From Tricharina praecox (taxonomy: Eukaryota), in assembly GCF_024521635.1 (NCBI RefSeq), contig NW_026250405.1, positions 868,001 through 932,000 of the forward strand: 64,000 nucleotides of DNA, given 5' to 3'. The notes beneath the pieces are model-generated. The model made no database searches. It was given only the letters and a program-made list of their open reading frames with translations, and was not told the DNA's origin. A program made the translations under genes and the position numbers. Below are positions 1 to 64,000 of the stretch, piece after piece (positions within the stretch are counted from its first letter, which is position 1; the number at the start of each line of letters is the position of its first letter).

Positions 1-1287
1 CTTCCAGCGGAAGACTTCCCAGTTGCCAGCCAAAGTTCTATTTCCAAGATTCCAAGATTCCAAGCCGCATACTCCCCGCAGGCCATAGGCCCCGTACGGT
101 GCACGGAGTTCGCAAATCCACGATGCCCACGGTACTCCGGCAGCGAACTAGGTACACAACTTCTGCGCAGTGCACAGGGGATCGCACTCAAGGGACGCCA
201 GACCCGCGCCCCCGTGCCCCCCGACTCACGTCGGTAAGTTACCCGCGGGACGCGGGCAGCGGCGTAGTCTTCGTGACCCTAGCCGCCAGCGAATACTTGT
301 TGGTGCGTTGAATGGCCGCGATCATCTAGGTACTCTGCGAACAAAGCCAGCAGGAATATACATCGCACTGCTGCGTTGTCTACGTCGCCAACTGATCCGC
401 CCACGTGCCGTGCGTGCGTGCCAGCCGTGCGTGCCAGCCGTGCGGAATGTAAGACGGCCACGCAGCGCTTAGCATTCTCTCCCCGGCGCCCGCGCGGAAT
501 GCGGTCTGCCAATAGATAACTACCTCTGCCCGGCGGCCCGTGTAGCTGGTCACCCGTTCGGTCCGTTCATTCCAGTCATCCATCCAGCCCGCACACTGTT
601 CGTTATTCAAACTTCAGCCCGTCTCCGCTCTCAACATGGTACTCCGGTGATCGTAGTCAAAGTCTTATCATAATCATTCCGACTCACGATCACATCCCTC
701 AGCCTCAGGCCCTCCAAATGCTAGTAAAATCCAGAAAGAATGTGTGGAATCAATGCCTCATGTACTCTAACGAACGACAGCGCAGTGCACTGAACCCAGA
801 CCAGACGCAATACTCAAAGGATGAATGAGAGTGATAAGAGCAAGTGGTAGGTATGCAAGGTAGGTAGATATCAAACAACGATCCTCAGCGGAACGAACAG
901 TAGAACGAACGACAGAATGAAGGCAGAATGAACGGCGTATGCATAAGCAGGTAGTAATAATCCAAGTAATGCAAATCAATGCAAATCGTACATACTTCAT
1001 ATACAAATCCTACTCAAAGTATCATACCAGTAAATGCCCCCCCAACATGCAAAACCCACCCGATTTCACAAACAATGCCCACAAACGAAGCAAAAAGCGG
1101 AGCAACAGATGAAGCGGTACCAAATAGGCAGGCAAGAAGCGCACACAATTACAAAGATTCCAAAAAACAATGCCCGTCACGAAACCCCGATACCGATATC
1201 CCACTCCCACACTCCCACACATACCCATCGTAGCCCATCCCATCTATCAAATCACATAGGAAAAAATACCTACCTACCTACCCCACA

Positions 1288-4200
1288 TCACGCAAAATCC
1301 AGCACCTCGACATCCTCCTCGAAGAAGCCCTCCTCGCCTCCTCTTCCGCTGACCACATCCAGCTGGAGTCCGTCCATCATGGCGGCCTCCAGCCCATCCT
1401 CTCCCTCCCCACAGAACGTCACGTCGCCGCGGCCCCCCGCATCGCTAAGGAATATCCTTTCCGACTCCATCGGCATGCCGAATACCCACTTTTCCTTTGG
1501 CGCTTGCGGAGCTTCAAAGATGGGCACTGGCTCGTTCAGCGTCACCTCCGCGAGTGTGTCCGATGCTGGCGGGAGGGAAGTCGACTCGGAGGGCTCGAGG
1601 GAGGGATCGGGAGAAGGTGTCTTTTTCGATCCTTTCTTGCCCTTCTTCCCACGCTTCGTGGTGGTGTCGGTTTCCCAGTTGGGTGGGGTGACGGACAGCA
1701 TTGATGATGGCTGCGTTGCCGAAGGGAGGAACTTTATCCCCGGTGGACGGATCTGTTTCTGATATGTGGGGGGATCGTAGACAAACATCTTTACGCGGCG
1801 CTCTTGATGCCAGGGGATAAACGCGCTGTTCGTCTCGATCTCGGCCCAGGCCAGTGGCGTCTTCCAGAATCCTTCAGCATTGTTGTTTTCTTCATCCGTA
1901 CCGCGGCCCCAGTGCGAGCGGAACGCCCAATATCCGCCTGCCTTGCCGTCGGATGGTTCGGCAAAAGTATGCTCGGATGTGGCTGGGACGTTGGGTAGAT
2001 CGTATTCCCACCAGTTGCCGGATGCTACCCCACCAATTTTGGAGCCTTTCTTGCCCGAGCCGCCGGGGCGGAGCTCGTAGATGCGGAGCAGGCCACCGCC
2101 GATAACCGCCACGTAGCCGCGCTCCTTGGCCGTCAGGAATTTGACGCAGCCAGGTGATACGCCGGATGCCGACGGCGGAAGAGGTATCTTATTACCGCCA
2201 GCCGGTGGGTCGTTGGGAGAAGTGCCTGGTGCACCGGAAGTTCGACGGCCGACGGATGGTGAGCCGAACATGCCGCCCGGTGAGCCAACGGAAGAACTCC
2301 TGCTCCTCCTTCGTCGGGCGGCGGTCAAGAGTGGACGAGTGGAACTGTTAAACAGATCGACCGCATTCGACACGACGGCCCCAGCAGCGGTAGTCTGACT
2401 GTTCGCAGCTGTAGACGACGGGGGAGGTCGGCGCGGAGGCGGCCACTGAAGCGCGGCATAAGGCAAATCGTAGAAATGTGCTGTTCCCTTCTCAGTGATC
2501 ACCGCAATCTTCTCTCCTCGAGGCGAAGACCAATCGACATCCACGATCGTAGCGACAGTCATACGAGTGAAGCGAGCAATCTGCCTGACATGTCGTCCCT
2601 GGGTATCGGGACCAGATGCTCCTCCACTCGTATCCAAAGTTCCCGGCATTGAGGCAGAGCGTTGATGGTTGAGAGATCCGGGTGGGTGATGCACAACCTT
2701 CAGCATGTCCCAAACGAACAGGATATCGCCCTTCGAGCTAGCAGTGAGCAACGACAGCCCTCCGGGTGAAAAACTCAAAAAACTGACACCAGCTGGCGGC
2801 AAGAACGTAGCCAGGGGAAGTCCATTCTCCTGCTTGGAATTTTTGTGAAGATCGACGATGCTAACCAACCGCGGTTCATGCACATATTGCACCTGTACCG
2901 GCTGCTGCTGGAACTGCTGCTGTTGTTGAAACTGCTGCTGTGGTGATCCGCCCATCTGCTGTAGCTGTCGGAGCTGCTGTCCCAGTCCACTGGGTTGCTG
3001 GGGATTTCCAATCTGTGCAATCTGCATACCATTCGGCTGTGGCACGCCCATTCCACTGGGCATCTGGTGTGGCAACGGCGGCGAGTTTCCGCCCACTGCA
3101 CCGCCGTTCATGTAGCTCTGGAACTTTTTGAAACCAGCGTCGGCGGCCCATTTCGCGCCTCGGATCACCTCCTGCGTTACTTCTCGGGCCATCCTGTTTA
3201 GGAATGCCTCGTCCTCGAGTGAGCAGGCAGCGGAGATGGGAGGCTGGGATGGAGGTGCCGGTGCCATCACGGCGTGGGAGGTGATCGGAACGCCAACTTG
3301 CCCGCCCGCAGTGAGAGTTCCCGTGGAAGCGGGGCAGTATGCGAGCCATCGGCCAGACAAGGAAAACACCGGTGTTCCAATGGACGGAAAGCCCAATCCC
3401 AGGCCCATAATGCCGTCCGTCGACGCGTTCTGTCCGTGAGGGAATTGGACCGAAGTCCACACCTTATCCGAGCACTTCCACTCCGCCTTTTCCTGGTTCG
3501 GGCTCCCTCCCCTCTTTGCACCGCCGCTTCCGCCGCTTCCGCCGCTCGGACTGGCTTCTAAGCTAAACACGTAAACCTCACCGCTGGAGCCGACTCCCAC
3601 AACGATCTTATCTCCGGTGACTTGCACGCGGAGGTTTCCCCAGACCAGAGGCGGTGCGAAATTGCCGAATCCCAGATCGGCAGTGGGAATGGGCGGACTG
3701 GTGAGGAGCTTACACAGTCTTGTCCTCGTGGTCAAACTCCAGACCTCGACGGTAGTCTGCCAGTCCGTCACCGTATCGCCGTCCTGCGAGCTCCGATGAG
3801 AGTTGGAAGTTTCCGGCCGAGATGGAGGGGAGGAAGAATACGGTGACTCAGAGAGTGGTGCTGCCGCCGCCGTCTCGTGATCGGCGTCGCTACCTGGTCC
3901 CTGTATGATTGGCGAGTGGACGGTCAAGCAGATCAGGGGCCTGTGAGCAGCCAGCGGGTCGTTGAACGGCGGATTCGGAAGGATCTGCGAAGATGACTCT
4001 TAGCAACTTATTTCGGACCTCGACACGTGTTCCGCCCCCAGATCATGTGCTGTATTTACCTTTGCACTCTTGACGCTGCCTCGCAGGCCCTCGAGTCTCC
4101 CGACCTGCTCGACCGCGCCCCGTCCGATCCGCCAGATATCTACACCCCCATCCCAGCCGAGACAGACTACATTGTCGCCGCCTCCACCACTTCCACCGCT

Positions 4201-4761
4201 TCCGCCGGCAAACCGAGGGTTGCCGCCCGACAATCCAAGTTCATCTACTGTAGCAAGTTCGCATGCGTAGTCGCCCTCTCCGGCCTGCAAATGGGTGACT
4301 CCATTCAATGGTACGCCCGCCGAGCGTTGAGTAGGAGCGTAGAAGTTGTTGTTGTTTGTGCCCGCGGTACCATAGTACTGTTCCTCGAACCCTGGATAAC
4401 CCCTAACCTGCCGCGATGAACTGAAGCCTCCTCCTCCTCCTCCCCCAGACGAATACGATGCTGGAGCACTCGGTGGTGGTGAGGGACCTCCACTAAGACC
4501 TACGCCACCAGATTGCGACCCGAGACTATTCGGAGCTCCTGAAGACGGAGAAGAACCGACACGGAACGACGAGAACGGGATCGAGCGACCTAGTAGATCG
4601 CTTGGATTCTGTAGAGCGGAAAGGAGGGGAGATGTAGTGTTTGAAGGGTGCGGAGATCTTTGGTTCCGTATATTACTATGACTCATAAGACGACGCGTCA
4701 GTCTAGGTCTACAAACTGGTGGAGGATCTGCTGAGCAGATGTATATAGTATTTAGGCGCAT
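1288..4761 (-). CDS. BCAS3/Atg18-like WD40 beta-propeller protein (2 exons; intron 3985-4059; start at 4761 or 4686 uncertain)
   Basis: ORFs 4000-4761 and 1288-3927 join in frame through GTAAAT...GCTAAG...CAG (KSAK|ILPNPPFNDP). Motifs FSLSGRWLAY, LSFSPGGLSLLTASSKG, RMTVATIVDVDWS...GTAHFYDL and LAWAEIETN resemble the BCAS3/PROPPIN-related family. Confidence 0.75.
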
Positions 4762-7700
4762 GTCTGTTGGATTGGTGGGGGGTGGGGAGGGTATCTAGAG
4801 GGAAAGGGGGTGGGGCAAGAGCTGGAGAATGCGGGGCAGGGCGGGAAGGGGGCCGATGAGTATATATGGGGCTATGACTCAAGACGGCTGGCAGAAGCTC
4901 ATGAGCAAACATGAGAAAGCTCCCGTATTGGAAGGGAGTGGATAGAATGGGAGGGACGGGGAGGCAGGGTGCACGGACTATTCCCTAGGATATATTCTTG
5001 GTCTAGACGTTGCGAAAGCAGCTCCAGCTATAGCACCGGAAGTGGTATTGGAGTTCGTGCTGTTGTTCTGAGTGGTCAGGGCGCCGGATACGGAGACAGA
5101 CGACGGCAGCGAGTCTCTAGCTTGACGGGAGTTCCTGTAATGATCGAAGGCGGGCATGCAGTCAACGGGACGGGAGAGGGTTTGTTTGAGTTCTGGCAAG
5201 ACCCTTCTCTTCTTCTCTCTCTTTCAAGCTCTCCGTCCCTTCGAGCTTGCTTTCTGTGAAAAGCGAGTACGTGCGGGATGGAGAGAGCAGTAGGAGGATC
5301 GGAGACGAGCTTCTGGCGACGTTTGCTCTGGGCTAGTTTCTTTTGCTTTCTCTGATTTCTCTGCTTTAGAGCAGGAAGTTTGGTCTGGGACGGTGGGAGG
5401 AAACAAGGTGGTGTGTAGAGTTTGTGGAGACGCCGACGGCGCGGGTTGGTTCGTGTGTCTGGTATGGAGGTTATCCGATTTGGGGGGATGAGTATTGATT
5501 GCGATGCGATAGCTGCGATACGATCAACGATCGGGAGGGGGGGTGGTATGCGGTGATATTCTGTTGAGATGGTTGAATTCTGAACGTCTGGTTGCTTTTT
5601 GGTATGTGTATGTAGAAGAAGGTTCAGGAGAGAAGCAGCAGGAGGTTTAGTTTTTGGGGGTGGCAGTTGGGAGGGAGGGATGAGCTCCAGAGGGCAAAGC
5701 GGGGGGTGTGATGGAAGGGTGCCGGGGGGTGGGAGCTGTCGAGTGGAGATTGGCGTAGTAGCCACGAGTAGTGGTACAAGCAGTAGCTAGCGTTCGGGAT
5801 AGAGAGGCGCACCGGTTCAGTTGTGAGGTGGGGGACCGAGCAACAATAGGAAGAAATGCGGGCGGCACACACGGGTGTGGTTGGCTATTGTGATTGTATG
5901 TAGAATAGTAGAGAAGGTAGACATGTTGCTTGACACCTTCTACGTCCTATTCTGCTAGAGCAGTTAGGAGTTCAGTTATCTACATGCTAGTTATTGCCAC
6001 TACAGTACATCAGCAAGCTGTATGTAGAAGTACGAAGATAGATACCGCAGCGACGAACTCGGTCGCGGGTCATGATCGTATGTAGTCGTGGTCGCGGGCG
6101 CAGGCACAGCAGACCGGCAGCAAGGCACGCAGGCACGTTCCATACAGCCTGCCGAAGCCTTACGAGCCACGAGATGGAGTGAGATAGAGTAGATACTCCA
6201 GAGTGCGTTTTCTGCCAGCTTCGATGAGCAGCTACATACCTTACCGGGTGGATGCAGCAGGAACAGCCCCGCCCCACTGCCATTCGATGATGACCACCAC
6301 CACCACCCACCATCACCACGCACGAACCAATACCTACCACCCACACCTTGGTTGATCTTGCGATGATGTGATGCAGACGTGCTTTCTTCTCGTCGGGTCA
6401 CGAGAAGCCCTATCTCTGTGTCCCAGCGTGCCCATGTACTCTATGTACTCACTTGTACTGTACATACCACTAATCTCTCCCACGTTCCAACCTCCGACAA
6501 CCACAGCTGCCCACAGATAACCGTGGCCCGGCGCGCGTAGGACCGGGTTGGTATCCAAGGTATCTAAGAGCAGAGTAAATAGGGTAGATCGTATTCTATG
6601 TATGTACGAGTGCTTCTTTCGGGGAAGATATGATAGATAGCTCCTGAATCCTCGAGTCTCTAAATCGCGCGGCTAAGCTCTCTGCGGTGAATCCATCCTT
6701 CCATCCCCCTTTCCTTTCGGAGGTCCCCCATTCCCGAATCCTGATTGCGCTCCTTCAAAGTTCACAGCGAACATTCTCTACCATTCTATGATAGTACCAC
6801 ATTCCAGCCAGCAACGTGCTCTCTCGAGCGTTCGCGCAAGATTGTGGCTCGTGAGGCTGGCGAGCTGGCGAGCTGGCACTAATCACTCTGGACTCTGGAG
6901 CCTAGAGACCAAACAGGGGCCCCGGCCACCTCGTGATGTCGGCTACTTCCGAGATGAGCGACTTCCAACATCACAAGACTGGAATGTGCGCTGAGCCACA
7001 GGGAATGTGGCCGTGCAGAGCGGAGCGGATCATGCTTCCAAATTCCCAGCCTCCCGCGCTTCCGGTGATGGCCTGCGGCGTGTTTGCCGCTGCCGGGTGA
7101 GTGAGTTTCCATAGGTGGTGGCCGCAGTCAAACTGTGCGGAAACCCTTGCTACTCGAACTATGGATAGCATGAGCAGTGAGGATTTTGATTGGCCCCCGC
7201 TGGCAAGACCTCAGCTGATCCTCTTATATCCATACGGTATCGTACCTACATCCCCAAACAGCGACGACAACAACCATCACGACAACAACCAGATCAAAAC
7301 AGACAAGCAGACTTAATCATGCACCAAGATCTCACTCTTCGGCCAAGTTAACTAGCATATTGCGTCGCCGCATCATCCAAGTTCCTCAAGCTCGAGGAGA
7401 ACCGTCCCGTGTCGTCACTCGTGTTCGCAATATCCTACACTCCCATTCTATTCCACTCTAGCAACTTTCCGGACAGCTCAACAACTTCCTCCGGCTCGCC
7501 AGTACATACATACCGTCGTGAGATGATTCTTCTGGCTGGCTGGCAGCCTGGCTGGCGTCATGTCCAAATTCCACCATCTCATTCCGATTGCGGCACTTGT
7601 AGTGCGCAATTGAGGGGACGAGCTGGGCACTTCCACTTCCACTGGCGGATGGATCATCGCACCATCTACCGTATGTATTGGTGAATTTCATGGACTCCTC

Positions 7701-8390
7701 AAATTTCAATGTCATAGCTGGACCACGGCAAGAATCAAGTGCACAACGGTCAAGTTTCAACTGCCATCGACGGAACGGGCACCCGATCCAGTCCCCGGAC
7801 TGTGATTCGGTGATGATTGATTCTCAAGTCTCAAGAGGACCAGAGGCAGCCGTTTTGAACCCCACGGGGTTGTGTGACGCACTGACGCTCCTCGATCTGT
7901 GACTGATGCTAATGCTCGGGGCGAAAGTGCCAGTGCCAGTGCCGGGCATGGACATGGACAAAACGTCTGCAGGTTCAAGACTTCAAGTGCATGACCGGAT
8001 CCGATCCGACTGCCCATGTTCCCGATATGTACGATTTGGCATGCGGCTTCAGCCTTCAGGTTGGGGACGATTTTCGTACTTGGTGGACGTGAGGGGTGAG
8101 GATGGGTGCAACTGGATCGGATCGAGAGGGAGGACTCACGCTCACCGCTCGGAACACATTCTGTCATGGCCTCGACTTTTTGGCCGGTTTGTTGGGTTGG
8201 GTTGGGAAATAGGTACGGTAGGTATGGTACTCAGATGAAGCTTGAGGATCGATCCCGCGAGGAAGAAAATGTGCTGAGTACATAATCTTTGACCTTGGGG
8301 TACGCAAACACCGGTAGGTATACTACGAAACCAACCTTGACCACAGCCCCAAAGCCTGAAGGAGCGGCGAAGCATAACCTTCGAGAAAAG

Positions 8391-8802
8391 TTATGTAGCA
8401 ATATTCTTATCCGAATAGCGGACTCAGGATCGTCGTGTGTACTCGTCCACGTACACATATGGTACACCACATACCAAGTTCCTTTATTCGGACAGATTAC
8501 TCTAGGCGGCCGATTACCGCAGTTGCGGTCGAACACGACTATCCGGCGGCAAATCGAGCAAAAATACGGTACCGGGTGAACGCCTCGCACGAAACGTTAT
8601 GTAGCAATATTCTTATCCGAATAGCGAACTCAGAATTGCCATGTGCACTCGTCCACGTACACATATGGTACACCACATACCAAGTTCCTTTATTCGGACA
8701 GATTACTCTAGGCAGCCGATTACGATACCTACGAGCAGTTACGGTCGAATACGCTTGTTGGCGGCAAACGAGCAAATAAGATACCGGGCCAACGCCTCGC
8801 AT
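8391..8802. repeat. Tandem duplication, two copies of a ~206-bp unit
   Basis: TTATGTAGCAATATTCTTATCCGAATAGCG starts at 8391 and again at 8597. Both copies share a long identical core (ACTCGTCCACGTACACATATGG...GATTACTCTAGGC) and end in AACGCCTCGCA. Confidence 0.95.
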
Positions 8803-10167
8803 CTGCTTCACGGCGAACTCCAGAGGCCGACCTTGTTCTGTTCTGTTCTACCGTCCACGGCAAGAATTTAGAAAGAAAGAAAGCCTTCCAATTTCATCGG
8901 CTCGTGTGCATAGCACGGCATGGCATGCGCTGCATACAAATTGCCTCATCTTCCCACCTTCTCTGTCAGCAACACAGACGCCCCCCGCACATGTCCACGA
9001 ATAGATACGGGCGTTGGGCAGAACGTTAAACGGCCTACGTAGGAGGTATGTACTCTAGTACGGGACCACGAAATTCTGCTGTCTGAAGACCCGCGTGGGT
9101 ATGTATACTATAGTACAATACGTGTCTGCGTAGATAAGGCTGATCTGATACCTACCCCATCGTGGTTTAATTTCAGTTCGAAGGGGGGTGGGTACACGAC
9201 CCCACCGACCGTGGGAATAAATGTGGACCACACTGTCTCGGTCTCTCGGTTGTCTTCGGCGGGGATTACGCTCGAGTCGGGCCGACTATGTACTGGGTAT
9301 AGGACGGAAGGCAGTGGTTAGGTGGTCCGCTACGTAGTTGGTCACATGGCCCTGGGAATAGGGCGCAACAGAACAGCTTGGCACTGTGTGGCTGGTGATG
9401 CGGAGGTGGCGGTGAAAACATGTAGATACCCGTGGAAAGATTCGGCAGAGTTGGGAACGCTGGTGTCGACTGCTCGGATGGATACCGTACCAGGCCGAAG
9501 GGAAGAGGCCCTACACTATTAGTAACTAATCCTTCCTGAGCAGCGCCGGCTCGTTTTCGCAGAATGGTCTCTCGCTCCACACATGCGGCTAAGGCACTTT
9601 GCGGGGCGGGAAGCACTGACACTACCAGAAGAGCTCCACTTCTTCCGCGACGAAAGACGCTCGGATACGGTTATTGGGGTGTATCCAACCCGTGTATGTG
9701 TGTAAAAGCAAAGTTGCAATCCGTCTTGAATGGACTGGACGAGTGATCTAGAGTTCATTGTTGGTCTTCTAACGCGAGAAACTCAAACGGTCGCCAGCTT
9801 GTTGAATGCATCACCCCTCTCATCGCCACAACCATTCCAACCCAACCTCTAATAACCTTCTCTCCTCCTCCTCCTACTCCTCCTGATCCTCCTCATACTC
9901 GATCTACGCCGTTGCCGCCGCCTTCGCAGCTTCGCGCTTCCCGCTTCTCCCACCTCACTGGCTTGCCGTGTCATCCTCCCCCCCCCCGCTTTATACAGTC
10001 CACTACGCGCATCCTTTTCCTCCCTAGAGCACTACTCCCCCCCACCTACCCCCCCCTCCGCCCAATTCCGATGCTCAGCCCTGCAACGTGAACGAAACAC
10101 GACAATAACCCCGCCAAAGAATCCCGGCAATCTACAAGCACCGGAAGCTACCACCCACCAGAAAAGC

Positions 10168-12330
10168 ATGGCCGCCCCAACTACCAGCAGCTCCTGCGGC
10201 TGGTTCATCCTCAACAACCACATCATCCTAGAATCCATCATCACTTTCCTTCCCGAATTGCGCGACATCACCGCTCTCGCTTGTGTCTCCAGCAGCGTCA
10301 GCTTCCACATAAAGCATGTCTTCCCTTTCGCCGCGCGCAGGCTATCCTATCGCACCATCCCAAGCTCCACCGACAAGACCGTGCTCGGCTTGTTCGACAC
10401 CTTCCTGCAGTACGGAAGGGGATCGCGACAGCGGAAAGATCTTAAGGCCGATGGCGGCACTATCATGATTGGCGGCGGTGCACCTGGCGCTCCCTTCACG
10501 GGATCGTGGCGCAACCTGCGACATGTCGACCTGTCGGGTACGGATGTCACTACGCGGACCGTCATGGTCTTGCTCGCGGCCACCTGCGGCTGCAGGATAC
10601 CAGGCATGCGACCGCCCTTCAGAAAGGAGTGGGGGTTCCTGGTGGCGGACGACTCTGCCGGTGCCAGTTTGTTGAACGACCAGGGACTGAGGTTGAGGTC
10701 GTTGTCTGTCCAGAACTGCCGCAAAGTGTGGATACCAGATCTTGTGAACTTCCTCAGGAAAGTGCTCACTGCCGCAACTCGTCCGGCCAAGCACAGGGTC
10801 GGTACCCTTCAAGTCACCACTCCCCACCCCGCCAGTCAAAACTACTATTGCTGACGGTCCATCTTATTGGTTTTCTTGTAGATGAACCAAGCGAACATAG
10901 CTGCGAACAATACCGCGAATGGCAACAACAACGTCAACGCCAACCTGCTCGGTGGCAATAATGGCAACCTTATCGCCAACGTCTTCGGTGGTGGCGGCGC
11001 CATGAACAACGTCCTTGGTCCTCCTTTCCTTATGAACCCAGCCGGCGGCGGAGGAGGAGGAGGCGGAGGCGGTATCGTGGGTCAGAACAATCACAACGGC
11101 AATGGCAATGGCAATGGAAACAACGACGGACGAGCGCCTCTTACCGAAGCCCTTCAGAATTTGGGTCTCAGTGATGATGACATCCATGCCATACCTGGTC
11201 CGCTACCCAATTGCGCTACCGAATTGCGACAATTCGGACTACCAGCCTTCTCACTACGCAAGCTGAAGGTTGCTGGTGCGGGAGGTATGGGGTTGAAGTC
11301 TGTTGACGATTCCGTGACCTTTCGGAGCTTAGCATCTCTAGCCACGGTCACCGGATGTCTGGGTATTTCTCTGGACGTCGTCTTCTGCCAGGGTGCTAAG
11401 TGCGCGTATGGTATCGAGGTCGACACCGAGGATCAGGACTTTGTTGGCCAACATCATCGCGACACCTACCATCGCCCGCTGCCACACATGCCCGGAGAGC
11501 GCATCTTCGCGGACAAAACGGGCCGCGTGTTCCGCATTCCCAAGCACTGCATTCGCGAGGAAGACCCAGCCCCGGCGGCCCAGATCCCACCACCAGCAGC
11601 GCAGAACACCACTGTCCCACTCCCACTCCCACTCCTGCCGCACGCCAACGCCATTGCCGGTCCGGCGGCAATACCGCCCACAACAGCGGCCGCAGCGATC
11701 CAACCGGCACAAACAGACAATCAGCAGAACGTATTCATCCTAGGTCTGATGCAAACCCTTGACAATAACCCTCCCCCCCCCACGCCTACAGACCCAACAG
11801 CGCCTACGTTCCCAGCCGCGCCTCCGCTTCAACCAGCGCCCGCGTTAGCGGCTACAGCCCCTCCGCCGGACTCGACACAGCAGATCCCACTTGCCGTCCC
11901 CGCGCCCGTTCCCGCCGCCGACCCCGCCGCCGACCAGCAGGACCCGATGCAAACACCGGCTCTTCCCCCACTTCTCCCACCCGTCGCCCCCAACAGTCTT
12001 TCCGCTCCTCACAACCCACCCGCCTTCTTCCAACCCCAGGCTCCAAACCTGCGAGAGATCCTTCCTCCGCCGTCGGACGAAGACCGGAATCCGCGCCGCC
12101 GCATCGCGATGAAAGGCGGTCCGCGCGGCCTCTGTGAAGGTTGCGGCCGAGAGCTCTGGCTCTGCCAGAGCTGCAACAACTTCTGGGTGCTGTACTGTGG
12201 GGGCTGCGCTGCTAAGGCTGTCGATGTCAATGGAGAAGCGGACGCCGCCGTCGCTGCTGACCCTGACGCTACTGACGTGGCTGACGTGGATGACGACCTC
12301 GACGGCTCCGATTACGAGCCCGTATTATGA
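10168..12330 (+). CDS. Hypothetical F-box/LRR-like protein with C-terminal CxxC cluster (intron 10798-10881)
   Basis: N-terminal ILNNHIILESIITFLPELRDITALACVS is F-box-like; LRHVDLSGTDVT and LRSLSVQNCRKV are LRR-like. A phase-0 intron GTCGGT...GCTGAC...TAG joins it to ORF 10882-12330, which has CEGC-x6-CQSC-x7-CGGC near its end. Confidence 0.65.
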
Positions 12331-12888
12331 TCGAAACCGGAAATGGGCATGGCGATGGGATCTAATGCGGGAGTTTCCGTGATAATTGATGATGTGTTCG
12401 CCATTCTACCTACCTAGTACCTAGTAACTACTTCTTTACATGTCAAAGTTTTACTCACCTACCAAATACTCATCCTGGTTTTTTTTTACTGCTGGACGTT
12501 CTGTGTTTCTGTGTTTCGTTTTTTTGCTTTTTCGGTTTCGTTTCCGCTCTACATACGCAACTACTACCTACCTACTACCTACGCACGAACAAGTTTGGGG
12601 ATTGGGCTTGGATTTGCTCTGCTTTGCTTATTCTTTTTTCTTTTTCTTTTCTTTTCTTCTTTTTGCTTGGGGTTGGCTTGGGATGGCATGGGGATGGCAT
12701 GGCATGGCATAAGAGAATGGCGATGATGTCTTGAAGTACACACTACATAGTACGCAGAGTACATGTACTTCTACTTCTACTGTATCTAAACATGACTGGA
12801 TTGCACTGGACTGGACTGCACTGCACTGCACTGGACCGGATTGAAGGGGCACAGGGAGAAGGGGAGAATGGCATTTTGCTTTCAGGCG

Positions 12889-12961
12889 TTGGACTTGGAC
12901 TTGGAACTGGGACTTGCGGACTTGGAACTGGACTTGGACTTGAAGATGGACTTGGACTTGA
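12889..12961. repeat. (GGACTT/GGAACT)n hexamer microsatellite within a microsatellite-rich intergenic tract
   Basis: Directly visible imperfect GGACTT repeats, with neighbouring (CTGCA)n, (GGCAT)n and (GGCAGT)n runs. Confidence 0.85.
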
Positions 12962-15571
12962 AGCTAGGCCCGGATACCTCACAGGTCGTGCTATGTATGT
13001 ACATACCTACTCTTCCGATAGAAGTATGTACCTACATTGAACCTGCTCTATCACGTCCTGTAACTATGTATGTGCAATGGGTACATTGTAGCGGATGTGA
13101 ACTTGAACTCGAAACCGAGATACATGATACATCCGTTGGGGAGGATGTGGAGAATGTGGATACTGTACTGTACTGTACTGTACATAATCTGGCATTGGCT
13201 AGCTGTCCGCTGTCCGCTGCTGTTGCTGCTGCTGCAGAGGGAGTGGGAGTGGCAGTAGTGGCAGTGGCAGTGGCAGTAGTGGCAGTATCGTGGTGATAGT
13301 TGTGGTAGTCTACATAATCGCCCCCAATTCACAACGGGCCTGTAATGGGCCTGCATGAAGGCTGACGGGATGGGATGCAGGATGGGGTGCGAGATTATGC
13401 ACGTATAGCTCGTACATACCGCGACGTTACATGTATATGTAGTCGTTGGCACTGAGCACTGAATAGAGCAGATAGAGTACCGTGGTGGCGGGTTGTCTAA
13501 TCTTGGATTTTGAGCTTGGACTTGGGCTTTGAGGATTGAGGATTGAGGATTTTCGACGCTCCGTGCTGTAACGGGCGTTGGGTACATATGGACCGACTGC
13601 GGACGGGGGACGGAGAGATTGTGTATATATAAGGTATGCACCTACTAGAGTAGAACGGATCGACTACAGTTATTCGGACGTTCCATTGTAGTCTGCCCCC
13701 ATCTCAGCTTCTGAGTACAGTACAATATCCTGCACTCGAGTGCCAGTGCCAGCGTTAAGCTGGAACGTCCCAACGCAGCGCAACTCATATCTACCGGTTG
13801 AGCAGTGACCACTGCGTCGTGAAGAAGTCCATGTCCCAAGCCACCTACCTATACCTATGCCGATTGGTCGGGTACGGTTAGGTAGATATCTCAATCCCCC
13901 TCCGTCCTCCGTCTGCCCATATCGTCGTATCGCGGGTTTTGTCTGTGGGGTCGACGTGGCGGGACGCCTTCGTCTTCGTCTTCGTTCCGCTATCGAAGTT
14001 GTACCGTATTCGGACGGAGGATAGTCGAAGCGGTGCAGATTGCGAACCGGCACTAATTGCGAACCGGACCGCGATAGCTAACCAGGCCGCTGTACTATAC
14101 TTACTAACTATAGTTAACCGGCTGCAGGCTGCAGCCGCGGGGGCGGTTCGAACTTGCTGTGATTGGCCGGCGCGCGGACGAGGCGAGTCGAGGCGAAGCG
14201 ATATCGTCGGTGGCCATGGTGGACGATACCATGCGCTGGACGATATCGTATCGTATCGACTACATATCTATCGACACTACCTATCGACACTGGCTATCGA
14301 TGTGCATGAAGATCCGGGAGTGTGGGAGTGCGATAGACCCTTAGTTACGTGTAATCAGCGCTGCGGAAGATAATGGTAGCCACCTAAGAATCTGCATACA
14401 TGTGATATGAATAGTCGGCCCGTTCCCGTTCCCGTTCGGGCACACTTCTTCGCCGTCCCGGTACGCAAGGGATTCGGGCCGCGGGAGTTGTGGTTCGGAG
14501 AGGAATACGGTACAGGTTTAGATATATGATCGGATAGAATACTGTCCTCAAGAGCTCCACCAGAACACGTAATGTCCCGTACATATACTTACGGTTGATC
14601 ACTCTCCAGCACTCGCCGCCTCCTCATCCGCCGCCACAAGTTGCAGGGAGCCAGCAGAGGGCCGGGGAGGGCCAGCGCCTGCTCCAGCCTTGTTACTCCC
14701 TCCCGCCGCCCGCCGCCCTGCCTCATCTCATCGTGACCCATGGATGTACACCCACCGTTCCCCCACATCATCCATTACCCCACCAGCCACTTCGATATGC
14801 ACCAGGTCAATCGTTTGGAGTACCTACTCTTGAATCTAGATACCCTTACGTTTTACCATCCCCACGTCTCTTGCCATCCGCACGTCCCTAACAGCCCATC
14901 AACTTGCCATCGCCGCAACCGGCCACCACAGACACTCGTACATATGCAGCCCGTCGATCCCCCCGGATCCCCTACCGTAAGCCCTGTCCCAACGGTTTTA
15001 TTTTTGTCTTTTGGTCCGTTTACACAATCCAGTGTCCACATCCCACCTGGGAACGCGGAATTGAGTTTACATTGCCAGCCCCATGCGGAATAATCCGACG
15101 TTTCCAAGGCGTAACTTGTTGCCGAGTGATACCGCTTGCACAACCGCACCAGCCATTCCATTCCGTTCCAATTCGTTCATCAGCCACATGCATCAACGAT
15201 CCATCAACGATCAGATTTACAAATCAAACCGCCCCACCACACGTCAACATAGGTACTGCATCAAACCGCAGCAATATCAACAATCGAGTAGATAAACAAC
15301 AAGCAGGCAGGCAACACGACGAGAAAGGAAAAGGAAAAGGAAAGAGATAACTCCGCGTCGGAAAGAAAGAATGAAAGAAAGAGAGAAAGAAAGAAGGAAG
15401 GCCAATGAAAAGAGAAACCCGACCGTATTCCCAACAATGACAAAACGCACCACGACCAATCTACAACTAGAACTAGAAGACCAGAAGGAAAGTACAAGAA
15501 GAAGAGAACCATTACTGATTAGACTAGAGCGCCGTTCAATCCAGCACGATTGGATTGTTGTTGCCCGGTTC

Positions 15572-18270
15572 CTAATCGAGTGCAATGGGGTTGTTCCTGC
15601 CGCCTCTGCTACCACCACCGCCGCCGCCATTTCGTCCTCCACGACCTCCGCCGTTGCTGCGCATCCTCTCGAAGGCGTCTTCGTACTGATCAAGATCTAC
15701 GGCCTGTCTCCTGGTATTGCCGGGTCCTCCTCCTCCCCTCCTGATGCCGCCGGCACCACCCCTTCCGCCACCTCGACCCCTCTCGTTCCTGCGCGACGGA
15801 GGAGGAGGCGGAGAAGGAGGCGGAGGTCCAGGCGGCAAAGGGGGTGGAGGCGGCGGCGGAAGCGAGTCGCCCGCTTTGAGCACCCTCAGATCCTGATCGG
15901 AGCCGATTCGCTCAATGTAGACGCGCCTGAGCCTCTCACGCTGGTCCTCGATCTCGGTGTAATCACCGCCAATCAAGAGACCGAGGAGGGTGCGCCCCTT
16001 GCGGGAATCAAAGTCCCTCGCTGCCAGATTCGACATCTGCTCTGTGAGTGCGTCATAGGCTTCGCCGAAGCAAGCGAGCACCGTGGGAACGCAGAAAGAA
16101 GAGCGCGAGATGTTGTTATCCAGAACGTTGGGGTCCTGGATGACGAGGAGTGTTTCATCCTGGGCTTTGGCATAGGGGGGAGGTTGGAGCTCAGCTTTCT
16201 TAAAGTAACCAGGGTTTTGCTCGTCGACACGGATGCCGATGCGAGTGGTCTTGAAGCGCTTTCCGTATAGTTCTAGGAACTCGAGAAGGATGACCCCCAG
16301 GTTTGTAGACGGGTCCACCTCGCCACTGGCCACAGAGGGGAGCTGCTGTATGAGTGAGATGATGAGACAAGTTAGAGTAAACGAGCCAACTCCACCCTGA
16401 TACACTTCATTCAAACCTCTCATCGCCAGGAACTGCTTGACGAGCGTGAGCAAGATCGGAAGACAAGCATACTTATCGCGCCAGTTCCTGAACGTGTCAT
16501 TTGCCACAAGCCCAGATTTGTTCTCGAACGAGAGGTCAACAGCAAGCCCCGTAGCAGCGTCGATGTATTTCACAAGGGGAACCTTTGCCTTGGTGAGACA
16601 AGTTACAGTTCCATTTTCTGCAATGCCAGCATTTCTAATTGCAGTGGCAACCCTGTAGAGGAATCCTTTGGTGTCATACTTGGGCACATCGCGCAGCGCA
16701 TAGTCGCGCGATATGACGACCAAGTCAATGTCCGAAGTAGGGAGATACAACTCCGCCGCGAATGAGCCAAACACCCGTACATCGGTGTCGTGGCTGAGGG
16801 TGTTTATCAAGCTGCGGAGACTCTGTATCACGTATCGACGGACTGCGTGTTCGTACGGCCGCGGTCTAATGTACTCGATGAAGTCGACGATCTCCATGTG
16901 AAGCCTGTGACACCATGAGACGACATACGACAGGAAATGGAATATACATACCACATAGACATCTTGAGTGATCTTGAGTGATCTTGGGCCCCAGTCATCC
17001 AAGGGAACGGATTGACACCAGGCTTGGCGCGCATCTCATACTTGACATTACCATCAGGGTTCCGATTCCCTCTGGATATATCATGATGTTTTCTCTTCCT
17101 ACTCTTTGGAAGATCCTGTTCATCTTCACCAACGTCCAGTGCTTCGGGATCGTAGCTATCATCCTCCTGATAATCGTTGTAGTTATCAGAGTCAACATCT
17201 TCGCCCCACCGATTTTTCCGTTTCCTGTTGAGAGCCTTGCGCACATCTTTACTGGGTCCTGGGGGAGCACCTAGTTTTTGACCTCTCGACAGCGGGCCCA
17301 CTCCTGGAGGTGCATCATCAACCGGCTGCTGTGACACATACGGGCCATGGAGGCGCTCCCTATGAGAGAATGGACGGCTACCTGGCACATCGACAGGAGA
17401 ATCTGGAGCCCCGACGGTGCTATCATTCAACCTCCGTTTCTTCCTGTAATCCCCTTGATCACTGAAATCCGACTCTGGAGTTGCCTCCTTCTTCTTCTCT
17501 TCGCCGAAATCCAGCGATATGAAATCATCATTCGCTGCCACGCGGTCTGTCTTCTTCGCCTGGTCTGCCGCCGCCTTCTTTGCTTGTCTGATCATGGTAA
17601 TAACGTCGACACGTTTCTTGTCCACTTCCACAAACTCCTTGCCTTCAACAACCTCCAGCAGCTTGTCTCCTATTGGGAGGACCTGTACATCCGACACACT
17701 CACAGCACCCTCTGTTGCTGGTGCTGCGGATGGCGCTGGTGTTGCTGGTGTCGGTATTTTGTTTCCAGTGGCGGACTTCACCTCATCATCATGAGAACCT
17801 TCGACCCCTTCAATTTTTTCCTCAGCGGGATCCTCGCCACTGAGATCAATCTCAAAGCCACCGGTGACCATCCCCTCCATGAGCTCGGGCGTCTTTTCCT
17901 TGTAGTCGAAATTGAGGATGGGGCGGTCGTGGGCAGGGAGCGGAACCCATTTCTTAAAATCAGGTTTTTTCCCCTGGTAGCCACCACGACCACCCGCAGG
18001 ACCACCACGACCACCGCGTCCTCCCGGACGAAAGCTATCCCTGCCTCCACCAGCACCACCGCCACCCTGTCTTGAGCCGCGATCGGGCTCTGTGTCGCGG
18101 GTGCGCGGTGGGAGGTGGCGCGGATGCTCGAATCCGAATTCCCGGTCGCGGTAGCGGGAGTTGGCGTTTCCTGTGAAGCGAGGAGGCGAGCGCGAGCGGG
18201 AGCGCTGGCGGCTCGGACGGTACGAGTCGCCGTCGCCGTCGCGGCCGCCGTAGCCTGAGCGGGAGGCCAT
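15572..18270 (-). CDS. TRF4: Non-canonical poly(A) polymerase, Trf4/Pap2/Cid14 family (TRAMP) (intron 16905-16951)
   Basis: Nucleotidyltransferase motif FGSFAAELYLPTSDIDLV, plus AKVPLVKY, KQFLAMRGLNEVYQGGVGSF and PAP-associated IQDPN. ATG at 18270 (MASRSGYGG); 47-nt intron GTATGT...CAG gives MSMW|LHMEIVDF. Confidence 0.92.
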
Positions 18271-19400
18271 GGTTCGGTTGATGTGTAAATTCGGCGCGCG
18301 CGGGGGGGCGCTTCGGTCCGTGACGAAGTACGCTGTTGTGTGTTGAGGTGCAAGGGCTTGGAAAACGGAATCCGGGGGTGAACAGTCGCGACGATGGAGC
18401 AGACAACTATGGCGGCGGAAAAAAAGACACATTAGCGAGCTACTAGTGCTGTGAGTTGGCTACTAACGCCTTCCAGTATATCTTATCGAATCTATCGAAA
18501 AGCTGTCATCATCCGGAGAATTCTAGGAACATCAACTCTCACATTCTAGGAACTACCACATTCTCGGAACTACCGGAAATGTGCAAACATAGTTTGCTGT
18601 CGTCCGTTGGACAGTATCTTGCGACATCGGTTCGCTGTTCACTTTGACACAGGAACCTGTAAGGCTGAACCAACTCTTTCATCGACATTCTGTCACATTT
18701 CAACAGCTAATGCCCGCTCAAATGCTCCCGGAAAATACCCTCATATGCGCCTTTATAACGGCTTTCAGGATGGATTTCGGTGACATGAAGAGATACACAG
18801 GGGTCCATCGTGTGCGAAATCAAGTTCGACCCGAGGTGGAACTTGGAGAATACGCAATCTTTACTTTTCGAACTGTACGGACAGACCCCCTTGAGTACCT
18901 TCCCCACAACGAAAGAAGTGAGGACGCGGTTTGGGTGAGCTCCATGCGGTTCGGAGAGTTGGCATGTTCGGTTTATTTGTCACTTGATGGTTACATACCC
19001 GCTGTGGCTACGAATACGACCCTTCACGTTGCATCCATCAGCGACCCACCTTCCAGTGGACGAGCGCCTTCTCCATTTCGGGCTTTGTAGGGTGTCAATC
19101 TCAGCATGCGGTTAGGACCGTAGAACCAGCCTCCATAGAGAGACGTGGCGCAAATAGAGCAACACGTACCAAAATCATGATTCTATGCCACCCAAGTTTT
19201 AACACCCATTGCCATTTAACAACACCAGAAAAGAAAAAGAACAGGAAACAAAGTACCTTCTTGTGTGCATCAAGCTATCAGGACGCAGCCTCGTCGCCCT
19301 ATCCGCTTCCCGCCCACCGCTCTTCCGAAGAGATCTCATTAGAAAATGTCTGCAGGATCTCTCGTATGTGCTCTTTTCCCTACTCCAAAGCATCGGGATC

Positions 19401-20333
19401 TTACCCCAGAACCTTCCTCTCCGCGCCCTTTCCTTTGCCCTTCTTCTTGTTCTTGTTCTTGTCCACCCTTCCGCCTTTCGTCTTGTTCCCACCGACGACC
19501 ACCGGCTTGATCTCCGTATTGCTCCTCTTCAGCAGCACAGGATGACTGCCAATATACTTCCCCTGCATCTCCCTCGCAGCGCGGAAATACTCATCACCGT
19601 CCGCAAACGCAACGAACCCGTACCCTTTCGACTTGGTCGTGCGCTTATCCCTCACAACCCTCGCCTTCTTGACACTCGGATACTTCGAGAACGCCTTGAG
19701 CAGACTATCGTCCGTGACCTCTCCAGCCAAGTTTCCCACGAACAACCGGAAGTGCGACGGATCCCACTCAAGCAGCGTCGAGTCCTGCCAAGTCTGACCA
19801 CCACCCTGCCTTACCACCGTCGGCACCTTCGCCGCCGCACTATTCCTTCCTGCCCCCGCTGCTCCCGCCGCCGCCACGCCGGCCCCACTCGCTCCGGGCA
19901 CATCAACCGGCGGCTTCGGCGCCGCTCTCGCCTTCAGATTCTCCGCGTTGCTGGGGTCGTAGATACTCTGCTGCTGTGCGATCTGCGCCTGCAGCTCCGG
20001 ATCCAGGTCTGCATATCTCGAATCGGCATGTTTCCGTCCTCCGTTGCCGCCGCCGACGCCAGGCAAAGGGAAGGGATTGACGATGTGGGGTGCGGAGGAG
20101 CCCTGCGCCGACGAGTATGATGATATGGGCGGCGGAACGTAGCCTGTGAATTGCGGCGCGTACCCGCTGCTGTAGTCAGCCGGTGCCGCACCGTAGCTGT
20201 GTGTAGGCGGCGCGCTGTGGTGGGGGGCGGACGCGACCTGGCGCGGTGCGAAGCGCGTGAAGGCATTCACTGAGGGCGGGGGGCGAGGAGGGAGAGAGGA
20301 ACCGGAGGTGCCGGGGGGTGGGGGGTAGGACAT
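19401..20333 (-). CDS. RRM RNA-binding protein, RBM42-like
   Basis: TVVRQGGGQTWQDSTLLEWDPSHFRLFVGNLAGEVTDDSL...RDKRTTKSKGYGFVAF...GKYIGSHPV is the RBM42-type signature with RNP2/RNP1. Probable ATG at 20333 (MSYPPPPG). Confidence 0.9.
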   Translation of the reverse strand: MSYPPPPGTSGSSLPPRPPPSVNAFTRFAPRQVASAPHHSAPPTHSYGAAPADYSSGYAPQFTGYVPPPISSYSSAQGSSAPHIVNPFPLPGVGGGNGGRKHADSRYADLDPELQAQIAQQQSIYDPSNAENLKARAAPKPPVDVPGASGAGVAAAGAAGAGRNSAAAKVPTVVRQGGGQTWQDSTLLEWDPSHFRLFVGNLAGEVTDDSLLKAFSKYPSVKKARVVRDKRTTKSKGYGFVAFADGDEYFRAAREMQGKYIGSHPVLLKRSNTEIKPVVVGGNKTKGGRVDKNKNKKKGKGKGAERKVLG

Positions 20334-22106
20334 GGTGATGATGTGGTTGTTGGAGTGAAGTCGGAGGTGAAGTTGAGGTGAAGTTGGAGGTGATGTTGGA
20401 AGTGGAAGTGTGATGGCTGATGATCTCGAGTTGCTGAGCGCAGGTGGCAGGTAGAATTCCTTGGAAGCATTAACGATGCGCCAAGCCATAGAACGCCACT
20501 CACCGCCACTCACAATATAATTGTGGCGTAAAAACTGTGAGCAAGAACAAAAGTTGAAAGTTCTCATAGCTACGGTACAGCTGTATTCGGCGGGGGTATA
20601 GTGGATTTATGATTCCAAGAATGCGGCGAGTCTGAAACTGAGTGACAGTCGGTGAAGAATTTCGACCTCATTATCTCAACTGCTAAAACGCAGATATGAA
20701 CGGAGTAAGCGATTACACCAAAGGATCACGGCTTTTGTCGCACGACCGTCCATACACACTGATTCCACCAGATATTCCACATCCACAACTGATCTTTACT
20801 TTTGACCCAGCGCTGGCCATCTTGATCCATGAGCAGGAGCGAGAAAACAGCCTGATTTGTCCCGAGTCTACACCATTGACTTCATGGCTTTCTTAAACAA
20901 CGCAGTTTTCGGGGTTGTGTCGAGAGGTTTTCAGATCCAGCGAGTCCTTCGACTGACTCGAATAACTCCAGTCCATTGGTTTCTGAACGTATGTTTTCAT
21001 ACGCCCTTCAGAAATCCACATCATCCGCCTGCCCCCTTCGTATATGCTCCTCCCGGCCAAACGTTGATACCCACATTCTTGCCAGAGTCACCACGATCAT
21101 CCACACCAGCAGCAATCAACGCGTGTATCGGTGCAGGTTAGCCTATTTGCCGTGTCTCGTGAATAGAGATAGAAACCTACATGTCACATATCGAGTCGAC
21201 ATCAGACTGTGGGGCTGTCGGCCGATTACTCACATGTTGGGTTGGTGTTCAACTACCGAAGGCCTTGGAGCTCGGAGCTTGAGGCACGCTTTCCTGATTC
21301 CTATGTGCAATCCAAGTGGAGCTCGTTGTGGACATGTTATCTTGTAGCAAGGAGACATAGCGGATAGACCTCGTGAGTCGTGGGCTGGATGTGCCGTGGA
21401 TGCGGTAAAATACTCGGGCAGCCAGTGCTGTGGGAAATTCCATCCAAGCTGTCCGAGGGAAGCTGTCCGCACCACCGAACAAGTTCAAGTCCAAGTTCCG
21501 TTATCTACATACCTCCCTCTACCCTAGCGCATATTCCCATGCTCCCACGGTTCGAAATCAGACATGTTGGAAATGGTCTGGGGCTGTATGTAGGTGGGGG
21601 AGGCACGGCACCGTAGGCAGCTGTCAGGCAAGGATGGTGAATAACTAACGCGCTCACCAGCAGGGCGTAAACAACTATCTCTAACTCCTGCATCTGCCTC
21701 GTGGACGCGTGGACCAGATGGGTATATTCGAATCACCGAGGCATCGTCTCCTCTTCCCCGTAGACCGTCAGAACCAACGGAAGAGTGCAGTGGCGGGGGG
21801 AATGGATGGATGGTCGTCGTCGTTGTTGCTGACAGGGGTCCGAAAAGTCACAAAAACCGCGAAGAAAAAGCAAGCTAAAACCCGCGAAAGAAGCTCAGGG
21901 CCACGCGGAAGCGGAAGCGAGCAGGTAGGTTGCAGGACCAGCCTGGAGGCGTGCGGGTGACGGCGGGAAGTATGCAACAAAGGAACCACGGTCCACGCCG
22001 CACAAAGTGCTCGTCCTCGTCGTCGTTGTCGTCGATGTTAATGCCCACCCTGCTTGTATGTAGCCAGGAACATCCATCCTATGGCCATCTAACGCAGGTC
22101 AAAGCA

Positions 22107-22113
22107 TATAAAA
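22107..22113 (+). promoter_or_regulatory. TATA box of the metallothionein gene
   Basis: TATAAAA about 145 nt upstream of the ATG at 22254, followed by a CT-rich tract typical of highly expressed fungal promoters. Confidence 0.65.
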
Positions 22114-22253
22114 GACCTCTGTCCGTCCCTCCTCCTGCCTTCCTCCCTCCCTCCTCCTCCCCACCGCCTCGATCGTCAACCATCACTACCACAACTTCAA
22201 ACACCATATCCACTTTCCAACCAATCCCCCACCACCACTAACCCAAAATCAAT

Positions 22254-22393
22254 ATGTCTGGAGGATGCGGATGTTCCGGCGATGCCACCTGCACCTGTGG
22301 CACTGGCTGCTCTTGCGGCGTATGTCCTCCCCTCCGCCCTCCTCCCTCTCGAGATCCTAAGTTCGTTGGCTAATACAAAGCGTGCAGAAATAA
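22254..22393 (+). CDS. Small fungal metallothionein, 23 aa MSGGCGCSGDATCTCGTGCSCGK (exons 22254-22319, 22388-22393)
   Basis: Three CxC motifs in a Gly/Ser/Thr-rich peptide, closely resembling Neurospora-type copper metallothionein. Canonical 68-nt intron GTATGT...GCTAAT...CAG, then AAA TAA; upstream TATA box. Confidence 0.9.
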
Positions 22394-23293
22394 ACACCTC
22401 GACTCGACTCGACTCTTCGATGACGGCCCCGGCCGAGGATGGAGGATAGAGGAGGATGGAGGAGGACACGGGAGTGACGAGAGTTTGTATTGAAGGGGAC
22501 GTTTTCTTGAATCTTGAGTGCTGTATCCGCTAGGTGTAGGTGTAGTAAGCCACCTACCTATTAAGGTGTTGAAGCAACTCGTCCTTGAACTCGTGAGCTT
22601 AAAACGTGATAAATACTACTATATGTGAGCTCCCTTGGCCTTCAGAGTTCCGGCCACAGTGACACCCCACCCCCAGAGCCCATTCATTCACCGCGAGTTC
22701 GCTCGAGATCCATCTCGTTCCGTTCCGTTGTTCCTATTGCCATTGGTATCGTAAACTGTAACTCTGCAACCCCGCATCGACGTGGTGTCTTGTCTTGATG
22801 TCTGTGCCCGGGTCTGTACTCGACACTCTGCAGCCCTAGATACTTACCTAGACCATACCATATCAGCGGAACCTCCCTTTCATACATACCTTCCTCCCGC
22901 CCTCCCACATTCCACCTCCCACCCAGCCACTCACTCACCAACTCGAAGAACAGGACAACTGCAGACCTTATATACTCAGGCGTTGCGGGATTTTCACTGT
23001 TTCATGCAGGGACCAAACCGGCGATACATTATGTATCTGTCTGTCGCTGCAGGCACCTGGATGGACACTACTATGATAGGGTCTGGTGATGCTAGATGAT
23101 GCTATGGTACGTGCGGGATTACAAGCTCATTGATGTACCCCACGAGCGAGCCAGGAGATCACGAGTATTCTTCATACTTCAAAACATTTGATTTCCACCC
23201 CTTCCCCCACATCCTCCACCTTACAAATCCATCATAATCCGTCATGCATAAGCCAATACACGTGCGCCTTATCATTAAATCACCACCCCCCCT

Positions 23294-24632
23294 CTAACCA
23301 GCCATATACACGTCCGGGCCGGCAACAACATGCGGCAGCAAGAGCGAAACATTGTGGGGGGTAACATACAGGTCCGTATCCGTGAGCACGACGAACACGG
23401 TCCCATTAACCAGCGGATTCAAATTGCTATAAAGATGTCCATCGGGCTGTACCGCCGACGCGGAGTGAGTACCGTTATTATCCGTCGTGTTAACGTTATA
23501 CAGCGGCGTATACGTAACATTCAGCTGCGAGATCCACGCGGCGAACGCGGGCTTCCCAGCGAACGTGCGCGTAACATAGCTGTTATTCGGACCGACATGG
23601 TCTCCCGCGTCCGAGAAGGTGAAATTCACCTCGCGGCCCGGGTGAGATAGCTGCGTACGGTTGTGCGTGAGTGCGGCTTGGAAGGCGGGATCGTATGCTT
23701 GAGGGTTGTTGGTCACGTTCAATGCGGGGAAGTTCTGCCAGGGGAGCTTGGGTGTGTCCGCTGGACACGACTTGATGTATGGCGCCAGCAGCGTCCAGGC
23801 GAAAGACTGCGGAACGCCGATTTGGAACCACTCGGGCGTCGGGAAGAGGCCTTCGAGCTATATGCACGCAAGAAGGGTTAGCGAGTGATATTTGGTGGGA
23901 GAGGGGGGGGATGCACTTGACGGAAGATCATTTGCTGCCGGGCTTCGGTCGTAATGGATTGCAGCAGCATTTGCGCGGCGGGCCGAGAGTCCATGTGTGG
24001 CAGGAAACCGTACACGCCCGCCTCGCCCCACCGTGTCAATTTTTGGCAGAAGTCGATGAACTCTGGGACGGTCTTGAAGGGGTACTGGTATTGGCAGCGT
24101 TTGGGGGCGTGAGGACCAAGCATGTTGCTGATGAGGGTGGCGTGGCCTGGGGAGGGGGGGGGTGTCAGAATTTCCACCAGTTATGGGAGTGTAATGGGGA
24201 CATACCGATCTCCTGCTGCGACATATATGCGATCAACGCCCTATTCTCCGCTCCTATACCGGTCTTATTGAAATCCTCGTCCGAGAACATGTCCAGTCCC
24301 GCCTGGAACAAGTCGAGCTCTATCCACTCCTGATAGAGCGCCAACGAGAGCGACTGCCAATCAAAGTCCGAGAACGCCTGGTACACCGGGATCGAAGACT
24401 TGTTGGTGTTGACGCCTCCGGCGGGCATGTACGGCATCGGCTCCGGCTGCGTCAGGTTCCCGGTGTTCGGGTATGCATTCGACGGCTGCGGCGGGTTCCC
24501 GGACGGGATCCGCCCGGGCGTGCCGGTGGCGGACATGGCATTGGACTCGGTCGTGGTAACGGCCTGCGGAGCGGGTACGGCTCGCACGGCGAGCGCGAAG
24601 AGGCCAGAGGCCTGGAGGATTGAGAATCGCAT
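23294..24632 (-). CDS. Rds1-like secreted protein with ferritin-like domain (introns 24147-24205, 23858-23916)
   Basis: Signal peptide MRFSILQASGLFALAVRA. LSLALYQEWIELDLF, QEIG|HATLISNMLG, LTRWGEAGVYGFL and SITTEARQQMIFRQ|LEGLFP match the Rds1/Ferritin_2 pattern; both introns splice in frame. Confidence 0.85.
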
Positions 24633-26107
24633 TGTTGTGAGATTGATACGTGGGCGAACGCTGTGGATGCACGAGATCTGTGATAACTATCCAAACAACA
24701 CATCAGAGACACTGGTTTATATACACTCCTCCACTGGCAACTACACTGATGCCGCGATGGTGACGACATGATCGAGTGTACATGAGTTTAGTACAAATGC
24801 CGTGGCCCCGTAGCCAGTATGCTGGCTGGCTCGTCCAGTGACCAGCAAGTATCCCCCCTTCGCTAAGCAATCGATCATGACACTGCGGTGGGTACTGTTA
24901 GCCCGCGGCCGGAGGCTGGGTCGTTTCCCCGTGAGTATCGATCGATGTTCGGCGAATCCGCCAACCTTGGCTGGCTGGCAGCACGCGTGGCCGGCAGCCA
25001 GCCCGCACGCCTAAGCTAAATCCCAATTGAGTTTGTCGGCCGTCCGCCGCCGCGGAGCGAAGAATGGTGATGTAGCCTCGACACTGGACAGAGAGGCCGC
25101 GCAAGATCCTGGTGCTCGGTGACGATCATGAGCGTCAGACCCCCCTCCCCACGAGTCCCTCCCTCCCAGTCGACGTCGAAGGAAGAAACGGAGGTTATGT
25201 CATAGTTATATCGGCAGTATCGGCTCACCCTCTAACTCTCAATTCTTAATTCACCACGCCTAGAACACACAATACACCCGCTGATCAGCGCCCAGACGGG
25301 GAGGTTGTGTACCGGAGCTTTTATCCAGCCGAGGCCGAACGGGTTCCTGGGAGGCATTTGAGAGTACTGCAGAGTACTGCAGAGGCGGATATAACTACCG
25401 TACCGCCTCTCTCTCTCTGCAGGAATGCGGTCTCAGGTGAGGTGGATCAAACAGACGCACAAGGTAGGTATCATGCCAATTGAGATGGACATGTTCAATC
25501 GCCAGCTTCATTCCCCCGACGCCGATGGGGATTCTCGTTGGCCACTGGAATACCGTACCTACTCTACTCGGTAATGGCGAAGGAACGGAGCTGTTGCGTC
25601 AGCGATCTCTTGACTTGCTGTCGACGACTTGACGGGCACAATACACAATAATTGCCCTTGCGCAAATATATTGTCGACAGGGTTTCTCGCCCGTGTACGA
25701 TCGTAGAACTGAAAGCATCGATAGACAGAGTACCTAGAGGCGTGAGATCGGGCCATTGGGGAGGAATCAAGCACTGCCACCTGCCAGACCGCCAGACCGC
25801 CAGAACATCGAATAGCTTCTTCCAGCTGACCAGAGTGTAAACTGTAAACATGGAGATGTCAATATCAGATTCGCGCATGATCTCTCGCTCTTTCAACTGC
25901 ACTGCGCAGTAACTATTACTTATTCCGTTCTGGCGGCTGTGGCCCACGCTAAGTAACGGCGTCCACATCAGCTCTAGCGCCCGGCAACCTCCGCCTGCAT
26001 CCTAAAAATTTCCAAAATTTCCTTCCCGCCTTCACTCACTCACAGGCTCTCACCAACCTTCCACCTCACCAACCTTCCACCTTCCACCGTCCCCCTCACC
26101 ACGCACA

Positions 26108-27140
26108 ATGGCACGCACCAAGCCCCCCTCGACCCCCAACACCGCCTCGGTGACATCGGGAATCTACACATGGACGCCGCAAAGCGGGCTGACGATCTCC
26201 ACGTTCTCGCGGGCGTCGATCCCTCGGCTGAAGAGCATACTGAACCCTTCGGAGAACCCGGCGTTCGAGTCAAAGACTGAGAACGCGAAGGCGCGCGCGC
26301 TGAAGGATACTGCAAAGTACTGCAGCAATGCGAAGTGGGTCGCGGCCCAGCTGCTGCATTATGGCATTCCTGCCGAGGAGGGGAAGGGTGTCATTGCGGA
26401 ACTCAGGGAGGGCGTCGAGAGCGGTGAGGTACGTACTACTTTCTACTGAGGGAGGGTGGGGGAGATGAGAAGGTTTTGGTGGTGGGGCTGATACGTGGGA
26501 TGGGATACAGATCGATGAGGTCCCAAAAGAGATCCTCACGCTCGAGGAGAAGCTCAAGCAGGAGTATTACATTCGCTATCCCAAGGATGAGGAGAAGGAG
26601 AAGGAGAAGCAGAAGAAGCGGAAACGGGAGGATGTGAAGGATGCGCCCGAGTCCGACGACGAAGAGGAGTCCGACGATGAGGAGTTCGCCGAGAGGGATC
26701 AGAAGCGCTCGCGTGGTGGAAGCGACTCGAGAGGTGGCAGGGGAAGGGGCAGCGATCGTGGCGGGTCGAGGGGAAGGGGCGGTGACAGAGGTGGCTTCCG
26801 TGGAAGGGATGGGGATTCGAGAGGTGGCTCGAGGGGACGGGGTGGGGATAGAGGTGGCTTCCGCGGTGGAAGGGATGGGGACTCGCGGGGTAGCTCGAGG
26901 GGAAGGAGTGGTGACAGGGGTGGCTTCCGCGGTCGGGACGGTGACTCCAGAGGCGGCCGTGGTGACTCTCGTGGTGGATTCCGTGGTGGGCGTGACGGCG
27001 ACTCTCGTGGTGGACGTGGCGGTAGCCGTGGTGGTTCCAGGGGTGGACGCGGCGGTCGTGGAGGCGACTCGAGAGGCGGACGTGGTGGGCGCGGTGGACG
27101 GGGTGGCAGAGGTGGTAGAGGTGGTCGCGGCCGGGATTGA
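26108..27140 (+). CDS. Hypothetical protein (~316 aa) with acidic/basic linker and long RGG/GAR tail (intron 26429-26510)
   Basis: Phase-0 intron GTACGT...GCTGAT...CAG joins ORF 26108 (WVAAQLLHYGIP) to the frame of ORF 26634-27140, which carries repeated RGGFRGRDGDSRGG units and a KKRKR NLS-like motif. Confidence 0.8.
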
Positions 27141-29056
27141 TCACGCCTTGAAAGTTGATACCCGGAGGTTCGGCATACTTGTTAGTGGTGTATAAAAAGC
27201 ATATGAGATTTCCAGACACCAGCGGCGCACTTCCGAGCTATGAGTGATATCCTGTGCCCCACTAACTACAAGTCTGCAAGTCCCATGTCCTCAACCGATC
27301 TGTCCAATATATTACAACGACATGGGTAGGCACCATTCGCGGGATATGACATCCGCACGCACTGCAGAGGCCCAGGGCATGCAACGGTACACAACGCCGG
27401 CCGAACGGGCGACGGGCAGATCCAGATTAAAGATCTCCGGAAACATCCCAATGCGAACTTGTAGAGTACTTTACACGACTGAGGACTTACAATTGCAATC
27501 GTGTGAGTACAGTATCACGTGCAGTCGGAGCCGGTCTGTTGGGTTGGGAAACAGAGTAGGTATTCGACACAGCATACGGCAGGTACATAGCATGTTTGTC
27601 GTTGATTTCAACTTGCAACTCGGAGGCTAGATGGCTAATAGTAGCAAGTCTCGCGATCGCCGTGGCCCGTGGGCAGAGGAAGGGAGGGAGGAAGCAACCA
27701 TACCGTATATAATGCGTGCATTCCAAAACGGACGGACCAGTACTTATGGTATGGCATGGTGGGTATGGTATATGGTAGGTATACCTACCTATGGTATATA
27801 TGGTATGAGGCGACGTGCGGATTCTTCCACCGGAGATGGTTAGATGGTCAGATGGAGGTGGCTTCATTCAGAACTCCTCACCCCCGAATCCCGATAGGTA
27901 ACTACAGCTCAATGCGGCAACCCCCGAGGGCCAGCCGTGTGTTTCGACCGAATCGATCCAGTTGGATCCAGTACCCACCTACGTTCGGTATACCTACCTA
28001 GGCAACAGCCTCTCATCCACCAACCGTTTTCCCGTTTCCACCGGACCGAATAGGAGGCAGATACTCTATGTAGGTGGCCTCCTACACAAATCGATTCTCT
28101 TTGGGCCTCTCGAGAGATCATCAAAAACCCAACGAAATGATCCGTTGCAGAGAGAAGGCCTATGGCTTTAGTCACTGGTGGATACCTACCCAGCCCCAGC
28201 CTTATTCGCCAGTTCTCTTCAAAACACTTCCCCGCCTGGCCACTGGTCACTGATCACGGTCACGGACACTGGCCATTTGGGGGGGGGGGGGGGGGGGGGT
28301 GAGACTGCGAAACGCCAGGCTGATCTGCCAGCCTTTCTCTTTGCCGCGCTGATCTGATAGTTATGCGGAGCTGGAATGGGCTAGGATGGGATGGGATTGG
28401 ATGAAATGGGATGTGATTCGAAACCTGCCGACGACGAGAGAGAGAGGATGAAGAGGATGAACTGTGCGCACGCGGCGGTGGTCTGCGCAGTGTATCACTA
28501 GGCATCACCATATTTTTGGGGTTTTGGGGGTTCTGAGGGGGGCAGATGATGAGAAACTGGCGGCTAACTGGAGTTTGAGCCTGCCTGCCTGCCTGGAGAG
28601 CCACTCCGTTTCGGCGGCTGGAATGTATCTACTGCCAGTAAAGGTAGTACATAGTAAAGATGCCATGAATCGTTCCCGTGGGTAAACCTTACAGGCCAGG
28701 CCCCCAGCTGATGGCGGGGAATCATGGGGACACGGTCCCGAGAGATTCCCGGTCACGATGGGTAGGTAGGTAGTAGGTATAAGCTCCACGAGCCCCCGAA
28801 AATTCTCGACGAACGCGTGACTTGGAAGTTTGCCAAGTTTGGCAGTTACCCAGGCTTTGCAAGTGACCACCGACCACTGACCACTGACTACAAACTGCTG
28901 ACGGTTCGATGTGGATGTGGATGTGGATGTGGATTCTCGCAGTCGGTTTTATATGGCTACAACTTACTCTCGTACGCCGTACGAGCGTAAGCGGGGAATT
29001 TCACTTGGCCATAGCACCAATGAGCATGCATGCTTATTTCTGGGATCCACCCCACT

Positions 29057-29207
29057 TGCCCAGTGCCCACTGCCCAGTGCCCACTGCCCAGTGCCCACTG
29101 CCCAGTGCCCACTGCAGGCTTACAAAGCCCCACTCACTGCTCACTGCTCACTGCTCACTGCTCACTGCTCACTGCTCACTGCTCACTGCTCACTGCTCAC
29201 TGCTCAC
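29057..29207. repeat. Adjacent (TGCCCAG/TGCCCAC)n and (CTCACTG)n heptamer arrays
   Basis: Directly visible 7-bp period repeats at ~29057-29115 and ~29133-29207. Confidence 0.95.
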
Positions 29208-29987
29208 CGCTCAGTTCCGAGCTTCGTTCTGCCTATCAAACGTGCAGAATCGCAAGTTGCAAGTTGCAAGTGATGGCTTGCGTTTTTTCTCTCCTCTTCC
29301 GGGGCAGCGCCAACTGCTAGTTACCTAAACACAGGCAAGCTGAGAGTCGACTGAGACACATCATCGCGGGACCAAGATACTCTACCTGTGTATCCACCGA
29401 TGCGGGGTGTACGTACATCTACTCTGCCCAGCTGTCTGCACTGTCCAGATCAGTTCTCCGGAGGTGATCACTGGCGATGGATTGCTGGGTGGGGCAAGCA
29501 CGTATGGCATGTACCAACGTACGATTGTCGAGACTCGACACCGATAGGTACCTGTCCATATGGGGTGTCTGCCTCAGGTACCGGTACATACGCCCGGTAC
29601 CTATTACACATCACATCAGTGTTCCGCACCGCACACATTCCGCACAGTGTTCCGCTCCACATACATGCGTCTGCGCACTGCGGTGCGGAGCGGTGGTCGT
29701 TGGCGGGATGAACAGCCCCACACACACGCACACACGGAGAGTCTGGGGTTGTTGGGAACTCGGAGGGAAGGACGCAGCGAAACATCACACGCAGCAAGCA
29801 AGCAAGCTGGGCTGGCGTTTGCCGTAAGTAGATTGTGCGTCTCGTCACCACCCTTGCTTGTGCGACCGATTGGCCTGCAGCCCAATGGTCAACTAACTGG
29901 GTAGGGCGGGTTGCATCTGGAGTCACACAGAGGTATGTTCCAGTCCGAGATGTTGTTGTTGATGATGATGATCCACAGCAGGCAAGT

Positions 29988-30078
29988 CAGCCCAGAGAGA
30001 CAGCCAGCCCAGAGAGACAGCCAGCCCAGAGAGACAGCCAGCCCAGAGAGACAGCCAGCCCAGAGAGACAGCCAGCCA
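29988..30078. repeat. 17-bp minisatellite (CAGCCAGCCCAGAGAGA), ~5 copies
   Basis: Directly visible perfect tandem units. Confidence 0.95.
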
Positions 30079-31011
30079 GACAGGTCTCGCTGTTCCAGAA
30101 CGGGCGGATCGCGGCCAAGCCAACTCGACTCGACTCGGTTCGGCCGCCAATCGTCCGCTCTGGGACGGGGACTTGGGGAGTGGGCCTGGGGCTGAACGAG
30201 AAGCAACCGCCGACTGTATGATAGGTATGATACTGCGCGAAAAAAAGTGACAACGGGGCTGAATGGTTTCCCTTCTGCGCATGCAGACTGTCTGAATTCG
30301 ACGGCGGTTTCTTCCCTCGCTCCCTTCTTCAACGAACCCACACCCATTGATCCCCCACTGTCATCCTGCTACCTACTCTATACCGTTCCCTCGTCCTCGG
30401 TTTCTGTCTGCACCGCGCCATCCGCCTCCCCACCGCTCTGTATCTCGAATAAGCCTTCCCCCACACCATCACCACCACCACCACCACAACTACCGCGCCC
30501 CTCCCAAAGCTCGCACGAGCTGGGCTCGCTGCTTCTTGGTCCCACCACCGCCACCTCGTGTGCCTGTGGGATGTGAGTCGAGATTGCCCCCCGCCCGGCA
30601 ACTCCACACCCTCTGGTCCATATAGCCAAAGTCCTACAGTCCCCGTCCGCAAGTAGCTAGACATACGGTACGTAGGTAAACTTGACATCGTTTGACGTGT
30701 CCGACTACCAGCAGGCCGAGATCGAGCTAGAGCACCCAGTTCCCTGGCTAACGAGATTCTACGAAAGATCAGCAGCGCCAGAACCCCGTCGCCTGCGGGC
30801 TGGAACGTCTAGTGTTGGCGTAGCACGCCAAAAACCCAGCCACTGTGGTACTTCCACGAGCGAGACAGCTTCTCTCCCGCCTGTGCTTGCCTGTGCTTGT
30901 GCCTGTGCTTGTGCTTGTGCTTGCCATTGCCAGCCAGGCTTGGAGACGGCTGACGAACATCATTATCTTTCCGCCTTTCTTGACCTGACTGAGGCGAGCC
31001 CTCTGTCAGAT

Positions 31012-31047
<36 letters not shown>

Positions 31048-31304
31048 AACAACAACACCTCCTCCTCCACCACCAACACTAACACAACACCAAAACCAGC
31101 CCGTCTCTTTCCGTCCGGGTATCCGCCAGCCAGCCAGCCTTCACACCGATACTCCCGCCCCTCCGCTCGCACGAAACCTCAGAACTTTAATTCGGCCTTC
31201 CGTCAATCGTCGTTTCGGTCGTCGGCACATCGGGGCCCCCATCTCAGTTATATCCTGAATCGCACAACACAGCCAGAAACGGAAGGAACGCTGAGCCCCC
31301 AGTC

Positions 31305-33007
31305 ATGAGGTTCCGAGCTAGTACCTTCTTGGCGTTGCTCACATTTACATTCCACGAGCTGCCCTTCGCCCTGTGTTCGGGTTCACCGGGCGACGCAACA
31401 CCACAGCAAGTTGATGGAGCGCATCGTCCCCGCGGGCTGGTAGTGGAACGTCAGGATGTTACCGTGACGGAGATCGGTACCACCAACGTGGTTACCGCGA
31501 CCACTCAGGTGGAGGCTACCGTGACAGAGTCTGCGAATCCCATCCTCGAGACCAGGACGAGCACGTTAACCGCGGCGCCTACCACGCCGACGCAAGTAGG
31601 TTACATGCGCTGCCGCCTTGTTGAGGAAATGGACTGATGTTTGGCCATTTTTGGTTCGTTGTGAATAGACCACTACGCCGGTAGGTTCCCATCACTCCGA
31701 TAGTTTCACATTGAATACGTACCTAACTTGATATCGTAGACTGTCGCTGCTCCCGAAACGACCATTACTGTGAGTAGTAGTTTATTCAATTCGACTTGGA
31801 CAGTTTCCTGGTCGTTGTCTCCTTCTCCATCTCCGTCTCCTTCCATTAGGCCAGAAGTTCCCCAGGGGAGTTCGTCAACTGACAAACAAAAGTCGAGCAC
31901 ATTGGGAGGCCCAATACCGACATGCCCCGTAGGACACTACCAATGCCCAGCCCAATACTCAGGTAAGCGCCCCCTTCATGTTGGCGGAGATCTCGCGCTC
32001 ACTCGGAAAAACTCGTAGGAGGGTGCTGTCCTAGCGGATTCGGCTGTGCCGTGAGCGAGTGTATCCCGCCGGCAACAGTGACATCGACACGAACCTGTAT
32101 GCCCAGTTCATCCTCATGCCCCGACTCCGTCGGCGGCGGCTGCTGTCCGGATAACTACAGCTGCGGCGTCACCATATGTTCCCCGCTAGCCACCGCAACG
32201 GCTATTGTGATCACGGAAGCCACTCTGACCTTCACGAGAGCGCCGTTCGCAATGACCGCAACGCAGATAGTAATGAAAGCCACCGATATCCCCATCAATG
32301 CCAAGATCCCCGCCAGCACCGCGACCTCCCCCCACCCGTCGCAAAGCAGCGACCCTTCCAAAGGCACTACCCTCCCGAAGATAACCCTCGTCGGCATCGT
32401 CGTCGGCTCGGTGATCGGCACCCTCCTCCTCGTAGGCGTAGCCTGGTTCACGCGGTACCGTCTCAGGCGGCGTGGGAACACGGATGCCTTCCATGCCGCG
32501 CACAGCCGCGACGGGTTCATGCCCGCTCCCACAGGTCGCACGTACGACCCGAATCAGCCTGTGCCCAGAATGCAGCGTACCGTCCCGCACCGTGCACTCC
32601 CGGGCTTTCTCGCCACGCAACAGCAGCAACAGCAACAACTACAGCGACAACTACAGCAGCAACAGCAGGCAGGCAATATGTACGCCGACCCCGCGAGCGC
32701 CACGCACCAGCCGGGCGCCGCCGAAATGGAGGTGAAATACTACCAGCACAACCAGGAGGGGGGGATCAACTACGCGCCGGTACCGCTGGACTCCCCGCCG
32801 CTGATGGACTACAAAGAGAACCAGGAGCGCGCCGAGCTGGGGGATACGTCCTTGCAACCGCAACAGCAGCAGCAGTCAGTGCTCCATGAGGTTGAGGGGG
32901 ACCTGCCTGCTAGCCCGAGACAGACGAGAAGGTGGAGCAATGGGCTGGAGCGACTCGGGATCAGACGCGGGAATAGTACGAGTGGTGGCGGGGGGACACA
33001 TTTCTAA
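31305..33007 (+). CDS. Type-I membrane/cell-surface protein with Ser/Thr-rich and Cys-rich repeats (introns 31596-31668, 31681-31739, 31963-32018)
   Basis: Signal peptide, two C-x6-C-x6-CC-x5-C repeats (CPVGHYQCPAQYSGGCCPSGFGC; CMPSSSSCPDSVGGGCCPDNYSC), a TM helix LVGIVVGSVIGTLLLVGVAWF followed by RYRLRRR, and a poly-Q cytoplasmic tail. All junctions splice in frame. Confidence 0.82.
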
Positions 33008-33344
33008 CCTTCTAGCCACATGTTGATCCTGCCTGTATAAGGTCCCCGAGTGTGAGGCGAGGGGGGGTTGCCTCTCCACCTCCATCTCCATCTCCATCTC
33101 CATCTCCATCTCTCTTTTGTCATCCATCTTCCATCTTCCATCTTCCATCTTCCATCTTCCCTTGATGTACTACTAACGGTCGCTTCTCTCTATCTATCTA
33201 CCTATCTATCCACCTATCTATGTTTACGGTACGGTACGGGGATGGACATGCGCATTTCTGGTTTCTGGTGTTTCGTTTCGTTTCGTGCATTCGCTTGGTC
33301 TCGTTTCGTTCGTTTGTTTCGTTGCTCGGTGTTTTTTTTTTTTT

Positions 33345-33375
<31 letters not shown>

Positions 33376-34751
33376 GGCGGGCGCAGGAAAAGTACTGCAT
33401 TTACATTCGCTATTTTTTTTCTTTGTTTTGGGCGTGCGTGGTGGCGAGGTGGTGAGGTGTTGCTTCTTGTTTATACTTGCTTTCTTTTTCTTTCTCTTTT
33501 CTTCCTTTTCCTTTTCCTTTTCTTCTTTGCTTTGTCTGATACCGGTATCTGGAGGGAGGGTATTGGAATATGGAGGTTGTGCAATAGGTGGATCGGGGGA
33601 TCGGGGGTTGTGCAATAGGGGGATCGGGGGTTTGTGGATACCCACCGAGTGATTATTCTCACTTTCGAGGGGAGTGGATGGTGGAGTGGAGGGTGTGGTT
33701 AGGGGAGGAGGGGGGGCAAGTTGATTGTTGGGGGGATGTATACGAGTGGTCTACATGAGGAGGCGAGGGTGTTGGTGGGGGCGGGTGGTGGTGATGGGGT
33801 GGTGGTGACGGGATGGCGGACACTGGGGAATGACATACACGATGCAAAGTGCCATTGAGTTGCCGAAATGATGGTGCTGCGAGAGCTACAAATCATCCCG
33901 AATGGCGAGGCGAGGGTGGGGGAGTGGATAGGTTCTGCGAAGAAGCTGTACGAGACACACCACCGAGGAGTGAATGAGTCTAGTGAGTGAGTGACTTCCA
34001 GAAACAACCAGACGGATTCACGATGGCGATGGCGGAGTGCGAGTCATGAGTCATGAGTGAGTAGCCCAGCGCCGGCAGGAGAAACGTTACATACGTAGCA
34101 TGGCAGGTATGAAGTAGGAAGTACACAGATGGCATGGGTATCGAAGCCTGGGCATTGTAGCTTAGCCATAGCTGTCAAGTCGTAGCGGGTATACCATACA
34201 CCTCGACCTCGACCGTGCAGTCGCCAGCGGGCTCATCCCCCTGTCACTCGACAGCATTCACGGTCCACCCGTCTCCAGTCTCTAAAAGTCCAATCCAGTC
34301 GAGCGATGAGATGGATGAGCCAACCCGAGCACGTTCATCGCTATCACTCGCCTCTCGAGTCTCGTCGACACATCTCTAGCTATTGCCCAGCTATTGTCCA
34401 GCTATTGTCCAGCCATTATCTACTACTGACTAGTAGTACCAGGGTGAATTTGCTATGTACGGTGATTGAACGACAGTAGGAAGCTACTCGTCAGTCCAGG
34501 AACCGGGAAGAGTCCTCACACCGTACCGTCATGGTTCATCCACACAGGCCGCATGGTCCAAACGCCTGCCAGCGGTGAAGAAAACAAAACCAAAACCAAA
34601 ACCAAAACCAAAAAGCTGGGTACTCGTCCGTCTTACTATACCTACCTACAGCGCCCACCCAGCATCCAGTATGTACCATGTTCAACCACAGATCCCCCAC
34701 CACCGGCCGGACATCATCGTACGTAAGGGTAGTAATGGTTCGGCGTGCATG

Positions 34752-34841
34752 CACTTCCTTCCCGTCCTCGCACTTCCTTCCCGTCCTCGCACTTCCTTCC
34801 CGTCCTCGCACTTCCCTCCCGTCCTCGCACTTCCTTCCCGT
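34752..34841. repeat. 19-bp minisatellite (CACTTCCTTCCCGTCCTCG), ~4.5 copies
   Basis: Directly visible tandem units. Confidence 0.92.
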
Positions 34842-36773
34842 CTCCGCTCCTTCTGTCCCTGCCCCATCTCTCGTTGACAGTCCCGTCCCGTCCTACCGCG
34901 TCCGGAGTCCGGACGGACCGGGCCCTCGCTACAGTCAGTCAGTCAGTCAGTCAGTCAGACGCATTGCATTGCAATGCAATATACACCTGCTCGTCCTGCT
35001 CCCCCAAGTGCACCCCGAACCCCCAGAATCACGGGCTGGAGCCTGGATGTGGATGTGGTCCTCCAGCCTTCTCGCGGGAGGGGCGTTTGCTGATCCTCTG
35101 GGCTGTCCATCCGCGGCTGTCTGAGGTCTCTAGTGGTTGCGTGAACTCCACTTTGAGCTTGACGGTTTTCGCCCCTCTCATCGTTGTGGCCGTGGTCTAG
35201 ATCCCGCATTGTAGGCTGCTTCATGAGTCTCACCCCCACCCTACACCCCTCCATCTCCATCTCCATGGAGCACCAGCGTTCCTCCCTATTGGCTTGTCGA
35301 CATTCACCACGATCATTTCCCATCACATCACCACGATCACTTCACCCCACACCACCCATTTCACACCAAGCTCACGATCTCGTATGCATACCGGAAAATC
35401 CACTCAGATTCAGATTCAAGAAAGCGCCTCCACCCTACCTCCACCCTACCCACTACCCACTACCCACTGCCCTACCCACTACCCACCCATCTTTCATCAT
35501 CTTTTCCGCATCCACCCATCCATCCACCCGACCACCCACGACCACCGACCACCAACCACCGACCATCCCCATCCAAAACTCAGATTTCGATAGCCAACAG
35601 CCAACAGTCCACACGATTCCCAACTCACAAGACAAGACAAGACAAGACAAGACAAGAACACCGAATATTCAGAGTACCGTACCTAGCTAACCTGCAACAA
35701 CCAACAACCAACAACCTGCAACAACCAACAAGCATCCAACAAGCAGCCAACAAACGACAAATCAAGCAAAGACAACCAAGCAACGACAACCAAACCAAAT
35801 CAAGCAGCAGGACCAGACAGCCAGACAGCCAGACAGCCAGACAGCAGACAGCACAGACAGATTCGCAAAAACAGACGACTCGCAAGAAAAAGTGAGAAGA
35901 AAAAAAAGTAATATTTGATTCCCTATCCCCCCCCCCCCCTCCCCCCCCGCTACCCCGTCCGTCCCGTTCCCGTTCGCGTATCCAGTATCCGATATACAGT
36001 CCATCGTGAATCCCCCGCCTCCCCTCCCCTCCCCTCCCTCCGTCTATGTATCCCAATCCCATCCCTTCCCTTCCCGTCCGTCCCGATTACCGAAATTCCA
36101 GTTTGCGTGGTCGTTGAAAGCGTTGCTGTAGTGGTGGGGTGGTTTTGTATGGTATTGTGATTTGTTTGATTGTTGGGCTTGTCCGAAAAAAAAACACAAG
36201 ACTCTCGGCCACCGAGGTTTCGAGGTTTCGTATTGGATGGCAAAGAGAGAAAAAGGAAGGAAAAAGGAAAACAAATTATCGACGACGTACAAGGAAAGAA
36301 AGAGAAAGAAAGAGAAAGAAAGAAGAAAGAAAAAAGACAGGAACAAAACGAAAGCCCACACCACTCCTTCGATTTCGATTTCGAGCAAGGATTAATACTG
36401 CGAGTAAAAGGGAAAGACACAAACACAAACACAAAGTAGAGGTAGCGTCCCGGGTCCGCCCCCGCTGCGTTGGGCGGCGTCCGGTAGAATTAAGCCGGTC
36501 GGGAAAGGAAAATGGCGAGAAAAAATGGGGACCCCATCGTGCACACTATTCCTGTGGTCTTCCGCACCGTAACAGGGAAAACCGACCCGGTAGTGTTTGG
36601 GGTATCTAACACGAGAAAGAAGAAGAGTAGGAACGAAAAGAGAAATGGAAGAAGTGGAATTTTGAGGAAAAGCAACCAGATGACGAAAGTAGCGTGGAAG
36701 AAATGGGCGTCGTTACATTCGTAGGGAAAAAGCGAATGTCAATGTAGTCGGTCGAGCCAGCTCCGTTCGTAGG

Positions 36774-37333
36774 TTAACAGATCACACAGCATCCGGCACT
36801 CTGCTGCGGGGCGTAAGGGTCCTCCCGCTTGTCGACCTGATGATTCCGAGTCAGCCACGATGTTACATGTGTAGAAGAAGGAGCGCTAAATGCAGATGTG
36901 GATGGATGCGCATTATGCGCTCTCCATCACACCAATGGCTGCAGACTGCAAAACGCATGGATGGGGCAAGGCTTACAGTTCCCCAGGTGGATGGTACCAT
37001 GAAGTCCTTCGTTGTACGCGTGTAGTTGATCAGACTAGACGTTGCCTTTGTCAGCAATAGCTTTCGGGGTATCCATCGCACTCTCCATCGACCCGTGCGA
37101 TAGAGAGACGCGTCGCTTGTAAAGCGGACCGATATCGCACGAAGCGATAAAGGCGACAGGCGGACAGATGGGGGAGGGGGAAACACTTACGACTGACAAG
37201 CGTCCGAGACCTTGATCCTCGGTCTGTCCAAGTCCTCGCGTAGCCGGGCGTTCAACTCTGTTAACCGCCTCAACTTCAACTCCGCCATAGATTGTTTCTT
37301 CTCCCTAACAGCGCCTGCCGAGTGGAGTGCCAT
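36774..37333 (-). CDS. STE18: Heterotrimeric G-protein gamma subunit (Ste18/GNG-1/GpgA type), 87 aa (exons 37333-37191, 37034-36977, 36836-36774)
   Basis: Spliced product [87 protein letters not shown] matches fungal G-gamma and ends in a CCAAX box; canonical GTAAGT/GTAAGC donors. Confidence 0.95.
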
Positions 37334-40300
37334 TTTGGCTCGTGAACTACTTGGGCCGTCCGTTGTGAAGGATTTCTTGATGAATTATTCCCGGAGGAAT
37401 AAATGCAGTACCCGCTGTTGTAAACGGCGGGTGGTGGTTGATTGTTTGTGGTGACTTACGGTAGCAGGACAATGAAGTCGCGCAACCGAAGCGAGCAGGG
37501 GTTGTTGAGCGAGGTTGATGTTGGGTTAGGAGGAGATGTTCGTGGAGGTGACGAACGAAGGTTGACGGAGGAATGAAGGGAGGAGCAGGTCGTCGAGGCA
37601 GGGAGGCTATGATGTGTTGGGTGGGTATTGCTTTCGGTCGATCGATTCGAGAGGTCAGGAGGAATCGAGGAGGCTGATTGACTAGTGTTTCCTCTCTATC
37701 TGTTCCTGCCTAGGAGAAATGTGAGAAGATGGATGGGGACCGATTCGCTCGAGGATGCTTGTCGGATGCGGTGAGCGAAAAGACGGGTAAGGGTATTCTG
37801 GGAGTTGTGGTGGTGTTTGTGGTTGTGGATTGTGGTGGTGGTGAAGTGGGTTGGAAGGTGGTGGTGGGTGTCGGGGGGTCGAAGGAGGTATGTAATGGGT
37901 GTGTAAGTGCGAAATGGAGGGTGTGGTGGGTCGAGCTGCGTTGCAGTGTGTGAGGCGGCGGACGGCGAGTGCTCGAGACGTGAAACGAGGAACGAGCAAG
38001 AGGAAAGGAGGGAACGAGAACGAAAAGAAACTCTTTCTTTTTTCTGTTCTTCTTCTGGGTCTTCTTTCTCTTCTTCTCCAGATCGCTTTCTTCTCTTTCC
38101 TTACTGCCGGATTCTGGGACCAGGCAAGAAATGCACTGACTTTGACTTGGTTACTAGACAACGGGAAACGACCGACGATCACGCGTCAGATCTCTTTTTC
38201 TTCGCTGAATAATGTGTGGGTGCGTGTGAGCGTGTGGGTGTGTGCGTCGTAAATGAATGGAAGAAATGGAACGGATCGATTCGAATTCCTCTCACGGATG
38301 AAAACAACTGAACTCGTTGTTGACGGTGAGTTGGCGGTGACCTGACGATTGATTGGCGGACACGGACGCGAGGGGGCGGCGGGCAGCGTTGGGTTGATTG
38401 CGCGCGAAACAACAGAAAGAGCGAGGGGAGAGGGAGTGAGTTCGAGGGAGGAAGAGAGAAAGAGAGAATCACCAACTTCACTGCGAACGATGTGTGTTTG
38501 CTGAGGACCCGGACAACTGGTAAGAGTTCGTGAGTGGTTCAGGGGGGGAAAGAGAAGCAGGCGATAGTTACAGGCACACACACCCTCCCTCAGCAGAAAC
38601 AGCGGGACGAGAGACGAGATGACCATTTGACCACCCCGGGCGAGCCACCGTAGTTACTCACCTCGCACACCACCTCCTCCACCACCACCACCACCACCGC
38701 ACCTAACGTACGGCCGCTAACTGTCCCCATGCTAACTCTTCACAGAAAGGGGGAACTGACGATTTTACCGATGCCTGTCCGGATTCACCAAGCGATCCCG
38801 ATTGCGAGCCATCGCTGCATCAGCTAAACTGTTCCCGGGCCCAGGACTAGTGCAGGTGGGGTATGTCTCGAAATTAGGTCGGCCAGAGTATGAAGGTGGG
38901 TAACTGGCTACCACGGCAACGGTTCCATCGAGAAGAACCCTCCAGAGAAGGAGAAGAAGACGGAGGAGGAGGATCATCGTGACCACCAGCAGATGGTAGC
39001 GGTGGTCGGTGGTCGGTAACTAGACAGTTGGGGGCCGCCATCACAGTGCAACCACAAGTGGAGACAGATGACGATTCCGCTTCAATCCCCCCTCCCCCCA
39101 ACCATTGCCACAGATACTACCGTACTCGGTTGCATGTGGCGAGAGCAGAGCGAGAGAGAAAAGAGCAGACGGAAGAACTGCTTCCTTCCTCCATGAGTTA
39201 TCGTGAAGGAAAGCCATCTCCTTCCTGCACGGCCCCCTGTCCACCCTCAATTTTCCCTCCTCTTCCCCCATGAGCACTACTCTACCTCTTTGGACGCTAA
39301 ACCACTACACCACTAGTCCTCCTCTCTCCGAGTATCCACCTCCTCCTTCAAGTTTCACCTCATCTCTCGACAATTCATCCACACCACGCCGCCAGGCGCT
39401 GCTGCGGAATCCACGCCGAACAGTGCGACCATCTCGACCATCACGACTTTTTTTCTTCAGCACCAGCTCCCAACTCCAAGTCCGATACATACTCTACATA
39501 TCACGCCGAAGCGAGGGCGCGGGGTACTCTATGTATGTACCGGCGCACTCTCTCTCTCTCACTCACTCTCAGCTGCCCTCATCCTTCCACTCGGATTCGG
39601 CTTTGCCTTTGCCTCATGCATGCAGGCATGCGCAAGCCACTCTACATGCTCTATGTACACACATACATGCTCTACATACATCTTACATACCCTCCCTGAG
39701 TCTCCTCCCCTGCCGAATTCCCGGTCCGACTCGCTTTCCATCCCAAAAACGGAGAGGACAGATTTGGATGGCGAGAAGCCGCCGCCAGTGGCCACCGTGA
39801 GTCCGCGACTCGCGATCAGTGCCATCTCAGATCTCTCCTTCGCTCACACGCACGCAAGCGTGGGAGCGATCGGACGGAAACATAACTATCGGTGCATACC
39901 AAGCCTCTGAGGGAGGGACCGAATAGAAACATATCAACACATCGATACCGCGGTGCCTCGGAGGGGTGAGGGAGGAACCTTCACCGGCGCACCGGTTGCA
40001 GCGAACGGAGGCAGTGGAATACGGTCTCTGAAGTATGCAGCGACCTACTCACTCTCCCACTCTGTGTCGGATGAGTGCGTGTGTGTGTGTGCATGCCGGG
40101 ACCGCCCAACCCAGCACAACCCATGTTGCAGGTAGATTGTAAGCGATGGAAACATGATCCTGGACGGTATAGTAGAATAGGGTAGAGTGATATCCAGTGA
40201 TTCGGCGCTTCATGGGATATCATCCCTTTAACGGTGAAGAAACTGGGCGAGTGATGGGGCGTGGAGATGCGCATCGCGCGCAATGGAGTGAGTGGCAAGC

Positions 40301-43300
40301 CACAGCACTATATATCTTTCACGGGCACAGGAGTGTAAGGATCGGATAGACACATGCATTTCGCGGGTCCCAAAAGGGAACACTCGACAGAGGCAGAGGA
40401 AGACGGTCCCCGAAGTGCAAATGATGTAAGCACAGTACCCTGTGCCGGATGAGTGCATGCCCGTCCCAGTCCAACCCATGTTGCATGGAGATTATACGTA
40501 AGCGATATAAGATGACCCCGGACGGCAGCGTGATGCCGTGTGATTTCATCCCTTCGGCTGGTGCTGTGGTGTATCACTCGGTCACATACAGACACGCCGG
40601 GCATTAGGGATTTTCTGCTGTCAGCGGATCGGTCGAGCGCGGGATTGAGTGGTTCAGCTATGTCAATACGTGCTAATCCGGCAGGCTTATCTAGTGGCCT
40701 ATCAAGTGGCCTACGGATTGACCTATACGTCTATCCCTTCCATGCCTTGCTGCGATGGATCCGATACCTGTGCGCAGCTAGGTAGAGGTGAAGTGTTGCA
40801 ATACATCACTCGAGCCCTTAGTCGCGTGTATGTACTGGGAGAGCTTTCTACACCACCTACTCACGCTGGAGGGGTGGAGTGGCGAGGCTACATTCGGGGA
40901 TCGGAACGGAATTGTGTCTGCAAGAGCAGGAGTTGTCTGCGAGGGGAGGAGGAGCTGCCAGCGAGAGCAACTTGCCACGATGGACTAGTGTCTTCGGCCC
41001 AGCGAACTACTACTGTTGCAACTTGCAGAGCGATGGGAGAGCTGTCGGCGGGAGGCAGCAGGAGGATGCAGCAGGAGGATGCAGCAGGAGGAGGACGTAG
41101 CTGCGGGAGGAAGCGAATGGGGCAGCACCAGCGTTGAGGGGTCCAGTGGTGCTGCATCCTCTCTTGGCCGTCTGCGTCTGCGTATGCTTCTGCTTCTGCT
41201 TCTTCCCTTTCTTCTTCTTCTTCTCCCTCTTCTTCTTCTTCTTCTTCTTCTTCTTCTTTTCATCACCATCATCATCCAGAAAGACGACCAACCTCACATC
41301 TTCTATTTTCCTCTGTGTGTGCTTTCTTCTAAATCCCGCCTCCGGCCTGGGGAAGTGTTGGCCAACGAACCACTCCCAAAACTACCTTCGACTTGAACAG
41401 CCTCAGCTCGCCTTGTCTTGTAACTTTTGCTTGCTATGGTGTTTTGTTTCGTCCCAAGTTGCAAACTTGCATGGAAAAATCTGCGAGATCGATATGGAGA
41501 ATCTTCATTTTGTACAGAGAACGTAGTACGTACAACCCATGGTGGTGGAATCCATTCGTAACTGATTTCAGTTCATGTAATGTACTTAGCTGCAGTGGAC
41601 AGCGCATAAATCATTCTTTGGGGCAGCAACAAAATACCAAATACCGTAGATATTGGAGGAAGAAACGGCAGCAATGGTCCATGGAAGTCTAGGTAAGATA
41701 CCAATGGGCACAGTACATAGACCAAAGAACCGGCAGATGAAATATGAACCAACAAAGTCAACGAAAAGGAACATGAGAAAATGGTATATTGACGAACTAG
41801 AACTAAAATAAAAAAGCAAAAACAAAGGGGAGGTGTTTTCCCTCGATCACCACCTGTTTATGTAGCCACACTATCAGTATACGCACACCGGGGGGTTCGT
41901 TTTAACTCACTCGGCATGCGTCGTCTTCGGTCCTCTCGTAGACCCAGCCCAACAACGAAACAATCTCGTCCTCCTCCCAATCAGCTCCCGAGGAGGAGGG
42001 GGAATGGCGCCGAAGCGCTGGAGCGATGTTCTCCGCTCGTTGCGACTTCCTTGAGGTCGCCGGCCATGACTCATGAGCATCGTGCCCGCAAACATGGCCA
42101 GCTCCGCGTGCCGCGTGCAACAGGAGCTGATTGGTGGGCGTCTTGAGGAAATGTGTACCTGGGTTCCAGTATATAGGAACCCGATGCAGATGGTAGGCAT
42201 CTGCCCCTGCACCCCCCCAGCCATTGATGACAGTAAAAATCACGGGGTTCTTGAAATTGCCGGTAAGAGAATTCTGGTCAGCGGAGACTGAGGATGAGGG
42301 CGGGTGTGGTTCTTACCTGGCTTTGAACTCTGCGCCTTTGGTGGTCGGCCGCGGCTGCCGCTCCTTGGAGATCCTGGACGACTGCTTGGGAATTGACTTC
42401 TTCGCTGCACGAGGCATTGTGATGGTGTGGTGGTTAAAGCGGAAGGTTTGTGGTGAGAGAGAGATAGTGGGGGTGTAGGCTTGCGGAGAGAGAGATTGTC
42501 TGTGTGTGTCGGTTGGTTGAGAGAGAGAGAGGGAGGGAGGAAGAGAGAGGGAGAAGATAACGTAGCGCGGCAAAGAATCGGCGAAAATGAAGAATGAGTG
42601 AGAATTTGAGGTTCTATTCAACTTCGAAGAGCCAGCTTAGCCCTCTGCTGCCACCGGCTAGACCCAGATTCAATTCGCGAAAGGACACCGAGTGATATTG
42701 GTGATCGCAACTCATCCCTACATACGAGGTAGCCATAACTAAGCGCCTGGCACCTGGCACCAGTGGATCTCGATGAGACCGCTGGCTCTGCATAGCTTTC
42801 GCAGGGCGAGGTGGATCTCTTGCCTAGACTCTGGTGTGTGTACGCTTGGCCGTTTGGCCCGCTCAGCTGCTTCCCCTTGGAAGTAGGTAGTTCATGTGAT
42901 TTTCTTCTTTTTTAATCTGTCTCCCTCTACTGTAGCTAACCTGAATGAAGGAATATGAGTGAGCGTTGGTAATTTGCTTGTATGGGGGCAAAAAATCCTG
43001 TCCACCATCCCCGCATACATCTCGATCGAGTGAGAGCTCATTACTGCCGAGCGCCAGCATAGATCTCCTCTTGTAACAATGTAGGCATGCTTTCTATCAG
43101 CCTTTGTAACATCTTTGTGGTGGGGTTGGCGGGGAACTGGGCTGGCACAACGACGGTCGCACACCGGGAGCGGAGAGCGTGAGATAGGTACAATAACACG
43201 GGTAGGTGCGTTTGGGCAACTACTCCCCGCCCTAGTTCACACGACGTTTCTCGTGTGAAAATTCTGGCGATGTTTTCTCGCCATTCTAAGGAATCAACTG

Positions 43301-43347
43301 GTCAAGAGGCACTGCAAGCTTATATACAACGTGCAGTAACTCCAGGC

Positions 43348-44452
43348 TCACATCTCCTTCCTGACCAAGACTCTCGACTCAACGGAGTCAATCCTCTTAC
43401 CAATCTTCCTCATCTCATTGGTCGCAGCCTTTGCTGCCTCCTTCTGCTGCTGCATAGTCTCCTCGAAGACATCCCTCATCCATCCGGGAATCGGTGCCTT
43501 CCCCGGCTTCTTTGTGGGGTCCGACGGCTTGTAGTTGTACACCACGATGTCCTCGAGACATCTCGCAGCTACGCGCTGATGCTTCTCGCTCAAGACTATG
43601 AAGGTTAACCCACTGGCCCCACGGCGCGCGTCAAGGGACATACTGATGACATCCAGCCCAAAGGAGTCGTCCTTGATTTTCCCAAGCTTATGATAAACCG
43701 TGACCTTGTCGGGGTACTCCATCGGCTGTCCTCGATCCCATCAGCGCCCCTATCACCCCACAGCCCATCCACAGAGAACATACAAACTTGTAGTCGACAT
43801 TGATACTCCTCAGGATCAGCCCGAGGCCTCGCGGCGTCCACAGGTCGCTCCACCTAGTGTTGTTCGCGGGATCGACGTGTTTCGCAAGGTTCCACGCCCA
43901 GTTGATGCGCGCGCTCTCCGCCCACCGGTTGTACGTAACGTTGTTGACATGGCCTAGGTGTCTCGATCAGCGCGTTCGATTCGACGGCGTGGGCGCACGC
44001 GTGCGCGCGGACAGACGTGGCGTACCCTTCCCTCGTCAGCCTCGTCCGCACTCTCTGATCTCTATGAAACATACCATAGAATCCTACACCCCCACCACCG
44101 TCGCATCAGCCGGTGCCCCTAGCTAGGTAGAGTACTCCCTCCCTCCGTGTCTCGGAGGAGAACAAACCATATCGCCCCACGCAACCGGCAGTCTATACAG
44201 CCCTCTTCTCTCGGCAGAGATGAGATAGCCCTCAGCGCCCGCAATATACCTCCTCCACTCGCGAGTCATGTCCTGCAGGATCTGCCCGGCCTCGTCGACT
44301 TCGGCCGCCGTGCACCCGTGGAAAAATAGTCGTCCCAGACGCGTTTTTTGGTCCGAGAGCCAGCGCGCGTTGTAGGCACTGTTGTGGCGACGCTGCTGGG
44401 GCGCGAGGAGGGTGCGAATGCACGGAAGGCGCAGGCGCATCTTCATCGCCAT
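43348..44452 (-). CDS. Hotdog-fold (4HBT-like) thioesterase, probably mitochondrial (exons 44452-44168, 44083-44075, 44026, 43953-43784, 43725-43644, 43595-43348)
   Basis: Basic N-terminal presequence. Reconstructed motif VAWGDMDSMGHVNNVTYNRWAESAR, followed by GLILRSINVDYKFPMEYPDKVTVYHKL and SEKHQRVAARCLEDIVVYNY, typical of fungal thioesterase-like proteins. Confidence 0.88.
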
Positions 44453-45681
44453 GGTTACTGACTTGAGGAGGAAGGAAGGCGTCGGAGTAGGAGTCGTTGC
44501 CCCGCCGCGGTAGTCGTGGATACCTAGTGGGGTTGGTGGGGGTGGTACATAAACGACAAATTCGGATAACTATCGGAGCCCCCCGCATAGACATGGGCCG
44601 AGGTGTGGGGTCGAATGTTACAGGAACTGAAGAGTCCACATCCGAAGGATAATATTGGGAGAGCTCGTAGAGGCTTTATTACTGAGCTTTGTGGATTTCA
44701 GCTTTCGACTTCGTCATGTGAGAATGATGTGGATCATGGACGGTCATGCAACTAATCAGCATTTATCACTCTCTACTACCTAAGCGAAAGCCATCACATA
44801 GTGGGAATAAGTTTGACTTCTTATGTCCATGTCTTTGGAATCCAGGAAGATCGGCCAGTTCATCTGTATGATACCGCCCGAGCTCTTGGAGGAAAAAGAC
44901 CATATTGTCTTGAGGTGGCCTCAGTATACGCAAGTGCTTCCACTGGGTACCGAACGTGAGCGTTTTCATCATGGAGATGACATTGACTTCCGTATTCATC
45001 TTGGAATGATACCTCGAACATCCAACTAGGCTGGAAGTACGAGTATATGTACCCTCTTGTAAATTGCTTAGATGAGAATGTAGGTACTGCAGATCAATGA
45101 AACATCACAAAGTAATACTCGACTGTCCGTTCACATGGAAATTCCAAGATAGGTACCTGACTCCCCCTTGATCCCTCCCCACCATTCAGACCTCGATGTC
45201 GCCTAGTCACTACAAGAAACCTCGACATTCTTCGAATACCGGTAGCAGTTTTACGAGGATACTTCCTCGTTATCGCATCCATCAATCGTTTTGTGGTTTT
45301 TTTTAAAAAAAAATCATCAATGCACTCGGCCTTATGTACCGTAGATCATGACAGGTACAGGCGGGTCCACCAATCATTTTTTGTGCCATTATCAGTGCCT
45401 TCAACCTTAATTGGATCGTGGTAGACACACTGCTTTCTCTTCATTATCCATGCATATAGGTACCTATATCAATGGGATAGCCAAACACGTAAGCCGAGTG
45501 GTATTTTGTGAAGAATACTAATTAGGCAGCACCTACCATAGCGCGATAGGGCAGCAGACAACTAGCGCTAGGGTATCTGCTGCACTTCTATATAAGCTGT
45601 ATCCTCCTCCACCGGTAAATTCTCACATCTGGATAAGCAGCCAGCTCTTCCCCCAAACACTTTCTCAACTACCTGTGCAAC

Positions 45682-47540
45682 ATGGAGTCGAAGACAGCGT
45701 TCAAACCGAAACTGCGAGTACGAGTGCGGCCTTCAACGTCGGTTTCAGTGCTGTGGGGAATCGTCGCTGCGACTGCCGTGTGGCTGCTTCTCCGTCAGGT
45801 ACGTCTATTAGGCGGTTGTGCGACCTCGAAGCACATACGTTGGTCGGCTAACACGGAGGCTATCATTCTAGTATCGCGCATTGCAGAGATCCCGCCCCAA
45901 GCGGGAAGTCATCACATCCATCCGCGAGAAATGGCAGCACATGTTGGGATTGCCAACGGTGATAACCGGCGCTTACACCAAAGTCCCACCCCTTCCCCTC
46001 CGTTCGTACTTTTTAAATAATAACATCCGTAGTTCAACCAAGCCACTTTCCATTACACAACTTTCCGCGGCCGGAAGCAAGTGGTAGTCTGCAGCTCCGA
46101 GTTGATTGCGGAACTCAAGAGCGCACCCATGGAGGCGATGAGCTTCACTGCCTGGACCCAGGAGCTCCTGCAGTGTGATATCATCTTTCCGTTGTGGAGC
46201 GGTGGGGTTAGGACGGCAACTCTGCCGCCGTTTGTGAGCAGGGTCACGTTTAGGTGGTATAAGGGTGCTATCACGAAGGATTTGCCGAAGAATTTCCCGT
46301 TCATTAGGGAATCCGTAGGTAGGCAGTTGACATATGAGCTGGTGAGGAGGGACGGGCCGGTGCATGACGTTGCGAGGAATGGGATTGTTGGGGTTATTGC
46401 CAGGTTTGTAGCTTTTCTTTCGGGGAGAGGGTAGGACTAATTGTCGGTAGATTCCTAGTGGGAGAGAAGCTCTCCCGCGACCCCGAGTTTCTCAAGATGC
46501 TGCTAGAAGTCTCCCAGCAGATCGCATATGCAGGCCCCATCTCCTCGATGTTCCCACAGTTCCTGAAGTCTACAGCAGTCAAGTACTTAACCCGCCTCGA
46601 CAAGACGACCTCTTTCGTCAGCCAGAAGCTACATGCCCGAGCAGACGCGGAGGCAGGGCAACCTCACGAAGATGTATGAGATCCCCAACTGTTTGGGGAG
46701 ATTATTGCTGACGGAGAATAGTTTGATTTTTTCTCGTTCGGTCTCACCGCGTTGGAGCGGAACCATGAGGAGTCTTGGACTGTCGACCGACTCATCACTG
46801 AGACGTTCGTCAACATTTTTGCGGCATTTCATACTACCTCCATGGTTTGTCAACACCATAAATTGATATCCCACTTTCAAAGCTGACTGATGGGTGATAG
46901 GCGTTTGCGGTATTCTTGATTGAAATTGCGACCCGCCCGGACTGCCAAAAGATTCTGCGGGAGGAGGCGCAGGCCATCATCGCCAAGAAGGGCTGGACAA
47001 TGGAGGCTATTGACAGCATGTGGATTCTCGACAGCTTTATGCGGGAGACGAGACGGACACGACCGCACAGCGATGGTATTGATCACTGCTGCTACACGTG
47101 GGATCCAACTGATTTGGTGTGAAGTTCTCTTGAACAGATTAGTCATGAGGCCAACCACTCTTTCGGACGGCACCTACCTCGCGCCGGGAACACACATCGG
47201 CGCTGCATACGCGCCCCGGGAATCCGACCCGCGCTACTATGCCAGTCCCGCTACCTTCGATCCGCTCCGCTTCTACACGCCCCGCATCAATTCACCGGAC
47301 CCTTCACACGCCCGCTTCACCTCCACCGACGTCGAATCGAACGAACACCTCGGTTTCGGCGGCGGAAAAAATCCCTGCCCGGGACGGTTCTTTGCGATGG
47401 CAACCATCAAGACGGCGCTGGTGCAGCTGCTGCTGGAGTACGAGCTGACGCCGGGAAGTGATAAGATGGAATACGTGTGTAGGTTTGAGGAGCATCAGTT
47501 GCCGAGTTATAAGGATCGCGTGAGATTTAGGAGGTTGTAG
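45682..47540 (+). CDS. Cytochrome P450 (ent-kaurene oxidase/CYP503-CYP512-like group), about 7 exons
   Basis: N-terminal TM anchor, I-helix FAAFHTTSM, K-helix LDSFMRETRR, FDPLRF and heme motif FGGGKNPCPGRFFA. Exons join in frame; TATATAA at 45589. The family assignment is tentative. Confidence 0.9.
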
Positions 47541-48846
47541 GTGGAAATGAATCTACCCGGGCCGCGCTTAGATCATGTCTCGGAATATCGGCAACATACA
47601 TAGTAGTTTCGGCATGGAGATAGTTCGCTGGTTAGTACTCCGTAACTAGAATGTAGCCGTAGGTTCCTTCTACCCGTGATTTTTTCAGGTAGTTAGATAC
47701 CAAAAATCCGCTGCATTTCTACGAACCCAGTCTTCAGTAACGAATCCGGCCCACGGACCGGAATTTCGCAGTACACTTCCGTGCGGACCGTGGTTAACTA
47801 TATAGCGGCGTGCTTACGAATATGCCATGAAAGTGCAAAAACGTAACTGCCGCCTAACGAAACTGCCCATACGCTCGAAGCCGACGCAATGGGCATTGTC
47901 CTGGTGATTTTCGGGTGCGTTGACGGTAAAGATCGAGTGACCGTTGTGCACTAGACAGGGGATACGGATCAAATGTTCAGAAGGTGCAAAAGCGAGTTCG
48001 AAGATGGGTATCCTAAACCGGAGCCTACACTCAGCATCTTGTGAAGACGAGCCTACACTTGAAAAAGTTGTACCTACAACTATCCTTACCTTTCAGATGC
48101 CCATTGTCAGGTACTCGCTACTTCCTATCCGTGACCAAGAAGGAGTAGGTTTTACCCTTATGCCTAATGGTCAATCAATTGCCTGTAGATATAATACTAG
48201 TGTTATCGTAGGTAAGTAGGTCTAATTTCTACCTTCACCCATAACTTCTGTTGCGATTCTCGTCCAAAAGCCACAATGCACATCATCACGCCACACCATC
48301 ACTCGCCGAAGGTTTTGCACATTGGTAATATTGGTAATATCTGCACACCTCTCGAATCCTGTTTATTTTCATACTTGCATCTGCTTCTGTCTGCAGTCAT
48401 CCGCTATTTTTTGCGAATCGGTCGAGAGTAATATTTACTCGTACTTTTCCCAACAACTTCCCGAAGCAGGACCGAGTGAGCGGTGGATGCACAAATGTGC
48501 CTACCCACCTACCTACCTGGCTCCGAGACGTGAAGAAAGTTGACGGGATTAAGTGTTTGCCCTTGAAACTCACTCCTTAAGTGTGCCGTTCAATTCGCTG
48601 ATCTGAGTCGAGCTCTGGAAATTGTTCAAAGGCTTCACTCGTGGATGGGACATAAAACCTGTGGTAGTTTGGCCTCGTACTGTTGCCTACTTCTTCACAA
48701 ATCTTGGGATACCGCTTTACCGACCATATTAACCTTCCTTAATACTGCCTTGGCTCCCTACAGCATCGTCAGCTATCCTTTTCCACCAAGAGACACCCGA
48801 TAAGCCTGGTGGGTTTCGCATTTCAGCCCGATAAACCCGCAAAACG

Positions 48847-50497
48847 ATGAATACCATCTCCGCATGGCAGTGCCTTCTCATCGGAGGCTTAGCCTACACC
48901 ATTATCTGGAGTATCTACACCCTCTTCCTCTCGCCACTACGTAAAGTTTCCGGCCCATGGTAACTTGCCATTCCCCCCCATCATTCGCCATCACTAATCC
49001 ACCCCACAGGTACGCCAGCCTCACGCGGCACTGGCTAACGCCGTACTCGGCGGTAGGCCAGCAGCAGACGGCGCTCGACATGCTGCACCGTCGGTACGGC
49101 CCGATCGTGCGCATAGCGCCGACAACCGTCAGCTTCGCGCACGCCAGCGCAACCCCGGCGATCTATTCGCGCGCCAGCGGCCTCCCCAAGGACCCCGTCG
49201 TCTACGACCAGCTAAACGTCCTGCACCGGCGGCACTTGTTCGTGATCCACGATCCAGCCGCGGCCAAGGCGCGGCGGCGTCTGCTGGTTGGCGGGTTTGG
49301 TCCCGCGAGGCTGCGGGAGTTTGATGGTGTTGTGGCGGAGATGGTGGAGAGCGCGGTGGAGAGGATTAGCGAACAGGCAGGGAAAGAGGGGAGCGCGGAT
49401 CTGCTGAAGTGGTTGTATTTCATGGCGGTCGATGTCGTCTCCGCGTTTGGGTTTGGCGGCGCGATTGGGATGCTGGAGGGGGGCGAGGTGGGTGCGATTT
49501 CCAGAGTGAGTGGCGGGCGAGGGCTAATGGATGGATGGATGCTTAGGAGACGCCCATTATTAAGGACTACAAGGCGATGACTCAGTACATCGGTCTCCGC
49601 CTTGCCTTCCCCTGGCTGCTCTGGCTAGGAAGCCGCCTCCCATTCGGCCCCGCGCAGCGGATCCAGGCCACATTCGACCGCGTGGAGGACTACGGCGCGG
49701 AGAAACTGCGGGAATTCAGCGGAGAAGAGGGCCGGCTGAAGAAGAACACGATGCTCGCGCGGATCGTCGAGGAGCAGAAAAAGTCAAAGTCCGATTCGAG
49801 GTATCATCTGGACAGGAAGGATGTGGAGGCGGAGGCGGCGGCGATGTTATTTGGCGGCACCGACTCGGTGTCCAATACGCTCGCATACACGATTTATGCC
49901 ATACTCTCGCACCCAGAGGCCCACGCCAAGCTCCTGGAGGCCCTCGAGCCGCTGAAGGCCCAAGACACCAGCACGCTCCGCGACGATGATTTCAAGGAAA
50001 TCCCGTACCTCCAGCATGTGCTCGACGAGTCGCTGCGCCTCTACGGAGCAGTCCAGGTTTTTCTCCACCGCACCGTTCCCGCGGGGGGCAGAAAGCTCGG
50101 CGGCGTGTTTCTACCGGAAGGAACCACGGTGGGCACGCAGGCGTGGAGCGTCCACAGAAACGACGAGTTCTTCCCCGAGGCGGAAAAGTTTATCCCCGAG
50201 CGCTGGGAGCAGCCGACGGAACTCATGAAGAAGATGTTTATGCCTTGGGGAGGCGGGTCGAGAAGTATGCTGCACTGTTCCGTCCCTCGGTGCTGAGGCT
50301 TGTGCTAACCGGTGGTAGTCTGTATTGGTCGGGGTTTGGCAATGATGGAGCTCCGGAGAACTACGGCGGTTTTCTTCCTCAAGCTGGGGAATAGAGTCAA
50401 ACTTGCACCCGGAACGAATGCGGAGTCCATGGAGGCCGAGGCGTATTTTGTGATGCGGCCGAAGGGAGGGAAGGTCGAGGTGGTCATCACGGAGTAA
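48847..50497 (+). CDS. Cytochrome P450 (benzoate 4-monooxygenase-like group), 4 exons
   Basis: PLRKVSGPW, LHRRYGPIVRIAP, I-helix FGGTDSVS, YLQHVLDESLRL, FIPERW, and heme motif WGGGSRICIG split by the last intron (~50266-50318). Confidence 0.9.
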
Positions 50498-51943
50498 TGG
50501 GCTGGAGTCAGTCAGGGTGAATATTGTGCTTTTGGAGTTGTGCTTTGTGATTTCAGCTTTTTGGTAGTTACATTTTACTTGATATCACGTTGGAATTGGG
50601 AATTCGAATCATTGGTGGCAATACCAGACACTACGGTACCTACCTAGTATATCACTCGATGACTTAGTCGCGGTGGAAGGCACAGTCACCCGTTTCATTC
50701 CACTCTCAAGATTGCACCTCTTATCTCTATAAGTGGTTAAAACACTCCACACTTCACAGCTCGATCACTAATTCGAATGCTCACCAGAAAATAATTTGCG
50801 AGTGATATCTCGAGTCTCGACGTCATACATCATATGCCACACTGCCACACAAACGCCGCCACGCCAACACCGCCACACAGACATCTACGCCGCCACACCG
50901 CCATGGATATAAAGTTTCGTTGTGGTGGGAGGACCCTTACGGGGTTGCCTTACGGAACCAAACTTCAAGCTTCGGCAAACGAAGGGCTCGAGCTTACTCT
51001 GCCTGCATCTACGGAAGACATGCAACACCGTCCGATCTTCCGGGGGCGAACAATTCGTTACCAGTAGTGTCGCACAGCCCGGTAGGTTTTCGTGCTGACC
51101 TGCATGCATTGAATTGAGTGCACTCTAGGAAGGCGATCCGTTTTCCTCGCCGGTTCCTCGCCGGTTCCGTGGTGTTCTGTCGGACGTTGTTGATATGTAC
51201 GCGTAGAGTAGGTACTCTCTGGTCCTAGTGGATATGCATTTCCACTCTAGGTAGATCCGGCTGTCCCCAACGGCCCACGATCATGTGCTGTGCTGGTGGT
51301 TCGGGAACTTTGTCTTCCGGGAGTGGGCAGAGCGTCGGCCAGAGTCTATCCTTCTCCCTCCCTGCATGCGGACTAGCTGGATCGCGGCTTCAGGGTGCGA
51401 CTCGGGTCAAGTCCCGTTGCTCGTGGGGGATCCTGGGACAGGGGCTGGCGGGAAAAAGGAGAAGGAACACGGACAAGAAGAACGACGCGAAGCTCGCTGA
51501 TAGGCTGGAAAGTCACAGCTAAACGCGAAATTTCAAAGCAAATGGAAGGAAAAATATTAACATCCACACACCCCAACCCATCCCTAACTCATCGCCTCAC
51601 CCTCCGGCTCCGATCATCCGTGTATGGGCTGGTGATTCGTTCTTTGCCGGGCTGCCTGTCTTTCGTCTTGCCGTTCCTGCCTGTACCGTCGCTTTCGGGG
51701 GTTAATGTCTAACTGCTCTAAAATAATTGCCATTCCTCGTCCCGGTACTTAATCGCCTGTCACCCCCCCTCCCCAGTACTCTCCTCCTCCTTGCATCTTC
51801 TTCCCCAATCACACTCGCTCGCTCGCAGAACGGTTGTGGTCGACCTCCTGAGCTGCAACGGACGGACACATATCACCGTCGTTTATCACCCTCACTTCGC
51901 TCACGACTACCATCAACCCGTACTGCGGTACCTGACAGTCGCT

Positions 51944-53099
51944 ATGGATATCGTTTTGGGTGTCTTCGACACCTTTCTGTTCGATCGGTTCTACGCGACG
52001 ATTCTCCCCGGTGCGGCATTCCCGTCCGCCGGCAATGCCACGGCCCCGATCATTGAGAGGAAGCCGATCGAGTTGGACTCCGTTTCGGAGTACTTCGGCT
52101 GGCAGCCGTCGGAGTATGCACATGCCTCACGACTCGAAAGGGACAATGACGTTCGGCTATTGCTTTCGCTCTTCCTCATCACATGGTACGGACCTGCCTC
52201 TCTGTCACGAGAGTAAGTCGAGCAGCTTGCTGACAAGTGTTATACAGGCTCTTCGGATATGTCATCTACTTCACGTTCGCGACGTTCTCCTACGTCTTCA
52301 TTTTCGACAAGGACACCTTCAAGCACCCCAAATTCCTCAAGAACCAGATGCGCCAGGAAATCGTGCAGTCGATGGTGTCGATGCCCGTGATGGCCGTCTT
52401 CACCGCCCCGCTCTTCTACGCCGAAGTCAAGGGCTACTCTAAGCTGTACATGGACGCCGAGAAATACGGCATGTGGTACATCATCGCGCAGTTCCCGATA
52501 TTCCTGATGTTCACCGATTGCGGAATCTACTGGATCCACCGTGCCCTGCACCACCCGACCATCTACAAGCACCTGCACAAGCCGCACCACAAGTGGATCA
52601 TGCCCACGCCGTACGCCTCGCACGCCTTCCACCCTTTCGACGGCTTCGCGCAGAGCGTGCCCTACCACGTTTTCCCCTTCATCCTGCCGCTCCACAAGTT
52701 CAGCTATCTGATCCTGTTCACCTTCATCAACATTTGGACCGTGATGATCCGTACGCTCTCCCCACCCCTCCCCCATCTTACGCAGGAAATCAAACTAATA
52801 GCCGCGCAGACGACGGTGAATACGTTGCCAACTCCCCCATCATCAATGGCGCCGCCTGCCACACCATGCACCACCTGTACTTCAACTACAACTACGGCCA
52901 GTTCACGACGCTGTGGGACCGCCTCGGTGGCTCGTACCGCAAGCCCAACATGGAACTGTTCTACCGCGAGACGAAGATGAACTCCAAGGAGTGGCAAAAG
53001 CAGGTCAAGGAGATGGAGGATATTGTGCAGGAGGTCGAGGGCGACGACTCCTTCCGCGAGTACGCTGCTGCTCCGGTCGAGGATAAGAAGACCAAGTAG
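51944..53099 (+). CDS. ERG3: C-5 sterol desaturase (introns 52186-52247, 52751-52809)
   Basis: MDIVLGVFDTFLFDRFYA start; histidine boxes HRALH, HKPHH and HTMHH; TPYASHAFHP and NYGQFTTLWDRLGGSYRKP. Confidence 0.96.
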
Positions 53100-53693
53100 A
53101 TGTGCCGCGAGAGAAAATACGCAGTGGCGTGTTGTACAAAAGCGAGACGAGGCTGTAATGGGAGAGTGGCGGTGTGGGAGGATGCAGTGCGCGGCGGTGT
53201 TTTCGAGGTGAGAGTCGGTTTCTGAGTCGTTTGGGCAGACGTACAGGTCAATAGCAGAAGGCTAGTCTGTATGTCTGCCGTCTGACTTTGAAACCGTCTT
53301 CTCACCTCTTTCCTCCTTTTGCGTTTTGGGTCGCAACGGATATCCGGAGTTTGTGTTTTTCTTGTTTACTTTTTTCTTTGTTTCATGAATAGTAGCACGG
53401 TGGATGGTGTGACAAAAGTGCGTGTTTAATATTGATCGCTCTTCTCTTCTATTCTCCTCATTGTGAGAATATACCGTGCAGGGCTTGTGAATAGTTAGAT
53501 GCAAACATTAGAGGCTAGTGAGATATGCGTGCCTGGAAACGCTCATGTTGTGCATGTTGCTCCCGCCCAAACGACAGCCATAGAAACGGAAAGGGAAACA
53601 ACTCCACAAACCAACGCTCCATAATAAACCCCATAAACGCCATCGCCCTCCCATAAGTAGCCATAATCTGTAGCCATCGCAATCCCCCGCGGC

Positions 53694-54197
53694 CTATACC
53701 CCACTGTGCACCATCCCCTCGCCGCCCACCCCCTCGCCCTCGCCCTCCTTCCCTCCCTCCTCCACCTCCACTTCCAAAAACTCCCTAACCCCCCTCCAAA
53801 CCTCCCCCTCCATCTCCCTACCCACAACATCATTGCGCGCATTCAACATGCCCACATCGATCTGTCCCTGCGCGACGGGTATCTCCGCCGCCTGCAGCTG
53901 CATGATCTGCCGTCGCAGGCGCACCGTGATGCTGCTCAGCAGCGCGTGGTATCTTTCAGCGTGGTGCGTGAAGACTTCTTCTGGGCTGGGGGTGGTGGAG
54001 GGGTCGGCGGGAGGGAAGGGGGAGAAGGGGGTGGTGGAGGAGAGGGAGGAGGTGGTGGAGGAGAGGGAGGTGGAGGTGGGAGGCGTCGTCAGGCAGCGGA
54101 TCGCGGAGCTTGCGGTGCTGAGTAACAGGGAGATGTCAGCGTCGATGCTGGTGAGGTCTGCGATCGCTGCGGCGGCGGTGGGGAGCGGTGGCGGCAT
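53694..54197 (-). CDS. MED11: Mediator of RNA polymerase II subunit 11
   Basis: IADLTSIDADISLLLSTASSAIRCLT...YHALLSSITVRLRRQIMQLQAAEI...IDVGMLNARNDVVGREME matches the fungal Med11 helical pattern. Confidence 0.8.
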   Translation of the reverse strand: MPPPLPTAAAAIADLTSIDADISLLLSTASSAIRCLTTPPTSTSLSSTTSSLSSTTPFSPFPPADPSTTPSPEEVFTHHAERYHALLSSITVRLRRQIMQLQAAEIPVAQGQIDVGMLNARNDVVGREMEGEVWRGVREFLEVEVEEGGKEGEGEGVGGEGMVHSGV

Positions 54198-54618
54198 CGT
54201 GTGTGTTTTTGGTGTGTGGTGGGTGGTGTGTGGGGTGTGTGGTGGGAGCGGTGGGAGCGGGTTGTCGTGAGTGGTGTGTTAGGTGTTTGGTGAGGGGTTG
54301 AATGGCAGCGGGTGTTTGGGGATAGTGGTGGGCAGCGGATTGAGGATTGCGCACGGTTGGTTGGCGTGTCAATGTTTCGCGACGGGAGTAAATAGTGGCT
54401 TGCGTGTCTCTGTTTCACGACGAGAGTCAATAGATAGTGGCTTGAGTGTCGGGCAGCTCATCCGTCCAGCGCCCATGTGTTTGGTTTTAGTGCGACAAAC
54501 ATCTCACACACACCTCCGCCGGGTGCCGCTTCCGCTCCCTTACCCGGCGCGCCCGTTAGAGTTGCAATCGGCGGGCACACACCCACGCGCGTGTTCTCGC
54601 AACAAATCACTCATCCAC

Positions 54619-54624
54619 ACGCGT
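54619..54624. promoter_or_regulatory. MCB (MluI cell-cycle box) ACGCGT upstream of SMC1
   Basis: ACGCGT about 100 nt before the SMC1 ATG, with further CGCG cores at ~54586-54592 and ~54377. Cohesin genes are known MBF targets in yeasts. Confidence 0.55.
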
Positions 54625-54726
54625 CTCCACTTTCACAGCGCTCCGATTTATTACCCACTCTCCTCCACGCCCCCCGCGCCAACAGAACCCCGGGCGAATA
54701 CGGAATAACGATACGGCTGTTTCAAA

Positions 54727-57700
54727 ATGGGGTGAGTAGTACAATGAACAGGATTTTGCGCGCGCGCAAAATAATGTGGTGTGGCGTGGTGGCTAACGAG
54801 AATGTGTGGTTGTTGTGGTGGATAGGAAGCTCGTGAGGTTGGAATTGTTCAGTGGGTTCTTCCCGTCTGCAGCGGAGAATTGGGATGGGAGTGGGATGCT
54901 GATGGGGAAACAACACAGACTTCAAGTCGTATAAAGGCCACCAGACGATACACCTCGGCGAATCGTACTTCACATCGATAATCGGGCCCAATGGATCCGG
55001 AAAGTCGAACAGGTACCTTTTGTTCTACGGTTGTTTCCGCGGTGTGTGTGTATGTGTGGCGGATGCTGATCGGAAGTGTGATGCGACAGCATGGACGCGA
55101 TCTCCTTCGTCCTCGGCATAAAATCCTCACACCTCCGCTCCGCGCACCTCCGAGAACTGATCTACCGCGGCCGGAAGCTGCGCAACGGCGGTACGGCAGG
55201 CGCCGACGAAAGCACACAACGCGACGACCCCAAGAGTGGCTGGGTAATGGCCGTGTACATCGACGATGACGAATCGGAACACAGGTGGAAGCGCAGCATT
55301 ACCGCCGCAGGCGGCAGCGAGTACCGTATCAACGATCGGCAGGTCACCGCCGCGGAATACAACGCCGCACTGGAAGAGCAGAATATTCTTATCAAGGCGC
55401 GAAATTTCCTCGTGTTTCAGGGTGACGTTGAGGCGATTGCTAGTCAAAGCCCTACGGATCTTACGAGGCTCATTGAGCAGATATCGGGAAGTCTCGAGTA
55501 CAAGGCGGAGTTTGAGCGCCTGCAGGTTGAACAGGAGAAGGCGGCGGATCAGTCGAGCTTTAATCTCAACCGGAGGAGGGGTATTAATGCCGAGATTAAG
55601 CAGTACCAGGAACAGAAGCGCGAGGCTGAGCAGTATCAGGCGAAGATGGGCGAGCGCGATGAGGCGATTGTTACCCATATCCTCTGGAAATTGTACCACT
55701 TCCAGGAGAAGATGGAGAGGAATAAGTCCGCGATTGAGGAGCACCATAATGAGATGAAAGAGTTCCGACGAGCGCATGAGAAGTACGCACAGCAACTGGA
55801 GGAGGCGCAGCAGGAGCAGGCGAAGGCGACGAAGAGCGTTAGTAAGCAGGAACGGGCTATCAAGAAAAAGGAGAAGGAGAGGGAAGAGAAGGAGACGGGT
55901 TTGGTTCCTGTTGTCGAGAAGATAAACATCTCCACCGCGCACCTGAAAAAATACCAGACTCGCATCCGGGAAATCACGAGGGACTTCGAGAACCAGAAAG
56001 CCACTGTTCAGAGTCTGGAGAAGGATCTGAGTGTGGTGAAGAAGGCGCAGACAAAGTTCGAGAAGGAGCAGCAGAAGGCCGCTGAAGAAACCGGAATCGC
56101 GCTCTCGGATGTCGACCTAGCCGAGTACAACAAGCTCAAGGAGCAGGTCAACACCAAGATCGCCGAGGAGCAAATCAAGATCGACAACTTCACCCGCGAG
56201 CAGAAAGCCGATTCTGAGGCGGTGAACTCACTCATCTCCAAGGTCGAGCAGACCAAGTGGCAGCTCTCCAAGCTCGAGAGCGAAGTCCAGGACCTCGAGG
56301 AGCGACGACAGGAAATGAAGACCATGATTTCTCAGCTCACCCAAGATATCAATGCGAAGGAGACGGAACATTCGGCTCTGGCGTCTGAGCGGATTAGAAA
56401 TTTGCAGAGACATAAGGAGCTGGACGAGAAACTCAAGGATTGTCTCAACAAGCTCATTGAGGCCGACGATGGACGACGACAGACCGAGCGCGAAGTCAAG
56501 GTCAAAGAAACCATTGCCGCACTCAAGCGTATCTTCCCAGGTGTCAAGGGGCGTGTGGCGGAGCTCTGCAAGCCGAAGATGAAGAAATACAGCGACGCGG
56601 TTTCGACAGTCCTCGGTAGACACTTTGACGCCGTTGTGGTCGATAGCGAGAAGACGGCGAAGGACTGCATCGAGTACCTTCGAGACCAACGTGCTGGACA
56701 GGCCACATTCATCCCCCTGGAGACCATCCAGGTCAAGCCGTTGAACTCCAACCTCAAGAGCATGCACAGGGGCATGAGGATGGCCATTGACACCATCGAC
56801 TTTGACAACTCGGTCGAGCGGGCGATGCTCTACGCCTGCGGCAACGCTGTCGTCTGTGATGACCTCAAGGTGGCCAAGTACATCTGCTACGACATGGGTG
56901 TAGAAGTCAAGGCTGTGACTCTGGATGGGACCGTCATCCATAAGGGCGGTCTGATGACAGGAGGAAGGGTCGGTAGCGGAGGTGGTCGGCGGTGGGAAGA
57001 CCAGGCTGTCGAGGGATTGGGACGACTCCGTGACAACCTCATGGCACAGATCAAAGCATTGCCCAACGATCGTCGCGCCCCGCAGGAAGAAGCTCTCCAG
57101 GGCGAGATCACTGGTCTCAAGCAGAGCTTATCGTTCCATCGCGATGAGCTATCTCATCTCGAGCGAACCCTCGCCGGCAAACAGAAGGAGGTGGTTCACC
57201 ACCGGAAGGCGCTCCAGAAGCTGGAGCCGCAGCTTGCCGAAGCCACCGAGTCACTCGACCACCTCAAAGCCCAGCTCGAGGAGCTCCAGCAGGTGGTGTC
57301 CAAAGCAGAGGATAAGATCTTTAATGCCTTCTGCAAGCGACTCGGCTTCGAGAATATCAGAGTGTATGAGATGCAGCAGGGAAGCTTGCAGCAAGAGGCA
57401 CAGCAGCGGAGACTAGAGTTCAAAACGCAGATCAGCAAGCTCGAGTCTCAATTAGTGTTTGAGACTGGGCGGTTGAAGCAGACCAAGGAGCGGATAGAGA
57501 ACCTGAAGACCCTAGAGCAGAGGGATGAGGCATTGATCGAAGAGCAAGAAGCGCTGAAAGAGAGCATCCAGGAACAGATGGATACCATCGAGGCCGAACT
57601 CGAGAGTATGCAGGAGACCCTGAGTCGGAAGCGGGAGGGATTGGAGGAGCGTGCAAAGAAGGTGGCAGAGTTGCAACGGGAGGTCCAGAAACGCTTCGGA

Positions 57701-58748
57701 GAAGTGGAGGAGACCAACAAGCAGGTCGCCGCATTGGAGTCCGAAATCGAGCGACATGCAGCTGGACGGTATGCAGTCCTGCGGCGGTGCAAACTCGAGG
57801 AGGTCGAGTTACCACTCACCGAAGACTCCGCGCCCATCGACGACCTGCCCATCGATGACACGTTTCAGCAGCAGCCAGACCCGGATGCTATGGAAGTCGA
57901 TGAGGACGAAGAGTCTAATGCCGTTAATAACGTCTCCACACAAGACTACGGCATCGAAGTAGACTTCCACGCCCTACCATCAGACCTACGAAAAGACGGT
58001 GATGAAAAGATCGAAGACGACCTGCTGGAAAAGATCAAGATCCTTACCGGCGAACTTGATCGCATGGCACCAAACATGAAAGCCATCGAGCGTCTCGAAG
58101 GCGTCGAATCCCGGCTGCAGGAAACCGAAAAAGAATTCGAAGACTCCCGCAAAGCTGCCAAGAACGCAAAAGACAAATTCATCGCAATCCGCGACAAGCG
58201 CTTTGAGCTCTTCAACAAAGCTTTCGCACACATCTCGGAGGAAATCGGTACGGTATACAAAGACCTCACCAAATCAGCAGCCTTCCCACACGGTGGAACC
58301 GCCTACCTCGACCTCGAAGACACAAACGAGCCCGTCAACGGCGGTATCAAGTACCACGCCATGCCCCCCGCCAAGCGCTTCCGTGATATGGAGCACCTCT
58401 CTGGTGGAGAAAAGACTATGGCTGCGCTGGCACTGCTCTTTGCCGTGCACTCGTACCAGCCTTCGCCGTTTTTTGTCCTCGACGAGGTCGATGCTGCCCT
58501 CGACAATACCAATGTCCAGAAGATATCGAATTACATCCGCACCCACTCGGGCCCCGGATTCCAGTTCATCGTTATCTCCCTCAAGGCGGGACTGTTCCAG
58601 CAGAGTGATGCCCTCGTTGGCATCTATAGAGATCAGGTCGAGTGTAGTTCTAAGAGCTTGACGTGAGTTCCTCCCACCCCTCAATCGTTCTAATAAACAC
58701 TTACTAACTGTTGGCAGGTTGGATTTGCAACAATACATCGACCAATAA
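54727..58748 (+). CDS. SMC1: Cohesin subunit Smc1 (introns 54732-54825, 54852-54918, 55013-55089, 58663-58717)
   Basis: MGKLVRLELFNFKSYKG...Walker A GPNGSGKSN assembled from exons 1-3; FLVFQGDVE, hinge VTLDGTVIHKGGLMTGG, signature LSGGEKT and Walker B FFVLDEVDAALD. Confidence 0.97.
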
Positions 58749-59738
58749 TCGTTGTCCCTTTTTTTTCTTCCCGTGTAGGATTTCCTCGTTTCTCTCTTCT
58801 TGTGTTCCTTAGTACCTAGTGGGTGGCCGGGTGGTCTCTGTTGCTGAGTTTCGAATCGAGTATCTACTTCTGCTTTTTTCCTCCGCTCTTTTTGTGTCTT
58901 TACTTTGCGGATTACCCTTGATCGAGAAGATTTTTTGCTTGCTTGCTTGATTGTATTTGTAGTTGCACCTTTCTGTTTCTGTCTCTGTTTCTGTTTCGGG
59001 GTGCTTTTTTTTGGTTGGGGGGAATCGGGATATCAATACTTGGGTAGTACCTAGTACCAAGTAGTACTCTACCTTCCATTCACCGCTTCTCACTCACGGC
59101 TATCTACTATGTTCTACACACACACAACACGGAATTATCGAAGGACCTGTCCCCTACATGCCCGCGCGGTTGTAGGTGATAGCCGGGTGGAAAGTGAAAG
59201 AGATATGTAATCTGCCATGATAAGGTCGAATGCAATGATGATTAAACAAAAAACCTTCCCCTACATGTCCGGGGCCCGGGCGGTTGGAGATCTGTTGCAG
59301 TGTACTAGCACGTCGGATTGGGCAGCGGCAGTGCGTTTGCACAACGATATTCCTCACTTAGGTAGTTATCTTGTCTCTGAACTGGTTACCGCTGTGCTGT
59401 GTTGTGCTGATGGTTATGTAGAGTACCATCTAACTATCTCCGCCCTGCCTACAGGTTTCTCTGGAGAAATTCTGTAAATACACTCGAATGCTGTTGATAT
59501 CACTCGCTGCCAACATCTCTACACCGGCCCGGAGTAGGCCGAGTTCGAACTTCGTGCACCGCAGCAAAGTTACAACAGCACCGGCACTAATCGCACCCAT
59601 AGCAGTCGGAGACAGTGAAGATGAAACGGTATATATACTTATATCCGCCATGGTCTACCTACCATAGTAACTGAGGCCAAATGCAATGCCTCGACAAAAT
59701 CAAAATAAACCAACCAACCGCGCCCCCATCGCGTCCCA

Positions 59739-62117
59739 TTATGCACCCAACACCGTCTCCCCGCGGGCCTCAAACTTCTCCACCCCCACCGCCTCAGCAG
59801 TCTCCGGCCCAGCCCTCCCCTCATCGCCGGAATCACTAACACTGGCACTGCTCCAGTCGAGCTCTAGCTCCTCGCTGCCCCACGAGCGCAGCAGATGTTT
59901 CTGCTCCCTTGCGAGCCGGCGGAGATCGTTGCTACTAGGTGCCTCCTCGATCTCGATCTCGAGGCCGCCGCCGCCACGGAAGCGGGTCAGGTCGCGGCCG
60001 TGCTCGACCTATGTTCGTATGTATCAGCCACATTCCACTCCACAAGGGGCGGGGGTAAGGGGGGAGGGGGTGGGGGGAGGGGGGGGGTAGCAAACCATCC
60101 TCTCGATCTTGAGCCGATTCTCAACAAACTTCAGCTTGGAGTACGTGCACCTTTGCCCACTCTCTAGCATTCTCGCGAGCCGCTCCCTAGTAGGATCCGC
60201 GAGGATGTACCAAAAGTCGCTGAGCGCCGTTTTCGGCCAGATAGTGATTGTGCCGTCGAATTTCTGCAGGAACACGGAGCTCCAGTCCTGGCTCATGGGG
60301 CGCGGGAGGAGCTCGAGGTGCCGCAGAACCTTGAGCCACTTGGCCATGTCGAGCTTGAGGTACTGCTCGAGTGCGGACCCGAGGAAGCCGCCGCGCCAGC
60401 CCTTGCCGCGCCGGTGCGTAACCGGCCGGCCGACCGCCCCCCGTGACGAGAAGAAGAAGATGTTGACGTGCGGATTCACCTGCGAGACGATCGTGAAGTT
60501 TACGTTGAAGTGCAGGTTGAGCGAGCGGATCGGGATGTCGGTGCGCAGACTCCCGTCCTTCCACTTGTTGCCGAAGCTATAGGGAGCAATGGTTCCGGAG
60601 CGGGTTTTGGTCATCAGCACGACCGGGTTGAGGATGCCCGGGACGGCGGCGGAGGCGAGGACGGCCGAGAATATGCAGCAGTCTGGCGCGGTGAGGTGGT
60701 TCAGCAGGAGCGAGGGCGAGTGCGGGTCCGACGGGATGCAGGATATGTTGAGGATCCGGCCGGTGCGTTGGTACGCTTCCTTGAAGGTCATGGAGCCCCG
60801 CGTGAACCAGCAACAGCGACATGCCCAGTCGATGCTGTCGAAGCGTGCGCCCGTCTTCCACCAGCGGCGGATCCAGGTCAGGGTGTCGTCGTGACAGGCA
60901 GTGATTTTGTCGGCGAGTTCGGGGACGAGGAGTTGGCGGAGCTCGGCGTCGGTACGGGTGCAGATCAGGGCCGCGACGAGCGCACCGCCGGAGGTGCCGG
61001 TAATGATATTCGGGAGGAGGTTGGCATCGAGGTGGGCTTTGACCACGCCGAAGTGGTAGTATGAGAAACTTGCACCGCCAGATAGACACAAAGCCGTCTT
61101 GCCGTAGTTACTCGAGAGGTGTTTAAACAGCACTCTCTTCTCATCGATGGACAGCGACGGGGTCTCGCACAGAAACCTGAGCGCCTTCTCGACTATCCCA
61201 TATCCATCAGCCACCATCACCACCGATCACCACTGGAGCAGCGCACTCACCTTCATCGACGAAATTCTGCACCAGTTGCTTCGTGCCATAATAGCTCTGG
61301 CTGTACATGCGCGCGCTCTCTATGCCCGCAAAATTATTCTTAACGCACATCTCGACGAGCTCCCTAAGCTCATGGACGATCCTTTCTTGCTCCCCCTCAC
61401 CCTCCCGCTCCTCCGCCTTCGCCTCCGCGCCCTCCCGCAGCCTCCTCAGCTCCCTCACGATCCTCCTCACCGTCTGAAAGTCATAATACGCAAACGCGTC
61501 CTCCTCCTTCCAGGCATCAACCCCCAAGTATTCGTCGAGCCTCTCCGCAGCCTGACACCACTCCCCGTACCCCCTCGCGGCCCTCAGCCGCGCGCGCAGC
61601 CGATTCCTCTCGCCGCGCCACGTAATCCAGTACTCATACTGGCTGACATAGAAGCGGGTCATAACATAGAGTGCGGCGAGAACCGCCATCCACGCGGCCA
61701 CCACCACCAGCAGCGGCCACTTCAGCAGCGCGTACACGAAGCCCTCGCGCGTCTCGTCTTTGCCCGGTTTCCGTCTTCGCCCCCGACCCCGCCGTGGTAT
61801 GGAGGAGGCGGAGGAAGGGGCGGGCTTGGGCCGTATACGCTCCCGTACGGGCCGCCAGTCGTTCAAGGCGCTGATGAAGTGGTCGTCGCTGTCTGGGTCC
61901 GGCGCGGAGATTGCACGCGCGAAGGAGGCGATGTCTATGCGTGTTCATGTTAGCTGGCTATCCCCCTCTCCTCCCCCCCCCACTCCCTCCGACGAATGCC
62001 CCCTGGAAATGTAGAGTAGAGTAGAGTGCAGTACCCACCAGCATCGTTCGCAAAGCTCGTATCAAAGTCCGGCAGGTTCGGGGGGTTCGGAGTGTCGGTC
62101 GGAGTGTTCGTCGGCAT
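59739..62117 (-). CDS. Patatin-like phospholipase/triacylglycerol lipase (Tgl3/4/5-related) (introns 61935-62038, 61193-61250, 60009-60095)
   Basis: ALCLSGGAS glycine loop, catalytic GTSGG, ASAAVPG and WKDGSL; N-terminal FISALNDWRP and a TM segment; exons join in frame. Confidence 0.93.
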
Positions 62118-62976
62118 CTTTGTATCGCTATCGTAACCGTGGGAAGTGGTGGTGCATCCTCTTGCTCTTGCGTGCTGTGTTTGTTGCGTGTAGTAAATAT
62201 GGGACCCCGAGTGGCGAAATCTCCCTGGACTCGGACTTGGACTTGGTGCTTCGAAGTAGCTGGAGTAGAGTAGCGTTGTGTTGCGTCACTGATGGATGGC
62301 ATGGGGCCAGGATCAGGGGCTCGCGCTCCCTCCGAGCTTCCCCCCAGTGCCCTCAGTGCCCCATACTCACGCGACTAGCCAACCACCATCCACCCACCCG
62401 CCCGGCGCCCGCCCGCCTGCATACGGCATATCTCGATTCTGAGATCTCGGACGAGATGTGATGTTTCTATAATTGTATTGCAGCAATGTATGATACGAAC
62501 GAACGAGTAGGTACTGTGGTATGGTATCGCGAAAAGTAAAGCACAGTAAAGCACAGTAAAGCAAAGGTAGATAAAGCAAAGCAGACTTTCAAACGCCGTA
62601 CATGATCCTCTCCTTACTCCCCCTCCTGCTCCTCCACCTGCTCCTCCTGCTTCTCCTCCAGCTTCTCCTCATGAATGGCTTTTGATGGACATGGACAGGA
62701 CAGGCAGGCCCACTGCAAACCAACAAAAAAACGTGACAAAAAAATCAAAAAAATCAAACAAAACCCGAGTAAACCACCCAATCCGATCCGATCCCGATCC
62801 GTCGCCCATGATAAATAAGATGCAAATGATGATAAAAATCCAGAGCAGACCCTCCCATCCGTAATGACGCCGCAGAGACAACAAATGACAAGATAAATCA
62901 CACAAAACAAAAACGAACGGATGTCAAATGAACCAGCACTGCATCCCCCACCCAGCAGAAGTGGCTGGCTAAGTAG

Positions 62977-64000
62977 CTACGCCTTCTTCCTCCCCCACCA
63001 AGCGCCAAACTCCATGCACTCACCGCCGCGCAGCCCATGGCCATCGAACCAGTTCCACATCAGCTCACGGTACCAGCCATCCCACTCGTCGAGGTCAATC
63101 TCGTTCGCGTCCCGCAGCATAGGCTCCATAGCCTCGATGAGCTGGACGAACGCGAGCTTTGCGAGCTGTCGTACGGCGCGCTCCTCGTCCGCCAGCGGGG
63201 ACGGGTAGCAGCTGTCGATGGAGGTGGAGGATCTCCGATTGCTGTAGTGGTGCGATTGTGCGCCGCTGCCTCTCCGTTTCCGAAAGACCTGTTTCGACGA
63301 GCCCGCGAGGGATTCGACGCTGCTGCCGCCGGTACTCCGTCGCTTCGAGCAGGTGGAGCTGGAGGTGTCAGATGCAGAATCCACGTTTGGTGATTCCCAC
63401 CAGATCGTGTCCAGCGGGAGAGCGAGGCGTTTGGTTTGTATGGCGGTCACGTTGTCTTCCATGACTATGCTTGGGCCGGCGAGGGTGCATGGTACCGGCG
63501 GGAGGTCGCGGCCCATGAGCGCTTTCTGCACCCGCTCGTTCCATTGTTGGATGAACGCGTTTTCGCTGTTGGGGTTGAGTTGAACCATGCCGCTCACGTC
63601 GTAGGCACTCGATGTCGGCGAGTAGGGGATGCTTGTACGCTGGATCGTGCGGATGACGTAGTCGTCTTTTCTAGAGTTAGCATGCGATGATCGACACGGA
63701 CCGAGGCGGAGACGGGGAAGGAGACGGTGAAGGAGACGGAGACGTACTGCACTGGAGCTCAAAGCACCCTCCCGGTCTCAGCAGACGCATCATCTCGCCG
63801 ATGATGCCGGAGTACATATTCTTCGCCGGTATCGACAGCATCATATCCCTCGCAAAGATGAAGTCGAACGAATTATCCTCGAACGGCAGCGGGGCCATGA
63901 GGATGTTGTGCTTGACGAACCTAAAGTTGACGCCCTTCATCTCCATGTATGTGGGCTCGAGGTCGAGCCCGGTGAACTCGATGTCGGGCCGTCCCAACGC
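62977..64000 (-). CDS. SAM-dependent methyltransferase-domain protein, 3' part only (intron ~63666-63747)
   Basis: FTGLDL, LPFEDNSFDFIFARD and EMMRLLRPGGCFELQ are class I methyltransferase motifs. The gene continues into ORF 62977-63762 and ends in ECMEFGAWWGRK; it runs off the window edge. Confidence 0.85.

Follow-up and report, generated by a model that had tools for sequence, protein, structure and literature searches.

Evidence for a conserved one-nucleotide exon in a 4HBT_2 hotdog-thioesterase gene of Tricharina praecox

The single G at position 44026 on the minus strand of the window analysed here, a 64,000-nt stretch of Tricharina praecox DNA (contig NW_026250405.1, positions 868,001 to 932,000), is very probably a true and constitutive one-nucleotide exon that separates two U2-type GT-AG introns, hereafter introns A and B, which would be excised separately in T. 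praecox or a near-identical strain, and the arrangement appears to be old. The exon lies in a nuclear gene spanning 44452-43348 (minus strand), whose product is, as judged from its family membership, a 4HBT_2 hotdog thioesterase. It supplies the first base of a Gly codon within the conserved motif of this family, and the same layout recurs in a large portion of the related fungal loci.

The transcript evidence was drawn from Logan contigs, rather than raw reads, of three sequencing runs (X2, X3, and X5), of which X2 and X5 had been guessed to be RNA and X3 to be DNA; none of them is on record as RNA, and their RNA status was deduced from the spliced contigs. Combined with translation, these contigs define the following exon-intron structure on the minus strand. 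The coding part of exon 1 (44168..44452) comprises 95 codons ending in TGG GGC GAT ATG (WGDM) and is covered by X2 record 8 (44167-44533) and X5 record 11, with the 5' UTR extending to at least 44533. It is followed by the phase-0 intron 1 (44084..44167; 84 nt; GTTTGT...CTGAT...GTGTAG), which was absent from the spliced X2, X3, and X5 contigs and retained in X2 record 6, and then by the 9-nt exon GATTCTATG (44075..44083), which encodes Asp-Ser-Met and was found in contigs of all three runs. Intron A (44027..44074; 48 nt) reads GTATGT...GCTGAC GAGGGAAG, having the donor GTATGT, a branch-like CTGAC whose A (44036) is 9 nt from the 3' end, and the acceptor GAAG. Beyond the one-base exon (44026..44026), the phase-1 intron B (43954..44025; 72 nt) reads GTACGC...GCTGAT CGAGACACCTAG, with the weak donor GTACGC, a branch-like CTGAT whose A (43967) is 13 nt from the 3' end, and the acceptor CTAG. 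Both introns are thus complete, each with a GT donor, a branch-like motif, an AG acceptor, and a spliceable length. Directly 3' of intron B, GCCATGTCAACAAC begins at 43953 and opens the hotdog-fold core exon (43784..43953; 170 nt), which starts with GC CAT GTC AAC AAC and encodes HVNNVTYNRWAESARINW... The remainder of the gene consists of a 58-nt GT..AG intron (43726..43783; joint 43725/43784), an 82-nt exon (43644..43725), a 48-nt GT..AG intron (43596..43643; joint 43595/43644), and the last coding exon (43348..43595) with the stop codon TGA at 43350-43348, and the 3' UTR extends at least to 43300. These two downstream introns were spliced out in the same X2, X3, and X5 contigs that carry the mature joint, and the removal of the latter in three runs indicated that introns as short as 48 nt can be spliced in T. 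praecox.

The core exon alone (43953-43784, 56 residues) was recognized as Pfam PF13279 (4HBT_2) with 27.1 bits against a cut-off of 25.5, and the 120 relatives listed also carry PF13279. The protein translated from the RNA-supported model reads W-G-D-M-D-S-M-G-H-V-N-N, and the D-x-x-G-H-V-N-N motif including its Asp, which we take to be the catalytic residue, is formed only in this model; the Asp comes from the 9-nt exon. The preliminary description had named DxxGHVNN as the catalytic motif of the family, and the DSMGHVNN found here agrees with the fungal relatives listed, 31 of 120 of which have DSMG immediately before HVNN, and with two bacterial homologues of solved structure (PDB 2fuj and 3qy3), in which W.DMDS[MY]GHVNN is contiguous. 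Compared with these PF13279 structures, the T. praecox protein shares the same W-G-D-M-D-S-M-G-H-V-N-N and has additional sequence at both ends, about 80 residues at the N-terminus and about 70 at the C-terminus.

The RNA-supported protein, of 264 residues, matched the public 277-residue T. praecox protein P0001 exactly in its first 95 and last 165 residues, including 100% identity across the core exon 43784..43953. The two differ in one segment, where P0001 has 17 intron-derived residues in the place of DSMG. These residues derive from a false 49-nt exon (RSESADEADEGRVRHV followed by T; 44013..44061, minus strand), delimited by an acceptor after CATAG and the donor GTCCGC, which in reality is made up of the one-base exon together with pieces of the two introns beside it. 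At this segment the public annotation is wrong. P0001 is the deposited annotation, and use of the 49-nt exon (44061-44013), giving WGDM-RSESADEADEGRVRHVC-HVNN, would preserve the reading frame and place the exon between an AG and a GT; however, the joints 44167/44061 and 44013/43953 occurred in no contig of X2, X3, and X5 (from which rare forms are lost), the donor GTCCGC is poor, and the family motif DSMG with its conserved Asp would be dropped, which makes that annotation extremely unlikely to be correct. Among eight public Pezizomycete models listed, none has DSMG before HVNN, and one, that of Pyronema domesticum, has DSM-A.

The lone G is also demanded by the reading frame. As the preliminary description had claimed, cutting 44074-43954 as a single 121-nt intron shifts the frame (...DSMAMSTT...), with the first stop (TGA) 48 codons on, while keeping the G gives the translation WGDMDSMGHVNN; the 9-nt exon, the 48-nt intron, the G, and the 72-nt intron were likewise all located on the minus strand as that description had placed them. 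The only GT-AG parse of the mature mRNA requires the 1-nt exon. To gauge coincidence, the interior of the 121-nt stretch was shuffled 2000 times, and AGGGT appeared where it would yield two parts of 38 nt or more in 5% of the shuffles and AGGGTA in 1.3%, where these figures count the splice junction only and leave branch-site matches aside. The sequence on its own is thus only suggestive of a one-base exon, and it is the RNA and comparative data that put it beyond doubt that the layout is no accident.

The mature contigs X2 record 7 (depth 169.1), X3 record 9 (13.9), and X5 record 11 (554.8) join 43954 to 44167 via the eight letters CATAGAAT, which with the flanking G on each side become GATTCTATGG on the minus strand. 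Accordingly, the mRNA in contigs of three runs from three studies, which may not be biologically independent, reads ATG/GATTCTATG/G/GCCATG (slashes mark exon boundaries), with exactly one extra G, and the cDNA anticipated in the preliminary description (...ATG GAT TCT ATG GGC CAT GTC...) was matched exactly. This mature sequence would be accounted for equally well by one non-canonical 120-nt intron removed in a single step, either ATGG/TATGTT...CCTAG/GCC (TA-AG) or ATG/GTATGT...ACCTA/GGCC (GT-TA), within which the AG-G-GT would be coincidental, as in the 5% of shuffles given above; the cDNA alone does not separate the two readings.

The contig X2 record 6 (224 nt, depth 84.5) does bear on this point. 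It covers 44196-44074 and 44025-43925, skipping 48 nt with CT..AC at the cut +1, so that intron A has been removed at the internal AG while intron 1 and intron B are retained. Since no X2 contig covers the inside of intron A (bin 44031-44073, depth 0), this record does not represent contaminating DNA. A partly spliced intermediate had been foreseen in the preliminary description, and the one observed has the 48-nt intron out and the 72-nt intron in. Removal of the 48-nt piece alone argues against the 120-nt intron, as do the separate branch-like motifs 9 and 13 nt from the 3' ends of the two parts and the AG/G/GTA that all 30 clusters of related loci requiring a one-base exon have in common amid intron sequence that cannot be aligned; moreover, to our knowledge, neither TA-AG nor GT-TA boundaries define a class of spliceosomal intron. 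We consider the one-step 120-nt intron highly improbable and the one-base exon the better account of the same mRNA.

An error in the genome sequence would be another way to produce the layout: if a G or C were missing near 44075 or 43953, the gene would have a normal 10-nt exon followed by just one phase-1 intron, or else be a frameshifted pseudogene. Read-through ORFs in other fungi that end in ..T-G-HVNN would fit such a phase-1 intron, and so would a Tuber-like relative (L007) that carries ATGG/GTAATA. Against this, the soil-metagenome DNA contig X1 record 2 (949 nt, depth 6.84) independently matched 43316-44264 with 0 differences and 0 gaps, no indel relative to the genome was listed in any run examined, the RNA contigs have an intact frame, and the identical layout is found in 42 other loci. 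An indel therefore seems hardly credible, and the specific variant of a GGG to GG change at 44075 in an ancestral 10-nt exon was dropped on the contig evidence. A 16-kb contig of the same run (X1 record 3), which aligned to the stretch only as two loose-ended pieces of about 20 nt each, was judged unrelated. Among the contigs examined, moreover, none showed a different junction that restored the frame and none was frameshifted, so that, together with the indel-free DNA contig, the outcomes named in the preliminary description as speaking against the one-base exon were all absent.

The preliminary description had further speculated that skipping of the exon might act as an on/off or NMD switch, in which removal of all 121 nt would yield a frameshifted, NMD-targeted transcript and thereby tune the enzyme level. 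The logic of the layout and the B donor, which is weak in the majority of lineages (10 of 30 clusters have G at +5), could be cited for this, and the abundant intermediate in one run, like the weak donor, may mean slow or regulable splicing. However, the direct joint 44075/43953, in which the G is skipped, was present in none of the contigs of X2, X3, and X5, although rare forms drop out of contigs, and nothing indicates dependence on conditions. This speculation thus found no support, and a regulated switch appears very unlikely beside a constitutive exon.

As for the order of removal, intron A was removed alone in one contig (X2 record 6), and removal of B with A retained was seen in none of the contigs of the runs examined, from which, however, rare forms are lost; proportions, rare isoforms, and lariats are beyond the reach of contig data. 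In the layout ...ATG/GTATGT..GAAG/G/GTACGC..CTAG/GCC, each intron would be recognized on its own as a short fungal intron (intron definition), and the two would leave in separate reactions. If A is excised first, the G becomes attached to the 9-nt exon, producing a 10-nt exon (GATTCTATGG) with the B donor G/GTACGC directly behind, and subsequent excision of intron B and intron 1 would then complete the coding sequence of the motif. That A is usually or obligatorily removed first we infer from X2 record 6 (one contig, one run) and from the Tuber-like relative, in which a mRNA-like metagenome contig retained intron B alone.

Comparison with other fungi was made on 80 related metagenome loci, 76 of which reach far enough upstream. 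A one-base exon was counted as required when the D-x-M-x-H spacing could be kept with GT-AG introns only via such an exon, and it was required in 42 of the 80 (42 of the 76 with enough upstream sequence), the base being G in every case; among the others are loci with a 2-nt exon, loci with one phase-0 intron, and intronless loci. When the loci were clustered at 95% exon identity, with the window counted, 30 of 56 clusters needed the one-base exon and AG/G/GTA was invariant in all 30, while shuffling placed AGGGT at an allowed position in 4.3% of trials on average. The conservation of the junction in orthologues that the preliminary description had proposed to look for was thus borne out. When six Pezizomycete-like copies were aligned, the intron interiors proved divergent and the splice signals invariant. 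Furthermore, the first base of the codon is G in all 30 one-base-exon clusters and in only 11 of 20 clusters lacking intron B, which indicates that the G is maintained by splicing and not by the protein. Two features of the signals accompany the exon: the acceptor is AAG in 24 of the 30 clusters, and the downstream (B) donor has G at +5 in 10 of 30, as against 28 of 30 for the upstream donor. A genome and mRNA pair from a second species was sought by matching transcript-derived proteins to the one-base-exon loci (94% identity or more across 80 or more residues) and none was found, such pairings having matched only intron-less, 2-nt-exon, or read-through loci.

The nearest named relatives of the one-base-exon loci belong to the Pezizomycetes, Lecanoromycetes, Dothideomycetes, and Eurotiomycetes, where the class labels are those we presume for the species of the best-matching named proteins (54-98% identity); the best match of the phase-0 clusters L026 and L034 was a Lecanoromycete. 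On a rough tree (quick LG+G4 on stitched tblastn pieces, with many deep forks unsupported), the presence or absence of intron B requires three changes over 55 rows. From these distributions we infer the age and the direction of change: AG/G/GTA probably goes back to an ancestor early in the history of filamentous ascomycetes, Leotiomycete- and Sordariomycete-like loci would owe their one phase-0 intron to the loss of intron B, and a shift of the B donor by 1 nt would have given the 2-nt exon of Aureobasidium-like loci (the public Aureobasidium model reads DSMTS). A more far-reaching proposal is that the exon has been retained since that ancestor, in Pezizomycetes and in Dothideo-, Lecanoro-, and Eurotiomycete-like lineages, through a dedicated heptamer AAG/G/GTA, with the weak downstream donor and the unusual AAG acceptor enforcing upstream-first removal, and that it has also served as a hub for stwintron-free 1-nt intron shifts (to phase 0 when the downstream intron is lost, to phase 1 when the upstream one is lost, and to the 2-nt exon by donor slip); this we offer tentatively, giving it slightly less than an even chance.

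The T. praecox gene provides an RNA-backed case of the smallest possible exon, and indicates that the spliceosome of a filamentous fungus can use 3' and 5' splice sites one base apart, apparently stably over very long time. The family, with its 1-nt exon, 2-nt exon, phase-0 intron, and intronless forms, constitutes a natural series for the study of one-base intron moves and splicing order, accompanied by the two unusual signal features of the AAG acceptor and the scarce +5 G in the downstream donors. On the practical side, gene-prediction software routinely misses a one-base exon, and active-site residues were lost in the T. praecox record; annotation pipelines need a rule for AG-N-GT inside over-long, phase-breaking introns.

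Among the known modes of stepwise intron removal, recursive splicing at AG/GT ratchet points in Drosophila and vertebrates leaves no base behind and operates in very long introns. The thioesterase layout resembles it in the stepwise 5'-to-3' removal and in having a 5' splice site right behind the 3' splice site just used, and differs in that one base is kept and the introns are only about 50-70 nt; recursive splicing with a zero-length exon was accordingly rejected. In a stwintron, by definition, one intron is inserted into the donor, branch element, or acceptor of another, so that the outer intron can be spliced only once the inner one has gone, and the entire stretch is removed (Fekete et al., 2017; PMC5587772). 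As in the [D1,2]/[A2,3] stwintrons of Pezizomycotina described there, two consecutive splicing reactions would act on one short stretch, and DNA-level loss of either intron leaves introns one base apart between lineages; unlike them, introns A and B are complete from the start, with intact signals in the unspliced sequence, and the G stays in the mRNA. Hence, while the ordered two-step splicing suggested in the preliminary description gained support from the A-removed intermediate, the layout is by definition no stwintron, and it would represent an additional and less complicated way for a 1-nt intron shift to arise.

One-base exons as such are already known, from Arabidopsis APC11, Fusarium CYP621A, and 13 cases in Coprinopsis, and the T. 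praecox exon is a new and unusually old example; that of this gene was not found in the literature searched (CC-licensed PMC papers and bioRxiv, main texts). The Arabidopsis exon, in the sections of the report available, is likewise constitutive, flanked by two spliceosomal introns, and misannotated in public records, and it differs in belonging to a plant gene with function shown by reporter constructs, whereas the thioesterase exon is known from sequences and contigs (Guo and Liu, 2015; PMC4674806). The long-read annotation of Coprinopsis cinerea, in the part of that paper available, lists 13 one-base exons along with 57 of 2 nt and 27 of 3 nt (PMC12230235), so that the preliminary description overstated the rarity of one-base exons in fungi; its remark that gene finders usually miss them is matched by the public T. 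praecox model, which missed the G. In that intron-rich fungus, too, exons of 1 and 2 nt recur, and gene models that overlook them are broken; that is a genome-wide count in a basidiomycete, as opposed to the single ascomycete gene family followed here (PMC12230235). The closest counterpart is the one-nt exon of the Fusarium P450 CYP621A, which, according to the available portion of the report, is conserved in 20 Fusarium orthologues, was confirmed by SRA transcripts, and is proposed by its authors to reflect a 1-nt deletion rescued by a cryptic AGGGT (Nelson and Syed, 2026; PMC12940212). Both exons share the AG/G/GT core, a G within a Gly codon of a highly conserved motif, short flanking fungal introns, an apparent single intron about twice the usual size, gene models that fail without the G, and confirmation by transcript data. 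They differ in gene family, in the codon position of the G (first base here, central base in CYP621A), and in distribution, which for CYP621A, as described there, lies within Fusarium and for the thioesterase spans loci resembling four ascomycete classes; since conservation is this wide, a cryptic-AGGGT rescue is unneeded for the thioesterase exon. To what that source describes for CYP621A, the thioesterase family adds a partly spliced intermediate as well as the derived states, namely the 2-nt exon, the phase-0 intron, and the intronless form (PMC12940212).

On re-reading of the sequence, the minus-strand hotdog-thioesterase gene could be laid out as six exons spanning 44452-43348. Exon 1 (44452-44168; 3' end TGG GGC GAT ATG) is followed by intron 1 (84 nt), the 9-nt exon GATTCTATG (44083-44075), intron A (48 nt, 44074-44027; GTATGT ... 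GCTGAC GAGGGAAG), a lone G at 44026, intron B (72 nt, 44025-43954; GTACGC ... GCTGAT CGAGACACCTAG) and a 170-nt exon beginning with GC CAT GTC AAC AAC, downstream of which lie introns of 58 and 48 nt and the stop codon (43350-43348); the coordinates and lengths in the preliminary description were all correct. The 170-nt exon alone matched the 4HBT_2 domain (PF13279) with 27.1 bits (Pfam threshold, 25.5). Translation with the G retained gave a 264-residue product reading WGDMDSMGHVNN, while excision of the 121 nt as a single piece shifted the frame and led to a stop after 48 codons.

Contigs (not reads) of public sequencing runs were compared with 43300-44560. Spliced contigs at least 99% identical to the window were found in three runs from three studies, of which X2 and X5 are putatively RNA and X3 putatively DNA, RNA being on record for none. 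In contigs of all three (X2 record 7, depth 169.1; X3 record 9, depth 13.9; X5 record 11, depth 554.8), positions 43954 and 44167 were joined with the eight letters CATAGAAT in between, and the 58-nt and 48-nt downstream introns were also spliced out. Since the aligner assigned one G to either side of CATAGAAT, the minus-strand contigs read ...GAT ATG / GAT TCT ATG / G / GC CAT GTC..., matching to the letter the cDNA that had been foretold. Such contigs carry no proportions, rare isoforms or lariats, and the three runs may not come from independent cultures. Furthermore, a 949-nt DNA contig from the soil metagenome X1 matched 43316-44264 without differences or gaps, and no indels were listed in any run over the compared region. 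On these contig data, neither an assembly indel nor a pseudogene can account for the locus, and the G at 44026 is very probably a genuine one-base exon. Another X1 contig (record 4) differed from the window by a single base at 44366 (C>T on the plus strand), silent in Ala codon 29 (GCG to GCA), indicating that a near-identical strain lives in that soil; the 16-kb record 3 of the same run matched only 43434-43454 and 43970-43987 (about 20 nt each), was otherwise unlike the window, and is probably an unrelated G+C-rich sequence.

The same contigs also discount the public gene model. The 170-nt exon was 100% identical to P0001, a 277-residue NCBI protein named for T. praecox, and the RNA-backed model agreed with P0001 in the 95 residues at the N-terminus and the 165 at the C-terminus. 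DSMG was, however, replaced in P0001 by the 17 residues RSESADEADEGRVRHVC with loss of the conserved Asp, the insert arising from 44061-44013 (minus strand) taken as a 49-nt exon assembled from parts of introns A and B, with its acceptor after CATAG and the donor GTCCGC; no RNA contig in the compared region supported it. This Asp of DSMGHVNN is presumably the catalytic residue, as described for 4HBT enzymes, and the bacterial homologues of solved structure 2fuj and 3qy3 have W.DMDS[MY]GHVNN uninterrupted. DSMG immediately preceded HVNN in 31 of the 120 fungal relatives listed, and further members had close variants (DVMG, DSMS, DCMN and others); many other models broke precisely at this site. 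None of the eight Pezizomycete public models (P0001-P0006, P0043, P0086) contained DSMG, and only that of Pyronema domesticum had DSM-A. Six of them (P0002, P0003, P0004, P0006, P0043 and P0086, from Sphaerosporella, Trichophaea, two Tuber species, Pyronema omphalodes and Peziza echinospora) leave out the tiny-exon region, break off in it or translate straight across it, which suggests that the tiny exons were missed likewise.

The preliminary description had also sought partly spliced intermediates, one of which was present in X2. Record 6 of this run (224 nt, depth 84.5) spans 44196-44074 and then 44025-43925, and the missing 48 nt has CT..AC ends if cut one place rightward, indicating excision of intron A at the internal AG with introns 1 and B retained. 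As no X2 contig covered the interior of intron A, this record does not represent genomic DNA in the library. Contigs lacking intron B with A kept, or skipping the G, were not seen in the runs, although such a blank is not proof of absence. L007, a 1053-nt metagenome contig from a Tuber-like fungus, resembles an mRNA in its open frame and UTR-like ends and contains only intron B (ATGG/GTAATA...GGGTAG/GCC), the other intron positions of the related loci L006 and L019 being empty; it is either a splicing intermediate keeping intron B or derives from a genome that has lost the other introns. Based on the single T. praecox intermediate and L007, removal of intron A first is somewhat favoured as the usual order. 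Both would be ordinary short fungal introns, each recognized independently; the strong intron A (GTATGT, branch site 9 nt before AAG) would leave first to create the 10-nt exon GATTCTATGG followed by G/GTACGC, and intron B, with its weak donor, would leave later.

JGI metagenome contigs were scanned with an alignment of the exon, yielding 80 related loci, for each of which we enumerated every possible way of joining D-x-[MFL] to H-V-N-N that uses no more than two GT-AG introns, each of at least 38 nt, and exactly three bases kept. The one-base exon was the only solution in 42 loci, the base always being G, with a second formal parse via another AG-C-GT in 4 of the 42. The remainder required a two-base exon GG (7 loci; AAG/GG/GTGAGT ... 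CAG/C CAT), had a single phase-0 intron (19), a single phase-1 intron (1) or no intron at the site (7), or ended too early at a contig edge (4). When these loci and the window were grouped into 56 clusters at 95% exon identity, 30 including the window had the one-base exon, and AG/G/GTA occurred in 30/30, showing the junction to be conserved; AGGGT fell at an allowed place in 4.3% of shuffled interiors on average. In an alignment of six Pezizomycete-like copies, the intron interiors had diverged and the splice signals were invariant.

Signals were counted in the 30 one-base-exon cluster representatives. G at +5 was present in 28/30 upstream donors versus 10/30 downstream donors (Fisher p = 2e-6), the latter being chiefly GTAC.. 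or GTAT.., and an AAG acceptor in 24/30 upstream versus 8/30 downstream (p = 7e-5); fungal acceptors usually favour C or T before AG. Median lengths were 66.5 nt for intron A (range 46-344 nt) and 56.5 nt for intron B (range 48-95 nt), and intron 1, hence the 9-nt exon, was found in 24/30. The codon before His began with G in 30/30 of these clusters versus 11/20 clusters without intron B, whose codons there include ones for Asn, Gln and Ser, indicating that the G is held by splicing and not by the protein.

Judged by best tblastn hits to named proteins (54-98% identity), the one-base-exon clusters resembled Pezizomycetes (6, with the window), Lecanoromycetes (8), Dothideomycetes (14) and Eurotiomycetes (2), and the phase-0 clusters Leotiomycetes (7), Sordariomycetes (5) and, by a weak best hit, Lecanoromycetes (2). 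The three two-base-exon clusters were Aureobasidium-like, L067 and L069 being 98-99% identical to the A. pullulans protein P0075. The loci L064-L069 and L072 (e.g., L064 at about 1373-1500) need GG to yield DSMGHVNN; P0075 reads DSMTSHVNN via an acceptor 6 nt upstream, and in a further public model, P0096, the sequence is DSMGHVNN.

An LG+G4 tree of 81 rows, built quickly from stitched tblastn pieces (25 named proteins, the window and a single locus from each cluster), recovered a group of Pezizomycetes (SH-aLRT 99) in which the window stood beside L002 and L003 (98). Thirteen of the 14 phase-0 rows, including the two clusters with a Lecanoromycete best hit, grouped together with Leotio- and Sordariomycete references at weak support (84), and the fourteenth, L010, took an unresolved position directly outside this group. 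The tree required 3 changes in presence or absence of intron B over 55 rows and 6 for intron A; L045 (clustering with L046) and L059 (showing AAGGGTAAAC) were entered as one-base-exon though both are cut upstream, and L009 was unscored. Proteins from Purpureocillium and Hirsutella (Hypocreales) formed a long branch (1.29) within a Dothideomycete-like group, apart from the other Sordariomycete reference; this placement could be due to a long-branch artefact, to transfer or to paralogy. In the accepted class phylogeny, Pezizomycetes diverge early, and Leotio- and Sordariomycetes form a sister pair. We infer, as the simplest history, that the one-base exon was ancestral and intron B was lost once in this sister pair, which also requires sporadic losses in other lineages and, in Aureobasidium, a shift of the donor by one base.

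The features noted in the preliminary description were thus confirmed, and its central claim, that the lone G serves as a one-base exon giving DSMGHVNN, is supported by spliced contigs; its on/off switch is unsupported, as no G-skipped contig was seen and rare isoforms are invisible in contigs. A full-text search of CC-licensed PMC and bioRxiv main texts found no prior paper on this exon. Four features make the case more than routine: how deeply the exon is conserved, the naturally occurring series of derived states, an intermediate observed directly and the systematic way in which public gene models fail at the site. One-base exons are already known, and the thioesterase case is a further example. 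They have been published for Arabidopsis APC11 (PMC4674806) and for Fusarium CYP621A, which its authors count as the second example on record and the first from a fungus, with the same AGGGT as in the thioesterase gene (PMC12940212), and a long-read annotation of Coprinopsis contains 13 one-nucleotide and 57 two-nucleotide exons (PMC12230235). Stwintrons of the [D1,2]/[A2,3] type have been proposed as a way in which introns shift by 1 nt (PMC5587772). The label of stwintron, however, does not fit, because in stwintrons a splice signal is split by an internal intron and the mRNA keeps nothing (PMC5587772), whereas in the thioesterase gene one base stays in the mRNA.
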